Sequence record: AP019418.1
DNA: 64,000 nucleotides
Strand: one strand, 5' to 3'
Of this stretch, positions 1 to 64,000 are shown in pieces (positions within the stretch are counted from its first letter, which is position 1; each line of letters opens with the position of its first letter). The position numbers were made by a program, and so were the translations under genes. The notes beneath the pieces are model-generated. The model had not been told where the DNA came from. It worked only from the letters and a program-made list of their open reading frames with translations, and made no database searches.

Positions 1-1518
1 TGAATAGATATCAAAGGCATTGTGTAGACGTTCTAAGCAGCTATTAGCATGAACGATGAACTGAGGGCTATACTGTTTATGCTCTAGTCCATAATGCAGA
101 ATCTCAAGCATTGATTCATTTGATGCCTGCTCTTCAAGTAATTGACCAATGGTCTTCTTACTGTCCTCAACTTCATCTTCAAGATCATCAGCTTCAGCAA
201 CTGCCTCATCAGCAGCTTCATCTGCTTCTTCAACATCATCTTCAGTTACTTCTACATCGACATCTGGAATATCAATTTCACCTTCAGCTAACTTTTCTTC
301 GATGTCATCTTCTGAAACATCATCATCAGCTTCAGCGACAATTGTTTCACTATCATCTTCAACTGCACCTTCTTCAATTGTTGGTTCAGCAATAGTAGAT
401 GCTGTTTCAGTTTCAGCAACTGTTTCTTCAGTTTCAGCTTCATTAATTAATACATCAGTAGAATCACTGTCATCATTAGTTAATTCTTCTTCAGCTTCAT
501 CCCGAACTTCTTCCAATTCGCTTAAGCCTTCTTCAGCTACTTCTGCTGTTTCGGCAGCTTCTTCTACAATTGGATCAGTTACAGCTACTTCTTCATCAAC
601 TGCTACGATTTCATCTGGTTCAGCTTCAGCAGGAACACTTTCAGATTCCGCCTCTACTACTTCAGCTACTTCACTATCAGTTGTATCCGGCGTATCTTCT
701 ACGGTTTCAACAACTTCTGTTTCAGCATCAGCTACAGCTGGTTCAGTAATTTCGACTTCTTCTGTTTCAGTGATCTCTGTCTCAGGTTCATCATTGGAAC
801 TTTCATCAGCAGTTGTTTGCTCAGCACCGGCTTCTTCAGGAGTTACATCGTCATCAATACCAGGGACTGCTTCACTTACAACTTCACCAGCATCTAACAC
901 TTCATCTGGTAGTGTATCCATGGTTGATGAAACAGGTTTATCACCAGCTGGAAGTTCCTCAGATAGTGGTGCAGGCGGTGGAGTTTCGTCACCAAGTGGG
1001 GTTTCTTCAGTGGGGGTTAATTCCACTGCTGTTTCACCAGGTGCTTCTGCAACAGGTACTAGTTCAGTATCATCAGCCGCATCTTGTGCAGCTTCAATAA
1101 TTTCAGTGGTTGAATCTAAAACCTCTTTACCGCCTTCAGAAATTGTACCGATTTCTTCAGCGATTTCAGCTTCAGCAACTTTAACTGCTTCTTCGCCTTC
1201 TTCGACACTAGTGGTAGCTAGCGGTTCAGGAATACTTTCCTCAACAACAGTTTCTTCTGGTACAACTTCTTCAACAATTACTGCTGACTTATCAGCAGCA
1301 TGTGCTGTTTCTTCATGTTCTTCAGCAGAGATAATATCAGTATCTGTTTTAACAGTTTCATTCTCAATAGTTGCAGATGCATCATTATCTTTCTTTAAAT
1401 CTTGAACTAGTTCATGATCATCTTTAACAGATGTCTCGACTTTGGATACATCCTGTTCCACAGCCGTACCATCTTGGTTCTCAAGGCTGGCTACATATTT
1501 GTGAATATTTACCATCAT
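1..1518 (-). CDS. Inner-body/head protein, phiKZ gp97-like; 5' part only, runs off window start (missing from ORF track)
   Basis: Manual translation from ATG 1518 (MMVNIHKYVASLENQDG...) is open to position 1. Extremely Glu/Asp/Ala/Thr-rich, AAGG upstream, S-L-E motif, follows gp96-like gene. Confidence 0.9.
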   Translation of the reverse strand, partial: MMVNIHKYVASLENQDGTAVEQDVSKVETSVKDDHELVQDLKKDNDASATIENETVKTDTDIISAEEHEETAHAADKSAVIVEEVVPEETVVEESIPEPLATTSVEEGEEAVKVAEAEIAEEIGTISEGGKEVLDSTTEIIEAAQDAADDTELVPVAEAPGETAVELTPTEETPLGDETPPPAPLSEELPAGDKPVSSTMDTLPDEVLDAGEVVSEAVPGIDDDVTPEEAGAEQTTADESSNDEPETEITETEEVEITEPAVADAETEVVETVEDTPDTTDSEVAEVVEAESESVPAEAEPDEIVAVDEEVAVTDPIVEEAAETAEVAEEGLSELEEVRDEAEEELTNDDSDSTDVLINEAETEETVAETETASTIAEPTIEEGAVEDDSETIVAEADDDVSEDDIEEKLAEGEIDIPDVDVEVTEDDVEEADEAADEAVAEADDLEDEVEDSKKTIGQLLEEQASNESMLEILHYGLEHKQYSPQFIVHANSCLERLHNAFDIYS

Positions 1519-1617
1519 GTTAATATACCTTCTGTACAGAGTTTATGAGTTATGCTATTCGTCTTAGTCATAACTCCAAGCGACGAACGTTAACATTCAA
1601 AATATTGCGCTGGAATC

Positions 1618-2733
1618 TTACTTTAGATTTTCATCGCATACATTGAGTATGGCAGTCAAATTACGACATGTTAATTTAAATAGGTCGTGATAAGGAATAG
1701 CCAACCAATCAACATATGTTTCTACCAATGAAACAAGTTCTTGTATTTCTCTATCAGGTCGCCCTTCATTACGAGCACGTGTTAGTTCATCTCTAAACCT
1801 GATTAATGCACCTTTAAGAGTCCTTAACCGTTCATTTCGACGAGTACGCATTGATGCAGCATTTGCACGATTGATCTTATCAACTACCTTAACAACTCGA
1901 TCAATAATACTTTCAGTAACTTGATGGTTGAAATGTTCAAATTCTATTTCGACTGGTAGTGGTCTAGGGGTTTCTTCAGATGGAACTAACCGTGAAGAAA
2001 TATCCCTACACTGATCATAAGCACTTGCATTCTTATCGGGATTATAGTTAATTACAATTTGATGATTACCTAGCAAATGCAATGATACAAATCGATTACC
2101 TTGATCGCGATAAACAGATGGTGTGGTTATTTTAGTTGGGGCACTATTTAATAGTAGTTCTGCTAAAGCATCTGGACTAGCATTTGGATTCATATACGAA
2201 GGTATGATATTAGCTGGCCTTAGAATCACATTGTCTAATCCATTGATATACCCATCAACTACTGTCTCCAATACGCGTAAGTGAGATAACAAATTAGCAC
2301 TATTGGTAATAGGTTTATATCTAACACTTAAGTTCTGAATACGAGTTGTAATTAGAAATGTAGGATTCTTATTTTTACGAGTTCTAGCACGACTGTTAAC
2401 TCGTAAGTTTTCTGCTCGAATTGCAACATATTCAGCAGTAGCTGCTAGCACTACTCCACTATCCATCAGTTTCTCAATAGTGGTAACAAATAGTTTTATA
2501 ACTCGATCAATAACATGTTTAATAGTATCACTAATATCTTCAGTAGATACAACATCCTCTAATTCTTTGATAACCCCTTGGATCTGATTATAATCTTCCA
2601 TACCGCCTAATAGATCCATCACTCGCCTAGCTAACGCTTCATCGCCTGATAATAAATCTGCAAGTCTTTTAGGTTCATCAAGATCAATAATCATTTCATC
2701 TGGAGTATCTTTATAAATATCAATTAATTCCAT
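1618..2733 (-). CDS. Virion head protein, gp96-like
   Basis: 371-aa ORF with AGGAG RBS, position between gp95 and gp97 homologs. Confidence 0.75.
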   Translation of the reverse strand: MELIDIYKDTPDEMIIDLDEPKRLADLLSGDEALARRVMDLLGGMEDYNQIQGVIKELEDVVSTEDISDTIKHVIDRVIKLFVTTIEKLMDSGVVLAATAEYVAIRAENLRVNSRARTRKNKNPTFLITTRIQNLSVRYKPITNSANLLSHLRVLETVVDGYINGLDNVILRPANIIPSYMNPNASPDALAELLLNSAPTKITTPSVYRDQGNRFVSLHLLGNHQIVINYNPDKNASAYDQCRDISSRLVPSEETPRPLPVEIEFEHFNHQVTESIIDRVVKVVDKINRANAASMRTRRNERLRTLKGALIRFRDELTRARNEGRPDREIQELVSLVETYVDWLAIPYHDLFKLTCRNLTAILNVCDENLK

Positions 2734-2746
2734 TGCTAACTCCTAA

Positions 2747-2781
2747 CATAAGACGGGACTCTTCCGAGCCCCGTCGATATG
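2747..2781. terminator. Intergenic GC hairpin / intrinsic terminator
   Basis: CATAA-GACGGG...CCCGTC-GATATG inverted repeat just after the gp95 stop. Confidence 0.7.
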
Positions 2782-2794
2782 TCGTCACTTATCA

Positions 2795-4438
2795 TTATTC
2801 TGCTTGGAATTTAGTGTTAATTACACTATTATAAAGTCCAGTTGCAGTATTTGCGTAACGCATTGCTTCACGAATAATGGAGTCATGTTTAGGTGCACTA
2901 TCTGTAATAATAGATGCTACCTTACGTGATACTTCTTCGATCTGTTCTTTAGAAACATCGTCGATTTTATCACTCTCTAGTTTCCGTGAAAGTTGATCAA
3001 CATCATCTTCAAGTTGCTTAATGGCTTTAACAATATTCCGACCGCCAGTGATAACATCAGCTGCATCATCAACCAGATTACGTAGAGCTACTGCTTCTTT
3101 CTTAGCTTGACTCTTATCAAAGTTCTTTAAAGTCACTTCAGTGCCAGGTTCTGCGGCTGTCTCATCATCCGTTAGATATACTTGAGTAGCAGTCGTAGTT
3201 ACAAGCTTATTACCCGGTAAAGTGTTAGATGTACTAGCGTAGTGTTTGAGAGGTCCATCTTGAAGTTTGTCCATCTTCTCAACTAGTTCACTAGCATCAT
3301 TACGCTCTGGATCCCAAGCTTTAAGCACAGTACCAATATTCGTTAGGTAGGTAGCATAGTCTTTTGCATATACAGATGCCATCCATTTAACGATAGGGCC
3401 ATATCCAACGTTAGCTGAAGGCTGAATGAATTTACCATTAGCAAATACGGGTCCACCATTTTTAACAGGAACCGTTAATTCACTGGGTATATTTTCAAAC
3501 TTAGCATTTTGGATAGCTAAAATGAGTTCATCAACTTTTACACTCACACGCGGTACACTATTCTTAAGACTATCCCATACGTGGCTAATAATTTCACGTA
3601 GTTTAGCAATAGCTTTCTTGATATAAGCAAGCGCCTTACGACCTAACTCTTTAATATCCTCAGTTGAAATCTTAACTGGATATAAATGACTTTTACCACC
3701 AGTCGTATAGTTTTCTAATGAGCTAGTTAAAGTATTATCACCAAGTACATGACGATGCGGTAAGAGTGCAGAATGAATAAATGCAGCTGTACTCTGACTG
3801 ATACCATTCATACCAGCTTGTCGAACAAGAGCTTTAATTGACTCTAGGGCATATGCGGTATTTAGACCTTGATTAATATCTTGCACTGCTGTAGTAACTA
3901 CTTGTGCATTACCAATGTCCATGAAATCAGTAGGTTTATCCATATCCACTGCAACAGCGATCTGTGGCACCACGCCATTATGTGCTAGTGGAATAGAACT
4001 ATCTTTAGCAGCCTGGTCAGCAATTTGCTGAGTTACTGTCTCACCACCTTGTGGATCCTCTCCTTCAGCACCTGCTGGAATAACTGTTTCAACAGCAACA
4101 TTAGGTTGTTCAGGAATAGGGGGTACTTCTGTTACTACATCTGTTTCAACTACAGCAACTGGCACAGCAGGTTGTTCGACTAGAGTAGCAGCTGGAGTCT
4201 CAACAATAACACCATTATTAGGAGTATTAACAATAGTGGTATCTGCTTCTACTGGTGCAGTTGGTGTAACACCAACATTATTGTCAGCTACATCTTGAAT
4301 AGTATTTTCAGGTACAGCGTCTTCAGAAGTGCAATCACCACTAGTCATGGCTGCTACTTTATCAACTGCTGTTTCAGGAATAGGTACCTCAGTATAGTCT
4401 TCTAGACTATCTAGATACTCATTGAGTTTAAATGTCAT
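2795..4438 (-). CDS. Inner-body protein, gp95-like (phiKZ internal head protein family)
   Basis: 547 aa; acidic N-terminal propeptide; GISQSTAAF...SLEN...ISTED block shared with neighbours. Confidence 0.85.
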   Translation of the reverse strand: MTFKLNEYLDSLEDYTEVPIPETAVDKVAAMTSGDCTSEDAVPENTIQDVADNNVGVTPTAPVEADTTIVNTPNNGVIVETPAATLVEQPAVPVAVVETDVVTEVPPIPEQPNVAVETVIPAGAEGEDPQGGETVTQQIADQAAKDSSIPLAHNGVVPQIAVAVDMDKPTDFMDIGNAQVVTTAVQDINQGLNTAYALESIKALVRQAGMNGISQSTAAFIHSALLPHRHVLGDNTLTSSLENYTTGGKSHLYPVKISTEDIKELGRKALAYIKKAIAKLREIISHVWDSLKNSVPRVSVKVDELILAIQNAKFENIPSELTVPVKNGGPVFANGKFIQPSANVGYGPIVKWMASVYAKDYATYLTNIGTVLKAWDPERNDASELVEKMDKLQDGPLKHYASTSNTLPGNKLVTTTATQVYLTDDETAAEPGTEVTLKNFDKSQAKKEAVALRNLVDDAADVITGGRNIVKAIKQLEDDVDQLSRKLESDKIDDVSKEQIEEVSRKVASIITDSAPKHDSIIREAMRYANTATGLYNSVINTKFQAE

Positions 4439-4525
4439 GTTATTTCCTCAAGGAATTTCTTTGCGCGCGTTTAACAATAAACCATAGAATTAGGTACTTA
4501 GATAAAAATGAACACTTAGATATAT

Positions 4526-6043
4526 TTATTGGCCATATCTTTCTAATTCCATATTACAAACAGCATTTCGTTGCTTTGCAATACGTAATAGGTAACTAAT
4601 TAGTGTTGCGTATTCTGGTGACATATCGGTAATAAAGCCATTAACTAAAGATATAATCTCATTTGCATCATCACGAGCACCTTTCCAAATAGCTTTAGAC
4701 CTACGTAGCTCCATGTCCTCAATGCCCTGTGCAACCTTCTTCAGTTGTTCAAGGACATCTTTTTCAGCTTTAAATAGATCACCTAAACGACGAATAGCTT
4801 CTTTATTAACTTCTAATGTTTTACGCACTTCAACAGGCGGCCTTGGCTCGATCGTGATTGTATCTGGACCATCACCATGTTTATCTTCACCAAGTCGTGG
4901 AGCATATTTATCTTTCTGGAATATAAGTTTACTATTACCAGGTAGAGAAGTATCTTTTACTTTATCTAACTGATTAGCTTCACCAATAAATTCAAAAGCC
5001 TCTTTAAACTTATCTAGTTCATTATCTTCTAAGTCGTAGTCTTTAATTAATTTAACTACTTTATCAATGTTTGATCTAGCTATATTTGGCCATTCTTTAG
5101 CTAGAAATTGACTAACTTTTGTTTCATTAGTTAAATCGTCTAAAACAAATTCATCACCAATGAATAACATTTTAGGATTGTCAATTTTAATTGACATATC
5201 AAAATCAGGTGTTACCCTTTCATTTGATACAGTTGGCTTATTGATTAAACTTTTCGCTTTTTCAATTAACTCATCAGTTTTATCTTCAACTGATTTGATT
5301 CCAGTTAGTACACGCTGTGCCGCTACTTTAGCTTGTTCAATAACATGGACTATTAAAGCAAGTATCTTTTTACCTATACTTTCAATACGTTCTTTTATTT
5401 CTTCTTGAGAAATATTTACAAAACGCATAGCGCTGCTAGGGGTTGCATTAAAATCTTCAATACTAATCTTTTCAAAGCCGATAAGCTTATCAATTGATTC
5501 TAATGTAACGTGCATAAAAGCAGCTGATTGTTTAGTAATACCTCTATCACCAGCGGTATTTAATAAATCTATAAAACATTCTAAACTAGTACGCGCATGC
5601 AGTAATTGATTTAGCTGATATGTCATGTTTTGAGATGGAGGTGCATCATACGCAAAGATATTTAAATGATCATCATCACTATCTAAATCTTTACCATCCA
5701 CTGGTGTAGGTCTATTATCAGGACTTTCTCGGGTATCATGGGGTGATGCTGGATATTCTTCTGATGCGACGTATGTTTTACCAAATGAATCAACTTCAGT
5801 AACTAAACCACGATCTGATTTCCAATGGATATTAGGTTTATGTGCTTCTTCAACATCTAACCCATTATTAGTTGCTTTTACATCATTTGGTAATTCATCA
5901 ATTAATTTGGCAGCTTCTTCTGGTTCTTTAGATATTTGCTTGTCGTCTGTAGCAGCGTGCTTTAGTTTGGCTTTCGCGACTTTTTCTTTTACTTCGACAA
6001 CACCATAACCTTCTAAACTATCAAGTAACTTATTTAAGTTCAT
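4526..6043 (-). CDS. Internal head/ejected protein, gp94-like
   Basis: 505 aa; GITKQSAAFMH...ISQEE paralog block; GAGG RBS. Confidence 0.85.
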   Translation of the reverse strand: MNLNKLLDSLEGYGVVEVKEKVAKAKLKHAATDDKQISKEPEEAAKLIDELPNDVKATNNGLDVEEAHKPNIHWKSDRGLVTEVDSFGKTYVASEEYPASPHDTRESPDNRPTPVDGKDLDSDDDHLNIFAYDAPPSQNMTYQLNQLLHARTSLECFIDLLNTAGDRGITKQSAAFMHVTLESIDKLIGFEKISIEDFNATPSSAMRFVNISQEEIKERIESIGKKILALIVHVIEQAKVAAQRVLTGIKSVEDKTDELIEKAKSLINKPTVSNERVTPDFDMSIKIDNPKMLFIGDEFVLDDLTNETKVSQFLAKEWPNIARSNIDKVVKLIKDYDLEDNELDKFKEAFEFIGEANQLDKVKDTSLPGNSKLIFQKDKYAPRLGEDKHGDGPDTITIEPRPPVEVRKTLEVNKEAIRRLGDLFKAEKDVLEQLKKVAQGIEDMELRRSKAIWKGARDDANEIISLVNGFITDMSPEYATLISYLLRIAKQRNAVCNMELERYGQ

Positions 6044-6075
6044 TTACAATTCCTCAAGAATACTTAATTACATAG

Positions 6076-6108
6076 CATAAGAGGAACCCCGAAGGGTTCC
6101 TCATTATG
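6076..6108. terminator. Intrinsic terminator hairpin
   Basis: CATAA-GAGGAACCC-CGAA-GGGTTCCTC-ATTATG. Confidence 0.8.
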
Positions 6109-6112
6109 TTTG

Positions 6113-7420
6113 TTACTTCTCATCATTCTCAGATGCTTTAGAAGTTTCTTTGCCATATGCAGCTAGTTCATATTTAACAATAAATGTATATTGCGCAGCG
6201 ATACATTTAGCAATATAGTTAACTAGTGCACTATTGTCAATGCCACCAATATTCAGTGCATCACGCGCTGTTTCTTTTGACATGCCTGCTTCGTCAGGAT
6301 TCCAATCAGCTAGGGCCTTTTCAAGATTCTCAGCAATCTTGTAATCAATCTTATTAAAGTCCTGTAGTTTAATAACAAGACCTTTAAGAATATTAAGATG
6401 TGCTAAGATTTTACTCGGTGCACGGACATCAACTTCAACTTCATGTAGATCCGTTTCCCCATCACCCTCAACAACTTCCCACTTATTCACACCCGACTTA
6501 GAAGAAGTAACTTCTAACTTAACATTACCAGGAGCTTTCTCAACGGCTTTATTAATATCTTCAGCCATCTTAGCTTGTAAATCACTGGTGACTTGATCAA
6601 TATCAATAGACTTGTCACCTTTGAGATAACGTACTCCAAGTTCGCCATATTTCCTAAGAGCAGATACATACTGAGTTGAGAATACAGTCATGAAGTCTGC
6701 AATAGTCTTCGGATTATTTGCAATAAAGCCACTACTAGATACCATATACTCAGAAGGAGTGAACTTAATTTCTTCTTTCTTTAGATCACCGGCTTTGAGT
6801 GATTTAATAGCATCAATAGTTTTAGTAATACGCATATCGAGTGCAATCAGCTTAGGATTAAAATCTTTAATCTTCTGCTTTATCATTGCAACAATCTTCT
6901 TGATAATCTCTAAAGCTTTCTTACCTGCTTCTTTTAGTTTCTCTTTGAGATCCTCAAGAGAGATAACTGCTGCTTTCTGAATAGCGCTGCGTGGAGAAGC
7001 ATCGTAATTCTCAAGCGCGGCAGTGAGTCCAGATTTTTCAATACCTAGGATACGATCAATTGATTCCATGCCAACATGCATGAAGGCAGCTGCTTGACGA
7101 GAGATACCATCTTCACCAGCTTGAAGTAAAAGACCTTGGAACTTTTCAAGTGCTTCTTTAGCATCTTCAATTAGGCCTAATTCATCTTCAGCTTGAACAA
7201 TAGTCACTTCAGTATCTAATGCAGTGGGTTGAACAGCATCATCTGCATCAAGAACTTCTTCTACGGGATTATTCTCAATCTGATCTACTTCTGCTAAAAC
7301 GGATGATACATCAGCAGAAGTTTCATTTTCAACGACTAATTCAACATCACCATGAATCGTAGTGCCTTGATCTTCAATTGATTCAAGTGATAGTTTGTCT
7401 AGCATTTTAAGTAGAGACAT
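6113..7420 (-). CDS. Inner-body protein, gp93-like
   Basis: 435 aa, MSLLKMLDKLSLES start; GISRQAAAFMH...ALEN...ISLED block. Confidence 0.85.
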   Translation of the reverse strand: MSLLKMLDKLSLESIEDQGTTIHGDVELVVENETSADVSSVLAEVDQIENNPVEEVLDADDAVQPTALDTEVTIVQAEDELGLIEDAKEALEKFQGLLLQAGEDGISRQAAAFMHVGMESIDRILGIEKSGLTAALENYDASPRSAIQKAAVISLEDLKEKLKEAGKKALEIIKKIVAMIKQKIKDFNPKLIALDMRITKTIDAIKSLKAGDLKKEEIKFTPSEYMVSSSGFIANNPKTIADFMTVFSTQYVSALRKYGELGVRYLKGDKSIDIDQVTSDLQAKMAEDINKAVEKAPGNVKLEVTSSKSGVNKWEVVEGDGETDLHEVEVDVRAPSKILAHLNILKGLVIKLQDFNKIDYKIAENLEKALADWNPDEAGMSKETARDALNIGGIDNSALVNYIAKCIAAQYTFIVKYELAAYGKETSKASENDEK

Positions 7421-7425
7421 GTTAA

Positions 7426-8748
7426 TTACCTTACCTGGGAGGGATTATTTACTTGTTCTTGCGTAGGTCTTTGAATTGGACGCTGGTAAGCTTTTAATTC
7501 TAACTCGGTCACGAATACTAGTCGACCCATTACTCTGACTAAACCAGCAAGAGCATTACTAAAATCTGTTACAACGCGACTTACATTATTGATCATTAAT
7601 GTAATTGAATTAATGATATTTGAGATAGCAGGGATGCCATCAGGTGCATCCGGATCTTGAACTTTTGCTTGACGATTTCGCATATTAGATTGTTGTGCCC
7701 GAATCCTACCAGCTTGTTGACGATTAGTCTCGGCTAACTGCATTAACCTACCAAATTCAAAATCTAGTTTAGTTGCATAATCTTTTCTAGCATCTATACG
7801 TTTAGCCATTTCGCTTAATAATACTAACCGTCTTCCAATTGAACTCGTATCATTAACCTTAAAGGTATTGTTACCTTCAGGTGCATCCTTCATAGTAGGA
7901 ATAGTATAAAACTTAAAGGCAAAATCACGGACAGTATTTACTAAAAAATCCCAATCCCTGATCTCTTCAGTCTGTGTTTCAGTTGGCCCTGCGCCAAATA
8001 AAGTCTTATTACCTTGAACTGGCATACTACGATAAACTGTAGAACTTACTCTAAATCTATCATCTTTCTTAATAGGTACTGCACCCTTCATCCAGTTCTT
8101 AACATTAAACTTACTAAAGTCTTGTGCAGCTCTATCAGTCCATTTTTCATCAAATGATAATTTCCTAAGGATATCCGCTACAGATTGGATATACAAGAGT
8201 AGGGATTTATCATAGAAAGCTATCAAGTTGTTAACTTGCATGAGTATCGGATCAACTGTAGTCGGTTCGAATTTACCATCAATACTAAATCGTTTAGTAT
8301 TTTTAAATTTTAATTCTTGCTTAAATGGCTCATGCTTAATATTTTCAGCTCTTTCTAAAAGCATGTTTATTCGTTCAAGAGTACGTTGATTACCTTGTGT
8401 AATAACACGTGCATACTCTTTTAACTCATCTCGATGCTTTGCTTGGGATTTTTTCATTTCATCCCAGGTATTTCGTGCTGTCTTAGATAGGTCTTCTAAT
8501 GACACATTCTCAGTTTTTAGAATGTGTTCACTAACAACATCTTGGTTATCTGCATATTTTTGAAATAAGCCATCGGTATAGGTTTTAACTAAAATGTCTT
8601 TTTCAGTGCATTCTAATCTACTTTGAATATCTTCAATTGATGGCAATAATTCTTTTAGATATCCATCGCATGTAGCGATCATATCGACGGGGCTGTCCCC
8701 GTCGATTGATTCAAGTAAGACCGAATGACTAAGTGAATTATTAGTCAT
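7426..8748 (-). CDS. Internal head protein, gp92-like
   Basis: 440 aa, VSLED cleavage-like motif, GAGG RBS, gene order. Confidence 0.75.
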   Translation of the reverse strand: MTNNSLSHSVLLESIDGDSPVDMIATCDGYLKELLPSIEDIQSRLECTEKDILVKTYTDGLFQKYADNQDVVSEHILKTENVSLEDLSKTARNTWDEMKKSQAKHRDELKEYARVITQGNQRTLERINMLLERAENIKHEPFKQELKFKNTKRFSIDGKFEPTTVDPILMQVNNLIAFYDKSLLLYIQSVADILRKLSFDEKWTDRAAQDFSKFNVKNWMKGAVPIKKDDRFRVSSTVYRSMPVQGNKTLFGAGPTETQTEEIRDWDFLVNTVRDFAFKFYTIPTMKDAPEGNNTFKVNDTSSIGRRLVLLSEMAKRIDARKDYATKLDFEFGRLMQLAETNRQQAGRIRAQQSNMRNRQAKVQDPDAPDGIPAISNIINSITLMINNVSRVVTDFSNALAGLVRVMGRLVFVTELELKAYQRPIQRPTQEQVNNPSQVR

Positions 8749-8757
8749 AGATAGTCC

Positions 8758-9303
8758 TCAGTCCTTATCTATTACTTCTACAGATCCAAATAGTAGATGT
8801 AGGGTATACATTAGATCATTCATACCGTTTTTGTGTTTAACCCAATTCTGGATCATTGAAACAGTATCTAGATCTAATTTTAACTCATTAAAGAGAGTAG
8901 CAATTTCAGCGCGCGGTTCAATGAGTTGTGCACCAGCATCTGGTTCAGTAGCTAGTAACATTGGCCATTGGGTAATTGAAATACGTCGATGACCCGTAGC
9001 AATGTATCGAACAGTATCTAATAGGAATTGATAATTATAACTATCAATATTACTATTATTGTCCTGTAGAATAAACCAATTATAGTTTCCGCTAAAAAGA
9101 CGAATAGCACAAGCTAGAACTTTCTTATGGAATTCCCAATATGCAGTTTGTGCAGGAAAGTTGGTAAAGATAAGATATAGTTCTTCAACTTGAGGATCAC
9201 CGGGACGAGCAGTGAACCGTGAAATGGCCTGTTGTTGACCACCTGAGTAATTACGACCAAATGGGCGTACAGCATTAGTTGCTGGCATATCAATGCCCTC
9301 CAT
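8758..9303 (-). CDS. Virion protein, gp91-like
   Basis: 181-aa ORF coupled to upstream stop; gene order. Confidence 0.65.
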   Translation of the reverse strand: MEGIDMPATNAVRPFGRNYSGGQQQAISRFTARPGDPQVEELYLIFTNFPAQTAYWEFHKKVLACAIRLFSGNYNWFILQDNNSNIDSYNYQFLLDTVRYIATGHRRISITQWPMLLATEPDAGAQLIEPRAEIATLFNELKLDLDTVSMIQNWVKHKNGMNDLMYTLHLLFGSVEVIDKD

Positions 9304-10235
9304 TAGTGACCAAGAGATAGTAGATCACGATGGTTAGCAAAGAACTCAGATGCGCGATCTTGGATCATACCTAGGCGATAGTTATAATCAGAGATACGAA
9401 TTTCATACTCTTTAATAAGCTTCTGTAGGCGTGCATCCACTTTACCATTACTTTGCATTTCCCGCATTTCTTGTAAACGTAGTTGAAGTGCAAGGAATTC
9501 TTGCTCAGCTTCTTTAAAACGTTCAACCTGATACTCAGCTAAGAACTTGCCAAATAGCACGAACGGGTTCTGACGAGGTGAGAAGCCATCCATGTTAAGT
9601 GGATCACGTTGAGCTATAGAGAGAGCACTCACAGCTACATCATAAGTACCTTCATTGACTTCAGCACTAGATGCACGACTTAAGCGTTGTTTCAGTTCAT
9701 TAGTCTTAAGACTCATTGCTGGATACAGAGTAATGAATTGCGCCATATTAGTGTATAGCCATTCTTTCTCAGCACGAGATGATTTTAATTCTGTAGCCTT
9801 ACCTAATTTCATTGCTTCTTGTGCAATTAGATTTAGTAGTAGTTTACGGCCATAACGAATATAGAAACTAAGACCATCAACAAAACGTAACATGTTTGCA
9901 CGGTCAAAGGTTAGATTAGAGTTAGTAAACTGAATAGCAAATAAACGCCGGATTTCGCTTTCGATCATATCAAAGCTACCACGAATATTTGAAAGAGTAT
10001 CCAGTACTAGTTTAATCGGTTCAGTATTAAAACTAATCGCTCGCCGTAGTTCAGTAGATAACCGCATACCTAAATCTGATTTAAGTTGCATATTACCAAA
10101 TACTTCACCTACATCGTCAATAATTGGTGCGAGAGTTGCATCATATTCTTCACGTAATGAACGGATTTGATTTAATAGTTCACGACGTTCAGTAACTGGT
10201 GCGAGTTCACGTACATAATCAATAATTCTCATCAC
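9303..10235 (-). CDS. Inner-body protein, gp90-like
   Basis: 310-aa helical protein, AAGGA RBS, gene order. Confidence 0.75.
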   Translation of the reverse strand: MMRIIDYVRELAPVTERRELLNQIRSLREEYDATLAPIIDDVGEVFGNMQLKSDLGMRLSTELRRAISFNTEPIKLVLDTLSNIRGSFDMIESEIRRLFAIQFTNSNLTFDRANMLRFVDGLSFYIRYGRKLLLNLIAQEAMKLGKATELKSSRAEKEWLYTNMAQFITLYPAMSLKTNELKQRLSRASSAEVNEGTYDVAVSALSIAQRDPLNMDGFSPRQNPFVLFGKFLAEYQVERFKEAEQEFLALQLRLQEMREMQSNGKVDARLQKLIKEYEIRISDYNYRLGMIQDRASEFFANHRDLLSLGH

Positions 10236-10242
10236 TCAGTCC

Positions 10243-11406
10243 TTAAATATTGGTAGACATGGTTTTATTCATCATTTTAAAGATCTCAGTGATATCCGGA
10301 CCTTTATTCTTTTCAGCCATTTTAATTTCATCAAGTCGGTGAGATGTAGATAGATCAACCCCACGATGATAAATAGTTACTCGCTCATAACGGTCATCAA
10401 TAACAACAAGCATCATTAGATAGCTATTGTCAAAGATCTTTTGCCGAGTGGCGAAATCATCAATACGACCATAAAGAGAATTAGAAGCAGCTTTAAGAGT
10501 TGAAGTTGATACAATCGCGATATTTGATGCATCTGCTAATGAAACCGTACCACTGCGAACTGATTGTTTCCAGTTGTTACGGCGGCGATCGGTGATTTGT
10601 TTATAAACACCTGATTTATCATTCATTAGAATGCGATAATGTTCATCGATCATATCTTGACCTAGAACGAAGTCACGCCAGAATTTAATTTGACCAGTTT
10701 TTACTAGAAATAGGCGATGTAGCCAAGTATCTCGTCCACCAGCACTAAAGATGTGCGCAATAATCTGAGGACTAACAGCGGCTGGAATTAAACGGATCAT
10801 AACAGGAATTTTAGCTTTCTGCTTTCCTGATTTAACATCAACGTTAACCAGCTTACCAACGGCAAGGTTTTCAACTTCATAAATCTTTTGTGTATCACCA
10901 CTAGAAATACTTTGTGCACTTGTACTTTCGTCATTCGCTTCCATTGAAGCTACCCAACGCTCATGTGAGTGTTCAGCGACGATATTTGGTAAATGCACAG
11001 GCTTCTCAAAAGACTCTAATGAAGGAAGACCATCAGAATACTCTTCGGCAGAGAATACACTAGTGCGAGTTACACCTGTACGGTTAGGATTAATAGTATC
11101 GAATACTTTTAAAGTATCAATCTTATCCACACCTAGAAGCATATTAACAGCTTGTAGATAATAACCAGTAAAAGACGATGAAACAAATTTCATAACGTCT
11201 TTCATGTAAGGTTGATCAACTAAGGTTTGGTCTACGATGACCAATGGTTCAACACGAGTTGGACGTGCTAGATCGGTTAGAGAAGAAATCTCTACACCAT
11301 TTTTAGTGGCTTGTAGGACAGTCTGCATTAGACCACGTACACCTTGATCAGCAGCAACAGTCATCAGAGCAGAACTTACTGCTCCGGCGATTACAGGTAA
11401 TGGCAT
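10243..11406 (-). CDS. Inner-body protein, gp89-like
   Basis: 387 aa with SLE and SME motifs; divergent from gp88. Confidence 0.75.
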   Translation of the reverse strand: MPLPVIAGAVSSALMTVAADQGVRGLMQTVLQATKNGVEISSLTDLARPTRVEPLVIVDQTLVDQPYMKDVMKFVSSSFTGYYLQAVNMLLGVDKIDTLKVFDTINPNRTGVTRTSVFSAEEYSDGLPSLESFEKPVHLPNIVAEHSHERWVASMEANDESTSAQSISSGDTQKIYEVENLAVGKLVNVDVKSGKQKAKIPVMIRLIPAAVSPQIIAHIFSAGGRDTWLHRLFLVKTGQIKFWRDFVLGQDMIDEHYRILMNDKSGVYKQITDRRRNNWKQSVRSGTVSLADASNIAIVSTSTLKAASNSLYGRIDDFATRQKIFDNSYLMMLVVIDDRYERVTIYHRGVDLSTSHRLDEIKMAEKNKGPDITEIFKMMNKTMSTNI

Positions 11407-11442
11407 TTTTCTCTTCCTATATGGGTTTGCAGAGAGTTATAA

Positions 11443-15414
<3,972 letters not shown>

Positions 15415-15417
15415 GGT

Positions 15418-15448
15418 CATAAGCCCTCCCCTAGGGGAGGGCATTATG
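15418..15448. terminator. Bidirectional terminator between convergent gp87 and gp86
   Basis: GCCCTCCCC-TA-GGGGAGGGC flanked by CATAA/ATTATG. Confidence 0.8.
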
Positions 15449-15455
15449 TTGTATT

Positions 15456-16745
15456 TTACATTGCATAACCACGTTTAAAGTCATCAATGACTTTATCAAA
15501 TCGACGCTGCCATTCGCGAATAGCATCATTGAAGCCATGGATCTTATAATCTTCACTAACTACTTGTGCACACTTACCATAATAGTTAAGTACGCAGCTA
15601 GCTGCTAGATATTGTGCTTGAGAATATTCAAACATCGTATCAGTAATACGACGCATACCTTCAAGGGAGGTATTAATTAATTGAACAGACTCACCAATAG
15701 CATCAATAGTTTCTTGACTATAGTTACGTGATAGTTGCTTTAATTTACGTAAAGCATCACTACTATTGCGATATGCTTTTAACAAATCATCAAGTGGTGC
15801 GACAAAACGATCTTTTAATAGATGTGAGTTTTTCCAGAAATTCTTATCGGGGAAATCTGGAATGCTTGAACGATCAGGATATACTGTAGATAGTTCATTG
15901 CACCGGGTAGCTAGTTTACCAATCTCACGGATGTTGACAATAGGCATAAGTGCACGATAATCATCACCATTGTAATTAACATATTCAATGATAGTGCCAA
16001 CTAGCTTTTCCATTGTACCTAGTTCAGTACGTGCTTCATTATTAATATTAATGATTTCTTTCTGGTAGTATACACTACCAAATGCAGCAGCATATACACG
16101 ACTAGCTAGGATTTTAGGATCATCAATGATTGATTGTGCAATTGCATCAAACTTTTCTAGTAATGCATCCTTTCGATTACCTAATCGATTTTTAACTAGT
16201 AACTCTTGAAAGAGAGTACGTGCTTGATCAACTGCCCGGACAATCTTTCCATAACGAGTTGCTACAACAACATCACGCTTCTTAAAATCACTAATCCAAC
16301 GCATCAGCTTAGCAAATAGTTCCATTAGTTTCTCAAACCAAGTCTTAAGAGTATTAATGATGGTAGCCATCACTGCCTCTTGAGAAATAGTCACATTAAG
16401 AGTACTACGGGTTGGTGTAAACATAGAAGCATATTGCTCAAGTGAAGCTACTGCTTTCTTAGGAGCTTCAAACCCTTCAGTGCTCATGCGCTTAACTAAT
16501 GCTCGAATACCATCAACATCTGGTTTTGATACACCTTCAAGTTTAGTGATTGCATAAATATCAGATAGCTGATGAATCGCTTCGACAGCTACACACATCT
16601 TAGCTAAAATTTCAGGAGCCGAGGCACTTGAAACAGTCTCTTCTTCGCCTTCAACCATCTCTGGTTGGTTCTCATCAAAGAAAAGTTTTTCCTCTTCGAC
16701 ATCTACTTCTTTAACATGAGACATGGGTTTAACCTCACTCATCAA
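15456..16745 (-). CDS. Internal head protein, gp86-like
   Basis: 429 aa; ASLEQ...ISQEA block resembling gp93-95; start may be ATG 16724. Confidence 0.75.
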   Translation of the reverse strand: MMSEVKPMSHVKEVDVEEEKLFFDENQPEMVEGEEETVSSASAPEILAKMCVAVEAIHQLSDIYAITKLEGVSKPDVDGIRALVKRMSTEGFEAPKKAVASLEQYASMFTPTRSTLNVTISQEAVMATIINTLKTWFEKLMELFAKLMRWISDFKKRDVVVATRYGKIVRAVDQARTLFQELLVKNRLGNRKDALLEKFDAIAQSIIDDPKILASRVYAAAFGSVYYQKEIININNEARTELGTMEKLVGTIIEYVNYNGDDYRALMPIVNIREIGKLATRCNELSTVYPDRSSIPDFPDKNFWKNSHLLKDRFVAPLDDLLKAYRNSSDALRKLKQLSRNYSQETIDAIGESVQLINTSLEGMRRITDTMFEYSQAQYLAASCVLNYYGKCAQVVSEDYKIHGFNDAIREWQRRFDKVIDDFKRGYAM

Positions 16746-17184
16746 TACTACCGATTAATTGATTTAATGCATTACCCATGTCTGCTTGGATACGGTTATA
16801 ATCTGAGCCATTAACAACGGCAGAGACAATATTGATATCATCGACAGTTAGATAATCATTAGCGGTATCAGATGTCAGTACAGCTTTGACAAGACATGGA
16901 TCAGTAATACCGTTGATAAGACTTTGGCGAATGCGAAGAATATTGTTAAAATATGTTACGGCTAGTTTAGTATCAACTGCAATATTCTCATTAACTTTAC
17001 TTAAGATTTTCTTAAATTTAGCAACAGCTTTATCCTGTTGTTCATTGAAATCAAGTAAAATCTCAAATGGAATCTGTAATGCCACCGCATTAGCTAGGAG
17101 CATTGCGCGGGTTTTACGATCAGAACCACCTAAGTTAGGCAGTTGCTTTAGAATACGGGAAAGTTCAAAACCTAATTGTTGCAT
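16735..17184 (-). CDS. Virion protein, gp85-like
   Basis: 149-aa ORF, gene order. Confidence 0.65.
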   Translation of the reverse strand: MQQLGFELSRILKQLPNLGGSDRKTRAMLLANAVALQIPFEILLDFNEQQDKAVAKFKKILSKVNENIAVDTKLAVTYFNNILRIRQSLINGITDPCLVKAVLTSDTANDYLTVDDINIVSAVVNGSDYNRIQADMGNALNQLIGSIDE

Positions 17185-17195
17185 GATTTTTCTCT

Positions 17196-18437
17196 CTATT
17201 TAGTTAAGCGGTAGGCTCTTACAAATAAGTCATTATTTAATAGACTTTCTAAAGTATCTTCTAATTCAGTAGCCCGTTTATCTTTACGACGCTGGGGACT
17301 AAGGAAATCTAAAATTTTATCAAAAATGGTCCACTCATTAGCTAAATCATTTATCAATGAATCAATTACTTTAATGTCATCATCAATTCCTGGTTTTAGT
17401 GATGAGTCCTTTACCCATTTAAGTTGTGCTACTAGATCTTGTTTAATTTTCATTAAACGTTGTCGTTGTTTGTCATAACGTGAACTAATTGGATCATATC
17501 CAACTTTTAAATTACCGGCAATGATACCTAGTGTAACAGGTAAACCAATGATCATAAATAGACCTTTGAATACCTCAGCAGTAATATGGCTAGAAACAGA
17601 TTTATATTCACGGTCATTATAATACCGACCTGATTTAGTTAATGCCGTTGCCAGTGGCCTTCCATAACCTAATCGAGTGGCGAATAAATCAGCTAATTGT
17701 TCATCGCGTTTACGTGATTGAACATCACCAGTTAAATGCGGACGTTGCGCTTTCTTAAATGATGATAGAATGACTTTACGAATATTTCCTTCAGTCCTAT
17801 CATTAGCAAACTTCTCATAATCGGCTGGATCAACGTTTTTCTTTAACCATGTTTCATCCAATAATTGAATCTTATACTTATTAGCTTTCCTACCCTGTAA
17901 GATAAGTATACCTTCAGTAAGTGCATAGTTAAGATAGACGTAGTCACCCATTGTAGCCAGTGTTTCCCAACAATGCCCAATTTCATGTAATGTAATGGCA
18001 GTAGCTTCTGCTATACTAACACGGTTAATAGCCGATAATAAACCAATAGATAAACCGACCTTGTATTTAAAAGTTGAAACAGCCTCACCCGTAACTTTTA
18101 AATTTGTTAAATCAATATTAATGAATGTATTGACACCTTGCTCAGTTGCTAAAGTAACTCGATTAATATTGTCAAATTTACTACCAGTATGTCCAACTGT
18201 AAAGGATGTGTATGCACCACCCATTATACCCTGATCATCCAGGTGTGTAAACTCTATATTCATATTGAGGATCTTAGAAACATCATCACTCAGTGACCTA
18301 AAATCATTAATATCTATTCTCTGTTGATTATCTAATTTATCACGAATCTTGGTTAGATGTTCTTCGATCAATGGACCTAAGTCACGCTTAACATTCACAT
18401 CTAACACTTCATTAGAGATTTCTATCGTATGTAGCAT
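17196..18437 (-). CDS. Head protein gp84-like with zincin metalloprotease motif
   Basis: TLHEIGH (HExxH) and downstream EQLAD motif. Confidence 0.7.
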   Translation of the reverse strand: MLHTIEISNEVLDVNVKRDLGPLIEEHLTKIRDKLDNQQRIDINDFRSLSDDVSKILNMNIEFTHLDDQGIMGGAYTSFTVGHTGSKFDNINRVTLATEQGVNTFINIDLTNLKVTGEAVSTFKYKVGLSIGLLSAINRVSIAEATAITLHEIGHCWETLATMGDYVYLNYALTEGILILQGRKANKYKIQLLDETWLKKNVDPADYEKFANDRTEGNIRKVILSSFKKAQRPHLTGDVQSRKRDEQLADLFATRLGYGRPLATALTKSGRYYNDREYKSVSSHITAEVFKGLFMIIGLPVTLGIIAGNLKVGYDPISSRYDKQRQRLMKIKQDLVAQLKWVKDSSLKPGIDDDIKVIDSLINDLANEWTIFDKILDFLSPQRRKDKRATELEDTLESLLNNDLFVRAYRLTK

Positions 18438-18538
18438 TTTATATCTCTACCAGTATTAATTTATAATCATAAAGATAAGGCTGCGTTGTATAGAATTCAA
18501 TCTTATGCACTACGTATTATAAAAGAGGCGCACACAAA

Positions 18539-20053
18539 ATGTTTGAGTTATTGTTGTCTTCTGGACTAACAAATACGCCTATATATTCCGATCCTTATCC
18601 AGGTCCTAAAACACTGATAGCTGGGACAAGGGAATTAGGTTTGTATGGTGAAACAACATCTTCAGAATTATTTGGTTATGATGATGCAGCTAAATTAGTT
18701 AATATGACATTTGGAACAGTAATCAATGATGGACAACCATGGTTAAAGTTCTCTAATAAAAATGTTACTTGTTACATACCAAAGAAACCAGCTCGTAAAT
18801 CAATACAAAAATCACGGCTTAATAATGCCGGACTCCGTAATGGTGACTATGAAGTTAGATTTATGGGGAACATTTATAAATTTGGTTTATTAACAATGGC
18901 TGGTGCCACATCAGAATGGCAAAGGTTACTTTATAATGTTCACGTATCTAATTTAAATGGTGCTAACTGGCCTTATAAATTTACAGATAATGACTTAGGT
19001 ATTAACCAAGCGGTCGCTGGTGGTATTAGCACTGATGGTACTACTAACTGGGGAAGAGACCCAGGTAGTGATCCAGTTAATGACCAGCTCTATCGTGGCT
19101 ACTATGCGATTGATATAACTAGCTCGTCAAGTAGTGAAACGGGTGCTGCAACCCAAGGTTGGCGTCCAGTGGTTTATGCTAGTGGTACATATCCATTCGT
19201 TAAAGATAATGTTATTAAACTTACTGATTTTGAAACTGATAACGAAATGGCAGCAGGTGCCCAAATAGGTAACTTAGTCTATTATTACGGTGGTAAGAAT
19301 AATGCTAATACTGCTCTACGTACACTGAATTTAGTCACGGGTAAGTTAACAACATTACAACCAACTGGTACGCCTATAGCAGTTAAACAATGCTCGGCTG
19401 TTGCATTTAATGGTAAAGTATATTTCTATGGTGGTGAAAGTGCCACAGATGGTGTACTTACTAAAGATATGCAGTGTTATGATCCTGCAACTAATACATG
19501 GGAAATAAAATCACCAGGCACGATAGCTTGCCGGTATGCACGTGGAACTAGTCTTAATGGGTTAATCTACATATTAGGTGCAGCTGATACAACTGCGACA
19601 AATAATCGTGGATTTACATTAATGTACAATCCAACTACAGATACATATACCAGTGGTGCAGCATTTAATGATACTGGGGAATATACCCAAGATTATTCAG
19701 TGAGTATTTATAATAATAGCGTATGCGTTATTGGTGGTACGGTTGGTGCTGGTGTTAACACTGGAATCATATCGTACAATCAAACCAACAATAATTGGTC
19801 CAAACCAATAACTACAGGTATACCTCTTGGTGCAGCTATTAATATACGCCCATCTGGTGAACTTTATGTAATCGCTGGTGAAAATCAAAATAACGCACCA
19901 ATTAAGTATTATGAACCACGATTAGCACGATGGATAAATTTAGGTAATTTAGAAACTGGTTTAGTGGATGCAGGTTTTGCCAATACGTTTAATAATGACG
20001 GTAAGATTTATGTTCTAAACGGTAATCAGAATTTAAAATACCAAATTAGTTAA
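18539..20053 (+). CDS. Virion protein gp83-like: phiKZ gp83/gp131-family N-domain plus C-terminal Kelch beta-propeller
   Basis: ELGLYGETTSSELF...PWLKF N-domain; six spaced Kelch-like motifs (YYYGG, YFYGG, YILGA, CVIGG, YVIAG, YVLNG). Confidence 0.7.
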   Translation: MFELLLSSGLTNTPIYSDPYPGPKTLIAGTRELGLYGETTSSELFGYDDAAKLVNMTFGTVINDGQPWLKFSNKNVTCYIPKKPARKSIQKSRLNNAGLRNGDYEVRFMGNIYKFGLLTMAGATSEWQRLLYNVHVSNLNGANWPYKFTDNDLGINQAVAGGISTDGTTNWGRDPGSDPVNDQLYRGYYAIDITSSSSSETGAATQGWRPVVYASGTYPFVKDNVIKLTDFETDNEMAAGAQIGNLVYYYGGKNNANTALRTLNLVTGKLTTLQPTGTPIAVKQCSAVAFNGKVYFYGGESATDGVLTKDMQCYDPATNTWEIKSPGTIACRYARGTSLNGLIYILGAADTTATNNRGFTLMYNPTTDTYTSGAAFNDTGEYTQDYSVSIYNNSVCVIGGTVGAGVNTGIISYNQTNNNWSKPITTGIPLGAAINIRPSGELYVIAGENQNNAPIKYYEPRLARWINLGNLETGLVDAGFANTFNNDGKIYVLNGNQNLKYQIS

Positions 20054-20057
20054 CGAA

Positions 20058-20088
20058 ATAAACCCTCCCGTAATGGGAGGGTTTTATG
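20058..20088. terminator. Bidirectional terminator
   Basis: AAACCCTCCC-GTAAT-GGGAGGGTTT-TATG. Confidence 0.8.
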
Positions 20089-20156
20089 ATGTGTCGAAGT
20101 TTATGTTAGCAGTAATGATCAATTGATAATATTTAATTAGGAATACCTTCCATTTT

Positions 20157-20534
20157 TTAATATCCTTCATTAAGTAGTTCTGCTAGAGCACGTGCCTGTG
20201 AAATATCAGTAGAAGCAAAAACATCAGAAAGATAGTTATCATGTTCTTTTGCATTCTGACGCAATTCATCCATTAGATGTTTATTAGATACCGCCCATAC
20301 TTTCCACAGATTTTTATAATCATCATATTTGGGATTATACCCGTCTAGTGGTGGTTTTCCTTTACCAGCTTTCCAATGGTTGGAGTATATGCGATATCCT
20401 TTACAATCTAACTGCCAAGCTTCCTCAATTGTTCTGCCATCAGGAAGCCTTGCGTAAAGAGCCGAGAATCTTTTGTCACCAACAGATGAACATTCATATC
20501 CTCCTCGGCGCTTCCACTGATATATTACTTTGGG
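20157..20534 (-). CDS. Start-less 125-codon open frame (conserved phage hypothetical type GGYECSSVGDKRFSALYARLPDGRTIEE); candidate -1 frameshift extension of gp82
   Basis: Open from CCC 20534 to TAA 20157. No ATG/GTG/TTG for about 85 codons. Fills the gap up to the terminator. Missing from ORF track. Confidence 0.7.
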   Translation of the reverse strand, partial: PKVIYQWKRRGGYECSSVGDKRFSALYARLPDGRTIEEAWQLDCKGYRIYSNHWKAGKGKPPLDGYNPKYDDYKNLWKVWAVSNKHLMDELRQNAKEHDNYLSDVFASTDISQARALAELLNEGY

Positions 20535-22441
20535 TTCTTATAGGTATTAATAAACTTCTCTAGCAGGGTGTCCATTTTAGGAGCACCCATGATCTTCTGT
20601 GTGATTTCAATAGCATTAACCCTACCACCTGTTAAGTTTACGCCAACTTCACGGCGATGGTGTTCACTAATTCCTTCCATCATTGAGAATTCCATCACAC
20701 ATGTTTCACGTGCAATATTTAGAATCTGACTAACGTTAGGATATGTCGACACGATGTCAAGGTCGGCGATATGACAGAAGATTAAGGTTTTATAATTCGG
20801 TAAATCTTTAACACACTGCAATCCATTTGGACCTGCCATGTATGATGGTAGTGTAACAATCCAATCATTATGGCCAATAACATATTGATCAAGTTCATGC
20901 ACCATCTGATCTGAACTTGAACCAATGACACATGGCTCTGGTCTATTCAAATACCAGAAGTGCATATCGTCACATAGTCGTTTTGGGTTAGAACTAAAGT
21001 TCTTATAGTCAGATGCCTTAGAGAATAGACTTATAGAGCGACCAAGGTCATTTACTTGTTCATCAAGTTGTTCTAGTCGAATGGAGTCGATGATGTTATA
21101 AAGACCATATTTGATTTTATGCTTAGTCTGCATCTCACGGTGCCAATCGATACCACCAAGATGTGCAGTTTCTTTAAAGGTTAACTTACCAAATTCCATT
21201 ACATATCTAATAGAATCACCATAGGTAAAGTTATCATTTAATATAAAATCATCCACCGGTACCCATTCATTACTACCTACATTTTTAATATATTTAGTAA
21301 TAACGCCGCCTGGTCGGTCAACTAGTTGTTTATTAAAACCTTCAATAAAATCTTCTAAGTCCTTATCATTTTTAATGGTCGTGGATTTATCGATGTTTAG
21401 TTCTTTTCTAAGAATAGACTCTAACCGATAGTTAGGATCACGTCCTTTAGCTAATCGAGTTACTCGATAAGTTGACATAGAATCGATACATTGAAAACTA
21501 GAGGGTGCTGTAATCCAATGCCATTGATCCTCCGGTCCTTTAGATTTAGTGACCCCAGATGCAGTGGTGGTCATAGGTTCATCAATCTTAAAATGGAAAT
21601 ACCTATAATTCTTAGGTACCGATGGATCAGAAAAAACATCAGCTGGATTAACACCATAATGTTCTAATGTTTTTAAGATTCTACCAATGTCGAAGCTAAT
21701 ATTCCAGAATGCGAAGAAATCTGGTTTCCAGGTATGTAGTCGTTTAAAACATTCAATAATAATATCTACTGGTGTTTCAACAACCATTACTTCAATATCT
21801 AGACCACGTTCTTTAATTAGATGTGATAATACCTCTTCTTTTTGTGCTTGTTCTAATGTCTCTTTCACTGGATCTTCAATATCACTAACCCATCGTTTTA
21901 AATAGGCTAGGAAAGCTTTGTTCTTATGTGTAACTGACATACAGATAATCTGGCCATCGTTCTCAGCTTCATAAACGTTGGTTTCGATGTCACCGCCAGC
22001 AACAGTGTTTAGAGAGATTAGACCAGGATAACGTTCTTGATAATCATGCTTCAGATAACAGGTTGAACTAACATCACTGCCATATAGGTAAGGACTACGC
22101 GCTAGTTGACGAAGAGATCTAGCCGAATAGTCACCTAGGATTTTACTAATCTTACGTTTCATGTCAATTTGAGTTGACATGTATTTAACTAAGTTACGCT
22201 CATATTCGTAATCTTTCTTTTCTTTATGGTTACGCATTCCTTTTGCGGTAATCCAAAAAGGACGCTGGTAGTTTTCCCACATCCTTAAATTATTTGCAGT
22301 TGTACCATCTTCAAAATGAATTCGTTCTTTAACGAAATGCGCATCTGTAAACTTACCAAATTGATCAGTACAATAAGTAATATGTTTGGCTTCAATGCCC
22401 TTAATCTTTTTCTTATTTGTAACCTGTTGTTCATTAGACAT
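20525..22441 (-). CDS. Split family-B DNA polymerase, N-terminal part (3'-5' exonuclease + motif A), gp82-like
   Basis: ExoI GDIET, ExoII WNISFD, ExoIII YNIID, motif A DLDIVSTYP. Confidence 0.85.
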   Translation of the reverse strand: MSNEQQVTNKKKIKGIEAKHITYCTDQFGKFTDAHFVKERIHFEDGTTANNLRMWENYQRPFWITAKGMRNHKEKKDYEYERNLVKYMSTQIDMKRKISKILGDYSARSLRQLARSPYLYGSDVSSTCYLKHDYQERYPGLISLNTVAGGDIETNVYEAENDGQIICMSVTHKNKAFLAYLKRWVSDIEDPVKETLEQAQKEEVLSHLIKERGLDIEVMVVETPVDIIIECFKRLHTWKPDFFAFWNISFDIGRILKTLEHYGVNPADVFSDPSVPKNYRYFHFKIDEPMTTTASGVTKSKGPEDQWHWITAPSSFQCIDSMSTYRVTRLAKGRDPNYRLESILRKELNIDKSTTIKNDKDLEDFIEGFNKQLVDRPGGVITKYIKNVGSNEWVPVDDFILNDNFTYGDSIRYVMEFGKLTFKETAHLGGIDWHREMQTKHKIKYGLYNIIDSIRLEQLDEQVNDLGRSISLFSKASDYKNFSSNPKRLCDDMHFWYLNRPEPCVIGSSSDQMVHELDQYVIGHNDWIVTLPSYMAGPNGLQCVKDLPNYKTLIFCHIADLDIVSTYPNVSQILNIARETCVMEFSMMEGISEHHRREVGVNLTGGRVNAIEITQKIMGAPKMDTLLEKFINTYKNPK

Positions 22442-22511
22442 TGCTATAACCTCAGCACATATTGATATTTATCTACGTACTATATTAGTGCCTAGTAAAA
22501 GTAATAATCAG

Positions 22512-22541
22512 CATAAAGCCTCCCCTAGGGGAGGCAATATG
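22512..22541. terminator. Intrinsic terminator hairpin
   Basis: CATAAA-GCCTCCCC-TA-GGGGAGGC-AATATG. Confidence 0.75.
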
Positions 22542-22542
22542 T

Positions 22543-23964
22543 TTACATACCAGCTTTCTGCCGGAAGAAGTGTAGAACGAGTTGCCGCTTACCTTCAGGG
22601 ATGAAACGTGCAAGATAGTTAATATCTACCTGATAAAGCGCATCTGATACATCACTAGTAAATAGGCAGAATAGAGTAAGAAGATTAATGTGTGCTTCTT
22701 GACGGTTATTCTGAGTAGGTAGAGTAGCAACAAAGCGAAGTGCGTTAGATTCACTAAATAGAGTATTACGATTTTTCTTAACGAAATCAAAGATAATATC
22801 CATGCCTGATTTAAAGCCTTCAATATCTTCGATTGTCATTACGTAGTTGAATACATCATCTAGTTTCTTTTGTGCATCGCCACCACGTTCGATAGTGATA
22901 TAGTCACCAGGTTTAGCACCAGTGGCAAACTGCTCTAGACGAGATTCGATAAATACTTGGTTCATTTTGGTCATACCTTTACGAAGTACAGGTTCATTAG
23001 ATGTTGATTCACTATTCAAGATTTTAACTTCCCCGGTTGGTTTAATATCATCTTTACCAGAGAATACTTTCCATTGTTCAACAATAGTTTCAATATCTTG
23101 ACTAGTGGTAGGTAAGAATAAGCGATCGCGTAACTCAATAGCAATTTTAAAATCTTTTATCAGATTACTATTTTTAATAAGTCCTTCAGCCCAGTCTTCA
23201 AGCTCTGCTGTCGTCCAATCGGTAGGTGGAGCATTATCACGAATAACACTATTAACCCAACTACCACGTAGTGTTTTTGGTGGAGTAATACCTTGTTTAA
23301 CAAAATCAACCACTTCTTGGGTAGACCAATCTAGTGGAATATCACTAGTGTGAATACGCAGTTGCTTGACTAATTCTTCAAGCTTGATACTGTCTTCAGT
23401 ATTGCGAATATCTTGTTTCAGTGTATCTTCATTAACTACCGGTACAATTACTTCCTCAGTAGTCTCATTCTCTTTAGCCCTTTTAGTTAAAATATCATCA
23501 GCAATATCGGCAATATCATTAACTACACCAGTTAGACGATGGTTAGCAGCATCGATTAGTTCATCATCTGACCATTCATCATAAGGACGATATTTACGGG
23601 TTGGGTCAAATACAAAGCTACCGAGTTCAGTTTTACCTTTAGCAATGCCATCATTGGTAAACCATTCAATGACGTTTTCATCTGTCCATGTTTCAGGAAT
23701 ATCATGGTCAGTACGCAGTGCATTTACATTAACTTTAGCTAATTCTGAGGTATCGTTAACTGTATTAACTGAAGAATTAATATCATCTGCTGTAGCATAT
23801 ACTTCCTCAGGAGATACTAATTCAATATTTGTTAATCCTCGACCAATTTCAGAAGTTGGCTTATCTTCAGTTACTTCTGATAAAACTTCGTCTTTGACAA
23901 TAGGTTTTTCAGGTAAACGATTGAGTTGAGGAAACTTTCCAAATCGTTGATTCTTTTTAGACAT
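22543..23964 (-). CDS. Acidic hypothetical protein, gp81-like, with internal Trp repeats
   Basis: 473 aa; repeated DIPxxWT/S...W(T/S)xxEL units. Confidence 0.75.
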   Translation of the reverse strand: MSKKNQRFGKFPQLNRLPEKPIVKDEVLSEVTEDKPTSEIGRGLTNIELVSPEEVYATADDINSSVNTVNDTSELAKVNVNALRTDHDIPETWTDENVIEWFTNDGIAKGKTELGSFVFDPTRKYRPYDEWSDDELIDAANHRLTGVVNDIADIADDILTKRAKENETTEEVIVPVVNEDTLKQDIRNTEDSIKLEELVKQLRIHTSDIPLDWSTQEVVDFVKQGITPPKTLRGSWVNSVIRDNAPPTDWTTAELEDWAEGLIKNSNLIKDFKIAIELRDRLFLPTTSQDIETIVEQWKVFSGKDDIKPTGEVKILNSESTSNEPVLRKGMTKMNQVFIESRLEQFATGAKPGDYITIERGGDAQKKLDDVFNYVMTIEDIEGFKSGMDIIFDFVKKNRNTLFSESNALRFVATLPTQNNRQEAHINLLTLFCLFTSDVSDALYQVDINYLARFIPEGKRQLVLHFFRQKAGM

Positions 23965-24026
23965 TACTAGTTCCTTTCGGGTTATAATCTAAATAATGGA
24001 GAAGCTGAGTAACTTCTCCATCTATT

Positions 24027-25385
24027 TTAACTGATGCGATCGCGATAAGACCATTTAACAGTCTTAAGAACAGCACTGTGCATTTTAGACATGAAGATGG
24101 ATAGGAATCGACCACCAACACCTGCTGCTGCTGCCGGAATGCCATTGGGGTTCTCTGACATTTGTTTACCCATACAGACAGCACATACGTTCTTACCTCT
24201 ACCTATTACACCATTAGCTGGATCACCACCGGCCTTACATGTCATTGGACCACGTAGTTCAATCTCAGTGCCAACTAGTTCATCAATATTAGTTTCTTCA
24301 ATAAGGATAGATTTCCCATTCTTAACATAAGACAAGCCAATGAAATCTTTCTTATTAAATTGGTGAACAGTAGTTGGAATACCTATCCATGTGTTGCAGT
24401 CTTCCATAATAATCCTGACTGTACCAACCATTCGATAAATCGTTTTAGTTGACTCACCGCCAAGGGCTGTTTGTGCACCACGGTTATATGAGCCATAACG
24501 TAATGAGTTATTCATTACTGGCATATGGTCAGTGTCAATGCCTTCTTCCAATGATTTACCGATATATTCAACTGACGTACCATCTTGGAATGGCGCTTCC
24601 CCACCAAACATACCAAATACTTTCTTACGCACGCCACCAAATAATTTACTATGTTTAGTGTCATAGAACTCATAAGAAGGATCGTCTTTTAGATAGTCCT
24701 CATCTAGCTTGATTAATTCATTACCCATCTCTGCAATAACAGCCGGATCATCTAACCGATCTTTATATTTCTCTTCTAGTTCTTTGCGTAACTTATCTCT
24801 GTCTGGTGCAGAGGTCATTGATTTCTCAGTAATGGATGTTACCAAGGTACTAGCATATGCTGGCAATGCTAAACAATGATCTGCAAACATCCGATATTGC
24901 CATACATATAACTTACCATCAGTTGCACGCGGTGGATTATCATCATCAATTGGATCATCGATCATGCGGTTAAGAATTTCTTTCTCAACTTTACCAATAT
25001 CGAAATAACCAGATTGGAATGGGAACAGATCACCGAAAGGTAAACATAATACTAAATGGTTAACAAAAACGTTACCATAAGTTGTTCTTAATGCACCTGG
25101 TCCTTTATAGTTTTCAATTTCACCAGGTTGTAAAATGAATTCATCTCGAAATGCTAATGGTTGTTTACCTTCAATATAATCGTCGATATAAACAACTTCA
25201 TCATTAGAATCGCCTTCTTTATAGAAGAACATTTTACCATCTTTGAAATATGGCTTGTATAGATATTCACCACCATCATTTGGGTTATAAACGATATTAA
25301 ATAAAACGTTAACCCATGCTCGTTTCTTATCTAATCCAGCATTGATACCCATTAGAAAATAATCACGTAATTTCATTAGTATCAC
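24027..25385 (-). CDS. Virion RNA polymerase beta' subunit fragment, gp80-like
   Basis: Bridge-helix-like RGAQTALGGESTK, Zn-site cysteines (EDCN, PMTC, VCAVCMG), trigger-loop-like FMSKMH. Confidence 0.85.
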   Translation of the reverse strand: MILMKLRDYFLMGINAGLDKKRAWVNVLFNIVYNPNDGGEYLYKPYFKDGKMFFYKEGDSNDEVVYIDDYIEGKQPLAFRDEFILQPGEIENYKGPGALRTTYGNVFVNHLVLCLPFGDLFPFQSGYFDIGKVEKEILNRMIDDPIDDDNPPRATDGKLYVWQYRMFADHCLALPAYASTLVTSITEKSMTSAPDRDKLRKELEEKYKDRLDDPAVIAEMGNELIKLDEDYLKDDPSYEFYDTKHSKLFGGVRKKVFGMFGGEAPFQDGTSVEYIGKSLEEGIDTDHMPVMNNSLRYGSYNRGAQTALGGESTKTIYRMVGTVRIIMEDCNTWIGIPTTVHQFNKKDFIGLSYVKNGKSILIEETNIDELVGTEIELRGPMTCKAGGDPANGVIGRGKNVCAVCMGKQMSENPNGIPAAAAGVGGRFLSIFMSKMHSAVLKTVKWSYRDRIS

Positions 25386-26220
25386 CTATGCTATTTAAAA
25401 TCTTTTTAGCTTCATTTTCCATAATAGATCGTTCAATATTGTTAGATGTGAAATCATCTATAATACCCATTACCGTTCTACTAATTTCATTCTGTTCAGT
25501 ATTTGAAATTAATACCAATCCGACAATTTCTTTAGCAACTTCAATAGGCGTCATAGCATCTAATGGGCCAAATGAAATTTGTAATAGGTCATCAATATTC
25601 CTTTTACCAACACGTAATCCTGCATTAACTAGTTCCATAGCTAACTTAAATGATGCGCGCGTATGAATACGAATAAGGCGATTAATTAAATTAATCCGTT
25701 CAACATTACTTACATTGCCATATGCTTGACCACGGGTAGTAAGTACTGACTGAATAAATGATGTAATATTACTAATAAGTGTTGGCGATACACTTTCAAT
25801 TAAGTCAATGATATTTAAGAAATCTACACTTGTATCAATAAGTTCTACCAGATGCGCTAATGTCTCTTCGGGTGAATATTCAGCTAACAGAATATCATTC
25901 ACTTCATCTGGAATAATGTAATCTTCTAAACTAAGGAGTGTATTAACAACAGCTTGCCGCTCAGCCTGAGTTGCTTCATCACTAATTTTAATAAGATGCT
26001 CATTTAGAATTTCATCTTGTGCAATGCGAATGATATCATCAATGCGAGAAAGAAGCATTGCATTATCTGAGATACCTGATTGAATCTGACATACTGTATT
26101 TAGTTCATCTAGAGCTGCAACATAATTAATCTTTTCAAAAGATGCTACGCAGTCTAGGATAACTTCTTTACGCTCTTCATGTATAAGAGGCGTAAGATAA
26201 CTATCAATGAAATCTTTCAT
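25363..26220 (-). CDS. Virion protein, gp79-like
   Basis: Long ORF; likely start ATG 26220 with AAGGA RBS. Confidence 0.7.
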   Translation of the reverse strand: MKDFIDSYLTPLIHEERKEVILDCVASFEKINYVAALDELNTVCQIQSGISDNAMLLSRIDDIIRIAQDEILNEHLIKISDEATQAERQAVVNTLLSLEDYIIPDEVNDILLAEYSPEETLAHLVELIDTSVDFLNIIDLIESVSPTLISNITSFIQSVLTTRGQAYGNVSNVERINLINRLIRIHTRASFKLAMELVNAGLRVGKRNIDDLLQISFGPLDAMTPIEVAKEIVGLVLISNTEQNEISRTVMGIIDDFTSNNIERSIMENEAKKILNSIGDTNEIT

Positions 26221-26390
26221 GACGATATCCTTTTTATACGGAATTATTAACATAGGGTTGGACAGATAGTTATTCTTTAATATAGTGTAAAATTACCAAA
26301 TGTGTTAAATATATGTTGAACTAATCATTTTTTCATTTGTCAATTTATATTGGCAAATATTAAATTAAGCCTCTATCGGAGTATAACAAG

Positions 26391-26885
26391 ATGTCAAATA
26401 AAGCTAAAGAACCAACTCTAACTAAAGAACAGGAAAAGACTCTACGTCTATTTGAACGTGCAGTTGGAGCATCAGCTGCCGCAGCTGATCATATTCTTAA
26501 CCGTGATGGTTGGGATGTTGTCAATGTACTAGCAGGTTCCGTAGGTAAACGTATTCTACAAACTGAAGTATTCATTAATCCAGTTATCAATAAGATCAAT
26601 GAAATCATTCCGACGTTATCTGATCCTACTGGATTCCAAAAGAACCTACAAACAGTTATTGCTGACCTTAATCGACTAACTAAAATTATCAGTGTCCTAT
26701 ATGCACAACATCAAGGTAAGGCTGGTCCAGCAAATAATGAAGATGAACTAAAACTCATCAGTGAACTTGTTACTAAATACACTGGTATTGAAGGTGCTAT
26801 TGAACGCGGTATTGATGGTGTAATCCTAGCGATGATCGGCACTCTTCGAGAAGCTGGTTGGGACGAAAAACTAATTCAACAATAA
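26391..26885 (+). CDS. Hypothetical protein, gp78-like
   Basis: 164 aa, GGAG RBS. Confidence 0.7.
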   Translation: MSNKAKEPTLTKEQEKTLRLFERAVGASAAAADHILNRDGWDVVNVLAGSVGKRILQTEVFINPVINKINEIIPTLSDPTGFQKNLQTVIADLNRLTKIISVLYAQHQGKAGPANNEDELKLISELVTKYTGIEGAIERGIDGVILAMIGTLREAGWDEKLIQQ

Positions 26886-26896
26886 TGGAGTTTTAA

Positions 26897-28498
26897 ATGG
26901 CTACTGCTGACTTCGATAATGAGTACGATGATACTCCAGAAGAGAATTTACTAGATCAAATTGATGAGATCAATGCGCAACACGATCCTGACTCTAGTAT
27001 TGAAAATAATGACGAGGTGGAAACTCCACCTTTCGTTCCTGATCAAAAAGAAATTAAACTACGTATTCCACGTAATGCTAAAACTGGAAATATCCGGGAT
27101 GCTTCTGAACCGGCTATTAAAGATAGTGCTAGCATTCTTACTTTACTACGTGAGAATCCCCAGACTGTTTATAATTTCCTGGATCACAATAAAGAACTAT
27201 TTAAAGCATTTGCTGATAATAAAGTAGATGACACTAGTGACGGTGTAAAGTGGACAGCTGCTATTCTGGAAGGCTTAGCTCACTCTATTGTTGAAGATGC
27301 GCCAATCGGTGCAACTGCCCGAGAAGGTTCTGAATGGTCTAGTGAAATTCCTTATGGTGAAAAGATCATTCGACCTGGCCGACCTGTATTTAATACCAAT
27401 GGTCGTAAAATGACCGATGATGAAACTCTAGTTTTCCTAACACGTAAAGCTAACATCGGTACGCCATATGATACTTTCCTACCTCATTCAGGTATTTGGG
27501 TAAAACTACGTGCACCTACTGGTACTGAAGTAGCTGCCCTACAAGCACGTCTAGCACAATTAAAGATCCGGCTAGGCGCTGAATCAAAAGGTATGCTGTT
27601 CTCAAACATGGCAGCTGTGTTACTTAACATGGTTAGTAGTTTAGCACTTGCATGTGTTATTCAATCCAACTATAAGTTCAACACCCCAACTGATCTAGAG
27701 CATGTTATCTCAGTAGCTGATGAGCCGTTCTTGCATCACGCACTAGCGGCGACTATGTATCCAGATGGATTTAATTATAGTTATCCATGCATTGCAGATG
27801 CCAATACATGTAACCATATTGAAACAGCGAAACTTAATATGTCAACGCTTGTTCAATATGATCTACTGGCATTCTCAGAAGAACAAAAGAAATATATTGC
27901 ACGTAAGTTTAATGCATGTACTGAATCTGATCTTAAGACTTATAAAGAAGGATTCCGTATTGAAACTCAAGTAACTGAAATGTTTGGTGACGTTGGTGTT
28001 GTTCTTGAGATGTGTACAATTGCTGATCGCCGAGAGTCTGGTGATAGTTGGATTAACTCAATTATCGATATGACTCAAGGTAGTTTTAATGAACCAGTCG
28101 ATGGTCCGCAACGTTCTCAGTATATTGCACGTTTACAAAAGATCTCTATTGCCCGTCAGTTCTCACATTTTGTTAAAGAAATTAAAGTACGTGAAGATGA
28201 CGATGGTGAAAGTTCTGAAGACAATATTCGTACTGCAACCACTAATCGTGAAACTATTGAAAAGTTCTTAACTAATATTCTATCCACACCGGAATATAAT
28301 GACCGCTTTATTAATGCGGTGAGTAACTTCATTGATTCACAACTAATTGGAATGATTGCAATTACAAGTTGGAATTGTCCAGTATGTGAGTCACCTGCTG
28401 CTACTAAATTTAAAGAACGTTTCCCACACTTAATCCCTATTGACATGCTGTCAACTTTTTTTACTTTGGCGGCCTCGAAGTCAAACCGGATGGTGTAG
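26897..28498 (+). CDS. gp77-like protein, possible baseplate-hub/tail assembly chaperone
   Basis: 533 aa; CxxC-type motifs (YPC...TC, NCPVC); ends LIPIDMLSTFF over a T7 run. Confidence 0.7.
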   Translation: MATADFDNEYDDTPEENLLDQIDEINAQHDPDSSIENNDEVETPPFVPDQKEIKLRIPRNAKTGNIRDASEPAIKDSASILTLLRENPQTVYNFLDHNKELFKAFADNKVDDTSDGVKWTAAILEGLAHSIVEDAPIGATAREGSEWSSEIPYGEKIIRPGRPVFNTNGRKMTDDETLVFLTRKANIGTPYDTFLPHSGIWVKLRAPTGTEVAALQARLAQLKIRLGAESKGMLFSNMAAVLLNMVSSLALACVIQSNYKFNTPTDLEHVISVADEPFLHHALAATMYPDGFNYSYPCIADANTCNHIETAKLNMSTLVQYDLLAFSEEQKKYIARKFNACTESDLKTYKEGFRIETQVTEMFGDVGVVLEMCTIADRRESGDSWINSIIDMTQGSFNEPVDGPQRSQYIARLQKISIARQFSHFVKEIKVREDDDGESSEDNIRTATTNRETIEKFLTNILSTPEYNDRFINAVSNFIDSQLIGMIAITSWNCPVCESPAATKFKERFPHLIPIDMLSTFFTLAASKSNRMV

Positions 28499-28959
28499 TT
28501 AATGATCTGAGATATAGTCGTCTTGAGGCCACTTTCAAGGAAGATAGTGGTCACATCCTACATCCAAACTTTGGTTATGATAAGTTAACTGAAGATGATA
28601 CACACTTAGATAGACTATTATCGACAGTAGGGGCAGTAAGACCGTCTACAGCAGCACGTTTAACAAGAGAAGCATATCTACTTGATTACGATATCGGTTC
28701 ACCAGAAAACGGACCCATGTGGTTAAATAAGGTAAATCCTAAAGAGGACTTTATCGAAGGTGGGTTGAGAAGGAGACTGACTAGAGATTTCTTCAAGTAC
28801 AAAGTAGGTAGCTTATCTAATATGTCATTAACTGAATTCTTTGAATTAGCTTATTCTGAGGTAGAATACATAATTGAATTATGTAGAAATATTACCCATA
28901 ATGAAGCTGTTAATAACAATAACCAGTTAAATGAATTAAACAAGCCGTTAACTAAATAA
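28456..28959 (+). CDS. gp76-like frame, open from the T TTT TTT site; candidate -1 frameshift extension of gp77
   Basis: Frame of ORF 28717..28959 stays open 85 codons upstream with no ATG/GTG/TTG and overlaps the gp77 end at the 7-T run. Confidence 0.65.
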   Translation, partial: FFYFGGLEVKPDGVVNDLRYSRLEATFKEDSGHILHPNFGYDKLTEDDTHLDRLLSTVGAVRPSTAARLTREAYLLDYDIGSPENGPMWLNKVNPKEDFIEGGLRRRLTRDFFKYKVGSLSNMSLTEFFELAYSEVEYIIELCRNITHNEAVNNNNQLNELNKPLTK

Positions 28960-28970
28960 AAAAAAATAAA

Positions 28971-29006
28971 GACAGGCCCCTCTCCACATGGAGAGGGGTT
29001 TATGTC
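28971..29006. terminator. Bidirectional terminator
   Basis: CCCCTCTCCA-CA-TGGAGAGGGG with upstream A-tract and downstream TTTATG. Confidence 0.8.
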
Positions 29007-29009
29007 GCC

Positions 29010-29153
29010 TTACTTACGTGCAAAGCTAGCTACAAGACCTTTGATAGCTAGAGCGACCATCCAGGCCGTTAACCCCTTCATTGGGCGGATATCAACCCGT
29101 TCTTCGATATCCAGATTGCCCTCACTATTGATTACCTCAATTCGTACTTGCAT
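29010..29153 (-). CDS. 47-aa small protein MQVRIEVINSEGNLDIEERVDIRPMKGLTAWMVALAIKGLVASFARK (missing from ORF track)
   Basis: AAGGAG RBS 6 nt upstream of ATG; stop directly before a terminator; hydrophobic C-terminal helix. Confidence 0.75.
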   Translation of the reverse strand: MQVRIEVINSEGNLDIEERVDIRPMKGLTAWMVALAIKGLVASFARK

Positions 29154-29212
29154 GGTCTACTCCTTATCAGGGTGGGATATGATATTCAAAAGTCTTTTGA
29201 TATAAAGATGGC

Positions 29213-29245
29213 ATATTACCCCACCAATAAAAGGCGGGGTAATAT
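29213..29245. terminator. Terminator hairpin
   Basis: ATATTACCCCACC-AATAAAA-GGCGGGGTAATAT. Confidence 0.75.
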
Positions 29246-29248
29246 TTA

Positions 29249-29443
29249 TTAAACCATCAGATATCCTAATGGGAATAAAGCAAAGAAGCCATATAAAACA
29301 ACAAGCAGTGTCTTTTGGCGAACATACCGGGATTTAATACTATCTTTATCTAAGTCAAACTTGACATAAAGATAAATCTGATAACTTTTATATCCCATAC
29401 TAGCCACAAGGGCTATTACTATAAGTTGACACAAAAAGACCAT
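29249..29443 (-). CDS. Small membrane protein (2 hydrophobic segments)
   Basis: 64 aa, hydrophobic N- and C-terminal helices with charged loop. Confidence 0.55.
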   Translation of the reverse strand: MVFLCQLIVIALVASMGYKSYQIYLYVKFDLDKDSIKSRYVRQKTLLVVLYGFFALFPLGYLMV

Positions 29444-29498
29444 AGTGGGATGCTCTTATTATTAGAGAACAATGATCAATTGTTCTTACATAGCATGT

Positions 29499-29690
29499 CT
29501 ATTTAATATGCATGATTATCATATTAAATAACCACAACCCTAACATAAGGGTAAACATACTGCAAATCAAGCCACTTACAATCATTGCTTTTTGTTTGAT
29601 TGTTTTAGCAGCAGCAAGAAATATAATTGAAGTTATTAATCCACTAAATGCAATTAATAGTGGTACTAAAAATAACAATACCCGAGCCAT
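29499..29690 (-). CDS. Small membrane protein (2 TM)
   Basis: 63 aa, AGGTG RBS, two long hydrophobic stretches. Confidence 0.7.
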   Translation of the reverse strand: MARVLLFLVPLLIAFSGLITSIIFLAAAKTIKQKAMIVSGLICSMFTLMLGLWLFNMIIMHIK

Positions 29691-29702
29691 ATAGACACCT
29701 CA

Positions 29703-29960
29703 TCAAAATAGATAAGTTGTACATGTCAGTGAATAGTTAGTCCAGCAACTAACAATAGTACTTACCCATATGGTAACTAATACAATGCTTACGGAGAGAA
29801 AAAGCATAGCGTACTGGCATGCACTTTTATTAAAGATATCTTTAAACTCAAGATATGTTTTAATAATAAATATCAGCATGCATGTTAGAAGAATATCAAC
29901 TAAGATCAAAGTACTGACTAGAAGCCATGTTGCACCAAAGATCTGATCAACTGTATACAT
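29703..29960 (-). CDS. Small membrane protein (2 TM)
   Basis: GGGAG RBS before ATG 29960; two hydrophobic helices. Confidence 0.7.
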   Translation of the reverse strand: MYTVDQIFGATWLLVSTLILVDILLTCMLIFIIKTYLEFKDIFNKSACQYAMLFLSVSIVLVTIWVSTIVSCWTNYSLTCTTYLF

Positions 29961-30098
29961 TATTTCCACTCCCATAGTTTATAAGCTATAACTACAATTG
30001 TAATCATAATCAATTTTTTCTTCATTGTAAATACCCTATAGTTTTATCACATTTGTGATATACTGTTTAAAATGCTTTAAATACAAAAAATAAAAAAA

Positions 30099-30136
30099 GC
30101 ATAATCCCTCCCAACTAAGGGAGGGATCATTTATGC
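30099..30136. terminator. Terminator downstream of helicase
   Basis: ATCCCTCCC-AACTAA-GGGAGGGAT with a long U-tract on the minus strand. Confidence 0.8.
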
Positions 30137-30142
30137 CATTTA

Positions 30143-31681
30143 CTATAAACGCATCATGCGCATACTTTTAGTTTTACCCATGAAATGATTTTCTTTATTT
30201 CTAGCGTATCTGCAATGATGAGGTATGTTATTACAAACCATGAATGTTAACCTTGGTATTACATCAGGCCAGTTCTTCAATGGCCTTAGTCGTCCAAGAA
30301 TTTGGATGCTGTCCTTTTTAGAGTCAGTTGCTTGTAATAGAATAACTTCCCTTAAATTCCTAATATCAACACCAGTACCAGATGATTTAATAGTTGATAC
30401 AGTGATATCATTAGTCATTAATCTATCATACGGACTACCCGAAACATGTCTATTAATCTGAAGATCTGGATATTGTTTCTTAAGATAAGCTGTCAGTACA
30501 TCGATAAAGTTTACAGTCGCGCATAATAGCAAACATTTCTGACCTTCAATACGATCCTTTATATAAACGCCATCTACAATACGTTTAACCATCTTTAAAT
30601 AGAAGTCTAGTCGCCTAGGATTCTTCATCATTACTGTTTCATAACGAGCATGGTTATATGTATTTTTAAATGGAGTTAAATAGTCCTTAGGTTTAATAGT
30701 TGGTTCACTATATAACAAGCCAATAACATTGATGTATGAGTCATATGCAGGTAACCTACACTTTGTAGTGGCAGGTAGCATGACATCAATCATTTTAGTA
30801 ACAAACTGATTACCAGTGTATGGAGTAGCTGATAAATAGATTTGTTTATTGACATTGGTATATAGATCAGTACGAAATACTAATCCTGGATCTTCTTGAA
30901 TCTCATCATTGATCTGCCAACCTGCTCCAATAACCTCATGGAATCTAGGTGGTGGTACATTAAATCCAACTACATCGATTTTTTCACCTAATCGTTCAAA
31001 AGTATCGATATATGCACGGTATGTTGTAGAACTAATGAGAATAATTTCAACACCCTCTAAATCATTCTCTAGTCCGCGATTAATTAGATTCTGTAACTCA
31101 GCAGATCCAGATACTTTTAAATATTTTATACCTAGCTGATCTTCATAACCAACAAATGTTTCTTTTAATGCTTTCTCCCAAATACCGAAATATTTAGGTG
31201 GAATCATAACAACACCACGTTCTTTCATTACTGCAACTGAAGCTAAACTAGTTAAGGTTTTACCTTTACCAGTCTGTAAATCAACACGTGCTGAATGTAA
31301 ATGTGGTCTTAGAATATCTTCGCGGATGGTTTCCTGATAATCCCTTAGAACATAATGTTCAAATAAAGTATAGTCTACTTTAACAGCTGTTGGTACAGGA
31401 ATATCTACAATTTCAATTCTAGTAGATGGTATATTCTTATCGGCTAGATAATTAATAAGTTCTTGAAGACATTCACGATGGATGAATACAGATTTACCAT
31501 CTTCTGTTTCACCATAATATTTTTTCTTTATTTCCATTATGGTGCGTTGACCAGGTATCTTCTTAGGTTCTTTTAAAACCAGTTTATTAAGATATCCAGT
31601 CATCTTTAAGTATGTTTCCCGATCGTAACCGGATAAACGAACACCATGGGTGTATCGTTCTGCTGTAAGAATCGGTTTCAT
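30143..31681 (-). CDS. SF2 (UvsW-like) helicase, gp75-like
   Basis: QTGKGKT Walker A, DEIQ motif II, SAT, GTGVDI, QILGRLR motif VI; start probably ATG 31681 (track uses 31756). Confidence 0.88.
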   Translation of the reverse strand: MKPILTAERYTHGVRLSGYDRETYLKMTGYLNKLVLKEPKKIPGQRTIMEIKKKYYGETEDGKSVFIHRECLQELINYLADKNIPSTRIEIVDIPVPTAVKVDYTLFEHYVLRDYQETIREDILRPHLHSARVDLQTGKGKTLTSLASVAVMKERGVVMIPPKYFGIWEKALKETFVGYEDQLGIKYLKVSGSAELQNLINRGLENDLEGVEIILISSTTYRAYIDTFERLGEKIDVVGFNVPPPRFHEVIGAGWQINDEIQEDPGLVFRTDLYTNVNKQIYLSATPYTGNQFVTKMIDVMLPATTKCRLPAYDSYINVIGLLYSEPTIKPKDYLTPFKNTYNHARYETVMMKNPRRLDFYLKMVKRIVDGVYIKDRIEGQKCLLLCATVNFIDVLTAYLKKQYPDLQINRHVSGSPYDRLMTNDITVSTIKSSGTGVDIRNLREVILLQATDSKKDSIQILGRLRPLKNWPDVIPRLTFMVCNNIPHHCRYARNKENHFMGKTKSMRMMRL

Positions 31682-31739
31682 AAAAAAATCAACGATCGGT
31701 AAGGGGAGCAGTGCTCCCCAAACCTCACGTCCTCCACGT

Positions 31740-33773
31740 CTATCGCAGTTTACCACCTTTAACTAGTAAGTCATATGGATGGTCATTCCTCATCTTGTTA
31801 AGGAAACTGCCTGGGTTATTTAGTGGCTCATGCTGCTTTTCGAAAGCCATCGCACCACCTAAACTACGACATTGCATTAGCCTATTATATTTTTCAAATT
31901 GGCCATTAATACCGGGTTTAGGTAAGCGATAGTCTCGATATTGAGCTGAACGGATCATCATAGCGTATATCAAGATCTCACAATGGGAAATATTAAGGCT
32001 AATCTTTTCATTAGCCATTGTTGCAAATACAGGTAGTGCTTCAATTGGTGACTTGTAGTTTTTAAGATACGTTTTAGACGTATATCCAACTTTCTCAGTG
32101 CTTAGTTTACCTGCCTCGGCTGAGTCACTACCGGAATGTAAGAAACTTTGGAATCGTTTCATTACTTCATACATGTTTACGTGCTTATTTGGTAGCGTTA
32201 AGAATGGTAGGTTAAAATCAAAACCACGAAGACTAATGACGATATTGTCTCGCTGATCTAGTTCCCAACGGACCATCTTAATATGCTTTAGCATTTCAAT
32301 AGATAGACTAGCCCTACGGTTATACAGCGACACAGTCAGAACATCACCACATTCACCATTCACCTCATCATCATAGACTAGGGCCAGGCTGGTTAGTTCA
32401 GTAGCTGAAGTAGCTGGATATGCAGTAAGGTCATCAATCATTAAAATGTCAGCAAGGTTTTCTGCCTCTGACCGTGCGATTACTAAACGATAATCCTTCT
32501 GAGTAAGTTCTTTCTTTAGATATAGTGTCTCTGGGATTTCACCTGTTCTTAAATAATTACTTTCAATTTTGCCAAGTTTATATTGTTCTACAGCAGAAGA
32601 CGCATCGGTGTGTTTAGTAGACAATACTGCTGAAGTAATTTTGTCACCCATCGATACGGCAGCAACCTGACCGATATTAGTTCCTTTTGGAATATTGATA
32701 CCTAGTCGGCCATAACAAGTCATACAGATACCCTGACTATCTGGATGATTACATCCAAATACAGACCTGAATTTCTGTTTAGTTCCAATTAGGTGTGTTT
32801 CATTTCCACGGATCCAGTCTAGTTTACCATCTTCTTTTTGATAATATTTTCCTTTGAATGCTTTTAAAGTTAACTTAGTTACAGGATACTCAGCTAAGAT
32901 TGTGGTCTTACAATCACCAGGATGTAGCCTTTGGACATATTGTGCAATAAGCTGAGATTTCCGGTTAAAGTATTCAGTTACTCGCAGTAGTTCTTTGTTA
33001 TATAGTAGCGCTTTAGTACCTGAACGAGATTCAATCATATTCTCATACAGATTCCAAATACCATCAATATAACCAGTTGTTACCGGATATTTAAAGATAT
33101 CTGAGTTAATGTCAGTTGGAAAGCCCCGCCAAGCAAATGCTTGTAGAAGCTGTTCAGTTTTCTGAGTACCAGAACGAAGACCTTCAATGATGCTGTTACC
33201 AATGAATTGGGTAGGATCATTAAATACTTCTTTGACTTTACCATAACTAATTTTTTCGATACCATAAGTAGTTGGTTCGATATTATGGTTAGCCTCACGT
33301 ACCTTGGGATGATTATATACTTCAGCAATATCAAACATCGACAAGGTTGCTAGATATTCAGACAGTTTCACAGTGGTCTGATTATACAGCCAGTTCTTAC
33401 CTTCAATAGCCAGTTTAGATAGTACTTCAGGATCTACTGTTTCACCTGACCAATCATAGATGTTCCAAATAGCCTTATTTAAATGCTTAACCATGGCCTT
33501 AGATGTTACTCGGCCACCTTCAACATTTAGATAATCTTTAGGGTTATCAGTTAAGATGCGATTGAAATCGATATGGTGATCAGATGGAATTGGGCAATCT
33601 TTATAATGTTTAAGAGGATACCAACACAGAACGGATAATTTGGTAATACGGTCAACTGACACAACCGTTTTACCATCATCAAATTCGATTAGATGCCATT
33701 CTGAAGGGAGTGACCATAAATCATCATAACTTAGATTTAGAAGATCACGCGCTTTATAACGATTAAGATTCAT
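31740..33773 (-). CDS. Non-virion RNA polymerase beta' C-terminal subunit, gp74
   Basis: 677 aa; bridge helix ESRSGTKALL, Zn-site CMTCYG, trigger-loop VLSTKH. Confidence 0.9.
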   Translation of the reverse strand: MNLNRYKARDLLNLSYDDLWSLPSEWHLIEFDDGKTVVSVDRITKLSVLCWYPLKHYKDCPIPSDHHIDFNRILTDNPKDYLNVEGGRVTSKAMVKHLNKAIWNIYDWSGETVDPEVLSKLAIEGKNWLYNQTTVKLSEYLATLSMFDIAEVYNHPKVREANHNIEPTTYGIEKISYGKVKEVFNDPTQFIGNSIIEGLRSGTQKTEQLLQAFAWRGFPTDINSDIFKYPVTTGYIDGIWNLYENMIESRSGTKALLYNKELLRVTEYFNRKSQLIAQYVQRLHPGDCKTTILAEYPVTKLTLKAFKGKYYQKEDGKLDWIRGNETHLIGTKQKFRSVFGCNHPDSQGICMTCYGRLGINIPKGTNIGQVAAVSMGDKITSAVLSTKHTDASSAVEQYKLGKIESNYLRTGEIPETLYLKKELTQKDYRLVIARSEAENLADILMIDDLTAYPATSATELTSLALVYDDEVNGECGDVLTVSLYNRRASLSIEMLKHIKMVRWELDQRDNIVISLRGFDFNLPFLTLPNKHVNMYEVMKRFQSFLHSGSDSAEAGKLSTEKVGYTSKTYLKNYKSPIEALPVFATMANEKISLNISHCEILIYAMMIRSAQYRDYRLPKPGINGQFEKYNRLMQCRSLGGAMAFEKQHEPLNNPGSFLNKMRNDHPYDLLVKGGKLR

Positions 33774-33803
33774 TATTTACCTCTTGTATTATTAAACCCC
33801 TGA

Positions 33804-34727
33804 TCAATGATCAGGGGCATATTCTAATGCAATACCACTACATTCAAGCAGGTGATCAAACATAGCTACTGGGCGAGATCCACCAAATGGAATCTTTTCA
33901 CGATCAACTGCAACTGGTACAGATGAAGGTTTTTCTGCTGTTAGCCAAGACTCGATAACCGCAGCATGCGCCAATGGGTTATTAGTTTGGTCTAAGATTT
34001 CAGCAGTCGGACCTGGACCAACTGTACAGTTATATGACCGAGTTTCAGATTCACCGAATGACCGGATAGCTGTTTCTCGACCAGGTGTGCTAGCCCTATC
34101 AGCATTGTTTAACTTAGAAGGTAGACCAAATGGTTGTGTTTTTACAGATGCTGCTGCTGACCAGTCTTCACCAATCTTTTCTAGTAGCATCATGTAAAGT
34201 GGACCCATTAAGACATTATCTTTAGTTGTTACCCACTTACCAGCTTGATCTCGATAAGATACCTTCCCATAGTGTGGTCGATACTTATCGCTATTAATTA
34301 ATTTGTTGACTGCTGCCATTAGATCCACTGGATCATCAACTGGTGCGTAGATATATGGGAATCCATCCATTAGTACTGTTTTAACATGTTCTGCTGGATT
34401 TGGGTGTTCCATCATTTTACTATGCATTGTTGGAGCAATGATCTCATAGAAACCTAATAGTTCTTTAAATGCATAATCAACCCATTGCGTATTACCCATT
34501 ACACTATTTAGTTGTTGCTGGGTTGGTTTGGCATGTCGATCTAGTCCAGCTTCAACGCGTAGGCGTTGAGCTAGATCTCGTGCAGCTGCGCCAAAACCAT
34601 GTTCATAAATTCGACCATAATTTGAACGACGCATGGTTGAACCACCAAAGATAATTAGATCTGCCCTATTACCATTTTCGTCAATAGGCATATCTTCATC
34701 TTCCATTACCTTACAGATGACGCCCTT
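33804..34727 (-). CDS. Non-virion RNAP beta C-terminal subunit, exon 2 (gp73 part of gp71-73)
   Basis: Starts KGVICKVMEDEDMP after the intron omega-G; RRSNYGR, GPLYMMLLEK, RSFGESE motifs. Confidence 0.9.
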   Translation of the reverse strand, partial: KGVICKVMEDEDMPIDENGNRADLIIFGGSTMRRSNYGRIYEHGFGAAARDLAQRLRVEAGLDRHAKPTQQQLNSVMGNTQWVDYAFKELLGFYEIIAPTMHSKMMEHPNPAEHVKTVLMDGFPYIYAPVDDPVDLMAAVNKLINSDKYRPHYGKVSYRDQAGKWVTTKDNVLMGPLYMMLLEKIGEDWSAAASVKTQPFGLPSKLNNADRASTPGRETAIRSFGESETRSYNCTVGPGPTAEILDQTNNPLAHAAVIESWLTAEKPSSVPVAVDREKIPFGGSRPVAMFDHLLECSGIALEYAPDH

Positions 34728-35034
34728 CGTTATGTTCAGGTAAGTTCGCTACGCTTACCCCGCCTCTCGTATTGCAGGCAGCTGCATGTCACCATGCAGA
34801 CCAGACTATATCTTAACCTTCACTCTAGGTGGTCAGGTCCCTCCCATTTCCACTCGCTTGAGTGTACTCCGCGTAACCGGATAGTCGTTGAACGTTCAAT
34901 CCATTTCTGGAAAGCTTCGCTGCTGATTGTCTCATTGAGATGTCCCAGCAATTAGAGAGGATTTACTTGACTCTTTCGAGATCAAGCAGGCAATTTGACA
35001 ATATCCATTCCTGAGAGATGGATGGATATTAATT
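34728..35034 (-). ncRNA. Group I self-splicing intron, 307 nt, no endonuclease ORF
   Basis: Core P AATTGCTGGGA, Q AATCAGCAGC, R GTTCAACGACTA (34882-34893), S AAGATATAGTC (34804-34814). 5' exon ends in U, intron ends in G. Splicing restores FHGG|KGVI. Confidence 0.92.
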
Positions 35035-36213
35035 ACCACCATGAAAATCAGTCATCTTGAAAGCACCAGCAGGCATCTTTTGGGCTTTGTAAGTTACTTC
35101 GACTCGCCATTCATCTAGTGGGTCTAGTCGATAGAATCGAGATAGTTTACGGACATTATCAGGTTGAGGTAGGAACATCTGTGCAGTTACAATAAGACGT
35201 TCAAATTCCTCAGTGATATGTAGATCATCTTTACGACGTGCTAATAGACCACGATAGATCTTTAATAGTTCTCGATAATAACTGCTAAGATGAGTATGAT
35301 ATTTAACTAGTTGTGCATCCATTCCTGTTGGAGTAGGGGATGGATTTACACGCTCATCACGCCAAATATCAATATCAATAACCTTCGCACCAGGTGTGCC
35401 AATAACAGCTCTATCGAAAGTTCTATCTAGTGTACGAAGTGCCCTAGGAGTCATCTCGGCAGGAGCTAGATCATCATCATGGTCACGGATGGCGAAGATT
35501 ACACCATCTGGTCGGATAACATCGCCAATGTCTGGGAATGGTTTATAGACCTTATCATCGCCATACATGTTTAAGAAGAAAGCTTTCCTACCAGCATTAG
35601 CTACAGCCGTGCTATAACTAGTTGGCATCATCCTTTTAAGGAAATTCTTATTAGCTACGAATCCATCTTCAATGGTACCAGCGGCAGATAGGAATACAAC
35701 ATTAGCATTAACACCCATCCCTAAAGTACCGTCTTTCTTAACTGCACCAGACTGTGCAATCACTGTGTCTTTAGAGAACATTTCATTTGGGGCAATGGTT
35801 TCCCACACTTCTCGATTCTTTACAAGTTCATAACCAAAGTCTTGGTGATGACTCATGTACTCGGGAACATGTAAGACACCAATGGTTTTATATTTGTCAA
35901 AATAGTTTTCGTAGATAATAGTTGTTACCGGGTTAGATCTAATACTGTCTTTACCAATACCCGTTGGATATTTTCTAAGAACATGTAGTACACGACAATC
36001 CTCAGGAAAACGAACATCATGTGTATACTTGGCATACTCTAATTCAGCACCCGTTAGGAAATAACGCGATTCATTTCCATTTACTTCTGGTGCCTGGCCA
36101 ATATGTGTTACAAACATAGCACCCCGTGCAGATGAGGTAGTGCCATACCAAGGATCTAAACCAGTATGCCCTAATAGGGTTAGATCAATTTCACGTTTAC
36201 CTAGTTCAGCCAT
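35035..36213 (-). CDS. Non-virion RNAP beta C-terminal subunit, exon 1 (gp71 part); spliced product 700 aa
   Basis: SSARGAMFVTHIGQA, GVNANVVF, IEDG, KMTDFHGG beta motifs. Confidence 0.9.
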
Positions 36214-36325
36214 TTTGTTTATCACCATTAATTAGACAAGATGCAGTACTACTATATTTCTTATTTGCGCTGTTTTTAGATATAGCCTTTTGTAAGACTT
36301 CAATGTCTGGTATCACCAATCTCAT
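36206..36325 (-). CDS. 39-aa small ORF upstream of gp71 (missing from ORF track)
   Basis: MRLVIPDIEVLQKAISKNSANKKYSSTASCLINGDKQNG. AAGAGG RBS best spaced for TTG/GTG codons 3-4. Stop overlaps the gp71 start. Confidence 0.5.
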   Translation of the reverse strand: MRLVIPDIEVLQKAISKNSANKKYSSTASCLINGDKQNG

Positions 36326-36351
36326 ACCTCTTGTTTACTAATTACAAATCA

Positions 36352-36376
36352 ATGATATAGATCTTAAATAAAATTT
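36352..36376 (-). promoter_or_regulatory. Early-type phage promoter
   Basis: TTTAAGATCTATATCAT, variant of the motif upstream of chmA and gp68. Confidence 0.6.
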
Positions 36377-36389
36377 ATTGGAATTTATT

Positions 36390-36752
36390 ATGGCATTCAC
36401 ACTGTTAGCTAATCAGCCAGATTCAGGTGAATCTGTTTATTATGAACCAGGGTTCAGATTAATTATTGAGACTCATTTGAATATCTTACGTAATGTCAGA
36501 TCCACACGTATTCAGATTCCACCTGAACTGTATTACCAGTTCGAAGGAAACTTTTATGGATACATGGCAGAACGCCGTGTCAATCCTGATATGTGGTGGA
36601 TTCAAATGCGTGTTAATGGTTTAGTTAGCCCTTATGATTTTGGTAAAGTTCTAAGGGATCCTTCAGCTAATGATTACACCAGCTATTTAATCATACCGAA
36701 TAACGACATGATTCAACACCTCGTTAGCTTATATCAAACTAAAAAGTTTTAA
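36390..36752 (+). CDS. Baseplate wedge gp53/LysM-like small virion protein
   Basis: YQFEGNFYGY...DMWWIQMRVNG pattern resembles the T4 gp53-like family (inference). Confidence 0.55.
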   Translation: MAFTLLANQPDSGESVYYEPGFRLIIETHLNILRNVRSTRIQIPPELYYQFEGNFYGYMAERRVNPDMWWIQMRVNGLVSPYDFGKVLRDPSANDYTSYLIIPNNDMIQHLVSLYQTKKF

Positions 36753-36756
36753 AGCA

Positions 36757-36788
36757 AGCCAGGGGACCCTTAGGCCCCCTGGTTTATG
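36757..36788. terminator. Terminator between convergent genes
   Basis: CCAGGGG...CCCCTGG-TTTATG. Confidence 0.7.
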
Positions 36789-36793
36789 CCGTG

Positions 36794-38173
36794 TTACAGT
36801 AGACGACCCATCATTTGGTTTCCACCTAGATTCATCATCGCGGTGTTACCATTACCAGCTAGAGCGGGGTTTAGTGCTTGTGCAAATCCACCACCCATCG
36901 GCATTTGATTGCCCATGAGTTGCATCATTTGCGGATGCATATTAGCCATCATTGGTTGCTGTGGCTGCATCATCCCAGGCATTGCAAAGTTATTGTTCAT
37001 CATAACAGGTTGTTGCATCATTCCGGGTTGAGCAAATTGGTTTTTCTGCCCAGCGTTTAGAAGATCTTGGATAGATGCTTTATTGCTAGTTTGAACTTGT
37101 TGTGCGGGACGTTGAGGTGCCTGAGTCATTGCTACAGCTTGACTCATAGATGGATTAACATTCACAGTTGTGCCTACTGGTACACGTGTAGAAGTAGTTT
37201 GTTCTTTAGCAGTATTACCCACTTTAACTACACTATCCTTTTTCTGGACAGGAATTTGGGCAACTGGGTTTACAGTTTCAGAAGCTTCTTCTTCTACTTC
37301 ATTGCTGACTCCTTCATTACCATCAAGAGAGGGGATCTCACGTTGCATCTTTGCAAAATCAGCAATCACCTTCTCATCAACTTTTGAATAAGGTTGAATA
37401 GCATCATCGAAGATCAGGCGATACTTATCAATAACACTATTTAGTTGAGTAGTGATTTTGTTAAATGCCTGGATAAGACATACAAAATAAGGTGCTACCC
37501 GCTCAACTGTTCCTGCTGAATATTCAGTTGGTGAATCACCAAATGGTACAACTAGTTTAAATAGTTCGATTAGAACTGGCCGCTGTTTCTTAGGTACATT
37601 TACTCCAAGGATATCATCTTTAGAATAAAGATCCTCTACGATAGGGAACCGAATAACGCAGATACGGTTAACTGTCTTCCCATCAAATTTACCATTTGCT
37701 TTTAGATACACGCTTACAAAACGTGAACGTTTTTCAGCAGCTTTGACAACCTTATTAAACCACTCAATGGTATCTGGCTTAGCACCGGATAGTTTCTTTA
37801 GGAAGTCTGAACATTCTGGTGGAATGTCTTTATGCAGAGTGGAGTCGGCAGCTACTTCTAAAATACGTGAAGTAAGATACTTCACAGTAAACATTAGATT
37901 AGCCTTAACTTGACGCTGCATATGCTGTAGTACTTGAGAAGTACCTAGCCGAGAGATCTTTTCAGATAGCGGGTGGAAGGCGATGTAATCATCGCCTAGC
38001 CCTTTACGAAGCCAATCTTTAGTAGGTACCACTAGTCGCTTACCATCTACCTTTGCAGGTGCAGGTCGACCAAGTGGATCGAGAATACTGATCATATCCT
38101 CTTCACCTACTTTGTATCGGAAAGCAGGTAATACTTGATCACTATAGAACTTGGAAAGAGAAATCGTAGGCAT
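36794..38173 (-). CDS. Conserved nucleus-locus protein gp70-like with Q/M/N/G-rich C-terminal low-complexity region
   Basis: Long ORF directly downstream of picA; tail PGMMQQPVMMNNNFAMPGMMQPQQ... Confidence 0.8.
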   Translation of the reverse strand: MPTISLSKFYSDQVLPAFRYKVGEEDMISILDPLGRPAPAKVDGKRLVVPTKDWLRKGLGDDYIAFHPLSEKISRLGTSQVLQHMQRQVKANLMFTVKYLTSRILEVAADSTLHKDIPPECSDFLKKLSGAKPDTIEWFNKVVKAAEKRSRFVSVYLKANGKFDGKTVNRICVIRFPIVEDLYSKDDILGVNVPKKQRPVLIELFKLVVPFGDSPTEYSAGTVERVAPYFVCLIQAFNKITTQLNSVIDKYRLIFDDAIQPYSKVDEKVIADFAKMQREIPSLDGNEGVSNEVEEEASETVNPVAQIPVQKKDSVVKVGNTAKEQTTSTRVPVGTTVNVNPSMSQAVAMTQAPQRPAQQVQTSNKASIQDLLNAGQKNQFAQPGMMQQPVMMNNNFAMPGMMQPQQPMMANMHPQMMQLMGNQMPMGGGFAQALNPALAGNGNTAMMNLGGNQMMGRLL

Positions 38174-39815
38174 TGTTATCACCAAATTTAGGATTGATTT
38201 GAGCAGGTTGAGCTACAGGATGTTGATACGGTTGCATGTTAACCGGCTGACCACTACTGTTTAGAATGTTTTGTTGAGTCTTAGTTGGGATAACATTCTT
38301 AACAAGATAGGTAAGGTCATTAGAGATCATAGCCGGTGCAGATGCATCCCGAGTAATGACTGGACTAAACAGACTATCAATGAAGGTCGGTGCGATGAAT
38401 CGTTCTACCGATTCATGATTTAGACTGATATCAATAACAGTATCACCAGCTAAGTCAGAGTGCATGGAAATTTTAAACGGAATCTGGTTACCATAAGAGA
38501 TACTGTTAATCGCATCGGTAATAAGACGACGTTCAAAGTCATTAATCTGTGGAGTCATATCAATTCCATCCATGATACTCCTGGTACCATTTGGATGCAT
38601 TTCGAATAGATAGTTATTCGCTCCATGTCCATTTGTAATTGCAAAGGAGGTTACCCGGAAATAGTTATCCATCATGATTGCTGGAACTACTTGTGCAAGT
38701 AGAGATGCTGCAACAGTGTGATGATCTGCACCACCCCAATGCATGGAATGCTCTGCTCGGTTAACGAAGCGTTGAGAATTACCATTATCCATACCAGCTT
38801 TAACTACACCATCAACCAGTAGTTCAGGGAATACTCGTTGTAGGTCAGCCAGTGTAACAAAGCCACGTTCCATGTAATTGCAGCGTTCTTTTAGAATGCG
38901 CATGAACATATTGGAATGGATATCTTGATTTCGAAGTACAGCTGATGCATCACCTAGCATCACTTCATCAGAGACACCTCCAAAGATATTATCGTTATCA
39001 TTATTAGCCATCTCAGCTTCTTTAACAGAATGCTGCCATGCATTAAGAGTACTAGATAGATAACGAGTAGGAGAAGTATCACGGCGATTTGAATATTGGA
39101 AAGTACCTGCTTCACCAACACTGGAACGTTGATCAATGATCCGGTCAAATACACCTTGATGTAGTCCAGTTGATTCAATGCGTTTAGCTACTTGCATCGT
39201 TTGCTGAATCTGGAAAACATCTTCTGGCCGTTGGAGATATGATGAAGTTCCAGTATACATGCTAAACCCGTTCTGAGGGATAGTAATATCACTCATGATA
39301 TCGACGGGTGCAAGGATCTGGTTAGAACCTAGGATATGTGCTTGTTTAACCACACCAAACTCAGTTGGTCGTTGACGCTCTACAATAACAGTTTCACTAT
39401 TAAAATAGATACGCATGTTAGGATCTAGACTATTGCTAAGCGGACTAATAGAGCAATGGTCAGAGCAACCAAATAGAATCCGGCAAGTACGGGTATTACC
39501 AAAGAAACGGTTATTCTCCCATACTTTCATCATGAACCTAAACCGGCGTTCACCCCAACCATTGACGATAGGGACTTCGCCTTGAGTTTGAGCACGTGGT
39601 GCGATCACATCAGCTGCAATTTGCTGTACAGCTGCAACACCTAGATTACGACCATCATTAGTTGCTTCTTTTAAACGTTCAATAGAGTTCTCAGTGACCT
39701 CTACAGTAAATGGTCGAACATGTTCAGGTTGATAAGTACCAGTTTGTACTAGAATGAATGATTCAATCTGTACTTCAGTATTACCGCCCATTGCTGAATT
39801 ATTAAAACCTAACAT
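38142..39815 (-). CDS. picA: Phage-nucleus protein import factor PicA/Imp1 (phiKZ gp69)
   Basis: 557 aa between gp68 and gp70; WGERRFRFMM, RPEDVF, FIDSLFSP segments; GAGG RBS. Confidence 0.8.
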   Translation of the reverse strand: MLGFNNSAMGGNTEVQIESFILVQTGTYQPEHVRPFTVEVTENSIERLKEATNDGRNLGVAAVQQIAADVIAPRAQTQGEVPIVNGWGERRFRFMMKVWENNRFFGNTRTCRILFGCSDHCSISPLSNSLDPNMRIYFNSETVIVERQRPTEFGVVKQAHILGSNQILAPVDIMSDITIPQNGFSMYTGTSSYLQRPEDVFQIQQTMQVAKRIESTGLHQGVFDRIIDQRSSVGEAGTFQYSNRRDTSPTRYLSSTLNAWQHSVKEAEMANNDNDNIFGGVSDEVMLGDASAVLRNQDIHSNMFMRILKERCNYMERGFVTLADLQRVFPELLVDGVVKAGMDNGNSQRFVNRAEHSMHWGGADHHTVAASLLAQVVPAIMMDNYFRVTSFAITNGHGANNYLFEMHPNGTRSIMDGIDMTPQINDFERRLITDAINSISYGNQIPFKISMHSDLAGDTVIDISLNHESVERFIAPTFIDSLFSPVITRDASAPAMISNDLTYLVKNVIPTKTQQNILNSSGQPVNMQPYQHPVAQPAQINPKFGDNNAYDFSFQVL

Positions 39816-39831
39816 AGAACTACCTCAATTA

Positions 39832-41397
39832 TTACTGATTAAGTTTACCCAGATGAATTACCAGTTCGGTGATCACCGACTTAATTGTGGCCGGTACAAC
39901 AAGGACTTTATTCTGAGTTACCTGTTCTGCTTCTTTGAATAAACGATCGGGTCCATGATAGATCCAGTTACTAGATCTAATGGATGCATGTGCAGATTGC
40001 ACAGCAATGCCCGCAATATTTACAGGTGCTACTGGAACACCGTTAATAGCTCGTTGTTGTCGCTGATGTGGATAAAGTTCATCCATCACATCCTTATATT
40101 TAATTTGAATACGTGTACTATTACGTGGTTGAATGGACATTGCATGTTCACCACTATAATACAACTCTACTTGCATAAATACAGCAACTTGTTGGAAACC
40201 CCAATGCCACATTAGTGACTGAGCTGCTGCCAACAAATGGTTAACTGCATTTTTATTAATGTGGCTGAATGCTCTTGCAGGGAAAGCTTTGTGCATCACC
40301 CATTGTGCAAGTAATATCTGGTGTGGATAGATATCTTTAGTAGCTGTAACTGCAACGCAATCTAGACATTCCTGAATTAACTCTACTGGGACAGTGTCAT
40401 CGATTTTGTGAACCAGTTTAACTACATCAAGAGCATCTAAGTTATAAGCTACGATATCACCAGGAGTAACTCGCTGTTTAGTTTTATGCGATTCGATAAA
40501 TGATGTTTTATCATCATCATCAATACCACCTTTATCTGGCCGTTTATCATTAACCCGGTCAGCAGTTGATCGTTCCGCAGGGTTTAGATTTGACTTAACA
40601 TATCTAAACATATTTGAAACGATGGAATGTGAGGTGACATCGTTTAATGGTAGGATGGTTAATCGCCTAACCATAACTTTAGCCTGTAAGATATCCGGCA
40701 CTTCAGCTGAACTCATACCCCTATAAAGGTTGGCTAAGGTGGGTGCTTCATCTTCTACACAAAACTTAACATATGCACTTAGCTTATCATAAGCTGTTTC
40801 TACTGGAGTTCCATCGATTGATATTTCATCAACAGGCCAATGGTTAACCTCACAATCCGAGATGAGACTAATTACTTCACACTCTTTATGCATTTCCTGA
40901 GAAGTGCCCTGATCAATAAACTCGCCCCAAATAGGTACTAAAGGACGAAGAGCTAGTGATACAGATGCAAGGTTAATATAGTCATGTTTCAGATATGTTT
41001 GATCTGGTCGATTATATCGTGAATCATCAGTGATAACTTCTTCAATATCTACTGGAATATAAAGTTTACCAATAGTTAGTAGCCATCGCCGAAAACTGTT
41101 CATCGGCATGGCTTTATACATCTCTTTGATGTAATAGGATAGACTCATTGCAATCCTCATCGGATCCATGGCCATATCCATGATCTTACGAATTTCTACA
41201 TAACAATTCCAGATATGTTGTTGTGTCTCAGCACTTAGGCCACTCCAATAATCATTGATTTCTTGGAATACGCGTTGTTGATCTTGTACACGGATTTTAC
41301 TATAAGCCGTAGTTGTCCAAGTTAAACGTTTACCATTGTGTTCTGTAGCCACTTCAGTAAAACCAGTACCTTGAACTCCTGTAACGATGATTTGCAT
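39832..41397 (-). CDS. Non-virion RNAP sigma-like promoter specificity subunit gp68
   Basis: Recognised sequence MQIIVTGVQGTGFTEVATEH...LVIHLGKLNQ; 521 aa from ATG 41397 with GAGG RBS. Confidence 0.92.
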   Translation of the reverse strand: MQIIVTGVQGTGFTEVATEHNGKRLTWTTTAYSKIRVQDQQRVFQEINDYWSGLSAETQQHIWNCYVEIRKIMDMAMDPMRIAMSLSYYIKEMYKAMPMNSFRRWLLTIGKLYIPVDIEEVITDDSRYNRPDQTYLKHDYINLASVSLALRPLVPIWGEFIDQGTSQEMHKECEVISLISDCEVNHWPVDEISIDGTPVETAYDKLSAYVKFCVEDEAPTLANLYRGMSSAEVPDILQAKVMVRRLTILPLNDVTSHSIVSNMFRYVKSNLNPAERSTADRVNDKRPDKGGIDDDDKTSFIESHKTKQRVTPGDIVAYNLDALDVVKLVHKIDDTVPVELIQECLDCVAVTATKDIYPHQILLAQWVMHKAFPARAFSHINKNAVNHLLAAAQSLMWHWGFQQVAVFMQVELYYSGEHAMSIQPRNSTRIQIKYKDVMDELYPHQRQQRAINGVPVAPVNIAGIAVQSAHASIRSSNWIYHGPDRLFKEAEQVTQNKVLVVPATIKSVITELVIHLGKLNQ

Positions 41398-41430
41398 TTT
41401 AACCTCTTTTACCAATGTAGATACATGTTA

Positions 41431-41455
41431 GTAATATAGATCTCAAATTTTTTTT
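41431..41455 (-). promoter_or_regulatory. Early promoter (TATATTAC) for the gp68-70 operon
   Basis: AAAAAAATTTGAGATCTATATTAC; TATATTAC is the reported phiKZ early motif. Confidence 0.8.
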
Positions 41456-41522
41456 AGTATAACGGTATTTAGTGCTGAGGGCATATCGGTGCCTACTTCG
41501 AGAGTAAGCACCGAAATATGTT

Positions 41523-42263
41523 TTAGAAGGAAGGCATATCCTCATCAAAAGCTGAGTCATTATAACTATTATTAGCCGGCTTAGCATAACTATTATTGCC
41601 ACCGTTGTTATAGTTATTGCGCTGACCACCGTTATTGTAACCACCGCTATTACCATTACCCTGATTGAAATTAGCAGGGTTAGATACACCTTTAGCATCT
41701 GGATCGAATTCAGTTACTAGAAGATGCATTACTAGTTTATATGCGGGGTCTAGGAAACCGTATGCATAAGCATCAGACATTTCCTTAGGTGATAGCTGAC
41801 TACCATCTGCTTTGCGGATATCATGGAATTGGGACGGGCCAAAGAAGAATTTGATCTTTGGACGATCAGGTTGAGTGCTCAGCACTGCGATGTAAATTCG
41901 ACCATCTTGTGCACGGCCAACATGTAGCTTAGAAAGCTCAATAAAATTATCACGCTTTTTACCAGCTACGAAGTTATTGCGGTAAACAAAGACGCGTTCA
42001 GTATCTTCAGTTTTACCTTCAATTAAGTCCATTGCAAACTTAATGAAACATGCAAAGGTTGCTAGGTCAGTATTGAACTCAATTTTACCATGGTCTTTAT
42101 CACCAGGTACATTAGTACGAACAGTAACCCGTGGTTGGTTTTTAAACAGACCAAATCGTAGCGTCGGTCGTTTTTGAGAACCCTCACATGGTTTGGCATG
42201 TAGCCAAGTATTCATTACGTTAAAAGGGTTAACTACGGGTGCATTAGGCTGCTGTTGTGACAT
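41523..42263 (-). CDS. chmC: Nucleus-associated nucleic-acid-binding protein ChmC/Imp6 (phiKZ gp67)
   Basis: 246 aa immediately upstream of gp68; beta-rich core, N/G/Y-rich tail ending AFDEDMPSF. Confidence 0.7.
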   Translation of the reverse strand: MSQQQPNAPVVNPFNVMNTWLHAKPCEGSQKRPTLRFGLFKNQPRVTVRTNVPGDKDHGKIEFNTDLATFACFIKFAMDLIEGKTEDTERVFVYRNNFVAGKKRDNFIELSKLHVGRAQDGRIYIAVLSTQPDRPKIKFFFGPSQFHDIRKADGSQLSPKEMSDAYAYGFLDPAYKLVMHLLVTEFDPDAKGVSNPANFNQGNGNSGGYNNGGQRNNYNNGGNNSYAKPANNSYNDSAFDEDMPSF

Positions 42264-42349
42264 GATGTGATAACTCCAAATTAAAACTAGATTCTTTTAA
42301 CTAGATGGGAAATGATTTCTACGTAATATTATCGCAACAAGTATTTCTT

Positions 42350-43180
42350 CTATTTGAATTTCTTGTATGCTTCTTTTAACTCTTTAGAACCATAAGCAGT
42401 AATGTCATGATGAACTTTATCTGGTGTTGTTAATCCTGTCCATTTTCTAGATTGTGCCAATTGTTTTAATTGCGCACGAATAGCTTTGTCTTGTGGTTCA
42501 AGTAATTGTTTATCGCCAAATATCTGTATAGCAAATGATGTAAAAGGAAATGGAGTATCTTCTTTTAAACCATTTAGTTTAGTATACCACATGTTGTATG
42601 TCTTTATTTTACCCGTATGGGATTCCAATAAAAGAAGTCTATTAAAATGGGGTTTCCATAATAGTTCATGTGGGAAATGGGTTAATAGTAAAACAGTACC
42701 TTCAACCTTTGGAGGTTTATTAGATATTTCCATTGTAGTTAAATCTGTATCTTTTAACTTCTGGTATAGTTCAATTGATACAAATCGTTCATAAACATCA
42801 TAAGCTAATTGTTGCGGTGTTCGTGATACTTTAAATGTAGCTTTAGGGAATAACCACTTCACTGCATCTCGACCAGTAATGTAATATTTTACAGTTGCTT
42901 TTATCCCCGATTGCCGTAAAGCAACCGGGATTGTTTGTGCTTCTTGAAATAAAACATCGACTGCTGCAACCAAGTTAATATTAGTTTGTTGTTCAGACTT
43001 CATAGCCTGCCACATATTTCTTGCAAGAGTACGGACATTAATCCATATTTCTTTAATAGACTTAACATCAGTTGGTTGTCTAGGCTTTTGTGGATGTGTT
43101 CCTATAAGCCCTTCGAGAGCAAAAGAAGTTCCAATGCTAATCGGAATATTAGCACCTACATCTCTCTCGATAATATCCAT
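42350..43180 (-). CDS. gp66-like protein, possible 5'-3' exonuclease/PIN-like fold
   Basis: 276 aa; LLTH, LLESHTG, IFGD segments; fold call is inference. Confidence 0.55.
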   Translation of the reverse strand: MDIIERDVGANIPISIGTSFALEGLIGTHPQKPRQPTDVKSIKEIWINVRTLARNMWQAMKSEQQTNINLVAAVDVLFQEAQTIPVALRQSGIKATVKYYITGRDAVKWLFPKATFKVSRTPQQLAYDVYERFVSIELYQKLKDTDLTTMEISNKPPKVEGTVLLLTHFPHELLWKPHFNRLLLLESHTGKIKTYNMWYTKLNGLKEDTPFPFTSFAIQIFGDKQLLEPQDKAIRAQLKQLAQSRKWTGLTTPDKVHHDITAYGSKELKEAYKKFK

Positions 43181-43192
43181 TATTATTGCCTT

Positions 43193-44359
43193 TTATTTGA
43201 ACTCTGTCAATAATCCCAATACCCGCTGGATCTGAGCAGCGTCCGCTGTAAATTTTTCAATATCTGGAATAATTAAATCAGAAATACTTTCTGGAGTTAT
43301 ATCCAAAAATTCTGATAAATCAAAATTCTTTAGGCTATCTGACACAGTATTTTTCTTTGTAGTAACTTTTTCAATTAAGATACTCCATGAAAAATTAGGA
43401 TATTCATTTTGAAATGTATCGAGATCACCAGTAGCTACATCACCTGGATTACATCTTAACCTAATTGCAGAGTTAGTTGGTAGTGTCTTGATATGTTCTT
43501 TAACAGTGTAATTAAGTTGCTTAGTATCCATTCCATGGACATTCAAAGTATCATATCTACGCGCACCCTTATTCTCAAGGAATGTAGCAGTCCATTCGCC
43601 ATTTTCTTTCACCACAACATCAAATAATCCTTTTGGAATTTCATCGTTGTGACTTAATCGGTCAAATCCACCGGCAGCTAAAATGCGTTCATAGATAGAC
43701 ATCTCATGAACATGTCCACCATTGATCATATATTTAGTTAATGCTAAATATTCATCTGGATCATGTGTTGGCTCTTCAACAATGCTAGGTAGCTGGTGTT
43801 TAAATGCACCATGTAAAATAGTAAAGTCAACTTGAGATATACCTTTCTTATGCATTAAATCTTTTACTTGATTTAAAGTCTCTGATGTGGATGGATTCCA
43901 TTTATCAGGGACATAAAGGAAATATGCATCTAGTTTCTCAATATACTCGATATCGAGAATCTTTGAATAATGCAAATCAACTTTAATATTAGCATTATTC
44001 TTTTGTTCTACGAAAAACTGCATTTGCCCACGATCGTGTGATGGAGTCCCTTCAACAATACGGATCATTACATTATACATTTCACATTTGTAGAGAAGTA
44101 TTGTAATAAATCTATCAATTGCGTATGCAGCTGGATCACCATTGTTTAATTGGCGATCAAATAAATCCCCTGTAATAATCAACATATCAATATCTTTTAA
44201 AATTGTATCAGGGACAGTTTTCCAAAAGTTATTGATGATTAATTCAGTAGGGGTTTGGCGATGCCCCATATGGACATCGCCTACTGTTAAATATCGAAAT
44301 ATGCCAGGTTTCTTTGTTTTATCAGTCTTCATATTCGTCACCGTAAACACATTCATCAT
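43193..44359 (-). CDS. sbcD: SbcD/Mre11-family nuclease, gp65
   Basis: Metallophosphoesterase motifs GDVH, GDLFD, GTPSHD, HG, GHVH. Confidence 0.9.
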   Translation of the reverse strand: MMNVFTVTNMKTDKTKKPGIFRYLTVGDVHMGHRQTPTELIINNFWKTVPDTILKDIDMLIITGDLFDRQLNNGDPAAYAIDRFITILLYKCEMYNVMIRIVEGTPSHDRGQMQFFVEQKNNANIKVDLHYSKILDIEYIEKLDAYFLYVPDKWNPSTSETLNQVKDLMHKKGISQVDFTILHGAFKHQLPSIVEEPTHDPDEYLALTKYMINGGHVHEMSIYERILAAGGFDRLSHNDEIPKGLFDVVVKENGEWTATFLENKGARRYDTLNVHGMDTKQLNYTVKEHIKTLPTNSAIRLRCNPGDVATGDLDTFQNEYPNFSWSILIEKVTTKKNTVSDSLKNFDLSEFLDITPESISDLIIPDIEKFTADAAQIQRVLGLLTEFK

Positions 44360-44930
44360 TCTCAGGTGTATCTACTTGCACACCTCCAGATTTAGATGAA
44401 GATGCATTCGGTAACTCATATAACGGAGTACCATCAGTATTTTTTAATACCCGACCATATGCTGCTAAGATTTGGATTAACACTTGTAGAAGTTGTTTTT
44501 CTAATGGTTCATTATAAATACACCGCTCTAGGAATTGAGCCGCTTCTTTAGCAAACCCACCACGTGGATTACGGTTATGTTCTTTATTATAATAATCCAT
44601 TACGTTAGAAATGCTAGCAACATTCTCACCAGATGAGATTGCAACACTTGGACGAGGATAGAGTGCTGGAACTGTAAAAAGCACAACTGCTTCTTTGGTA
44701 TTTACACTTGCTACGCGTAACGGATTTGATAGCTCACGAACATATTTACGATATTCATCTAATGCACCAGGTGCCCATGGACATTCAAGTAACGGTAATA
44801 TATTCTTTACAAAAACGTCCTCATGAACAATAGGTGTCTCTTTCTGATGAATGTTAACCATGGCTTGCATTGCATCCATGATCATGTTATCGCTATCTGT
44901 AACTCTAGTGTTCGGTTCCGGAGTTGCCAT
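44322..44930 (-). CDS. Hypothetical protein, gp64-like
   Basis: ORF in operon; likely ATG 44930. Confidence 0.7.
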   Translation of the reverse strand: MATPEPNTRVTDSDNMIMDAMQAMVNIHQKETPIVHEDVFVKNILPLLECPWAPGALDEYRKYVRELSNPLRVASVNTKEAVVLFTVPALYPRPSVAISSGENVASISNVMDYYNKEHNRNPRGGFAKEAAQFLERCIYNEPLEKQLLQVLIQILAAYGRVLKNTDGTPLYELPNASSSKSGGVQVDTPENDECVYGDEYED

Positions 44931-45462
44931 CTTCTTTACCCATAACTTGTTCAATCTGTTGTTTAGTCAGAGTAGTGATGATATTAAAACGAGCTTCTTC
45001 TTTATTTTCCATTAGTTGAGGATTACTATTTAGGTAATCAATCAACGCATCGCAGTTTTCAGTAGTGAACTTATTAGGCGTTCCAACAGTAGCAAACATA
45101 TAACCTTTATCACCGCCCTTACGAACAATGACTGATTCCATATGTTCTTTCTGATTAACCCCATCTACTTCAGCTAGTGAGAATACTGGTTTAGTATCAC
45201 CATGGATAGCTCGCAATGCGTCATCAACTTCATGCCGAATACTTTCACCCATATTGCAAAGAATATCTGCAAGAACTCGACTAACGCGAATATTAAATGT
45301 TGCAGTTTCTTCAGCTTTAGCTTTTACCAATTGTTGGAAAGCCTCATCTACAACATTAGCATGTTTTGTTAGATTCCTAACTGTTACTTCTAGCATATGA
45401 ATTCGTTTTAATAGCATGGAGTTCATAGCTTCGCTTTCATTTTTCTCAACTTCACTAGTCAT
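44905..45462 (-). CDS. Hypothetical coiled-coil protein, gp63-like
   Basis: 185-aa ORF abutting upstream stop. Confidence 0.7.
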   Translation of the reverse strand: MTSEVEKNESEAMNSMLLKRIHMLEVTVRNLTKHANVVDEAFQQLVKAKAEETATFNIRVSRVLADILCNMGESIRHEVDDALRAIHGDTKPVFSLAEVDGVNQKEHMESVIVRKGGDKGYMFATVGTPNKFTTENCDALIDYLNSNPQLMENKEEARFNIITTLTKQQIEQVMGKEDGNSGTEH

Positions 45463-45900
<438 letters not shown>

Positions 45901-45966
45901 TTAAGTTAAGATGGGAGCCAAATGGCTCCCTTTATATTGCTTGATACATACAGTTAAATACTTACA

Positions 45967-46431
45967 TTAACTAGCATATAAATATTTACTTGCAATTAAT
46001 TCAATGTGATATACGATAACAGCACCTTCTTTTTTCTTGAGTGTGCTTGTTAAAACGATATCGTGTTCAGTAACACATGCATGTACACTAATGGGTTTGG
46101 TAGTAATTTCACTACTTGTCCCTGAAAAATGAGTTGTAGCTACATATAACTGGGTATCATCAACTAACCCATTTGGATCCCTACCAACATGTACAAATGG
46201 TGGCCTGCTAGAAACATTAGGATGGTCGTCTTTAATAACAAGATGACCATCTTCAGATGGGTAAGCATAGTCATATCCAGTTACATAGATACGTAGAGCG
46301 CCATTCTTAAATGCTTCTTTAAGATAAGAATATTCTTCAAAATTAAAACGAATTGAATCAACCACAGCAGTAGTTAATTTAAGAATAGGGTGTAGTGGCC
46401 TTGATGAGTTATTATTCTTAATTAATAGCAT
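45967..46431 (-). CDS. Hypothetical protein, gp61-like
   Basis: AAGGA RBS before ATG 46431. Confidence 0.65.
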   Translation of the reverse strand: MLLIKNNNSSRPLHPILKLTTAVVDSIRFNFEEYSYLKEAFKNGALRIYVTGYDYAYPSEDGHLVIKDDHPNVSSRPPFVHVGRDPNGLVDDTQLYVATTHFSGTSSEITTKPISVHACVTEHDIVLTSTLKKKEGAVIVYHIELIASKYLYAS

Positions 46432-46753
46432 CTGTATTTTCCTTAACGTAAAAAGCAATATGTGGATGGTTCCACAATGGACTCTCATCACAAAAACTAT
46501 AACTATGTATTTCCTCGCCAGTATCTAATTTAATAGAGACCACTTCACCTTCAATAACTGTGAAAATAAATTTAGTATCAGGTGAAACATAATCACCAGT
46601 TACATAGACATTATCAGGAAGATACAATAGTCGTGTTTGATTATCGTGTTTAAGTTCTATTCCATCTGTACTATTAAAATACATATATCCCGTACCATCT
46701 GGACTTTTTTGAAACATCTTTAGTTTATTTGGTACGAGTAAATCAATTGACAT
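46418..46753 (-). CDS. Hypothetical protein, gp60-like
   Basis: 111 aa, AGGAG RBS. Confidence 0.7.
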   Translation of the reverse strand: MSIDLLVPNKLKMFQKSPDGTGYMYFNSTDGIELKHDNQTRLLYLPDNVYVTGDYVSPDTKFIFTVIEGEVVSIKLDTGEEIHSYSFCDESPLWNHPHIAFYVKENTDAIN

Positions 46754-46804
46754 AGATCTCTCCTAAACGATAGAAGAGAGCCCCTGTACGGGACTCTCAT
46801 TTAT

Positions 46805-47416
46805 TTAACCTAGAAGATTACCTACGACTGAAGTTGGATCTTCTTCACCTGCGTCCAGATGCCCATCAATAGCATTCCACATACGGATGATGTCAACTTT
46901 TTCATGCAGACTAAGTTTACGATCACTCTTGATATCTTCGTGATAGTTTTTATAACCGAATTCTTTCTTATCGGTATACATAACTCCATCCATCACGCGA
47001 CGATAATCAAACTGTCGTTCACCTACTGCATCACCTTGGATGTTATTATAAGAACCACTATATCCATCAACTTCATTATTAAGATACATAGTTCTTAGAC
47101 GCTCATGCGCCATAACCCAACGTTGCATAATCGGACCAGCTGTTTGTAGTTCAGCTAAAGTCTCAAGATACACAATGTTGTTCGACTGCCATAAATTATC
47201 TTTCTTTGTGGTTAGATTCCGCAGTGCTTGAACAGCAGCTGATTCACTAATCATACTGTACATATTTTGTGCAGTATTGAAAAAGCTAGCAGCAGCAGTT
47301 GACATAGTTGAACGCAGTGCCTGACTACGCTCACCCAACCATTGGGTTGTTTGCTGTGTAAGATGGCCACCTGCACAGATGTCCAATAGGTCTACACCAT
47401 GTGCATCTACAATCAT
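46805..47416 (-). CDS. Conserved protein gp59-like (candidate Imp3 import cofactor)
   Basis: 203 aa; counting genes from gp56 and gp65 gives gp59; identity by gene order. Confidence 0.6.
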   Translation of the reverse strand: MIVDAHGVDLLDICAGGHLTQQTTQWLGERSQALRSTMSTAAASFFNTAQNMYSMISESAAVQALRNLTTKKDNLWQSNNIVYLETLAELQTAGPIMQRWVMAHERLRTMYLNNEVDGYSGSYNNIQGDAVGERQFDYRRVMDGVMYTDKKEFGYKNYHEDIKSDRKLSLHEKVDIIRMWNAIDGHLDAGEEDPTSVVGNLLG

Positions 47417-47424
47417 TATTCACC

Positions 47425-47850
47425 TCAGATACTGTACTCATATACCCAACATAGATTAAATGGATGTTGCATAGGTAAGTTAAATGTATCTAGTTCCTGA
47501 CCGATCCAATTGACAGCTTTTGTAACACCTTCAACAGTTACAGTTAATTCAACATGGATATCATGTTCAGGTGCAGTCACCACAATAGTGATTGGATCAT
47601 CATGTTTAATACGGAATCCAAACTTAGGGTGATGGAATCCCGCATACTCACCTTTAGTATTTTCTAGAATACATTCAAATAGATTAGTTTCTTTATTAAG
47701 TTTAAATGTAACTAGTTTATCTGAATCTTTAAGTAAACCATTATCCCCAAATACATTGAATCGATAATGCTTATGGCAGATACCAAGTGTTTTTGGTACA
47801 TCATGGGAATTATCGATTTGCTTAGTACATTCATTACATTTACTATTCAT
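47425..47850 (-). CDS. Hypothetical protein, gp58-like
   Basis: 141 aa; N-terminal CxxC...CxxH possible Zn site. Confidence 0.65.
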   Translation of the reverse strand: MNSKCNECTKQIDNSHDVPKTLGICHKHYRFNVFGDNGLLKDSDKLVTFKLNKETNLFECILENTKGEYAGFHHPKFGFRIKHDDPITIVVTAPEHDIHVELTVTVEGVTKAVNWIGQELDTFNLPMQHPFNLCWVYEYSI

Positions 47851-47862
47851 CTTTATTTACCT

Positions 47863-48246
47863 TTAATAGATTTGTTTATCAAAAGAACAATTGATTGGAA
47901 TAGTGATAACTTCATTAGTAATTACATGTTTACCTGTCTTTTTAAAGAATTGTGCAAATTTTGAAGTAGCTGGAATTACAAGGGTATCATCCCGATCATT
48001 ATTTGACATATTGTAAAAAGTAAACTTACCGTCTAGGTTAAACCTAATGCACCACTTAATATTTCGTATTTTGAAATCTATACCAAATCTTAAATGACCA
48101 TCAATCAATTCAGAACCACCGTATTCATAAGCTCCGGTGAAATTCCAATTAATTTCTGCGAATTGGAAAGTTACAGGATGTTCGCCATGTTCATCTTGTA
48201 TGTAGTAACCATCATGAGCTTTCCAATAGATGACTAAATCATGCAT
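47863..48246 (-). CDS. Hypothetical protein, gp57-like
   Basis: 127 aa, GAGG RBS. Confidence 0.7.
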   Translation of the reverse strand: MHDLVIYWKAHDGYYIQDEHGEHPVTFQFAEINWNFTGAYEYGGSELIDGHLRFGIDFKIRNIKWCIRFNLDGKFTFYNMSNNDRDDTLVIPATSKFAQFFKKTGKHVITNEVITIPINCSFDKQIY

Positions 48247-48294
48247 GCTACCAGCCTCAAAGAAATAATAGGGGAGTCTAACTCCCCTATTAAT

Positions 48295-48516
48295 TTATTT
48301 TGCTTTTAGCCATTCTTCTAATGGCGGTAAATACTTCTCATGCGCCCAGTTAATAATTGTTTCTACAACAGGACCCTGTAATTCAAGGTTACCTGAGATT
48401 TCATGTGGTTCATCAATAGATAGAACCCATGTATGTGGAGCAATGCGTTCAGTTGCTTTAGTTAAATACACATCAGGCATTAACGTAAGATTCAATTGAT
48501 CGCCGTCAAAGTCAGC
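48295..48516 (-). CDS. Non-virion RNAP beta' N-terminal subunit, exon 2 (gp56.1)
   Basis: Begins ADFDGDQLNL; splicing completes catalytic NADFDGD. Confidence 0.92.
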   Translation of the reverse strand, partial: ADFDGDQLNLTLMPDVYLTKATERIAPHTWVLSIDEPHEISGNLELQGPVVETIINWAHEKYLPPLEEWLKAK

Positions 48517-49888
48517 CGTATTGTTCAGTATCAGTCGTTAATTGATACCCGCACCATTACGTGCAGCTCTAGCTCTCGCTAGAAGACCAGACTATATCTT
48601 CACCCTTCCTTTCGGAGTGGGGTGTCTCCCATTTCGAGTCACTTGACCCTACATCCTATTTCTAGGACCGGTGCACCTGATACCGTAATAGTCGTTGAAC
48701 CTTCTCCTATTCCTAAATGGAATGTTACGGAGCTTGGCTGCTGATTGGCCCTACCTAATCTTTTTCAAACCTTGGCTTTGTCTTTCGACTCGCAGTGGTA
48801 GATTAGTTTAACAGGATATCCCAGCAATTAGAGAGAACTCAACCCAACGATTACTCATTGGGGGAACTAGATTTGATTAACTTAATAAGGTATTTATCAA
48901 GCACCCCATTCTTTTCAAAGATTGCTCTTCGAACAGTATTCGGATGCTTAATACCGACATCTCTTGCAAAGTGTGGAATACTCGGATACACTTTGGTAGT
49001 GTTCAAGATGGTGTCGGTTACTTCAATTGGAGTACCTTTTCCATTACTAGGTTTTCCAAATGAGGCTTCAATTTCTTTCTGAGTATATTTAGGGAAATCT
49101 TCAGGATTAGCAGTATATGAGAATACCAGACCATCCATGATTTCCTTACTACCTCTAACTAGATGGTAATAGGCTTTATTACGTTTAGTACCTAGTGCAA
49201 GTTCCATTTCTGCTAAGTTATGAAACACATGTAATGTCTTAGTCTTATAGTCTAAAACATAAACTGTCTTGGTACTTTCACGATCAGCAATCTTAGTCTC
49301 ACCGGTAATAAATTCAAATGTGAATCTATTTCTATACGGCTTAGTCTTATGGTCACGTATAATAACCCAAACCGTATTTTTATTAACTCCTAATACCCGA
49401 GCAAGTTCATTCATCGAGTAATAAGTAGTCTTTTCACCAGTGGTAACATCAGTTGCAATTACCCGTCTATTTTCTTTTCTTAATCCATTTTTGTAAGCAT
49501 GCTCAATGTTTTCACCACGAGTCATCCATTCCAAATTGGATGGTAAGTTATTATGTTTGTTGCCGTCTTTATGATTGACTTCATATGTTGGTCCAGGAGA
49601 TGGACCATGGAATGCAGTACAAACTAGAATATGCGCTCCCTTACTTTTTGATGTCTTTTCATCATTTTTTGCACCTATATTGAGATATGTCCCAATTGAT
49701 GTTTTAGTAAGGAAGAAATTACATATTCTATTTAACCGCTTATGACGAATCGTTCCTAAGTTACTAGCCTCATAAGCTGAGTATCCAGGAATATCTCGCC
49801 ATTCAATTTTAAATGAAGCCGGATCAAAGACGGACACTACTCCGTTTTGTTCCATTGTCTTTTACCTTATTTGGTTATTCAATTGTCC
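48517..49888 (-). mobile_element. Group I intron (1372 nt) with HNH homing endonuclease in the P1 loop
   Basis: Same P/Q/R/S core (R 48689-48700, S 48590-48600). IGS GUUGGG (48848-48843) pairs with 5' exon CCUAAU with a G-U at the splice site. Terminal G at 48517. Confidence 0.92.
48851..49855 (-). CDS. HNH homing endonuclease (NUMOD4-HNH with three C-terminal IENR1/NUMOD1-like repeats), gp56-like
   Basis: WRDIPGY..YEASNLG, VNHKDGNKHNN..NLEW..RGENIEHA, repeated VxxxD....xYxSxxExAxxLG units. Confidence 0.92.
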   Translation of the reverse strand: MEQNGVVSVFDPASFKIEWRDIPGYSAYEASNLGTIRHKRLNRICNFFLTKTSIGTYLNIGAKNDEKTSKSKGAHILVCTAFHGPSPGPTYEVNHKDGNKHNNLPSNLEWMTRGENIEHAYKNGLRKENRRVIATDVTTGEKTTYYSMNELARVLGVNKNTVWVIIRDHKTKPYRNRFTFEFITGETKIADRESTKTVYVLDYKTKTLHVFHNLAEMELALGTKRNKAYYHLVRGSKEIMDGLVFSYTANPEDFPKYTQKEIEASFGKPSNGKGTPIEVTDTILNTTKVYPSIPHFARDVGIKHPNTVRRAIFEKNGVLDKYLIKLIKSSSPNE

Positions 49889-51133
49889 ATTAGGCGCTTT
49901 AAGGCATAAAACTGACATGCTGATAGAATTATCATTAATGTCATCTTTTACTTTAGTAATAAAGAACTGCTGCGTAGATCCACGTTGAAGCGTTGGATTT
50001 CGGTGAAAAGTACAACCCATCCCTTTATAAGGGGCTGCTTCTGCAATTAGCTCTTTAAATAGATCTGCAATGATTTGGTTATATTGAAGTACATTCTCAT
50101 ATACAAATGAGAATGCTTCACGAGTTGTCATGTTAAACTTTGCTTTTAGTTTATTGGTTAGATGATACTTTAATAATTGACAACCTACCCCCCAAGGGAT
50201 ATGTAGTTCATCATAATCATGCGGGTCACTAATAGAAGTGATTACTGCACGTGCCGTAGCGTTGAGACGAGCACCAAACATGTGACGCCGAGCAAGACCA
50301 GGCTTTTGAGCAATTCGTGATTTTGCGTAGATCTCGTAGAACTGGCCATATAGTCTTAGTCCTCGCATAGTCCTATTCTGAGCTTTAATTGGACTAAGTG
50401 GTACAGATGATGCATCAATACTAGCGAAGGTTAAGGTAGCATCAATTGCTGCTTCAATTGGTTTATCTAAGTAAGTACCAGATGTGGTTGATTCTGCTAC
50501 GAAACAGAGTTTAGAAGGAACTGGTAAATATTTAGGGAATAACTTATCTTTATTCTGAGCAACGAATTGAGCGAATTCGGATTTATTATTAGAGATAATA
50601 TTTGCATCTAGTAGGAATTGGAAGATCTCATTGAAATTATCAATGAAGTGATTTAATCCTCTTTCAAATCCTCGATGCAGTAGCCTATCTACTTTCCTGC
50701 GTGTTTCCTTAGAACCAATAGATTCTACATCGTATCGATAAGAAGTATCAGTTAGATATGCTAAGAAATCGAATTCTTTAGTTACTAGATATCCGGTTAG
50801 CATAATGATTAAACGTGGGTTAATTAGGCTACGTACATGTTTTGGTGTACGAACCCACATTGATGGTTCGATAGGACGGCTAGAAGTATTGACAACTGGA
50901 GTATTACAAATATCACAGATTACTCCGAGTTTATGTGCGTCTTCGATTGCTCGACAATCACAGCTTACACTACTTTCAATTGCTTCTGAATCTTGGAAAT
51001 GAGAATAGAAATGCCTATCAAATTCTTCTTTCTCATCTGAGTTACTCGTATTGTAATCATTGGCATAAATTCGTTTACCCGTAAATTGATCATGAACTTC
51101 ATTATGATCAACAACTTTGGCATAAAGACCCAT
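49889..51133 (-). CDS. Non-virion RNAP beta' N-terminal subunit, exon 1 (gp55); spliced product 488 aa
   Basis: Zn ribbon CDC...CDIC, RRHMFGAR, HRNPTL, ends KAPN; AGGAG RBS before ATG 51133. Confidence 0.92.
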
Positions 51134-51159
51134 ACCAAACTCCTGTTTATCGATTAACA

Positions 51160-51203
51160 AAAAAAGGAGATATAAGCGGCCCCCGAAGGAGCCGCTTATA
51201 TCA
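51160..51203 (-). terminator. Strong intrinsic terminator between chmA and gp55
   Basis: GATATAAGCGGC stem (12 bp) followed by TCC and a 7-U tract on the minus strand. Confidence 0.85.
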
Positions 51204-51528
51204 GTTTTTACAATGGACCACCAACGGAGCCTGGCCCGAGCCTAGCGTCATCTACAAAGCTTAACCTCCGCTCTTCTTTGTAGCATACCGGCACTAGTCT
51301 CATTTACCATCCATTGTAGTTTTTGATCACACGTTACCTTTTGAGTAACTCCTTTCGGTTAAGTGATCTATCATCCTCGTGTAGTGATAGGTCGACCTAG
51401 ACTAAGTCCACTAGTCGATTACTTCACGGAACCTACTCCTAACCGTTATCACCGAAGTGAACCAGGGTCGCAGTATTAGAATCGGGATGTTACTTATTTA
51501 ACATCCCTATCTACCGAGGTATTTCCTA
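51204..51528 (-). ncRNA. Candidate structured non-coding RNA / chmA 3' UTR element
   Basis: At least six stems in ~320 nt with no ORF. Confidence 0.6.
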
Positions 51529-53409
51529 TTAGTACCAGGTACCCGGTGCATTATAGGAAGGAGCGCCGTAAGTTTGACCCATGCTGCCAGCCATGCCAAC
51601 TTGTGCACTACCAGAAACAGCCATGTTACCCATACCGGTGTAACCAGCGAAGCGCTGTTGACCGAAGTTGGTAATTAGGTTTTCCATGGTTACAGTTACA
51701 CCAGCTGCTGCTGCTGCGGCATCCATTGCGGTGATGAATTTCGGGTTAAAGGTTAGACGACGAGCACGACCAGTATAGGTAACGTTACCTAGGTACATCT
51801 TGTCGAAGCCTTTACTGTTATTCATACGACGCACAATGTGGTCATTACCTACCTGAGTAGCATACCAGGTCTTCCACTCTTGGTCATTACCTTCAGACAT
51901 GTTCATGGCACCTAGAACGTCGAGATCACGACGGTCGCTTAGTTCACCATGCTCATCAGTGTAGTGACCGAGGTCTACTTCATGATGGTTGTCAAAGATA
52001 ATCGGACCAGCTTCAGCTAGATTATAGAACTGACGGAAATCAGTGCCGTATAGGTTAGTTAGAGCTTGGAAGATCAGACTAACTGCACGAGCTTGGTTTA
52101 CGCCACCAGCTGCATCTAGGACGACTTGCTCAATAGCTGAGTTGTCTCCCATTGGATCGATATCGATCTGGAATGCAGGGTTCTGGTTAACCATCTTGTT
52201 CATTAGCATTACGAAGTTGCTGTCGTCTGCCATGAATGCTTCGGTGCGAGTTTCAATCGCTTTACCTAGCTCTGAGTAATAACCAAGTGCACCAATATCA
52301 CGCATCTTGCTAGTAGCGATCTTCGGCATTAGGGTACGAGCCCATGCCTGGGATGCAGTTGCACGATACGCATTACCGAGTGCGAACAGCCACATTTCTA
52401 GAGTCCATGCTTGGATCCAGGATGCCTTACGAACGTCAGTGATAACGATGTAAGGAGTGAACTGCGGAGGTAGAGCTGCACCAGGTAGAGTTACGCCAAA
52501 CATACCTTGTTGCTGGCCAGTGGTCGGAGTCCAATGTAGATCTACGAATAGACTAACTTGGTTTAGCTGGCTATCGGTATCATAGAACTCGTTCTCAGGT
52601 ACGTTGGTTTTCTTACCACGGCTAGTGGAGATGACCAGGTCAGAACGGATCGGATTACCACAGCTATCTTTAACCGGAATACCATTGTAGTCTAGATTGC
52701 AGGTAAGCTGTTCGTTTTCTGCTTTGATGTGGGTCGCAATAGAGAACGGAGTCTCATTGTTACGACGCGCAATAGCATCTTCACAGATATTAACAGATTC
52801 AACTAGTAGGTTCTTAACAGCTAGTTCATCTTTGAAGTCGAAGTCAGCATACACTGCACGGGGACCGGCAGATAGTACTTCTAGACCAGGGATGTTGTAA
52901 CGGTTCCGTAGGAACTCGCCGATCTTGCTCCAGTATTGAGCAGTGAACACATCACGCGGTAGTACCTTCTCTTCAATGATGTCATCAGTTAGACCATTGT
53001 TGATTTTGTGGGTACGGGGACGGATGCGAGTACCAGGTAGGTTATCGAGTACTAGAGTACGAACGAATGCCTTCATGGAACCATTGATATCTTTAGCTAG
53101 TTTAACAATGAGTAGACCAGCCATACCAACTTGCTGCGCATCGCGATCGAAACGATGGATATCGAAGTCATCAGGTAGGTCCTGATGGCGGATTGCTTCT
53201 TCTTTTACTTTAGTGAATACTTGTAGGGCATCTGCTGAACGAGCATCAGAACCATCTAGCCGGCCAGAACGGCGCATTAGGTGGTTAATGCCAGTAGTGG
53301 ACCCAGGTGCGCCAGCCGGACGTTGAGCTTGACGTTGTGCAGTGGGTTGCGGAGCCGGAGCGGTAGCTTGAGTTTGAACGGTGCCGATTTCGTTTTCGTT
53401 AACAGCCAT
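51529..53409 (-). CDS. chmA: Chimallin, major phage nuclear shell protein (phiKZ gp54)
   Basis: 626 aa, [14 protein letters not shown]..., conserved [26 protein letters not shown] segments; canonical position upstream of nvRNAP beta'. Confidence 0.93.
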
Positions 53410-53481
53410 TTTAAATACCTTTACGATTATGGTTTCTTGATCAAGAAGAACCTAAGTACTTAGTATACTAGATTCAATTTA

Positions 53482-53505
53482 GTAATATAAATCTCAAATT
53501 TTTTT
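53482..53505 (-). promoter_or_regulatory. Early promoter (TATATTAC) for chmA
   Basis: AAAAAAATTTGAGATTTATATTAC, 1 mismatch from the gp68 promoter. Confidence 0.8.
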
Positions 53506-53720
53506 CATTACAACATAGACGCTATAATCTGCTATCAGCAGATCGTAACGAACACTATGTTCACTACATATTATTACAATCTGAGTATTATTTATTTTTC
53601 ATCTTACAATTTCCATATCTTCTTTTTTGAGTTTATGGGTATAAAGTTTGAATCCAGAAACTAATTTACGTCAGTCCTGTATTAAATAATAACTATCAGT
53701 ATTTTTATAAAATGCAGTTA

Positions 53721-54086
53721 TCATTTACTTCGCATATACTTACGAACTGTTCCAAAAAGAGAATGATACAGTTTGTATAGTTTACTAACTGGATCAACTT
53801 TATTATTATCAGTTGTATCAAATTTAGCAATAAATGGTGAATGTGCCGAAGCAGATGTTTCATTTACTTTAACTACACTACCAAATCGATATGCGACTAA
53901 TACCTTTATTAATTCCTCATGGAGTTTAGTAGCAGTTGCTAATGGATTGGGATCATTAGGATCTATCTTAATCCTACGCTCGACATTGAAAAAGTTTACT
54001 ACAATTTCTTTGCTAGTCATGTATACAGTAAGATCTTTGTTATTACCTAAATATAGTGGCGGATCTTCAACATTATTTTTAGCCAT
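53721..54086 (-). CDS. Hypothetical protein, gp53-like
   Basis: 121 aa, AGGA RBS. Confidence 0.7.
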   Translation of the reverse strand: MAKNNVEDPPLYLGNNKDLTVYMTSKEIVVNFFNVERRIKIDPNDPNPLATATKLHEELIKVLVAYRFGSVVKVNETSASAHSPFIAKFDTTDNNKVDPVSKLYKLYHSLFGTVRKYMRSK

Positions 54087-54127
54087 TGTATATTCCTATT
54101 TGTAATTACTACTGTTGTTACCAAACT

Positions 54128-54152
54128 ATGATATAGATCTCAATTAATTTTT
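54128..54152 (-). promoter_or_regulatory. Early-type promoter
   Basis: AAAAATTAATTGAGATCTATATCAT. Confidence 0.65.
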
Positions 54153-54167
54153 AATCGGATAATAACC

Positions 54168-55259
54168 ATGTATAATTTATTTAAGAATGCTCCGTCACGT
54201 AAATTGGGGCAGGTGGTTGATCCTAACATCCATTATATCCGACGAATCTACGCTGAGCAAATTAGGGACGTTAAAAGTTATTATAGACGGGCACCGAAGT
54301 ATGTTGAATCTAAAAACATATTAGCACAAATGATTCGACATTTTAACGTAGAGTTACTAAGTGATGATGCTACTTTTATAAAGAACGTGGACGATCGTTC
54401 ACGTGCTATTATTCGTTCATTTGGTATTACATCATCTTTAAATAAAGGTAAGGTTCATGTAGGTGGTGTTACACTTGGTCCTCAAACTGAAGAAGTTCTA
54501 GTATCCACATCAGAGAGCTTTGATCTAAAAGATCTAAATAAAACATGGTATAAACTTTCCCCTGTTACGTATCTGTATCATACACGTACTGATACTAATT
54601 TACCTATCATGAACAATACCACACAGGGTAGAGGCTATGGTGTAACTCTAGTAAATATACCAATGCTTCTTGTGATGTACCGTTACTGGTATCGATGGCA
54701 AGTTGAGAAGAATCCTGATGAAGTAGAAGACACTTATAGGTTTATAGGATCATTTGTATTGCCAAATATGGTTGACTCTTATTTAGATATTTCTTTCTTT
54801 AACAGGTTAGCAAGGAATGCTTTAGATATTAAAAATCCAACATTCCCTATACCGCATCCATTTTACATCACCGATATGAATCCACGTATTGATAAACTAT
54901 GTACAACTATCAATAGAGAATCCATATTAAAAGGTGTAGATATGGAAGGTTTATCATGGATAACACCAGCTATCGTACAATCTAATTTGTTCGATATGAT
55001 GCGGCTCCCACGAGAACCTATTAACAGGAATAATGAATGGGCTTATGTATTGGCTCGTACACCCTTCATTAAGTATCTTGTAGGACAGCTTTTAAAGAAT
55101 ACTGGTTATGATCAATCTTCTGTTAACACTGTATTAATTGATCTTATAGAAGCATCTAATGATCAAGCATTTAAGCAACAAGCAAATAGCGAGTTTGTAA
55201 AAGCTCAACAGGCACAAGTTGATTGGATGATAGATGCACTTAAAAGAAAAGAAATGTGA
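54168..55259 (+). CDS. Virion-associated protein, gp52-like
   Basis: 363-aa ORF, gene order. Confidence 0.7.
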   Translation: MYNLFKNAPSRKLGQVVDPNIHYIRRIYAEQIRDVKSYYRRAPKYVESKNILAQMIRHFNVELLSDDATFIKNVDDRSRAIIRSFGITSSLNKGKVHVGGVTLGPQTEEVLVSTSESFDLKDLNKTWYKLSPVTYLYHTRTDTNLPIMNNTTQGRGYGVTLVNIPMLLVMYRYWYRWQVEKNPDEVEDTYRFIGSFVLPNMVDSYLDISFFNRLARNALDIKNPTFPIPHPFYITDMNPRIDKLCTTINRESILKGVDMEGLSWITPAIVQSNLFDMMRLPREPINRNNEWAYVLARTPFIKYLVGQLLKNTGYDQSSVNTVLIDLIEASNDQAFKQQANSEFVKAQQAQVDWMIDALKRKEM

Positions 55260-55294
55260 CATAAACCCCCTCCTAAATTGGAGGGGGTTATATG
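55260..55294. terminator. Bidirectional terminator
   Basis: AACCCCCTCC-TAAATT-GGAGGGGGTT flanked by CATA/ATATG. Confidence 0.8.
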
Positions 55295-55302
55295 CCGTTT
55301 TA

Positions 55303-56025
55303 TTAGAAATTACCTTTCTTCATTTTAGAAAGTAATTTTCTACGTTCAGCTCGGTTAATTCCTGGGATAGCTGGTAATAGCATTTTATTACTAAACTTAC
55401 CTGGCTTGCGGTCATGATTTAGTAATTGATCAACTACAGCTTGGTCACTGCTTTTAACTCCATTATCCATTTCATCTAATGGGTCCATAATAGCTTTAGC
55501 AGTCAATCTTAGATGAGTAACTAGTTCATCAAATGAACTATCGGTATTAATAAGTTGTTTATCAACACCTTCTTTAAGAGCTTGTTTAATAGTTACGTCT
55601 TTTACCAGGATATTATCACATTCCCAAAGAGTTGTATGATGGGTATTTAACATTAATTCAAGTGAGACATTATTGTAATCGTTGTCAGCACTTGAGTGCC
55701 AATTGAATTCATCAATATAGTCATTTAGACTCATTAACTTTGGTGGTTCGTTACTAGAGGTAATTAAACCAATTGGTTGAACATCATCTAGTGAACTTTT
55801 ATCACTAGTAATTGCAGTTGTTTCAGTAGTAACATCAACTTCTTTTAATTCGTTGGTATAAGTTACATATACTAATTCTTCACTACCGTCATCCAAAAGA
55901 ACATAGGCTGTTGCTTTGGTGGAATCATCAGGTGCTAATCCATGGATCCTAATACGATTATCATTTACTAATTTACTATAATCATTCCAGGTAATTACGC
56001 GGACTTCTTTATTCTCTTTCATCAT
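55303..56025 (-). CDS. Hypothetical protein, gp51-like
   Basis: 240 aa, C-terminal NRAERR basic motif. Confidence 0.7.
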   Translation of the reverse strand: MMKENKEVRVITWNDYSKLVNDNRIRIHGLAPDDSTKATAYVLLDDGSEELVYVTYTNELKEVDVTTETTAITSDKSSLDDVQPIGLITSSNEPPKLMSLNDYIDEFNWHSSADNDYNNVSLELMLNTHHTTLWECDNILVKDVTIKQALKEGVDKQLINTDSSFDELVTHLRLTAKAIMDPLDEMDNGVKSSDQAVVDQLLNHDRKPGKFSNKMLLPAIPGINRAERRKLLSKMKKGNF

Positions 56026-56218
56026 TAGTTACCTCTTTTAATTTGTCTTTAATATAACTTCGGATAAATGCTCGTTTTTCTTCACGAGTTAACCCAGGTG
56101 GAGCGGTTGGTAATGTGATAGTACCACTGTTAATTGCCTTCTTCATCCGATCTAAGTCAAAATTAAATTCGGTATGATTTGTCATTATATTGAACCATAT
56201 TAAGTTAGTAATTGGCAA
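56009..56218 (-). CDS. Small hypothetical protein
   Basis: FNFDLDRMKKA...GLTREEKRAFI; real start may be ATG 56185. Confidence 0.65.
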   Translation of the reverse strand: MPITNLIWFNIMTNHTEFNFDLDRMKKAINSGTITLPTAPPGLTREEKRAFIRSYIKDKLKEVTNDERE

Positions 56219-56222
56219 TCAG

Positions 56223-56247
56223 ACTATATAAATCTTAATTATTTTTT
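56223..56247 (-). promoter_or_regulatory. Weak early-type promoter variant
   Basis: AAAAAATAATTAAGATTTATATAGT. Confidence 0.4.
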
Positions 56248-56251
56248 AGTA

Positions 56252-56280
56252 TATAAGCCTCCCACTAGGGGAGGCTATAT
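56252..56280. terminator. Terminator downstream of DNA polymerase
   Basis: AGCCTCCC...GGGAGGCT inverted repeat. Confidence 0.75.
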
Positions 56281-56283
56281 TTA

Positions 56284-58479
56284 TTAATAGAAGTCAGAGA
56301 TGAGTCGATCGTTATTTTTATCAATAAGGAAAATACCTAGGGACTCTAAGGTTAGATAGAATACACCCATAGTGTTTCCAATGATTGTTCTAACGTCAGC
56401 AACACGCGTAATAACTTCTGGAATACGACCAGTTTCTACTACTGTACTAGGAATATGGAAATCACCAATACTGGTTTTATTTTCTTCAGTAACCCATGCT
56501 TGAATACGAGCAGCTAATTTCTTATCTTCGATACCATCAATCCATTCTTTGATCGCAGTTTTATTATTAAGAGTAACTGAGATCTTTACATGTGAATAAG
56601 GTGGATCACCAGCTTCACCAAATGACGGAGCAAATACAGTCTTCCACACCAATCCCTTTTTATGAGTTGAGTTATCTTCAGATTTATAAGATTCAGGTCG
56701 TTTAGTTTGACCACTTGTAAGATACTCGGCTTTACCACTCCTAACAGACTCAATAATTTCTCTTTCGATATTACCGGCTTCTTTTAGAATTGAAGCTAAG
56801 TCGATTTTCTCTTCAGCCTTTACCGTCTTAATAATATCTTCCATGAGTTTTTTAGCACGACTATTAATCTTCTTAGGTACTTTACTATCCCTTAGCCCCA
56901 CGCCTTTAATCTCCATCCGAGATTCATTAAACATCACCCCTTCTTGGGCATCCTGTGATGCAAAGTAATGTTTAGAACGAGTAGTTAAGGCCAGTACTGC
57001 GAAATAAAATTCGTTCTTCATTGCAAATAGACGAAGCTTATCTTTAGATACACCCATATTAGCGGATTGAATCGCTAAGATATGCATAACTACTTCAGAT
57101 ACTAGAAACACTAGTGCAAATACTAGTCGTTTAGCTTCATTGCTAAAAGTTACTTTACCAAAGAATTCCTCAACCCACCATTGTAATGTAAACATAGTGG
57201 AGTCAGTATCTGAAATAACAGCAGCTCGCCTATATACCGTTGGAAAAGCATGAATACTTGATGGTACACATTTAGTCAAGAAGAAAGCTTCAATCAATAG
57301 ACGATATTCATTAAGAGTTTCAGCGATATTTCGACCAGTTGCAAAAATTTGATTCAGTGTATCTGGATCAGATTCTTTTAGTTTAGCTTTAGATCGACCT
57401 TTAACAGTATCAAAGCAAATAAAGCTAGCCAAAAGATCCATATCACCATCATAAGTTGAATATTCTTCTTCAGTGATGATTTGTTCTTTTGTTCCAACCT
57501 GGCTTAATTTAATTAGAAAGCTCTTGATTAATTCTTTATTGTATTTATATAAGTGATATAGATCACCTACATACATAACTGCTGCTCGTTCGACTGGTGT
57601 CATCCCAGTAGCTAGTTTTAAAATCTGTGCCGTGTAATACTTATTTTGCCAATAGTGTTTAGTTGAATAAAGAACCATATCAACTACTTCTTCTGGCGTT
57701 GGGCAATGTAGATTAAAATTAGTTACTGCTTTTTGAATTAACTCCATATCAGCTACATTAATAATATTTACTAAATTAGCTTTTGTGATTTCCGGAGTAT
57801 AATAATGCCTATTACCCATAATGAATTTTTCATTATTTGAGTTAGCATAAGAGGTACCAGTTCTACAAGTAGATGTTAAACTAGAGTGTGTGGACTTATA
57901 ATAAAGAATAGTGGCAGCAGATACCGTACCTCCTGAATATGAGTTATTGTTAATTTTGAAGTTTTCTTGTTCACCTTTACGTACTTGTGCAAGTTCTGTT
58001 TTAATTTGTGAATTCTCTTTATCGCCGGCCTGTAGGAAAGCAGCTGCTTCACGTTCAGCCTGCATCTGCTCACCTTTAACACGCTTACGGTTTTTCACAC
58101 CTTCAGCAATATAGATGGAGTGCGTCGACTGTCTAACAGACTCTGGTAAATATGCGGTCATTGATGGAGATAATAATAGATTCTGTTTCTTAACACGGTT
58201 AAGGAAAGCCATAAATGAAACAGTCTTTAATTCCCTATCACCAAACTTATTTTTATCTAGAATAGTTGCTAATGGATTACGAAGTGCATATTCGCCATTT
58301 TGACGTAATTGTTCTTTAACAAATTCTTTACATTCTTCTAAACTAATATTTAATTCATCTTTTGTCATTAATTGAAGATATTTGGCATTATCATCAAGAC
58401 ATGCATTAATGATATCAATATCACGATGGTAATCATTGACATCTTTTAAAAACGGATTTGGTTGGGCAAATGCGGTCAT
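56284..58479 (-). CDS. Split family-B DNA polymerase, catalytic part, gp50-like
   Basis: Motif B KINNNSYSG, motif C SDTDS, TRSKHY and EIKGVGL segments. Confidence 0.88.
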   Translation of the reverse strand: MTAFAQPNPFLKDVNDYHRDIDIINACLDDNAKYLQLMTKDELNISLEECKEFVKEQLRQNGEYALRNPLATILDKNKFGDRELKTVSFMAFLNRVKKQNLLLSPSMTAYLPESVRQSTHSIYIAEGVKNRKRVKGEQMQAEREAAAFLQAGDKENSQIKTELAQVRKGEQENFKINNNSYSGGTVSAATILYYKSTHSSLTSTCRTGTSYANSNNEKFIMGNRHYYTPEITKANLVNIINVADMELIQKAVTNFNLHCPTPEEVVDMVLYSTKHYWQNKYYTAQILKLATGMTPVERAAVMYVGDLYHLYKYNKELIKSFLIKLSQVGTKEQIITEEEYSTYDGDMDLLASFICFDTVKGRSKAKLKESDPDTLNQIFATGRNIAETLNEYRLLIEAFFLTKCVPSSIHAFPTVYRRAAVISDTDSTMFTLQWWVEEFFGKVTFSNEAKRLVFALVFLVSEVVMHILAIQSANMGVSKDKLRLFAMKNEFYFAVLALTTRSKHYFASQDAQEGVMFNESRMEIKGVGLRDSKVPKKINSRAKKLMEDIIKTVKAEEKIDLASILKEAGNIEREIIESVRSGKAEYLTSGQTKRPESYKSEDNSTHKKGLVWKTVFAPSFGEAGDPPYSHVKISVTLNNKTAIKEWIDGIEDKKLAARIQAWVTEENKTSIGDFHIPSTVVETGRIPEVITRVADVRTIIGNTMGVFYLTLESLGIFLIDKNNDRLISDFY

Positions 58480-58648
58480 TTCACATATCTCTCAGTATAC
58501 TTATTTTTAATTATAGTGAATGATTTCTCTCTCTTTAACTAAAAAAGAAAAGGAAAGAATGGGTACCCTATACGGGCACCCTAAATTGAGAGGTAGCACA
58601 TCAACTTACATTCACATTAGATGATGTAAGCAAGTAAAAATAATACAA

Positions 58649-58678
58649 CATAAAAGGAGCCATAATGGCTCCTTTATA
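58649..58678. terminator. Terminator hairpin
   Basis: AAAGGAGCCA-TAA-TGGCTCCTTT. Confidence 0.75.
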
Positions 58679-58679
58679 G

Positions 58680-59105
<426 letters not shown>

Positions 59106-59130
59106 CTAAAATAGTTGGTTACATAGGGTA

Positions 59131-59514
59131 TTACTCATCCAGTAATACAACTACACCAAACAGACCTTTTGTATCCATTGGCACTGTAATTAATACATGT
59201 CCATTTGGATATTTTTCTTTAAAGCTATTGATAAAGTCGGTACAATATTCAATAACATATCCTTTAGTAGAATAATTCTCTAACTCAATATCTTCGTCAG
59301 GATCATCAAATGAGTCATGTCCATACATCAGCATATGGATATATATGTCATTATTAAGCGTATCCATATAACTTAACTTACGTGATTCTTCAAATAAATC
59401 AAGTGGTGTTGGACAATCTGGATATATCATTCGTTTTGTATATTCACGAAGCAAATGTTGCGAATATATTTCTGACTCTTTAGATTTAAATACGATAAAT
59501 ACTCGTTTTTCCAT
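59131..59514 (-). CDS. Hypothetical protein
   Basis: 127 aa, AGGA RBS. Confidence 0.7.
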   Translation of the reverse strand: MEKRVFIVFKSKESEIYSQHLLREYTKRMIYPDCPTPLDLFEESRKLSYMDTLNNDIYIHMLMYGHDSFDDPDEDIELENYSTKGYVIEYCTDFINSFKEKYPNGHVLITVPMDTKGLFGVVVLLDE

Positions 59515-59586
59515 ATCGGTTCCTAGTAGGAAGCCTATGTGAACCGATAGGCTTTCCTATTTACGTCAATTGTTAATATGTGTCAC

Positions 59587-60123
59587 TTAATCCACATCAT
59601 TGTAGCAGTCCATACCAAAGTCTTCACCTTCTAGAATATAACCTTGATTATGTTGATCAACTGCTATTGATTGGATTCTTTCTACACCATATCCATTCTG
59701 ATAAAGATACGCTATTTCAGATTGTAGTTTACTAGCCAGTGTTTTACACACAGCTGCAAACCACATATTAAGAATACTCAATGCATATTTATCTTGCATA
59801 ATCACAGGCGCTACTGATGGAAAGTATTCTTGTAAATAATAGTCAACCCCTATAATTGGTTGAGTAGGCTGTTGTGCTAGAAATTCAATATATGCATTAA
59901 TCGCCTGATACCATAACTGTTCTATAGATTGGTGTTCAGTATATGGGTAAGGAGTATTGTAAGACTTATTGACAACTACATCAGCCATTTTATTAACAAT
60001 GGGCCAGATATCACTGATGTTAATAACTACGAAACTCGTCATTCCTTGTTGGCCTGGAGTTATGTTATTAGCATCATTTATCCGCTGCATTTCTTGTTGT
60101 CTATAAAGAAGTGGATGCATCAT
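59587..60123 (-). CDS. Hypothetical protein
   Basis: 178 aa, ATGA-coupled to upstream gene. Confidence 0.7.
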   Translation of the reverse strand: MMHPLLYRQQEMQRINDANNITPGQQGMTSFVVINISDIWPIVNKMADVVVNKSYNTPYPYTEHQSIEQLWYQAINAYIEFLAQQPTQPIIGVDYYLQEYFPSVAPVIMQDKYALSILNMWFAAVCKTLASKLQSEIAYLYQNGYGVERIQSIAVDQHNQGYILEGEDFGMDCYNDVD

Positions 60124-60554
60124 GTTTGAGACCTCATAACTAATTTAGTTACCATCTTATATTTATCTACTTCTATACATTTAAGACTAGTAATAAGATT
60201 ACCTGCTTGAATAACTTGTTTTTGGATTATCTCTAAGAAATCAGTTCCAAATAAATCCAATACCCTTTCGATAATCTCAGCAGATCTTAAGTGCCAATTG
60301 ATAGTATTAGGATTTCCCTGATGATCAAATACCATCATGCTCATCGGTCTATCTGGTTCTATATAGGTATCGCTTAAGTAATCTTCTAACCATTGCTCTA
60401 AAAAGGTAGGCCAATCTAATCTCTGCCAGTGGTTAAAGTATTCTACATATGCTGCTAGAAGTCTATTGATACACCACAGTACAAAGTCAGTCGGTTCATC
60501 TACACCTAGCTCTTCCGTAAAAGAACGCGGTTTCAAAATTAGCAACAATTGCAT
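60120..60554 (-). CDS. Hypothetical protein
   Basis: 144 aa, GGAG RBS. Confidence 0.65.
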   Translation of the reverse strand: MQLLLILKPRSFTEELGVDEPTDFVLWCINRLLAAYVEYFNHWQRLDWPTFLEQWLEDYLSDTYIEPDRPMSMMVFDHQGNPNTINWHLRSAEIIERVLDLFGTDFLEIIQKQVIQAGNLITSLKCIEVDKYKMVTKLVMRSQT

Positions 60555-60954
60555 ATTGACTCCACTCTTTACCAGTGACTATAGTTAATAGAACAACTTT
60601 GTTATCTATTACACTAATGAACTTATAGTCTATTAAATTCTTCGGTGTTCTATGTAGTAATTGGATTCCAGTTGTATAGAACAAATTAATGAACTCATCC
60701 CAATCTGGACCATTTCCTAGTTGTATTGATATATCCACAAAAGGAATAACCGTATTATCCTGTTGTAATTTAGACATCATCTTAACAACCCATTGAGTTA
60801 ATAAGACGATAGCTGTAGCTTCATCCTTATTTGTTAGGTAAGTAAATTTCTTTATCAATGTGATTAATTGTGGGAATACCACTTCGATTGGCAATACATA
60901 TACCAGACGTTGTACTTCCTCCGATGTACAATCCATCTCGTGCTTCTGTTTCAT
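60496..60954 (-). CDS. Hypothetical protein (start uncertain: 60954 or 60936)
   Basis: Overlaps both neighbours. Confidence 0.55.
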   Translation of the reverse strand: MKQKHEMDCTSEEVQRLVYVLPIEVVFPQLITLIKKFTYLTNKDEATAIVLLTQWVVKMMSKLQQDNTVIPFVDISIQLGNGPDWDEFINLFYTTGIQLLHRTPKNLIDYKFISVIDNKVVLLTIVTGKEWSQYAIVANFETAFFYGRARCR

Positions 60955-61279
60955 ACCACAGTTCCTTAGTATTTGTTGGAATGAGGTGCATGATCTGCTC
61001 AGCACCCTCATCGAGAAGTTCTATTAGTTTATGCATGAACTGAATGTCTTTAGCATATTCATAGAACATTTCTTCTTTAACGACCATTTGCATAAGCTTC
61101 TGTTCTGCCAATGCAACAAGCAAATGCATTGCTTCGATATAACTAATATCTAAAAAGTCCAATACAAATCTTAGATAGTTATCATCTTTAATAAGTTTAC
61201 TTTTAGTCGCTCTTAGTAAAAAACGAGGTTGTGGTGTGGGTAATGGTGACGTATAGATCTTCTGGTTTCTCAGTATCAT
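60827..61279 (-). CDS. Hypothetical protein
   Basis: 150 aa, AGGG RBS. Confidence 0.6.
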   Translation of the reverse strand: MILRNQKIYTSPLPTPQPRFLLRATKSKLIKDDNYLRFVLDFLDISYIEAMHLLVALAEQKLMQMVVKEEMFYEYAKDIQFMHKLIELLDEGAEQIMHLIPTNTKELWYETEARDGLYIGGSTTSGICIANRSGIPTINHIDKEIYLPNK

Positions 61280-61592
61280 AAATAACCCTATTTAACTGGA
61301 TGTTACCAGCTGATGGTAGAACTACCCGGTTAGAACAATTATACAGATAAGTTGTTAAATCAATATCACAAATATCCCTATAACCCAGCATCTGATTAAT
61401 TAGTTCTATGACATCATTAGATGTGCTACCCGATGCCCTCTCAGACGCTGCTGCCAATACAATTGTTAATGCATATTCTGCACCAATACTATTTTTTATA
61501 GATTTCCAAATATCAGAATGTTGATCTTGTACAAAAGATCTTACTTCCATTCTGATACACATTGATGTGTCTTTATCATTAGATATGTTCAT
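61203..61592 (-). CDS. Hypothetical protein
   Basis: 129 aa, AAGG RBS. Confidence 0.65.
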   Translation of the reverse strand: MNISNDKDTSMCIRMEVRSFVQDQHSDIWKSIKNSIGAEYALTIVLAAASERASGSTSNDVIELINQMLGYRDICDIDLTTYLYNCSNRVVLPSAGNIQLNRVIYDTEKPEDLYVTITHTTTSFFTKSD

Positions 61593-61613
61593 TATGAAAA
61601 CCTTATAATCGGT

Positions 61614-61641
61614 ATAAAGCCCCCCATAAGGAGGGCTTTAT
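61614..61641. terminator. Terminator hairpin
   Basis: ATAAAGCCC...GGGCTTTAT. Confidence 0.7.
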
Positions 61642-62715
61642 TTAGTATAGATTATTTTCTAAAATGTATCGCTCAGCTTGCGCTCGCTGATCATCAGGTA
61701 AATAATCACCACGTTGATATTCAAATACTAATTTCTCAATAGGATAAGTTGCATTCTTATTCTTGTATACAGAAATTACATAGCTATGATACTCTAGTTC
61801 ATACTTAACGTCATGCTCAATTCTGGTTGAAAAATATGCCATGTTAATAGAACTAACTAGAGGGCTAATATATTTCTCTTCAAATAGTAATAAATTATCA
61901 AGTCCTAAACTTGCAAAGAAATCATGGTTAACCTTAGGTATTAGATAAGATACTTTAATATTACTATATTGTTTAACAATTACACCAATAAGTAATGCAG
62001 TTAACTGTTCTTGAATATATTCTACTGCGATGTTATATGCATGGTTAGTGGTGATGTGGTCTTTATTTAAAGTATAGCTACCACCATTAGCAAGAGATAG
62101 CTGAGTTTTACGCCTAGATTCGTAGATACTATAACCTAGTGTTTGTAAATTAATTCTGTCAAAGCCATGGAAGAATGTACGGAGAAATTCACTAAATAAA
62201 TAGTTTAATGGGTTCAGTAGGTTAAGTGATACCACTGCATGATCATCACCATTATCAATCCCATGGACACGATCATATTCCGCGATACGATAATCTTTGC
62301 CACTGATTAAAGTTATAACTGAACCAGCTTTAACTACATCCCATTGGATCCATGTACCGCTATCGATATATTTAGCTACTTGTTTATAGATATCTAGATA
62401 GATAGTTTCTAGATAAGGTAGTTTCATTAGATTTTCTACCCAAGCAACTTTATTACTATCTACGTCAGTTACAGCACAATTAAAAATAGCTGCTGCCATC
62501 TTAAGATTGGTGTACTGGTCTTTGGCTGTTTTATATGAAACTAAACTCTCTACTATATTTTCAACCATTAGATGTAAAAACTGTTGAGCCACATCTTTAC
62601 TCAATTTCACCCCAATCGCTTCATCAATTGAAGCTGAAGCTGTAAGCTGACCTAGTAAATCGTATATTGCTTTTTCTTGGTGGCGCGTATCAAGTACAAT
62701 GAGCTTATTCGACAT
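61642..62715 (-). CDS. Hypothetical protein
   Basis: 357 aa, GGAG RBS. Confidence 0.8.
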   Translation of the reverse strand: MSNKLIVLDTRHQEKAIYDLLGQLTASASIDEAIGVKLSKDVAQQFLHLMVENIVESLVSYKTAKDQYTNLKMAAAIFNCAVTDVDSNKVAWVENLMKLPYLETIYLDIYKQVAKYIDSGTWIQWDVVKAGSVITLISGKDYRIAEYDRVHGIDNGDDHAVVSLNLLNPLNYLFSEFLRTFFHGFDRINLQTLGYSIYESRRKTQLSLANGGSYTLNKDHITTNHAYNIAVEYIQEQLTALLIGVIVKQYSNIKVSYLIPKVNHDFFASLGLDNLLLFEEKYISPLVSSINMAYFSTRIEHDVKYELEYHSYVISVYKNKNATYPIEKLVFEYQRGDYLPDDQRAQAERYILENNLY

Positions 62716-62728
62716 TATATTTCTCCAA

Positions 62729-63157
62729 TTAATTTTTTGGAATAGCGATCCAAACTGTGTTCTTTAACCGATAAAATATTACAAACTTACCTGCATTTAC
62801 TCTAGGTATAATTTTTAATATATCCCAAAGATCAGATGCGGCCTCATGATTATCATGAAACCATTGGATTTCTTGAGGGGTGTTATTTATTGGATTATAT
62901 CCAGTAGTATACATGAATTCAAAAGAGTCAATAGAATATTTAAAGAAGTCATCAATTAAGCTGTCCTCTACTGATTTAAATATATGCTCTAATGTACCAT
63001 AGTCATCTGGATGTATTCCAAAGCTTTGGCACCTAATTGCTAAACGAGCATTTATTAGCTCTTTTGGCGATCTTGGTACTAACTTGGCTATCACCCTCGT
63101 TACATCTATTACATACAGGTCAGCTACTTGGGGAGTAGTCACAGTACAATCTCTCAT
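62729..63157 (-). CDS. Hypothetical protein
   Basis: 142 aa downstream of an early-type promoter. Confidence 0.7.
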   Translation of the reverse strand: MRDCTVTTPQVADLYVIDVTRVIAKLVPRSPKELINARLAIRCQSFGIHPDDYGTLEHIFKSVEDSLIDDFFKYSIDSFEFMYTTGYNPINNTPQEIQWFHDNHEAASDLWDILKIIPRVNAGKFVIFYRLKNTVWIAIPKN

Positions 63158-63172
63158 TAAATGTTCAGGAAC

Positions 63173-63197
63173 ATGATATAGATCTAAAAATATTTTT
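63173..63197 (-). promoter_or_regulatory. Early-type promoter
   Basis: AAAAATATTTTTAGATCTATATCAT. Confidence 0.6.
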
Positions 63198-63284
63198 AGT
63201 CAAATCTGTTCGTGGTAAGCCGATGTATATTATACCTTAGTTGGGTATTATCTCCATCGAAAAAACGCGTACAGCGCATTATAG

Positions 63285-64000
<716 letters not shown>

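What the first reader, a model, noticed from the sequence alone, without database searches (positions are those of the whole stretch)
20157..20540. Candidate -1 frameshift extending the DNA polymerase exonuclease subunit by a 125-aa domain
gp82 ends AAC CCA AAG TAA. C_CCA_AAG (20534-20528) is a perfect X_XXY_YYZ slippery heptamer ending in the shift-prone A_AAG, directly before the stop. The -1 frame stays open for 125 codons (PKVIYQWKRRGGYECSSVGDKRFSALYARLPDGRTIEEAWQLDCKGY...) up to the terminator. It has no ATG/GTG/TTG or RBS before this protein-like portion. A fusion would give an unrecognised longer polymerase isoform. A weak downstream pairing (ATATC/GATAT) could assist.
Basis: partly seen in the sequence, partly recalled or inferred. 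Interest (0 to 1): 0.75.

Follow-up and report, generated by a model that had tools for sequence, protein, structure and literature searches.

The report
Frameshift-extended phiKZ DNA polymerase subunit
The gene for the N-terminal half of the phiKZ-type phage DNA polymerase ends in a conserved slippery sequence that very probably lets a few ribosomes slip back one base and add a 123-residue extra domain, giving a longer form of the replication enzyme that nobody has annotated.

Summary
The window is a Phikzvirus genome. The gp82 (DNAP-N) ORF ends AAC CCA AAG TAA. The -1 frame opens one codon before C_CCA_AAG and runs 125 codons with no ATG/GTG/TTG before codon 88. That ORF is a strongly conserved domain (phrog_9995, E 1.8e-55; dN/dS about 0.03).

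Comparison across about 27 distinct chimallivirus junctions supports recoding. All 20 junctions with the domain in the -1 frame carry C_CCA_AAG, G_GGA_AAG or A_AAA_AAG in the polymerase frame, inside the short overlap. These are the three most efficient -1 heptamers measured in E. coli. The heptamer shows no synonymous variation, while neighbouring conserved codons vary freely. The codon at the family's Met position is usually not a start (ATA, GTA, ACA, ACT, GTT, GAA). Other lineages place the domain in the +1 frame, or in frame behind one TAG. One distant chimallivirus fuses it in frame. Four polymerase genes without the domain have no heptamer.

No conserved stimulatory RNA structure was found, so the shift is probably infrequent. 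No product has been observed. The domain's function is unknown; a NADAR-like ADP-ribose-processing role is a weak lead only. No paper found in the searchable literature describes this isoform.

The parts
20525..22441 (-). gp82-type ORF: the N-terminal subunit (DNAP-N) of the split family-B DNA polymerase. [quoted passage not shown] 638 codons plus TAA.
   Evidence: ORF list. phrog_3011 'DNA polymerase', E 1.1e-241. 100% nucleotide identity to Phikzvirus genomes annotated as DNA polymerase. PhiKZ gp82 is described as DNAP-N in bioRxiv 10.64898/2026.09.30.755723.
20528..20534 (-). Slippery heptamer C_CCA_AAG in the zero-frame register. It covers the last two sense codons of gp82 plus the last base of the preceding codon.
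   Evidence: Sequence. The same heptamer in the same register is found in 13 of 14 distinct stop-adjacent junctions. The 14th has G_GGA_AAG. There is no synonymous variation. It is among the three most efficient E. coli heptamers (PMC4066793).
20525..20527 (-). Zero-frame stop TAA directly 3' of the heptamer.
   Evidence: The stop abuts the heptamer in 12 of 14 junction sequences (11 of 13 phages) of this type. Its identity varies (TAA, TAG or TGA) but its position is kept. In 201phi2-1 it lies one codon later.
20157..20534 (-). -1 frame ORF: 125 sense codons plus TAA. It encodes a phrog_9995 domain. If the shift occurs, 123 residues are added after K638, giving a 761-aa trans-frame product.
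   Evidence: Translation. phrog_9995, E 1.8e-55, covering profile positions 2-123 of 124. AlphaFold2 model with mean pLDDT 96.4. dN/dS 0.03 against phiKZ and phiPA3.
20523..20525 (-). ATA codon at the position where free-standing family members, and phiPA3, have their initiator ATG.
   Evidence: Protein alignment A1 and junction alignments.
20157..20273 (-). The only piece of the -1 ORF that public records annotate: 38 codons from an internal ATG, the equivalent of PHIKZ082.1. This is probably an annotation artefact.
   Evidence: Annotated regions of phiKZ, KEN51 and PhiPizzaParty.
20060..20084 (-). Intrinsic terminator ending the gp82 / -1 ORF transcription unit.
   Evidence: Terminator scan: 10-bp stem with 6 GC pairs, followed by a T run.

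Best explanation
Programmed -1 ribosomal frameshifting at C_CCA_AAG, the last two sense codons of gp82.

Most ribosomes terminate at TAA and make the 638-aa DNAP-N subunit. In a minority, the P-site tRNA-Pro slips from CCA to CCC and the A-site tRNA-Lys from AAG to AAA. These ribosomes then read GTA ATA TAT... and add the 123-residue phrog_9995 domain. The product is a 761-aa DNAP-N isoform (junction ...YKNPK-VIYQWK...) that carries an accessory domain on the replicative polymerase.

What is shown:
- the heptamer, its register and the open -1 frame;
- purifying selection on the -1 ORF;
- the lack of a start codon;
- nucleotide-level conservation of the heptamer and its replacement by other top heptamers;
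- the domain's attachment to the polymerase gene in every frame relation, including a true in-frame fusion.

What is inferred:
- that slippage actually occurs;
- that it is infrequent, perhaps from a few tenths of a percent to a few percent, because no conserved stimulatory RNA structure was found and only the adjacent stop could help;
- that lineages with ATG or GTG at the junction (phiPA3, 201phi2-1) may also make some free domain.

The domain's activity is not established. My best guess, at about 0.3, is a small NADAR-like enzyme or binder of ADP-ribose-type adducts acting on DNA at the replisome, possibly as counter-defence.
For: 1. Anatomy. The heptamer is in register and a stop follows directly. 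The -1 frame opens only one codon upstream, so the heptamer is the only possible shift site.

2. The -1 ORF is a real, selected protein. It matches phrog_9995 at E 1.8e-55. A search found 833 representative proteins. dN/dS is 0.03. The AlphaFold2 model has pLDDT 96.4.

3. There is no canonical start before codon 88. In 13 phages with a stop-adjacent heptamer, the codon at the family's Met position is ATA x2, ATG x2, GTG x3, GTA, ACA x2, ACT, GTT and GAA.

4. Heptamer conservation.
- Pro is CCA in 13 of 13 and Lys is AAG in 14 of 14, although gp82 itself prefers AAA (33 against 19).
- The preceding codon ends in C whichever of 7 amino acids it encodes.
- The single exception changes all three X bases together, to G_GGA_AAG.
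- Invariant residues just downstream use 2 to 5 synonymous codons each.

5. Six further -1 lineages (Noxifer, L024, L026, L029, L049, L067) have A_AAA_AAG in the polymerase frame, 31 to 103 nt before the polymerase stop. The -1 frame is open from there, and no canonical start lies between the heptamer and the domain.

6. C_CCA_AAG, G_GGA_AAG and A_AAA_AAG are reported as the three most efficient -1 heptamers in E. coli (PMC4066793).

7. A distant chimallivirus encodes DNAP-N and the domain as one uninterrupted ORF (P0228 / L104). L081 and L083 have the domain in frame behind a single TAG.

8. Controls. Four chimallivirus DNAP-N genes without the domain (DT01, RP12, EL, Phobos) have no X_XXY_YYZ in their last 40 codons.

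9. The gp82 ORF and the -1 ORF share one transcription unit that ends at a terminator.
Against: - No trans-frame protein, ribosome-profiling data or reporter data are available. The recent structural study of PhiKZ DNAP expressed gp82 as the 638-aa protein and does not mention a longer form.
- No conserved downstream hairpin or pseudoknot and no upstream SD-like element was found. With the bare heptamer, E. coli values are only about 0.3%, up to about 3.7% with a favourable 3' context.
- Some relatives have a usable ATG or GTG exactly at the domain start. The family is mostly free-standing in other phages, so a separate protein is a workable form.
- The D6/Psa21 clade has the domain in the +1 frame without a classical heptamer, and about half of its members have GTG or TTG at the start position.
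- The tRNA-Lys repertoire of Pseudomonas, which affects slippage on A_AAG, was not examined.
Confidence: 0.8

Rival explanations
1. The domain is made as a separate 122-aa protein. Ribosomes terminate at the gp82 stop and reinitiate (translational coupling) at the overlapping codon, which is ATA in this genome and ATG or GTG in some relatives. There is no frameshift.
For: The stop and the start position overlap in the classic TAATG arrangement in phiPA3 and L016. 201phi2-1, Viktualia and L096 have GTG there. Free-standing homologues begin exactly at this residue.
Against: ATA, GTA, ACA, ACT, GTT and GAA occupy that position in most lineages, and no SD sequence precedes it. This model does not explain the fixed third base of the preceding codon, the fixed CCA and AAG codons, or the coordinated switch to G_GGA_AAG. 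It also does not explain the A_AAA_AAG lineages, where the domain frame overlaps the polymerase gene by 31 to 103 nt without a start, or the in-frame fusion in L104.
Confidence: 0.1
2. The shift is made at the RNA level: RNA polymerase slips and produces a minority of mRNAs with one base more or less. It is not made by the ribosome.
For: The A_AAA_AAG lineages contain a run of six A. The phage uses its own unusual RNA polymerases (established knowledge).
Against: CCCAAAG and GGGAAAG contain no run longer than three. Transcriptional slippage as generally described needs long homopolymer runs (my own knowledge). What is conserved is the X_XXY_YYZ register relative to the reading frame, which matters for tRNA re-pairing and not for RNA polymerase.
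Confidence: 0.03
3. The -1 ORF is a dead remnant in the phiKZ lineage, a gene that lost its ATG by an ATG-to-ATA mutation, or the junction is a sequencing error.
For: A single G-to-A difference separates ATA from the ATG of phiPA3.
Against: 47 independent phage records have at least 98% amino-acid identity over all 125 codons. Between the window and phiKZ there are 10 nucleotide differences but only 1 amino-acid change, giving dN/dS 0.03. Several genera also lack a start.
Confidence: 0.02

Closest known systems
Bacterial and IS-element -1 programmed frameshift sites of the V_VVA_AAG type (IS3/IS911 OrfAB; E. coli dnaX tau/gamma at A_AAA_AAG)
   Same: Same class of heptamer, read by tRNA-Lys on AAG. 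Two products come from one mRNA at a set ratio. dnaX is also a replicase gene. These heptamers are the most efficient in E. coli (PMC4066793). The dnaX and IS details are from my own knowledge.
   Different: dnaX frameshifting truncates the protein and uses an upstream SD-like element plus a downstream hairpin. IS3 uses a pseudoknot. Here the shift extends the protein. No conserved structure or SD was found. The zero-frame stop abuts the heptamer.
Tail assembly chaperone frameshift of tailed phages (lambda G/GT at G_GGA_AAG)
   Same: A phage gene whose last codons hold a slippery heptamer, producing a low-abundance C-terminally extended isoform. The extension ORF has no start of its own and is often mis-annotated. 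Across phages the frame relation varies (-1 in most, +1/-2 in some). This is from my own knowledge of Xu, Hendrix and Duda 2004. G_GGA_AAG is the heptamer found in L018.
   Different: A different gene and function: a replication enzyme rather than a morphogenetic chaperone. In this family, in-frame fusion and in-frame-stop versions also exist.
PhiKZ split DNA polymerase DNAP-N (gp82) + DNAP-C (gp50) + Rhc (gp155), bioRxiv 10.64898/2026.09.30.755723
   Same: The upstream ORF is this DNAP-N subunit. Residues 589-638 belong to the 'palm insertion' domain shared with DNAP-C.
   Different: That work describes a 638-residue subunit only and mentions no longer isoform or frameshift. The extension would start directly after K638.
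NADAR domain (Pfam PF08719; E. coli YbiA, PDB 2b3w; Phytophthora NADAR with ADP-ribose, PDB 8bau)
   Same: These are the best, and recurrent, remote structural matches of the domain model: YbiA with TMq 0.52, plus many viral NADAR proteins. The domain is found fused to DUF4326 and YAcAr/SLOG domains. These are the partners reported for viral NADAR domains (PMC9503650).
   Different: There is no Pfam NADAR hit in any of 47 members. Profile-profile comparison with a YbiA-family alignment is negative, probability 0.07%. Foldseek E-values are 0.3 to 8. The domain is about 40 residues shorter than NADAR. The relationship is a lead, not a demonstrated membership.

Membership tests
-1 programmed ribosomal frameshift site (bacterial X_XXY_YYZ type) | Slippery heptamer in the zero-frame register that allows both tRNAs to re-pair in the -1 frame | tested here: met
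   C_CCA_AAG at 20534..20528, in register with the gp82 ORF.
-1 programmed ribosomal frameshift site (bacterial X_XXY_YYZ type) | A -1 ORF that is open from the heptamer, lacks its own initiation signal and encodes a protein under selection | tested here: met
   125 codons. The first ATG/GTG/TTG is at codon 88. phrog_9995, E 1.8e-55. dN/dS 0.03.
-1 programmed ribosomal frameshift site (bacterial X_XXY_YYZ type) | Heptamer conserved at the nucleotide level across relatives beyond what the encoded amino acids require | tested here: met
   No synonymous variation in 14 junction sequences. The preceding codon always ends in C across 7 different amino acids. There is a coordinated change to G_GGA_AAG in L018, and A_AAA_AAG in six other lineages. 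It is absent from four polymerase genes without the domain.
-1 programmed ribosomal frameshift site (bacterial X_XXY_YYZ type) | Stimulatory element: a downstream hairpin or pseudoknot, or an upstream SD-like sequence | tested here: not met
   The consensus fold of 9 relatives is -6.0 kcal/mol with a covariation term of -0.08. The window fold has z = -1.94. No SD-like sequence is visible upstream. Only the adjacent stop codon is conserved in position. This feature is common but not obligatory for the family.
-1 programmed ribosomal frameshift site (bacterial X_XXY_YYZ type) | A trans-frame protein product is observed | not testable with these tools
   No proteomic or ribosome-profiling data could be queried. 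No paper mentioning it was found.
Chimallivirus family-B DNA polymerase N-terminal subunit (gp82 / DNAP-N) | Sequence membership plus the exonuclease and motif A regions | tested here: met
   phrog_3011, E 1.1e-241, covering profile positions 2-570 of 576. 97-100% identity to phiKZ gp82. Motif A with D562 is described.
phrog_9995 domain family (unnamed, function unknown) | Full-length profile match | tested here: met
   E 1.8e-55; residues 5-125 match profile positions 2-123. 29 invariant columns in a 47-sequence alignment.
NADAR (PF08719) | Match to the family profile | tested here: not met
   No Pfam hit at E up to 0.1 in any of 47 members. hhalign against a YbiA-family alignment gives probability 0.07%.
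NADAR (PF08719) | Same fold as solved NADAR structures | tested here: inconclusive
   The top PDB hit is YbiA 2b3w (TMq 0.52, E 2.4, probability 0.15). 8bau gives TMq 0.42. Hits to viral NADAR proteins recur at E 0.3 to 8.
NADAR (PF08719) | Hydrolysis of an ADP-ribose N-glycosidic linkage | not testable with these tools
   Needs a biochemical assay.

The most novel reading that the evidence does not exclude
Nucleus-forming Pseudomonas phages make a sub-stoichiometric form of their replicative polymerase that carries a small NADAR-like enzyme. It is delivered by recoding so that only some replisomes have it. It removes ADP-ribose-type adducts from template DNA, for example those laid down by DarT-like defence toxins, at the fork. 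The same attachment has been re-engineered during evolution as a -1 shift, a +1/-2 shift, stop-codon readthrough and a plain fusion.
Probability: 0.25. Interest if true: 0.85.

Novelty: new member of a known kind. Interest (0 to 1): 0.72.

Why it matters
PhiKZ is the model nucleus-forming jumbo phage and a phage-therapy chassis. Its DNA polymerase has only just been reconstituted, as a gp82-gp50-Rhc machine. If a second, longer gp82 isoform exists, the composition of the replisome is incomplete as described.

About 125 codons in roughly 50 sequenced Phikzvirus genomes, and in several related genera, are mis-annotated as fragments or as non-coding. The case would also be a clear example of frameshifting in a phage replication gene. 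It is unusual because the same domain junction exists in -1, +1, in-frame-stop and fused versions, which offers a natural series for studying how recoding sites evolve.

The domain is widespread: 833 representative proteins, many of them inside giant injected virion proteins, and none characterised. A link to the polymerase gives a concrete starting point for finding its function.

Tried and rejected
- Known families for the -1 ORF. Pfam, NCBIfam and PDB sequence searches gave only chance-level hits (GAUT_1 E 0.024; ribosomal protein uL3 E 0.005).
- gp82 against PDB sequences: no hit.
- Rfam over 19800..22700: only sub-threshold matches around the terminator.
- A conserved stimulatory RNA structure downstream of the heptamer: rejected. 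A 7-bp GGAGGA/TCCTCC pairing seen by eye in phiPA3-like sequences lies about 22 nt from the heptamer, follows the Gly-Gly / Ser-Ser codons, and is degraded in the window.
- General TAG recoding in L081/L083: no support.
- NADAR homology by profile-profile comparison: negative.
- Co-occurrence of the extension with the gp82 'little finger' insertion. It is present in most domain-bearing loci and absent in four controls, but L018 and L029 have the extension without a detectable insertion. It is only a loose correlation.
- Literature searches for a frameshift in this gene, or for PHIKZ082.1: nothing found. Searching for CCCAAAG as text returned only primer lists.
- The fused protein was not folded. 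Read-through sequences are not accepted by reference, and the natural fusion P0228 would have had too shallow an alignment.
Full report
**What the window is.**
The region is 100% identical to several Phikzvirus genomes (PA02, KTN4, PA7 and others) and 97% identical to phiKZ itself. The minus-strand ORF 22441..20525 (638 codons) is the phiKZ gp82 homologue. It matches phrog_3011 'DNA polymerase' at E 1.1e-241. A 2026 preprint shows that PhiKZ gp82 is DNAP-N, the N-terminal subunit of a split family-B polymerase. [quoted passage not shown] It forms a 1:1 complex with gp50 (DNAP-C) and binds Rhc/gp155. Residues 589-638 belong to a 'palm insertion' domain. The paper describes only the 638-residue protein and mentions no frameshift.

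**Check of the observation.**
- The gene ends AAC CCA AAG TAA, and C_CCA_AAG lies at 20534..20528 in the X_XXY_YYZ register.
- The -1 frame has a TAA one codon upstream of the heptamer and is then open for 125 codons to 20157. The heptamer is therefore the only place where a -1 shift could join the two frames.
- No ATG, GTG or TTG occurs in that frame before codon 88.
- A strong intrinsic terminator follows at 20084..20060, so both ORFs sit on one transcript.
- The heptamer alone is not remarkable: it occurs 3 times in 64 kb against 5 expected.
The window fold has z = -1.94, and the consensus fold of nine relatives is -6 kcal/mol without covariation.

**The -1 ORF encodes a real protein domain.**
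- It matches phrog_9995 over the whole 124-position profile at E 1.8e-55.
- A search of 5.8 billion proteins found 184 relatives, mostly 120-135 aa and free-standing. A profile search of 1.84 billion representatives found 833.
- A 47-sequence alignment has 29 invariant columns.
- The AlphaFold2 model is very confident, with mean pLDDT 96.4.
- Between the window and phiKZ the ORF differs at 10 nucleotides but only 1 amino acid, giving dN/dS 0.03. Against phiPA3 dN/dS is also 0.03.
- 47 phage records have at least 98% amino-acid identity over all 125 codons.
- A pseudogene or a sequencing error is therefore excluded.
- Public records annotate only fragments of it: PHIKZ082.1 is the last 38 codons, and other records add small ORFs in other frames.

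**Comparative test of the junction.**
I collected the junction between the gp82-type gene and the domain from GenBank phages, IMG/VR contigs and assemblies. This gave about 27 distinct junction sequences.

(a) Stop-adjacent heptamer, 14 junction sequences from 13 phages: the window and phiKZ, phiPA3, 201phi2-1, PS119XW, Phabio, Viktualia, L014, L016, L017, L018, L019, L096 and L100.
- The domain is in the -1 frame and the polymerase gene ends xxC CCA AAG stop. In 201phi2-1 one extra codon precedes the stop.
- The residue before Pro is N, P, S, A, L, V or T, yet its codon always ends in C.
- Pro is always CCA and Lys is always AAG, although gp82 itself uses AAA more often (33 against 19).
- The stop is TAA, TAG or TGA.
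- The only exception, L018, reads CTG GGA AAG TAG, which is G_GGA_AAG. All three X positions changed together.
- In the same sequences, invariant residues just downstream (E, C, S, S, G, D, R, S) use 2 to 5 different codons each.

(b) Upstream A_AAA_AAG, six further lineages: Noxifer, L024, L026, L029, L049 and L067.
- The domain is again in the -1 frame, but the overlap is longer.
- A_AAA_AAG sits in the polymerase register 31 to 103 nt before the polymerase stop.
- The -1 frame is open from there, with no canonical start between the heptamer and the domain.

(c) The start codon is not conserved. At the position where free-standing homologues have Met, the 13 stop-adjacent phages have ATA x2, ATG x2, GTG x3, GTA, ACA x2, ACT, GTT and GAA.

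(d) Controls. Four chimallivirus DNAP-N genes not followed by the domain (pPa_SNUABM_DT01, RP12, EL, Phobos) have no X_XXY_YYZ heptamer in their last 40 codons.

(e) Known efficiency. Sharma et al. 2014 report that C_CCA_AAG, G_GGA_AAG and A_AAA_AAG are the most efficient -1 heptamers in E. coli (PMC4066793). These are exactly the three found here.

A given 7-mer has a chance of about 6e-5 per codon position, and the overlaps are 3 to 60 codons long. Finding one of these three motifs in register in all 20 of the -1 junctions cannot be chance, even if the 20 collapse to four to seven independent lineages.

**The polymerase-domain link exists in other coding arrangements.**
- A distant chimallivirus contig (L104, next to a PhiKZ-type major capsid gene) encodes one uninterrupted 698-aa protein. 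DNAP-N (phrog_3011, E 1.5e-96, 30% identity to gp82) is followed by the domain (phrog_9995, E 3.7e-43).
- L081 and L083 have the domain in frame 0 behind a single TAG, with no start nearby and no sign of general TAG recoding.
- The D6/Psa21 clade (eight contigs) has the domain in the +1 frame. It keeps an invariant GAA AAG AAG between variable codons. In L030 a stop in the domain frame lies only three codons upstream.
- In that clade the codon at the Met position is GTG x3, TTG, CTG x2, ACG and CGG.
- I cannot decide between a -2 slip of tRNA-Lys (AAG to AAA), a +1 slip, and GTG/TTG initiation for this clade.

Together these arrangements indicate that the selected product is the polymerase carrying the domain, reached by different decoding routes.

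**Mechanism proposed, and what is inferred.**
The anatomy and the comparative signature above are shown. It is inferred that, in a fraction of ribosomes, tRNA-Pro and tRNA-Lys re-pair from CCA AAG to CCC AAA. Translation then continues GTA ATA TAT..., giving gp82(1-638) plus 123 residues, or 761 aa.

No conserved RNA structure or SD-like element was found. The adjacent stop is the only conserved context feature. Bare V_VVA_AAG heptamers give about 0.3% in E. coli, and up to about 3.7% with a good 3' context. I therefore expect a minor isoform. In phiPA3, L016, 201phi2-1, Viktualia and L096 the ATG or GTG at the junction may add some free domain. Confidence in frameshifting in this genome is 0.8.

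**Rival explanations.**
- Coupled reinitiation at ATA. It explains the TAATG geometry of phiPA3. It does not explain the non-start codons, the synonymous-site conservation of the heptamer, the A_AAA_AAG lineages or the in-frame fusion. Confidence 0.1.
- Transcriptional slippage. It is unlikely because CCCAAAG and GGGAAAG have no homopolymer run, and what is conserved is the codon register. Confidence 0.03.
- Pseudogene or sequencing error. Excluded. Confidence 0.02.

**What the domain might do.**
No Pfam, NCBIfam or PDB sequence match exists.

Elsewhere the domain occurs in these settings:
- free-standing, for example near the left end of N4-like Achromobacter phages;
- fused to DUF4326 and to YAcAr/SLOG domains (L047, L033, P0125, P0128);
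- fused to a 5'-3' exonuclease (L045);
- fused to a DprA-like domain (P0153);
- embedded in giant virion proteins of 2000-6000 aa.

Foldseek finds no significant match outside the family. The best PDB hit is the NADAR protein YbiA (TMq 0.52). NADAR with ADP-ribose (8bau) and many viral NADAR or 'DUF4326' proteins recur in the lists. [quoted passage not shown]

By eye, the motif FSAL..(7)..DGRTIEEAWQ..K resembles the NADAR FSNF..(8)..DG..(5)..SEHYFQ..K, but this is only my reading. A profile-profile comparison with a shallow YbiA-family alignment is negative.

I therefore treat 'small NADAR-like ADP-ribose-processing module tethered to the replisome, possibly counter-defence' as a hypothesis at about 0.3, not a finding.

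**Novelty.**
Programmed -1 frameshifting on such heptamers is well known (IS3 family, dnaX, phage tail chaperones). This is a new member of that kind in a new gene: a phage replicative polymerase. No paper in the searchable library mentions it, the 2026 structural study does not, and database records mis-annotate the ORF. It is of clear interest to those working on chimallivirus replication, and it can be tested directly with existing proteomic data.

Noticed in passing
L004 (phiPA3, HQ630627.1) 1920-2225: The phiPA3 DNAP-N gene is interrupted by a group I intron (Rfam RF00028, 71.7 bits). It sits directly after the codon aligned to the catalytic motif A Asp562 of gp82. GenBank annotates only exon 1 (gp085) and leaves exon 2 unannotated. 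L081 and L083 show a gap of about 370 nt at the same position.
   Followed up: partly
L008, L009, L025, L027, L030, L036, L037, L039 (D6/Psa21 clade), about 10 codons before the polymerase stop: The domain lies in the +1 (= -2) frame. An invariant GAA AAG AAG sits between variable codons, and the codon at the Met position is GTG, TTG, CTG, ACG or CGG. This may be a -2 or +1 recoding site, or GTG/TTG initiation. It is unresolved.
   Followed up: partly
L081 and L083 (IMG/VR contigs), junction at about 2995-3005: The polymerase and the domain are in the same frame, separated by a single TAG (..VMED*LTFQWERFGG..). No start codon is nearby, which suggests readthrough or suppression. There is no evidence that the contig recodes TAG in general.
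   Followed up: partly
L104 3001-5097 (Logan SRR25242035 contig; protein P0228): [quoted passage not shown]
   Followed up: yes
window 20157-20273 (-) and the equivalent features in phiKZ, KEN51 and PhiPizzaParty: Public records annotate only the last 38 codons of the -1 ORF (PHIKZ082.1), plus a 29-codon ORF in another frame. Phabio, PS119XW, D6, Psa21 and Noxifer annotate N-terminally truncated versions that start at internal ATGs.
   Followed up: yes
gp82 residues about 350-415 (window about 21197-21394, -): The 'little finger' insertion, described as restricted to Pseudomonas chimalliviruses, is present in most loci that carry the extension domain and absent from four that lack it. L018 and L029 have the domain without a detectable insertion. 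It may be a docking partner, but the correlation is loose.
   Followed up: partly
L053, L044, L048, L060, L061, L069, L075, L080 and proteins P0134-P0266: The same 120-aa domain is embedded in giant (2000-6000 aa) phage virion proteins (phrog_16227, and virion RNA polymerase-like phrog_2206). It is also fused to DUF4326, YAcAr/SLOG, DprA-like and 5'-3' exonuclease domains. It is a widespread, uncharacterised mobile module.
   Followed up: partly
window 22518-22535: A perfect 7-bp GC-rich hairpin with T runs on both strands lies between the gp81-type and gp82-type genes. It may be a terminator separating the two same-strand genes.
   Followed up: no

Follow-up and report, generated by a model that had tools for sequence, protein, structure and literature searches.

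Does the gp77 gene of a phiKZ-like "nucleus-forming" giant phage end where its annotated stop codon lies, or is it extended through a change of reading frame at a run of seven T's near its 3' end? The window analysed here is a stretch of 64,000 nucleotides from record AP019418.1 and corresponds to a phiKZ-type phage, being 100% identical to PA02. The original prediction, made from the sequence alone, proposed a -1 frameshift at the T run joining gp77 to a start-less downstream frame, followed directly by two hairpins and resembling the lambda G/GT arrangement. We have first verified the underlying sequence statements. The gp77 frame-0 ORF (26897-28498, + strand, 533 aa) ends with the codons ACT TTT TTT ACT, the T7 run occupies 28456-28462 and it sits in the X_XXY_YYZ phase of that ORF (T_TTT_TTT). 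The -1 frame is open from 28444 to 28959 and its first ATG/GTG/TTG is found at 28717, 85 codons after the run. Reading 522 codons in frame 0 and 165 codons (28462-28956) in frame -1 gives 687 aa, as originally computed. The observation therefore held in its sequence statements, whereas the two hairpins could not be confirmed as anything special (see below).

The recoded gene as a whole would span 26897-28959 (+) and is preceded by the gp78 homologue (26391-26885, +, 164 aa; phrog_14050, unknown function), the first gene of this small + strand unit, which occupies the same position before the gp77 homologue in all annotated relatives. A terminator scan revealed a G+C-rich hairpin with flanking A and T runs between the convergent units (28977-28998), a likely bidirectional terminator closing the gp78-gp77 unit. 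The gp77 frame-0 product matches phrog_4585 and is the Chimalliviridae core gene cg18, listed as "hypothetical protein" and equated with Goslar gp081, PhiKZ gp077 and RAY gp267 in Table S3 of PMC10299810; the downstream ORF is not listed there. Four Cys residues of gp77 (C298, C305, C494 and C497) are nearly invariant, and its AF2 model had a pLDDT of 78 and a pTM of 0.80. The extension (28462-28959, +) comprises 165 codons plus the stop. Alignment of its homologues (A2) showed that residues ~45-165 (28594-28956) form a conserved C-terminal domain, predicted to be helical, with an invariant Tyr and a PKED..EGG motif; it matches phrog_12109, and the AF2 pLDDT was above 90 over this part (gp77 and the extension were always handled as separate pieces). 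The 39 homologues found for it are all 45-175 aa long. The ORF annotated in phiKZ as PHIKZ076.4 (28717-28959, +, 80 aa) starts at the first ATG, and PA02 annotates an even shorter one. Both are truncated annotations that cut the conserved domain, and no database record annotates the longer form.

We have then investigated whether this layout could have arisen by chance, and the comparison makes it much more than chance. The window contains only 3 T≥7 runs against 16.4 expected from a first-order Markov model, and the run in gp77 is the only one of them inside a long ORF in sense orientation. In 85 of 86 related loci, the conserved downstream domain lies in the -1 frame, and it is never in frame 0. 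These loci give 74 non-identical junctions, from phiKZ to Goslar, RSL2, PCH45, EL-like and SPN3US-like phages, which fall into 40 clusters at 50% identity and 12 at 35%. In these junctions the -1 frame is always open across a T5-T8 run placed at the same Phe-Phe codons. Of the 69 junctions that were typed, 48 have a full T_TTT_TTN heptamer, the remainder having N_TTT_TTY or T5; 21 lack a T in the first heptamer position and 6 have only T5. All 47 independent phiKZ-like assemblies keep the same run length. An exact-pattern scan of IMG/VR found only one phiKZ-type contig, and so is uninformative on population variation.

The codon usage supported selection on the run itself. TTT makes up only 31% of the Phe codons elsewhere in these ORFs, but 68 of 69 at the first site codon. 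Other Phe-Phe pairs start with TTC in 36 of 38 cases, and T≥6 runs occur 3 times in the other 109.5 kb. Stops in the -1 frame occur at 0.082 per codon in the ORF bodies, but never between the site and the frame-0 stop. In two lineages a -1 frame stop abuts the heptamer, which confines the change of frame to a segment from 7 nt before through 24 nt after the end of the Phe-Phe codons. The frame-0 codon +2 is 97% conserved with 93% synonymous changes, so that the short form also matters.

We examined whether the downstream frame could be translated independently or exists elsewhere as a fusion. The first start codon lies downstream of the start of the conserved domain in 34 of 69 junctions, and a start codon plus an SD-like motif lies ahead of the domain in only 3 of 69. 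The extension length is constant (148-179 codons). By tblastn, the extension is conserved from its first residue, with 32-40% identity in other genera. The original prediction would have been refuted by homologs lacking the overlap or the slippery site, or by a lack of protein-level conservation in 28462-28716; homologues keep both the overlap and the T run, and this region is conserved. No fused long protein was found in any search, which covered 1.8 billion representative proteins, and all full-length phiKZ-type members are 533 aa. Homologues of 686-687 aa among the predicted viral structures (BFVD), from phiEaH2 and a metagenomic phage, initially looked like fused forms. However, phrog_8054 (693 positions) aligns gp77 residues 139-501 to its positions 291-652, and SPN3US-like loci still have the T7 run and a separate -1 ORF, indicating that the extra length is N-terminal.

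In contrast, the proposed stimulatory hairpins are not supported. The 90 nt from the run folded with z = -0.61 against dinucleotide shuffles. The first stem starts only 2 nt after the run and the second has 3 base pairs, and neither is present in the minimum-free-energy fold. Across the 69 junctions the mean z was -0.28, against -0.29 for control windows (p = 0.50), and RNAalifold gave a consensus of -0.57 kcal/mol with no covariation. Thus, the site does not fulfil the canonical requirement for a stimulatory RNA structure 5-9 nt downstream, or an upstream SD-like element, although these analyses do not exclude a distant stimulator. It does fulfil the other sequence requirements of a -1 frameshift cassette, namely a slippery heptamer in the phase of the upstream frame and an overlapping -1 ORF, open across the site, with no initiation signal of its own.

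Taken together, these data are most compatible with a programmed -1 ribosomal frameshift, a reading to which we assign a probability of roughly 0.6. In this view, most ribosomes read frame 0 and stop at 28498, giving the 533-aa protein, whereas a fraction slip back one base while the two tRNA-Phe sit on the U run and continue in the -1 frame to 28959. The resulting form of about 687 aa would share the first 522 residues, replace the end of the last helix with a Pro/Gly-rich linker and add the conserved helical domain of about 120 residues, both forms being under selection. What the analysis establishes is the site with its phase and open frame, the family-wide conservation of the run, of the -1 relationship and of the extension, and the absence of a usable start codon in many lineages. 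The long form itself is inferred from sequence alone, as are the ribosomal nature of the slip, its being a minority event and a joint action of the two forms, possibly in baseplate-hub or other particle assembly. Homopolymer "six" and "five" motifs are recognised classes among annotated backward frameshifts, and imperfect heptamers work in phage T7 gene 10; on the other hand, U_UUU_UUU is much less shift-prone in E. coli than the best heptamer (PMC5009743), and the lack of a detected downstream structure and the imperfect junctions also weigh against this reading, as does the fact that a homopolymer is also what transcriptional slippage needs. The interpretation originally proposed was hence supported in part: its core claim, a -1 frame change at the T run, is strongly supported by the comparative evidence, but the hairpins and membership in the lambda G/GT family are not, and sequence cannot decide whether the ribosome or the RNA polymerase makes the slip.

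Programmed transcriptional slippage is the main rival, although we consider it the less likely of the two. The phage's own multisubunit RNA polymerase would stutter on the A run of the template, and standard translation of mRNAs with a different U-run length would give the same products. The conserved element is a pure homopolymer, 42 of 69 junctions have T7 or T8 (T8 adding nothing to a heptamer), and no RNA structure accompanies it. The depletion of T≥7 runs in the window is what one would expect if long runs are hazardous for expression, and these phages transcribe with non-canonical polymerases of unknown slippage behaviour. However, bacterial RNA polymerase slips efficiently at runs of about 9, and T5C5 gives no detectable slippage without context (PMC5009743). 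The runs found here, T5-T8 with 27 of 69 being T5 or T6, fall short of that length, which need not apply to the phage polymerase. The run always grows 5' into the preceding codon, giving the X_XXY_YYZ phase, but since this is also the only synonymous direction the argument is weak. A more speculative version, which we regard as doubtful but not excluded, is that slippage takes place in the phage nucleus and is conserved across all nucleus-forming phages; the ratio of the two forms would then be a property of the viral transcription machinery, possibly differing between the virion and non-virion polymerases and so changing through infection.

Two separate genes, with the T run conserved only because Phe-Phe is, appear unlikely. 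The downstream protein would be started at varying or non-canonical codons, or by re-initiation after the gp77 stop. Gene callers find a start somewhere in every lineage, 201phi2-1 has a TTG overlapping the gp136 stop, and about half of the junctions have some start codon before the HMM-defined start of the domain. Yet, start positions are ragged and often cut the folded domain, and phiKZ, Phabio and others have none for 56-85 codons of conserved sequence. Independent starts would explain neither the -1 relationship in 85 of 86 loci, nor the stop-free -1 frame back to the run, nor the choice of TTT. An artefact or decay, that is, a homopolymer sequencing error or a recent mutation splitting a single gene, is very improbable. 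Homopolymers are error-prone, and one relative (RVTF4) has one additional frame change inside the extension, but the uniform run length in the 47 assemblies, the relative frame shared by 40 clusters, the failure to find an in-frame version and the conserved frame-0 tail rule it out unless most public assemblies share one systematic error.

We found no description of this site in the searchable literature, including under PHIKZ076.4 and gp76.4. Mentions of "gp77" in three papers refer to other phages' genes, the Goslar virion paper names neither gp81 nor gp82, and the PCH45 Tn-seq text does not name the gene. gp77 is one of about 70 core genes that define the Chimalliviridae. If the recoding is real, every member of the family makes a hidden second form of this core protein, to which belongs a conserved domain of about 120 residues now annotated as assorted truncated small ORFs or not at all. 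This would change the core-gene list and correct the annotation of hundreds of genomes. It would also give a concrete handle on the protein's role, as two forms in a fixed ratio is the hallmark of assembly chaperones. Moreover, a recoding site kept across proteins diverged to about 20% identity, apparently without a nearby RNA structure, is a useful natural case for asking what a bare U run can do on bacterial ribosomes or on a phage RNA polymerase.

Among known systems, phage lambda gpG/gpGT and the conserved tail-assembly-chaperone frameshift of tailed phages (Levin 1993; Xu 2004; summarised in PMC5009743) share the logic: a -1 shift a few codons before the end of an upstream ORF yields a major short form and a C-terminally extended form with an extra domain, and the arrangement is conserved across very divergent phages instead of being fused in frame. 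For gp77 the two forms are inferred. However, the likeness is one of logic only and gp77 is not a lambda G/GT homologue: it has 533 aa rather than about 140, and its neighbours in PA02, phiKZ and 20 relatives are the gp78 homologue, small ORFs, a RAD2/SF2 helicase and a head protein, with no tape-measure gene nearby. Pfam searches of gp77, of the extension and of six distant homologues gave nothing, PHROGs returned only the unknown-function families 4585, 8054 and 12109, and a role in tail assembly would be hypothetical. Phage T7 gene 10 likewise is decoded by bacterial ribosomes, has a U-rich slip site involving Phe codons, tolerates imperfect first heptamer positions and lacks a simple adjacent hairpin, its stimulator being far downstream; but it encodes a capsid protein, its extension is short and it is not conserved across a whole family. 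In Thermus thermophilus dnaX and in IS-element transcriptional slippage (PMC5009743), a homopolymer inside a gene gives two products, as proposed for gp77, but those runs are about 9 long and transcribed by the host polymerase, whereas here the runs are T5-T8 and the polymerase is phage-encoded.

The predicted fold of gp77 weakly resembles the T4 gp26/gp51 baseplate hub assembly proteins (PF12322). Foldseek against BFVD placed proteins of about 250 aa, named baseplate hub subunit or hub assembly protein, behind the Chimalliviridae homologues (E 1.5e-4 to 1e-2, TM 0.5-0.59 on the target). There was no solved structure to compare with: a PDB fold search gave nothing below E 0.9 for either AF2 model (best hit 0.96). 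One GenBank record cites GP26_BPT4, and both families have four conserved Cys residues, although the Cys pairs are in the opposite order. Profile comparison did not confirm the resemblance: T4 gp26 and gp51 both hit PF12322, whereas gp77 and six distant homologues did not, and hhalign of the alignment A1 against gp26, gp51 and a 17-sequence family alignment gave probabilities of 4%, 2% and 9.5%, respectively. T4 gene 26 gives two products, 26 and 26', as inferred for gp77, but makes its second form by internal initiation and not by a frame change.

The region 26897-28959 is 100% identical to Pseudomonas phage PA02 and 95-100% identical to 46 further phiKZ-type records. In phiKZ the two annotated ORFs are PHIKZ077 and PHIKZ076.4, whereas PA02 has gp77 and only a 45-aa remnant annotated downstream, and some records annotate nothing after gp77. 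The gp77 ORF (26897-28498) encodes 533 aa. The bases 28456-28462 are seven T's, which in the gp77 frame read as the last base of ACT followed by TTT TTT, that is, in the classical X_XXY_YYZ phase. The -1 frame has no stop from 28444 to 28959 and its first ATG/GTG/TTG is at 28717. This confirmed the original observation of a slippery T run where the end of gp77 overlaps a start-less -1 frame, and the arithmetic of the predicted product lengths of 533 and about 687 aa (522 plus 165 codons) was also correct. The window as a whole avoids long T runs, with 3 runs of T>=7 against 16.4 expected from a first-order Markov model, while A>=7 runs are about as expected (5 against 6.2). The gp77 run is the only one lying in sense orientation inside a long ORF, and none of the others lies inside an annotated gene in sense orientation. 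A 132-aa GTG ORF runs antisense across the end of gp77 and the T run (28156-28554, minus strand), but no relative annotates it and it is probably not a gene. A 9-bp G+C-rich hairpin flanked by A and T runs (28977-28998, with A9 at 28958-28966) lies between the convergent gp77 unit and the minus-strand small ORFs. It looks like a bidirectional intrinsic terminator and sits 18 nt after the stop of the -1 frame, so that the extension is inside the gp78-gp77 transcript.

We then investigated if the start-less stretch is conserved, searching the -1 frame piece on its own and never joined to gp77. By tblastn it matched PhiPA3, PA1C, Psa21, Phabio, Noxifer, 201phi2-1 and Viktualia at 32-40% identity, and in most of them the match began at residue 1 of the piece, directly after the T run. 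In those genomes the matching frame is again -1 relative to the gp77 homologue, overlapping its end by 49-178 nt, and a T5-T7 run sits at the same Phe-Phe codons. A conserved motif block lies upstream of the first possible start codon in phiKZ, Phabio and others. The comparison was extended to six distant genera (LucasX, Goslar, RSL2, AH06, FBKp24 and PCH45) and subsequently to five more loci (EL-like DT01, SPN3US-like SPFM4, Asesino, Halocynthia phage JM-2012 and a Vibrio phage). All showed the same picture, with T6-T8 at the Phe-Phe codons, the next ORF in the -1 frame, and that frame open across the run.

A scan of IMG/VR added 71 loci, and profile HMMs of gp77 and of the downstream domain were run on stop-to-stop segments. 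The domain fell in the -1 frame in 85 of 86 loci, in frame +1 in one, and never in frame 0. The 69 non-identical junctions of that set had run lengths of T5 (6 junctions), T6 (21), T7 (27) and T8 (15), and 48 of them formed a full T_TTT_TTN heptamer. With the five later loci, the junctions fell into 40 clusters at 50% protein identity and 12 at 35%. A search of IMG/VR for natural length variants, using two short patterns whose run length differed from that of the window, found nothing.

The run is not conserved only because Phe-Phe is. Elsewhere in the same ORFs, TTT is 31% of Phe codons, other Phe-Phe pairs begin with TTC in 36 of 38 cases, and runs of six or more T occur three times in 109.5 kb, whereas at the site the first codon is TTT in 68 of 69 junctions. 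Chance does not explain the open -1 frame either. Inside these ORFs the -1 frame carries a stop every 12 codons on average, yet none occurs between the site and the frame-0 stop, a distance of 8-44 codons, in any junction. In FBKp24 and PCH45 this frame-0 tail is 37-44 codons long, against a median of 13, and their short form would therefore have a substantial C-terminal segment of its own, overlapping the start of the extension. In two lineages a -1 frame stop directly abuts the heptamer. Aligned on the site, the change of frame must therefore happen between 7 nt before and 24 nt after the end of the Phe-Phe codons, and the T run is the only conserved element in that span.

Both forms seem to matter. 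After the site, frame-0 codon +2 is 97% conserved and 93% of its differences are synonymous, and a few codons later the synonymous signal moves to the -1 frame. In the AF2 model the site lies in the middle of the last predicted helix of gp77, residues 517-532. The -1 reading replaces the rest of that helix with a Pro/Gly-rich stretch of low confidence, which is followed by a confidently predicted helical domain.

An independent start of the downstream protein found little support. The first canonical start lies downstream of the start of the conserved domain in 34 of 69 junctions, and a start with an SD-like motif ahead of the domain exists in only 3. Gene-caller N-termini are ragged and several cut into the folded core; in phiKZ, the annotated 80-aa ORF would lack two predicted helices and the single invariant Tyr of the domain. 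By contrast, the length from the site to the -1 stop is nearly constant, at 148-179 codons. A fused form was never found: a full HMMER pass of the extension over 1.84 billion representative proteins returned 39 relatives, all of 45-175 aa, and gp77 relatives are 485-633 aa. Every full-length member of the phiKZ gp77 cluster, seen on more than 100 contigs, is 533 aa, and all 47 phiKZ-type GenBank assemblies keep the same run length. A sequencing error or a recent mutation is therefore excluded. One relative, Pseudomonas phage RVTF4 (PQ015378.1), keeps the T6 site and the -1 start of the extension, but the rest of the extension continues in another frame; this additional frame change may be an assembly error in that record or a genuinely disrupted extension in a viable phage. 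Tiny contigs (222-673 bp) carrying fragments of phiKZ gp77 and of its -1 frame extension are deposited as "partial" proteins of Klebsiella pneumoniae and Enterococcus faecalis assemblies, most likely reflecting phage carry-over or contamination in those sequencing runs.

The layout and its conservation are established by sequence comparison, while the production of the long form and the step at which the frame changes are inferred. The two hairpins that the original prediction placed directly after the run are not supported. The 90 nt from the run in the window fold no better than shuffles (z = -0.61), the 60 nt downstream across 69 junctions have a mean z of -0.28 against -0.29 for control windows in the same genes, and RNAalifold on eight Pseudomonas-phage junctions found no conserved pairing. 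The original interpretation was partly supported. What remains is a bare U run. In favor of the ribosome, the phase is right, and T5 and T6 versions persist; "six" and "five" homopolymer motifs are recognised classes among annotated backward frameshifts (PMC10885494) and imperfect heptamers work in T7 gene 10 (PMC5009743). In addition, bacterial polymerases slip efficiently only at about nine residues (PMC5009743). In favor of the polymerase, the element is a pure homopolymer, often T8, there is no RNA structure, and these phages use their own unusual polymerases. We put ribosomal frameshifting at a probability of about 0.6 and regard transcriptional slippage as possible but unlikely, whereas it is very likely that the site is a genuine recoding site of one kind or the other.

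PhiKZ gp077 is core gene cg18 of the nucleus-forming phages, listed as a hypothetical protein, and the downstream ORF is absent from that core list (PMC10299810, Table S3). Pfam searches gave nothing and PHROGs gave only unknown-function families. Four nearly invariant cysteines (gp77 residues 298, 305, 494 and 497), the last two as CxxC, suggest a zinc site. The AF2 model is good (pLDDT 78, pTM 0.80) but a structural search found no PDB neighbour. Against predicted viral structures, the model first found Chimalliviridae homologues and then, at E-values of 1.5e-4 to 1e-2, proteins of about 250 aa named baseplate hub subunit or hub assembly protein. One GenBank record cites T4 gp26.

No description of this site was found in the literature that could be searched, and none of the roughly 30 GenBank records inspected annotates a joined CDS. 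Recoding of this kind is already known, and the site is notable for being family-wide in a core gene and for its apparent lack of a nearby stimulator.

We have compared gp77 with T4 gp26 and gp51 (NC_000866, 7803-9229), which are paralogues, both matching Pfam PF12322 over their full length; gene 26 is annotated with a second, internal product, 26'. T4 gp51-family proteins also have four invariant Cys residues, but with the CxxC pair first, and profile-profile comparison with gp77 was not significant. The hub-assembly idea is a lead and not a result. If it is right, the analogy drawn in the original prediction with assembly chaperones made in two forms would be apt in function. Even so, gp77 does not belong with lambda G/GT itself, from which it departs in size, in position relative to a tape-measure gene, and in family match.

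Follow-up and report, generated by a model that had tools for sequence, protein, structure and literature searches.

A conserved multi-domain structured RNA of modular build downstream of the chimallin gene in phiKZ-type Pseudomonas phages

Several classes of structured RNA resemble, each in some respects, the RNA described here. Among them are the phage 3' UTR-derived non-coding RNA candidates, such as 3'UTR_PHIKZ298 of phiKZ and ncRNA1 and ncRNA2 of PAK_P3, which lie behind a stop codon, end at a terminator, contain no promoter motif of their own and are conserved at the genus level (PMC8545117, PMC10914365). The large orphan RNAs of bacteria and phages (GOLLD, ROOL, OLE, raiA and HEARO) combine a multi-domain fold and conserved junctions and loops with an association with phages, and in terminating riboswitches, HK022 put and EAR a structured RNA is followed by an intrinsic terminator and then by an essential gene. 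Group I introns share the similar size and the multi-helix architecture, and CrcZ, RsmY and RsmZ are of similar length and offer the precedent of an RNA that could titrate an RNA-binding protein. In phiKZ, chmA belongs to an operon of several genes that has both early and middle start sites (Wicke et al., PMC8244752), PHIKZ054 is covered by several transcription units (Putzeys et al., PMC10914365), and the transcriptome papers list as non-coding RNA candidates 3'UTR_PHIKZ298, 5'UTR_gp40 and 17 RNAs from 5' UTRs (PMC8244752, PMC8545117, PMC10914365). A match between the RNA located 3' of chmA and these described phiKZ RNAs was sought, and it is not among the candidates named in the main texts of the three papers. 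The antisense-oligomer and transposon screens, both of which discuss chmA and orf55, do not discuss the spacer, and two reviews do not mention it. The structured RNA family is thus apparently undescribed in the literature searched, and the sole published hint is found in PhiPA3, where eCLIP of the RNA-binding protein ChmC, gp67 in phiKZ, gave coverage peaks between chmA and gp54 that the authors take as a sign of small regulatory RNAs (Enustun et al., PMC11077065). The eCLIP data set is GSE243675, and the PhiPA3 region in question is 41455-41969. This PhiPA3 spacer contains homologues of two of the three domains described below (D1 and D2). ChmC associates with the majority of phage mRNAs and discriminates little between them, and because of this low specificity the peak may mirror abundance only.

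The window analysed is the whole stretch of 64,000 nucleotides from sequence record AP019418.1, and its DNA is that of a phiKZ-type genome. The spacer between chmA and gp55, which encodes the N-terminal subunit of the nvRNAP beta-prime chain according to the annotation of matching phage records, shares, together with its flanks, 100% identity with Pseudomonas phages PA02 and KEN49 and 99.7-99.8% with phiKZ AF399011, in which the equivalent spacer spans 47527-47896. On the minus strand it specifies an RNA of about 320 nt that consists of three domains (D1, D2 and D3) joined by A-rich single strands and followed by a strong intrinsic terminator, the U7 tract of which ends 25 nt ahead of the gp55 ATG. 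The features are the following:

51529..53409, minus strand: chmA, encoding chimallin (626 aa; from the ORF list; Pfam PF25677, residues 1-626, E=0)
51531-51529, minus strand: chmA stop codon; the structured RNA starts about 11 nt further 3'
51528-51134, minus strand: chmA/gp55 spacer, 395 bases
51376..51518, minus strand: D1, a four-way junction with three arms (RNAalifold consensus, model R2, covariation)
51518-51515 with 51379-51376, minus strand: closing helix CUCG/CGAG of D1 (consensus)
51513-51477, minus strand: D1 arm P2, with hairpin GGGAUGUUA/UAACAUCCC (consensus)
51475-51434, minus strand: D1 arm P3 (consensus)
51427-51384, minus strand: D1 arm P4 (consensus)
51325..51368, minus strand: D2, a three-way junction made of helix GAUCAC/GUGAUC, junction UUAA, hairpin CC-GAAA-GG and hairpin GUUACU/GGUAAC (consensus, covariation)
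51209..51318, minus strand: D3, a long-range helix with two arms (consensus, covariation); its closing helix (UA)CAAUGGAU/GUCCAUUG(UA) encloses arms 1 and 2 and covaries from AU to GC
51301-51238, minus strand: D3 arm 1, with an invariant tip
51235-51220, minus strand: D3 arm 2, with the invariant loop GCUCCG
51159..51202, minus strand: intrinsic terminator with a 15-bp stem (51202-51169), a UUCG loop and a U7 tract (51165-51159)
51131..51158, minus strand: gp55 upstream spacer with AGGAG ribosome-binding site and ATG (51133); the alignment shows conservation of the start codon

A preliminary description made from the letters of the window had placed a multi-domain structured RNA on the minus strand of this spacer, and the coordinates it had given for the region are right. 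The terminator it had seen close to the gp55 ATG is indeed strong, and the GC enrichment it had reported is found as well (44.8% vs a window mean of 37%, within the top 5% among 317-nt windows).

The RNA was compared with known classes in Rfam 15, which was run in E-value mode at the locus (50000-53000, E<=10), in gathering mode on the whole window and in E-value mode on seven homologous loci. No family came near its gathering threshold and only terminator-like chance matches with E>1 appeared; the earlier suggestion that the RNA is uncatalogued is borne out, with nothing at E<=10 at the locus and nothing at E<=5 in the seven homologous loci, and ARAGORN reported no tRNA or tmRNA in 50900-51700. 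A group I intron was considered. The gene cluster is rich in introns and HNH endonucleases, and RF00028, the covariance model of the P3-P8 catalytic core, is matched elsewhere in the window at 48567-48888 and 34782-35010, the two scores being 75.6 and 83.7 bits. However, it is silent in 50000-53000 at E<=10, and no reading frame is interrupted, chmA being complete against its Pfam profile and gp55 starting after the element; an intron was therefore rejected, in agreement with the earlier remark that group I core motifs are lacking. A protein-sponge RNA of the motif-repeat kind was rejected likewise, since, unlike in CrcZ, RsmY and RsmZ, GGA, ARN and CA motifs are not enriched but counted at the shuffled expectation, and no Rfam match to these RNAs exists. 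Compared to GOLLD, ROOL, OLE, raiA and HEARO, the Rfam models of which it does not match, the RNA is smaller (about 320 nt) and resides within an mRNA 3' UTR, and all carriers found so far are Pseudomonas chimalliviruses. As in 3' UTR-derived RNAs, a stop codon precedes it, the mRNA terminator serves it as well and a separate promoter is missing, but it is three times larger than the phage examples, is built from three multi-helix domains rather than two stem-loops, shows covariation across genera and is far more conserved than its flanks. The promoter scan covered a sigma-70 pattern and the early-promoter motif TATATTAC, which occurs upstream of chmA at 53489 and is absent both from the chmA/gp55 spacer and from the segment 51131..51158 directly ahead of gp55; no sigma-70-type match was seen on the spacer's sense strand. 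As the spacer is without early-promoter motif, we infer that the RNA is transcribed from the chmA promoters, which supports its proposed placement in the chmA transcription unit.

For the structural analysis 15 loci were fetched and aligned, the consensus fold was computed with RNAalifold from 13 sequences (107 pairs), and base-pair covariation was assessed across 14 phages. The RNAalifold consensus is the same as the single-sequence minimum-energy fold. Including the terminator, the sense strand folds with -128.4 kcal/mol (z = -4.7); without it, the sense strand reaches -97.8 kcal/mol (z = -3.0) vs -82.2 kcal/mol for the antisense strand. This advantage of 15.6 kcal/mol and the many G-U pairs identify the chmA-sense strand as the folding strand. 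Most of the stems proposed earlier are part of the consensus, i.e., GGGATGTTA/TAACATCCC, CGACTAG/CTAGGTCG, GATCAC/GTGATC enclosing the GAAA hairpin and GTTAC/GTAAC, CAATGGAT/GTCCATTG and CTACAAAG/CTTTGTAG, but two others, CTATCA/TGATAG and ACTTC..ACGG/CCGT..GAAGT, are absent from it. In their place the consensus contains the closing helix CUCG/CGAG and the pairing GUGAAG/CU-AUCAC, both of which covary from UA to CG; the PA1C clade carries a T-to-C change that ACTTC..ACGG/CCGT..GAAGT leaves uncompensated, whereas in GUGAAG/CU-AUCAC an A-to-G change restores the pair. A patch at the base of D3 arm 1 is variable and shows compensated changes. A kissing loop between the tip of D3 arm 1 (CGGAG) and the loop of arm 2 (CUCCG), both of which are invariant, is possible.

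Covariation was quantified with two covariance models, R1 for D2 and D3 and R2 for D1. In D1, 98.9% of the cells form a standard pair and nine pairs are changed on both sides, compared to 3.4 +/- 1.2 in shuffles (0/500 reach nine) and at most one in slid controls; in D2 and D3 together, all cells (100%) form a standard pair and three pairs are changed on both sides, compared to 1.3 +/- 0.6 in shuffles (11/500 reach three) and none in slid controls, the alignments being fitted to R1 and R2, which biases these pair counts toward the structure. Much of the covariation signal stems from a single clade split: in an all-against-all scan every pair of columns in which the two main clades differ can look covarying, and a search for tertiary covariation outside the nested fold is uninformative for this reason. 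At least three double changes are independent and lie within clades, namely in W10-2 (D1 arm P4), HPP-Temi (second D2 hairpin) and the window/FBPa36 (base of D3 arm 1), and PhiPA3 contributes five further ones. Substitutions in stems almost never break a pair; the invariant helices, which hence carry no covariation information, are the P3 apical hairpin and, in D3, arm 2 and the arm 1 tip. Covariation and conservation, which the preliminary description had proposed to check, are both present in relatives, and the spacer very probably encodes, on the chmA strand, a structured RNA that is under selection.

The degree of conservation is unusual. Compared to PA1C, the RNA is 83-88% identical in 100-nt bins (about 86% over the island, phiKZ-type vs PA1C-type), whereas the bins in chmA and gp55 reach 45-67%, mostly 55-65%, and the ChmA proteins of the window and PA1C are 48% identical. 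Among 347 sliding 300-nt windows in the 50 kb of synteny with PA1C the best three are those of the RNA, the top one having an identity of 0.86 vs a mean of 0.66 (sd 0.044). The RNA is thus constrained more tightly than chimallin or the adjacent RNA polymerase subunit and therefore probably does something. Between phiKZ-type and PA1C, paired positions are 91% and unpaired positions 77% identical, and the paired bases of D2 are all identical; the conservation of unpaired positions implies that the sequence is recognised or constrained, and not the shape alone. Within Phikzvirus the pattern is reversed, with 93-95% identity in the RNA vs 97-99.7% in the flanks, and the additional changes are concentrated in the compensated D3 arm 1 patch. 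A frozen core plus a few near-neutral patches would account for both patterns, and horizontal transfer is unnecessary as an explanation. Homing-driven co-conversion from the gp55 intron was rejected as the cause of the island because gp55 exon 1, which separates the intron from the RNA, reaches only 55-66% identity.

BLASTN found the element in 57-62 phage records, as a single copy in every genome matched, and all full-length matches are Pseudomonas aeruginosa jumbo phages. Phikzvirus members match with 94-100% identity, PA1C, PS119XW, HPP-Temi, BRkr and HHBS36_1 with about 85%, phiHQ only in the 3' half and PhiPA3 in two short pieces. The order of chmA, a strong hairpin or terminator and beta-prime was found in every chimallivirus examined. 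In D6, Noxifer, DT01, RAY and Goslar the chmA/beta-prime spacer measures only 84-105 nt and holds a terminator-type hairpin without the RNA, which also applies to DT01 despite its being a P. aeruginosa phage; in LucasX it measures 250 nt; Psa21, 201phi2-1, Phabio and Viktualia carry other structured sequence and sometimes orphan small ORFs matching no family, and in 201phi2-1, Phabio and Viktualia genes sit between terminator and beta-prime. From this comparison of spacers it follows that the 320-nt RNA was inserted behind the stop codon, ahead of an ancestral terminator, and it is an accessory element found in some Pseudomonas phages only. Most chimalliviruses lack it and have just a terminator hairpin at this junction.

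Its domains behave as modules. In phiHQ, D2, D3 and the terminator are kept and D1 is cleanly replaced by a different, Psa21-like module, which shares about 73-80% identity with a section of the Psa21 spacer and shows compensatory changes, while the ChmA proteins of the two phages are only 45% identical. PhiPA3 keeps D1 and D2 with enlarged arms and has a diverged 3' part; R2 finds its D1 across the complete model (E=2.9e-10), two of the arm tips carrying large insertions, so that the arm sizes differ while the junction strands are unchanged. A D2-like three-way junction is found downstream of chmA in three further genera, represented by PhiPA3, Phabio and 201phi2-1, where the closing helix covaries (UA/CG/UG) and single-sequence folds of the Phabio and 201phi2-1 sequences give the same topology. 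This relationship across genera relies on the alignment of the closing helix, MAFFT having left the two internal hairpins unaligned, and on single-sequence folds, and the claim is a moderate one because the small first hairpin of D2 is missing in the folds of PhiPA3 and PA1C. R1 gave only partial or weak matches in other Pseudomonas chimalliviruses (PhiPA3 D2 and the D2-like region of Phabio). Exact pattern scans with D1, D2 and D3 strings returned PA7 and PhiPA3 only from IMG/VR and no copy from JGI metagenomes and GTDB genomes, the remaining pattern matches having failed the covariance model; since exact matches were required, divergent relatives would escape these scans. A search of IMG/VR with the single protein ChmA returned PA7 only. 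Taken together, the structured RNA family is real, backed by covariation and unusually strong conservation, and it is accessory and modular; the genome comparisons indicate that swapping of modules between lineages clearly happens.

The reading we prefer, though tentatively, is that the RNA forms an accessory and modular 3' UTR of chmA that serves as a protein platform with an effect in cis. Transcribed from the chmA promoters and ended at the UUCG-loop terminator, it would be made in step with the most abundant early message, either still attached to the whole mRNA or as a 3' fragment that resists nucleases. D1, D2 and D3 would each be a module of its own, recognised by specific macromolecular partners, and the most likely effect would be on how stable the chmA message is, how well it is translated or where it is placed. 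The only candidate partner with any experimental backing is ChmC, which had been suggested earlier as a ligand: the PhiPA3 peaks at the homologous spacer support this suggestion indirectly, and the low specificity of ChmC speaks against it. A core role in the shell, as scaffold or export signal, which the preliminary description had also suggested, is not supported, because D6, Noxifer, DT01, RAY and Goslar possess only the terminator-type hairpin; any effect on chmA would therefore be dispensable or lineage-specific. Separately, the ancestral terminator at the chmA/beta-prime junction might pass only a fraction of transcripts into gp55. Of the attenuator proposed earlier, a fixed and unregulated attenuation of this kind is plausible, as a property of the ancestral terminator and not of the 320-nt RNA, and the riboswitch type, which requires a competing pairing, is not supported.

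The main rival to a platform acting in cis is a trans-acting decoy or counter-defence RNA, which would ride along with the strongest early transcription unit, be released as a stable 3' fragment and tie up a conserved RNA-binding protein, nuclease or immune sensor of Pseudomonas; we give it a minor but real chance. It would account for a sequence that is near-frozen across phage genera sharing a host genus while their proteins have diverged, for the patchy distribution and the swapped modules, and for a site that is a variable accessory hot-spot, in which other phages hold different RNA modules or orphan small ORFs. The near-frozen sequence next to proteins of about 50% identity would indeed be better matched by an invariant, possibly host-encoded partner than by a fast-evolving phage protein. 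However, the sponge motifs known from Pseudomonas (GGA, ARN repeats, CA) are not enriched, and DT01 infects the same host species without the RNA. Unlikely, in our estimate, is a leader or attenuator of gp55 that senses a signal or, similar to HK022 put, modifies the phage polymerase and thereby sets terminator read-through and the ChmA:nvRNAP ratio. The layout of a large fold, a terminator, a ribosome-binding site 25 nt on and an essential gene without promoter motif of its own is that expected for a leader, and the strands of the D1 junction remain constant while the arms resize, as observed in ligand-binding cores. In contrast to riboswitches, put and EAR, no exclusive antiterminator pairing was found: the terminator arms pair with the upstream RNA no better than shuffled sequence (phiKZ-type and PA1C), the hairpin alone is stable by -25.9 kcal/mol and D3 closes independently of it, and an antiterminator switch was rejected. 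Moreover, transcription here depends on non-canonical polymerases of the phage itself, phages without the RNA share the layout of terminator and then beta-prime, and other genes separate the two in 201phi2-1, Phabio and Viktualia.

A generic stabiliser, the stable helices of which slow 3'-to-5' exonucleases on the chmA mRNA without a specific partner, would suit the position in the 3' UTR, the very stable terminal hairpin and the very high expression that chmA requires. We judge it quite unlikely, as 77% identity at unpaired positions, invariant loops and junction strands kept across genera would be superfluous and relatives make do with a single hairpin. Very improbable is a selfish or relict sequence, i.e., a MITE-like element or a decayed gene or intron that is spread by recombination during co-infection and is useless to the phage, for which the swapping of modules, the greater variation of the RNA compared to its flanks within Phikzvirus and the inverted repeats bounding D3 might be cited. 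The AAAAACT that had been noted on both sides of D3 is found in phiKZ-type phages but not in PA1C-type phages and PhiPA3, and the inverted repeat covaries as an RNA helix, for which reasons a MITE-like D3 was rejected; the element is also single-copy, and the two intron matches of the window lie elsewhere. Stem substitutions are almost all compensated or wobble-compatible, which indicates continuing selection on the RNA fold and argues against a relict. An element acting at the DNA level, such as a replication, packaging or protein-binding site, would likewise appear as a conserved non-coding island, but it is hardly credible, given that compensatory changes preserve base pairs, that the many invariant G-U pairs are A-C mismatches on the opposite strand and that the sense strand folds so much better than the antisense strand.

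A wider reading regards the chmA/beta-prime junction of Pseudomonas chimalliviruses as an accessory hot-spot for RNA weapons, which would comprise D1, D2, D3, the 'type B' module of Psa21/phiHQ and the 201phi2-1 type, and which would act in trans on the host, with conserved host machinery or immune sensors as targets, or tether the chimallin message via ChmC to the compartment as it forms; we regard this as speculative and rather doubtful. If it were true, these RNAs would be expressed at the level of chimallin from the first minutes of infection, and they would constitute an RNA-based layer of jumbo-phage takeover missed by protein-centred screens. Specific binding to ChmC would make the RNA the first defined ligand of a proposed mRNA-handling factor of the phage nucleus, and binding to a host factor would add an RNA-based mechanism of takeover or counter-defence. 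phiKZ is the reference nucleus-forming phage and chmA its most studied gene, and the tools for testing, including antisense oligomers, Cas13-assisted editing, eCLIP and long-read transcript maps, are already available in phiKZ.

As to coding content, the spacer was described earlier as free of ORFs, which is correct: the ORF list contains none of >=40 aa, and the longest ORF on the minus strand measures 31 aa and is not conserved. A protein-coding gene was rejected, as the ATG of this ORF is lost in SL2, PA7 and PA1C-type phages and the clades differ by indels with lengths not divisible by three. A minor observation concerns annotation, in that several deposited genomes carry spurious small proteins annotated across the RNA.

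In the window, a group I intron interrupts gp55, the gene for the N-terminal beta-prime subunit of the nvRNAP (48310-51133, minus strand). The split region contains the following features:

51133 to ~49888, minus strand: exon 1 of gp55
49855-48851, minus strand: ORF of an HNH/NUMOD endonuclease
48888-48567, minus strand: Intron_gpI core, detected with Rfam
~48516-48310, minus strand: remaining gp55 coding piece, homologous to PA1C

The beta-prime gene is uninterrupted in PA1C, PhiPA3 and phiHQ, where it has a length of 1431-1467 nt, and the deposited record of Goslar carries an Intron_gpI annotation directly after the gp55 homologue. A second group I intron was found with Rfam:

34782-35010, minus strand: group I intron (RF00028, 83.7 bits)

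We take it to be the known intron of the gp71-73 nvRNAP gene.

Upstream of gp55, one extra A at position 51188, located in the 5' arm of the intrinsic terminator of the structured RNA, is present in the window, PA02 and KEN49 and results in a perfect terminator stem of 15 bp; phiKZ and most relatives are devoid of this nucleotide and their terminator stem is therefore bulged. Three-way junctions resembling domain D2 of the structured RNA were also observed in three further genera (positions in the fetched loci):

L020 4409-4460: D2-like three-way junction downstream of chmA in Phabio
L018 4337-4390: D2-like three-way junction downstream of chmA in 201phi2-1
L002 2781-2827: D2-like three-way junction downstream of chmA in PhiPA3

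Each of them combines a closing helix and two hairpins with a CUUAA-like strand, and the D2-like junction may represent the oldest core of the chmA 3' UTR RNAs. A second conserved structured module located 3' of chmA, designated type B, shows compensatory changes between phiHQ and Psa21:

L004 ~2350-2495: type B module downstream of chmA in phiHQ
L017 ~4410-4555: type B module downstream of chmA in Psa21

The module is ~73-80% identical between phiHQ, a P. aeruginosa phage, and Psa21, a P. syringae phage, the ChmA proteins of which share 45% identity. A 54-nt stretch of type B matches an unannotated region of the Ralstonia phage RP13 (83%, E=6e-6), and a search of Rfam with the module returned no match.

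In several deposited records small CDSs encoding a 'hypothetical protein' are annotated over the structured RNA, on either strand:

L001 3052-3323: small CDS in KEN49
L005 974-1415: small CDS in HPP-Temi
L007 274-714: small CDS in HHBS36_1
L017 4341-4583: small CDS in Psa21

The ORFs concerned lack conservation and are probably spurious. In the PA1C record, the beta-prime gene begins 35 nt further downstream than ATGGGTCT, the start kept in all relatives (L003 2883 vs 2918), and its start is probably mis-called. In 201phi2-1, the orphan ORF gp106 (L018 4484-5050) lies between the chmA terminator and the beta-prime gene; a weak hit of this ORF to the PhiKZ major capsid protein family stays below threshold (22.8 bits, cut-off 27).

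Elsewhere in the window, positions 20600-21200 form the second most conserved stretch relative to PA1C (~0.80 identity over 300 nt, mean 0.66). Other regions in which no ORF reaches 80 aa, with lengths of 470-840 nt, are located at 28960-29702, 20054-20524 and 63158-64000.
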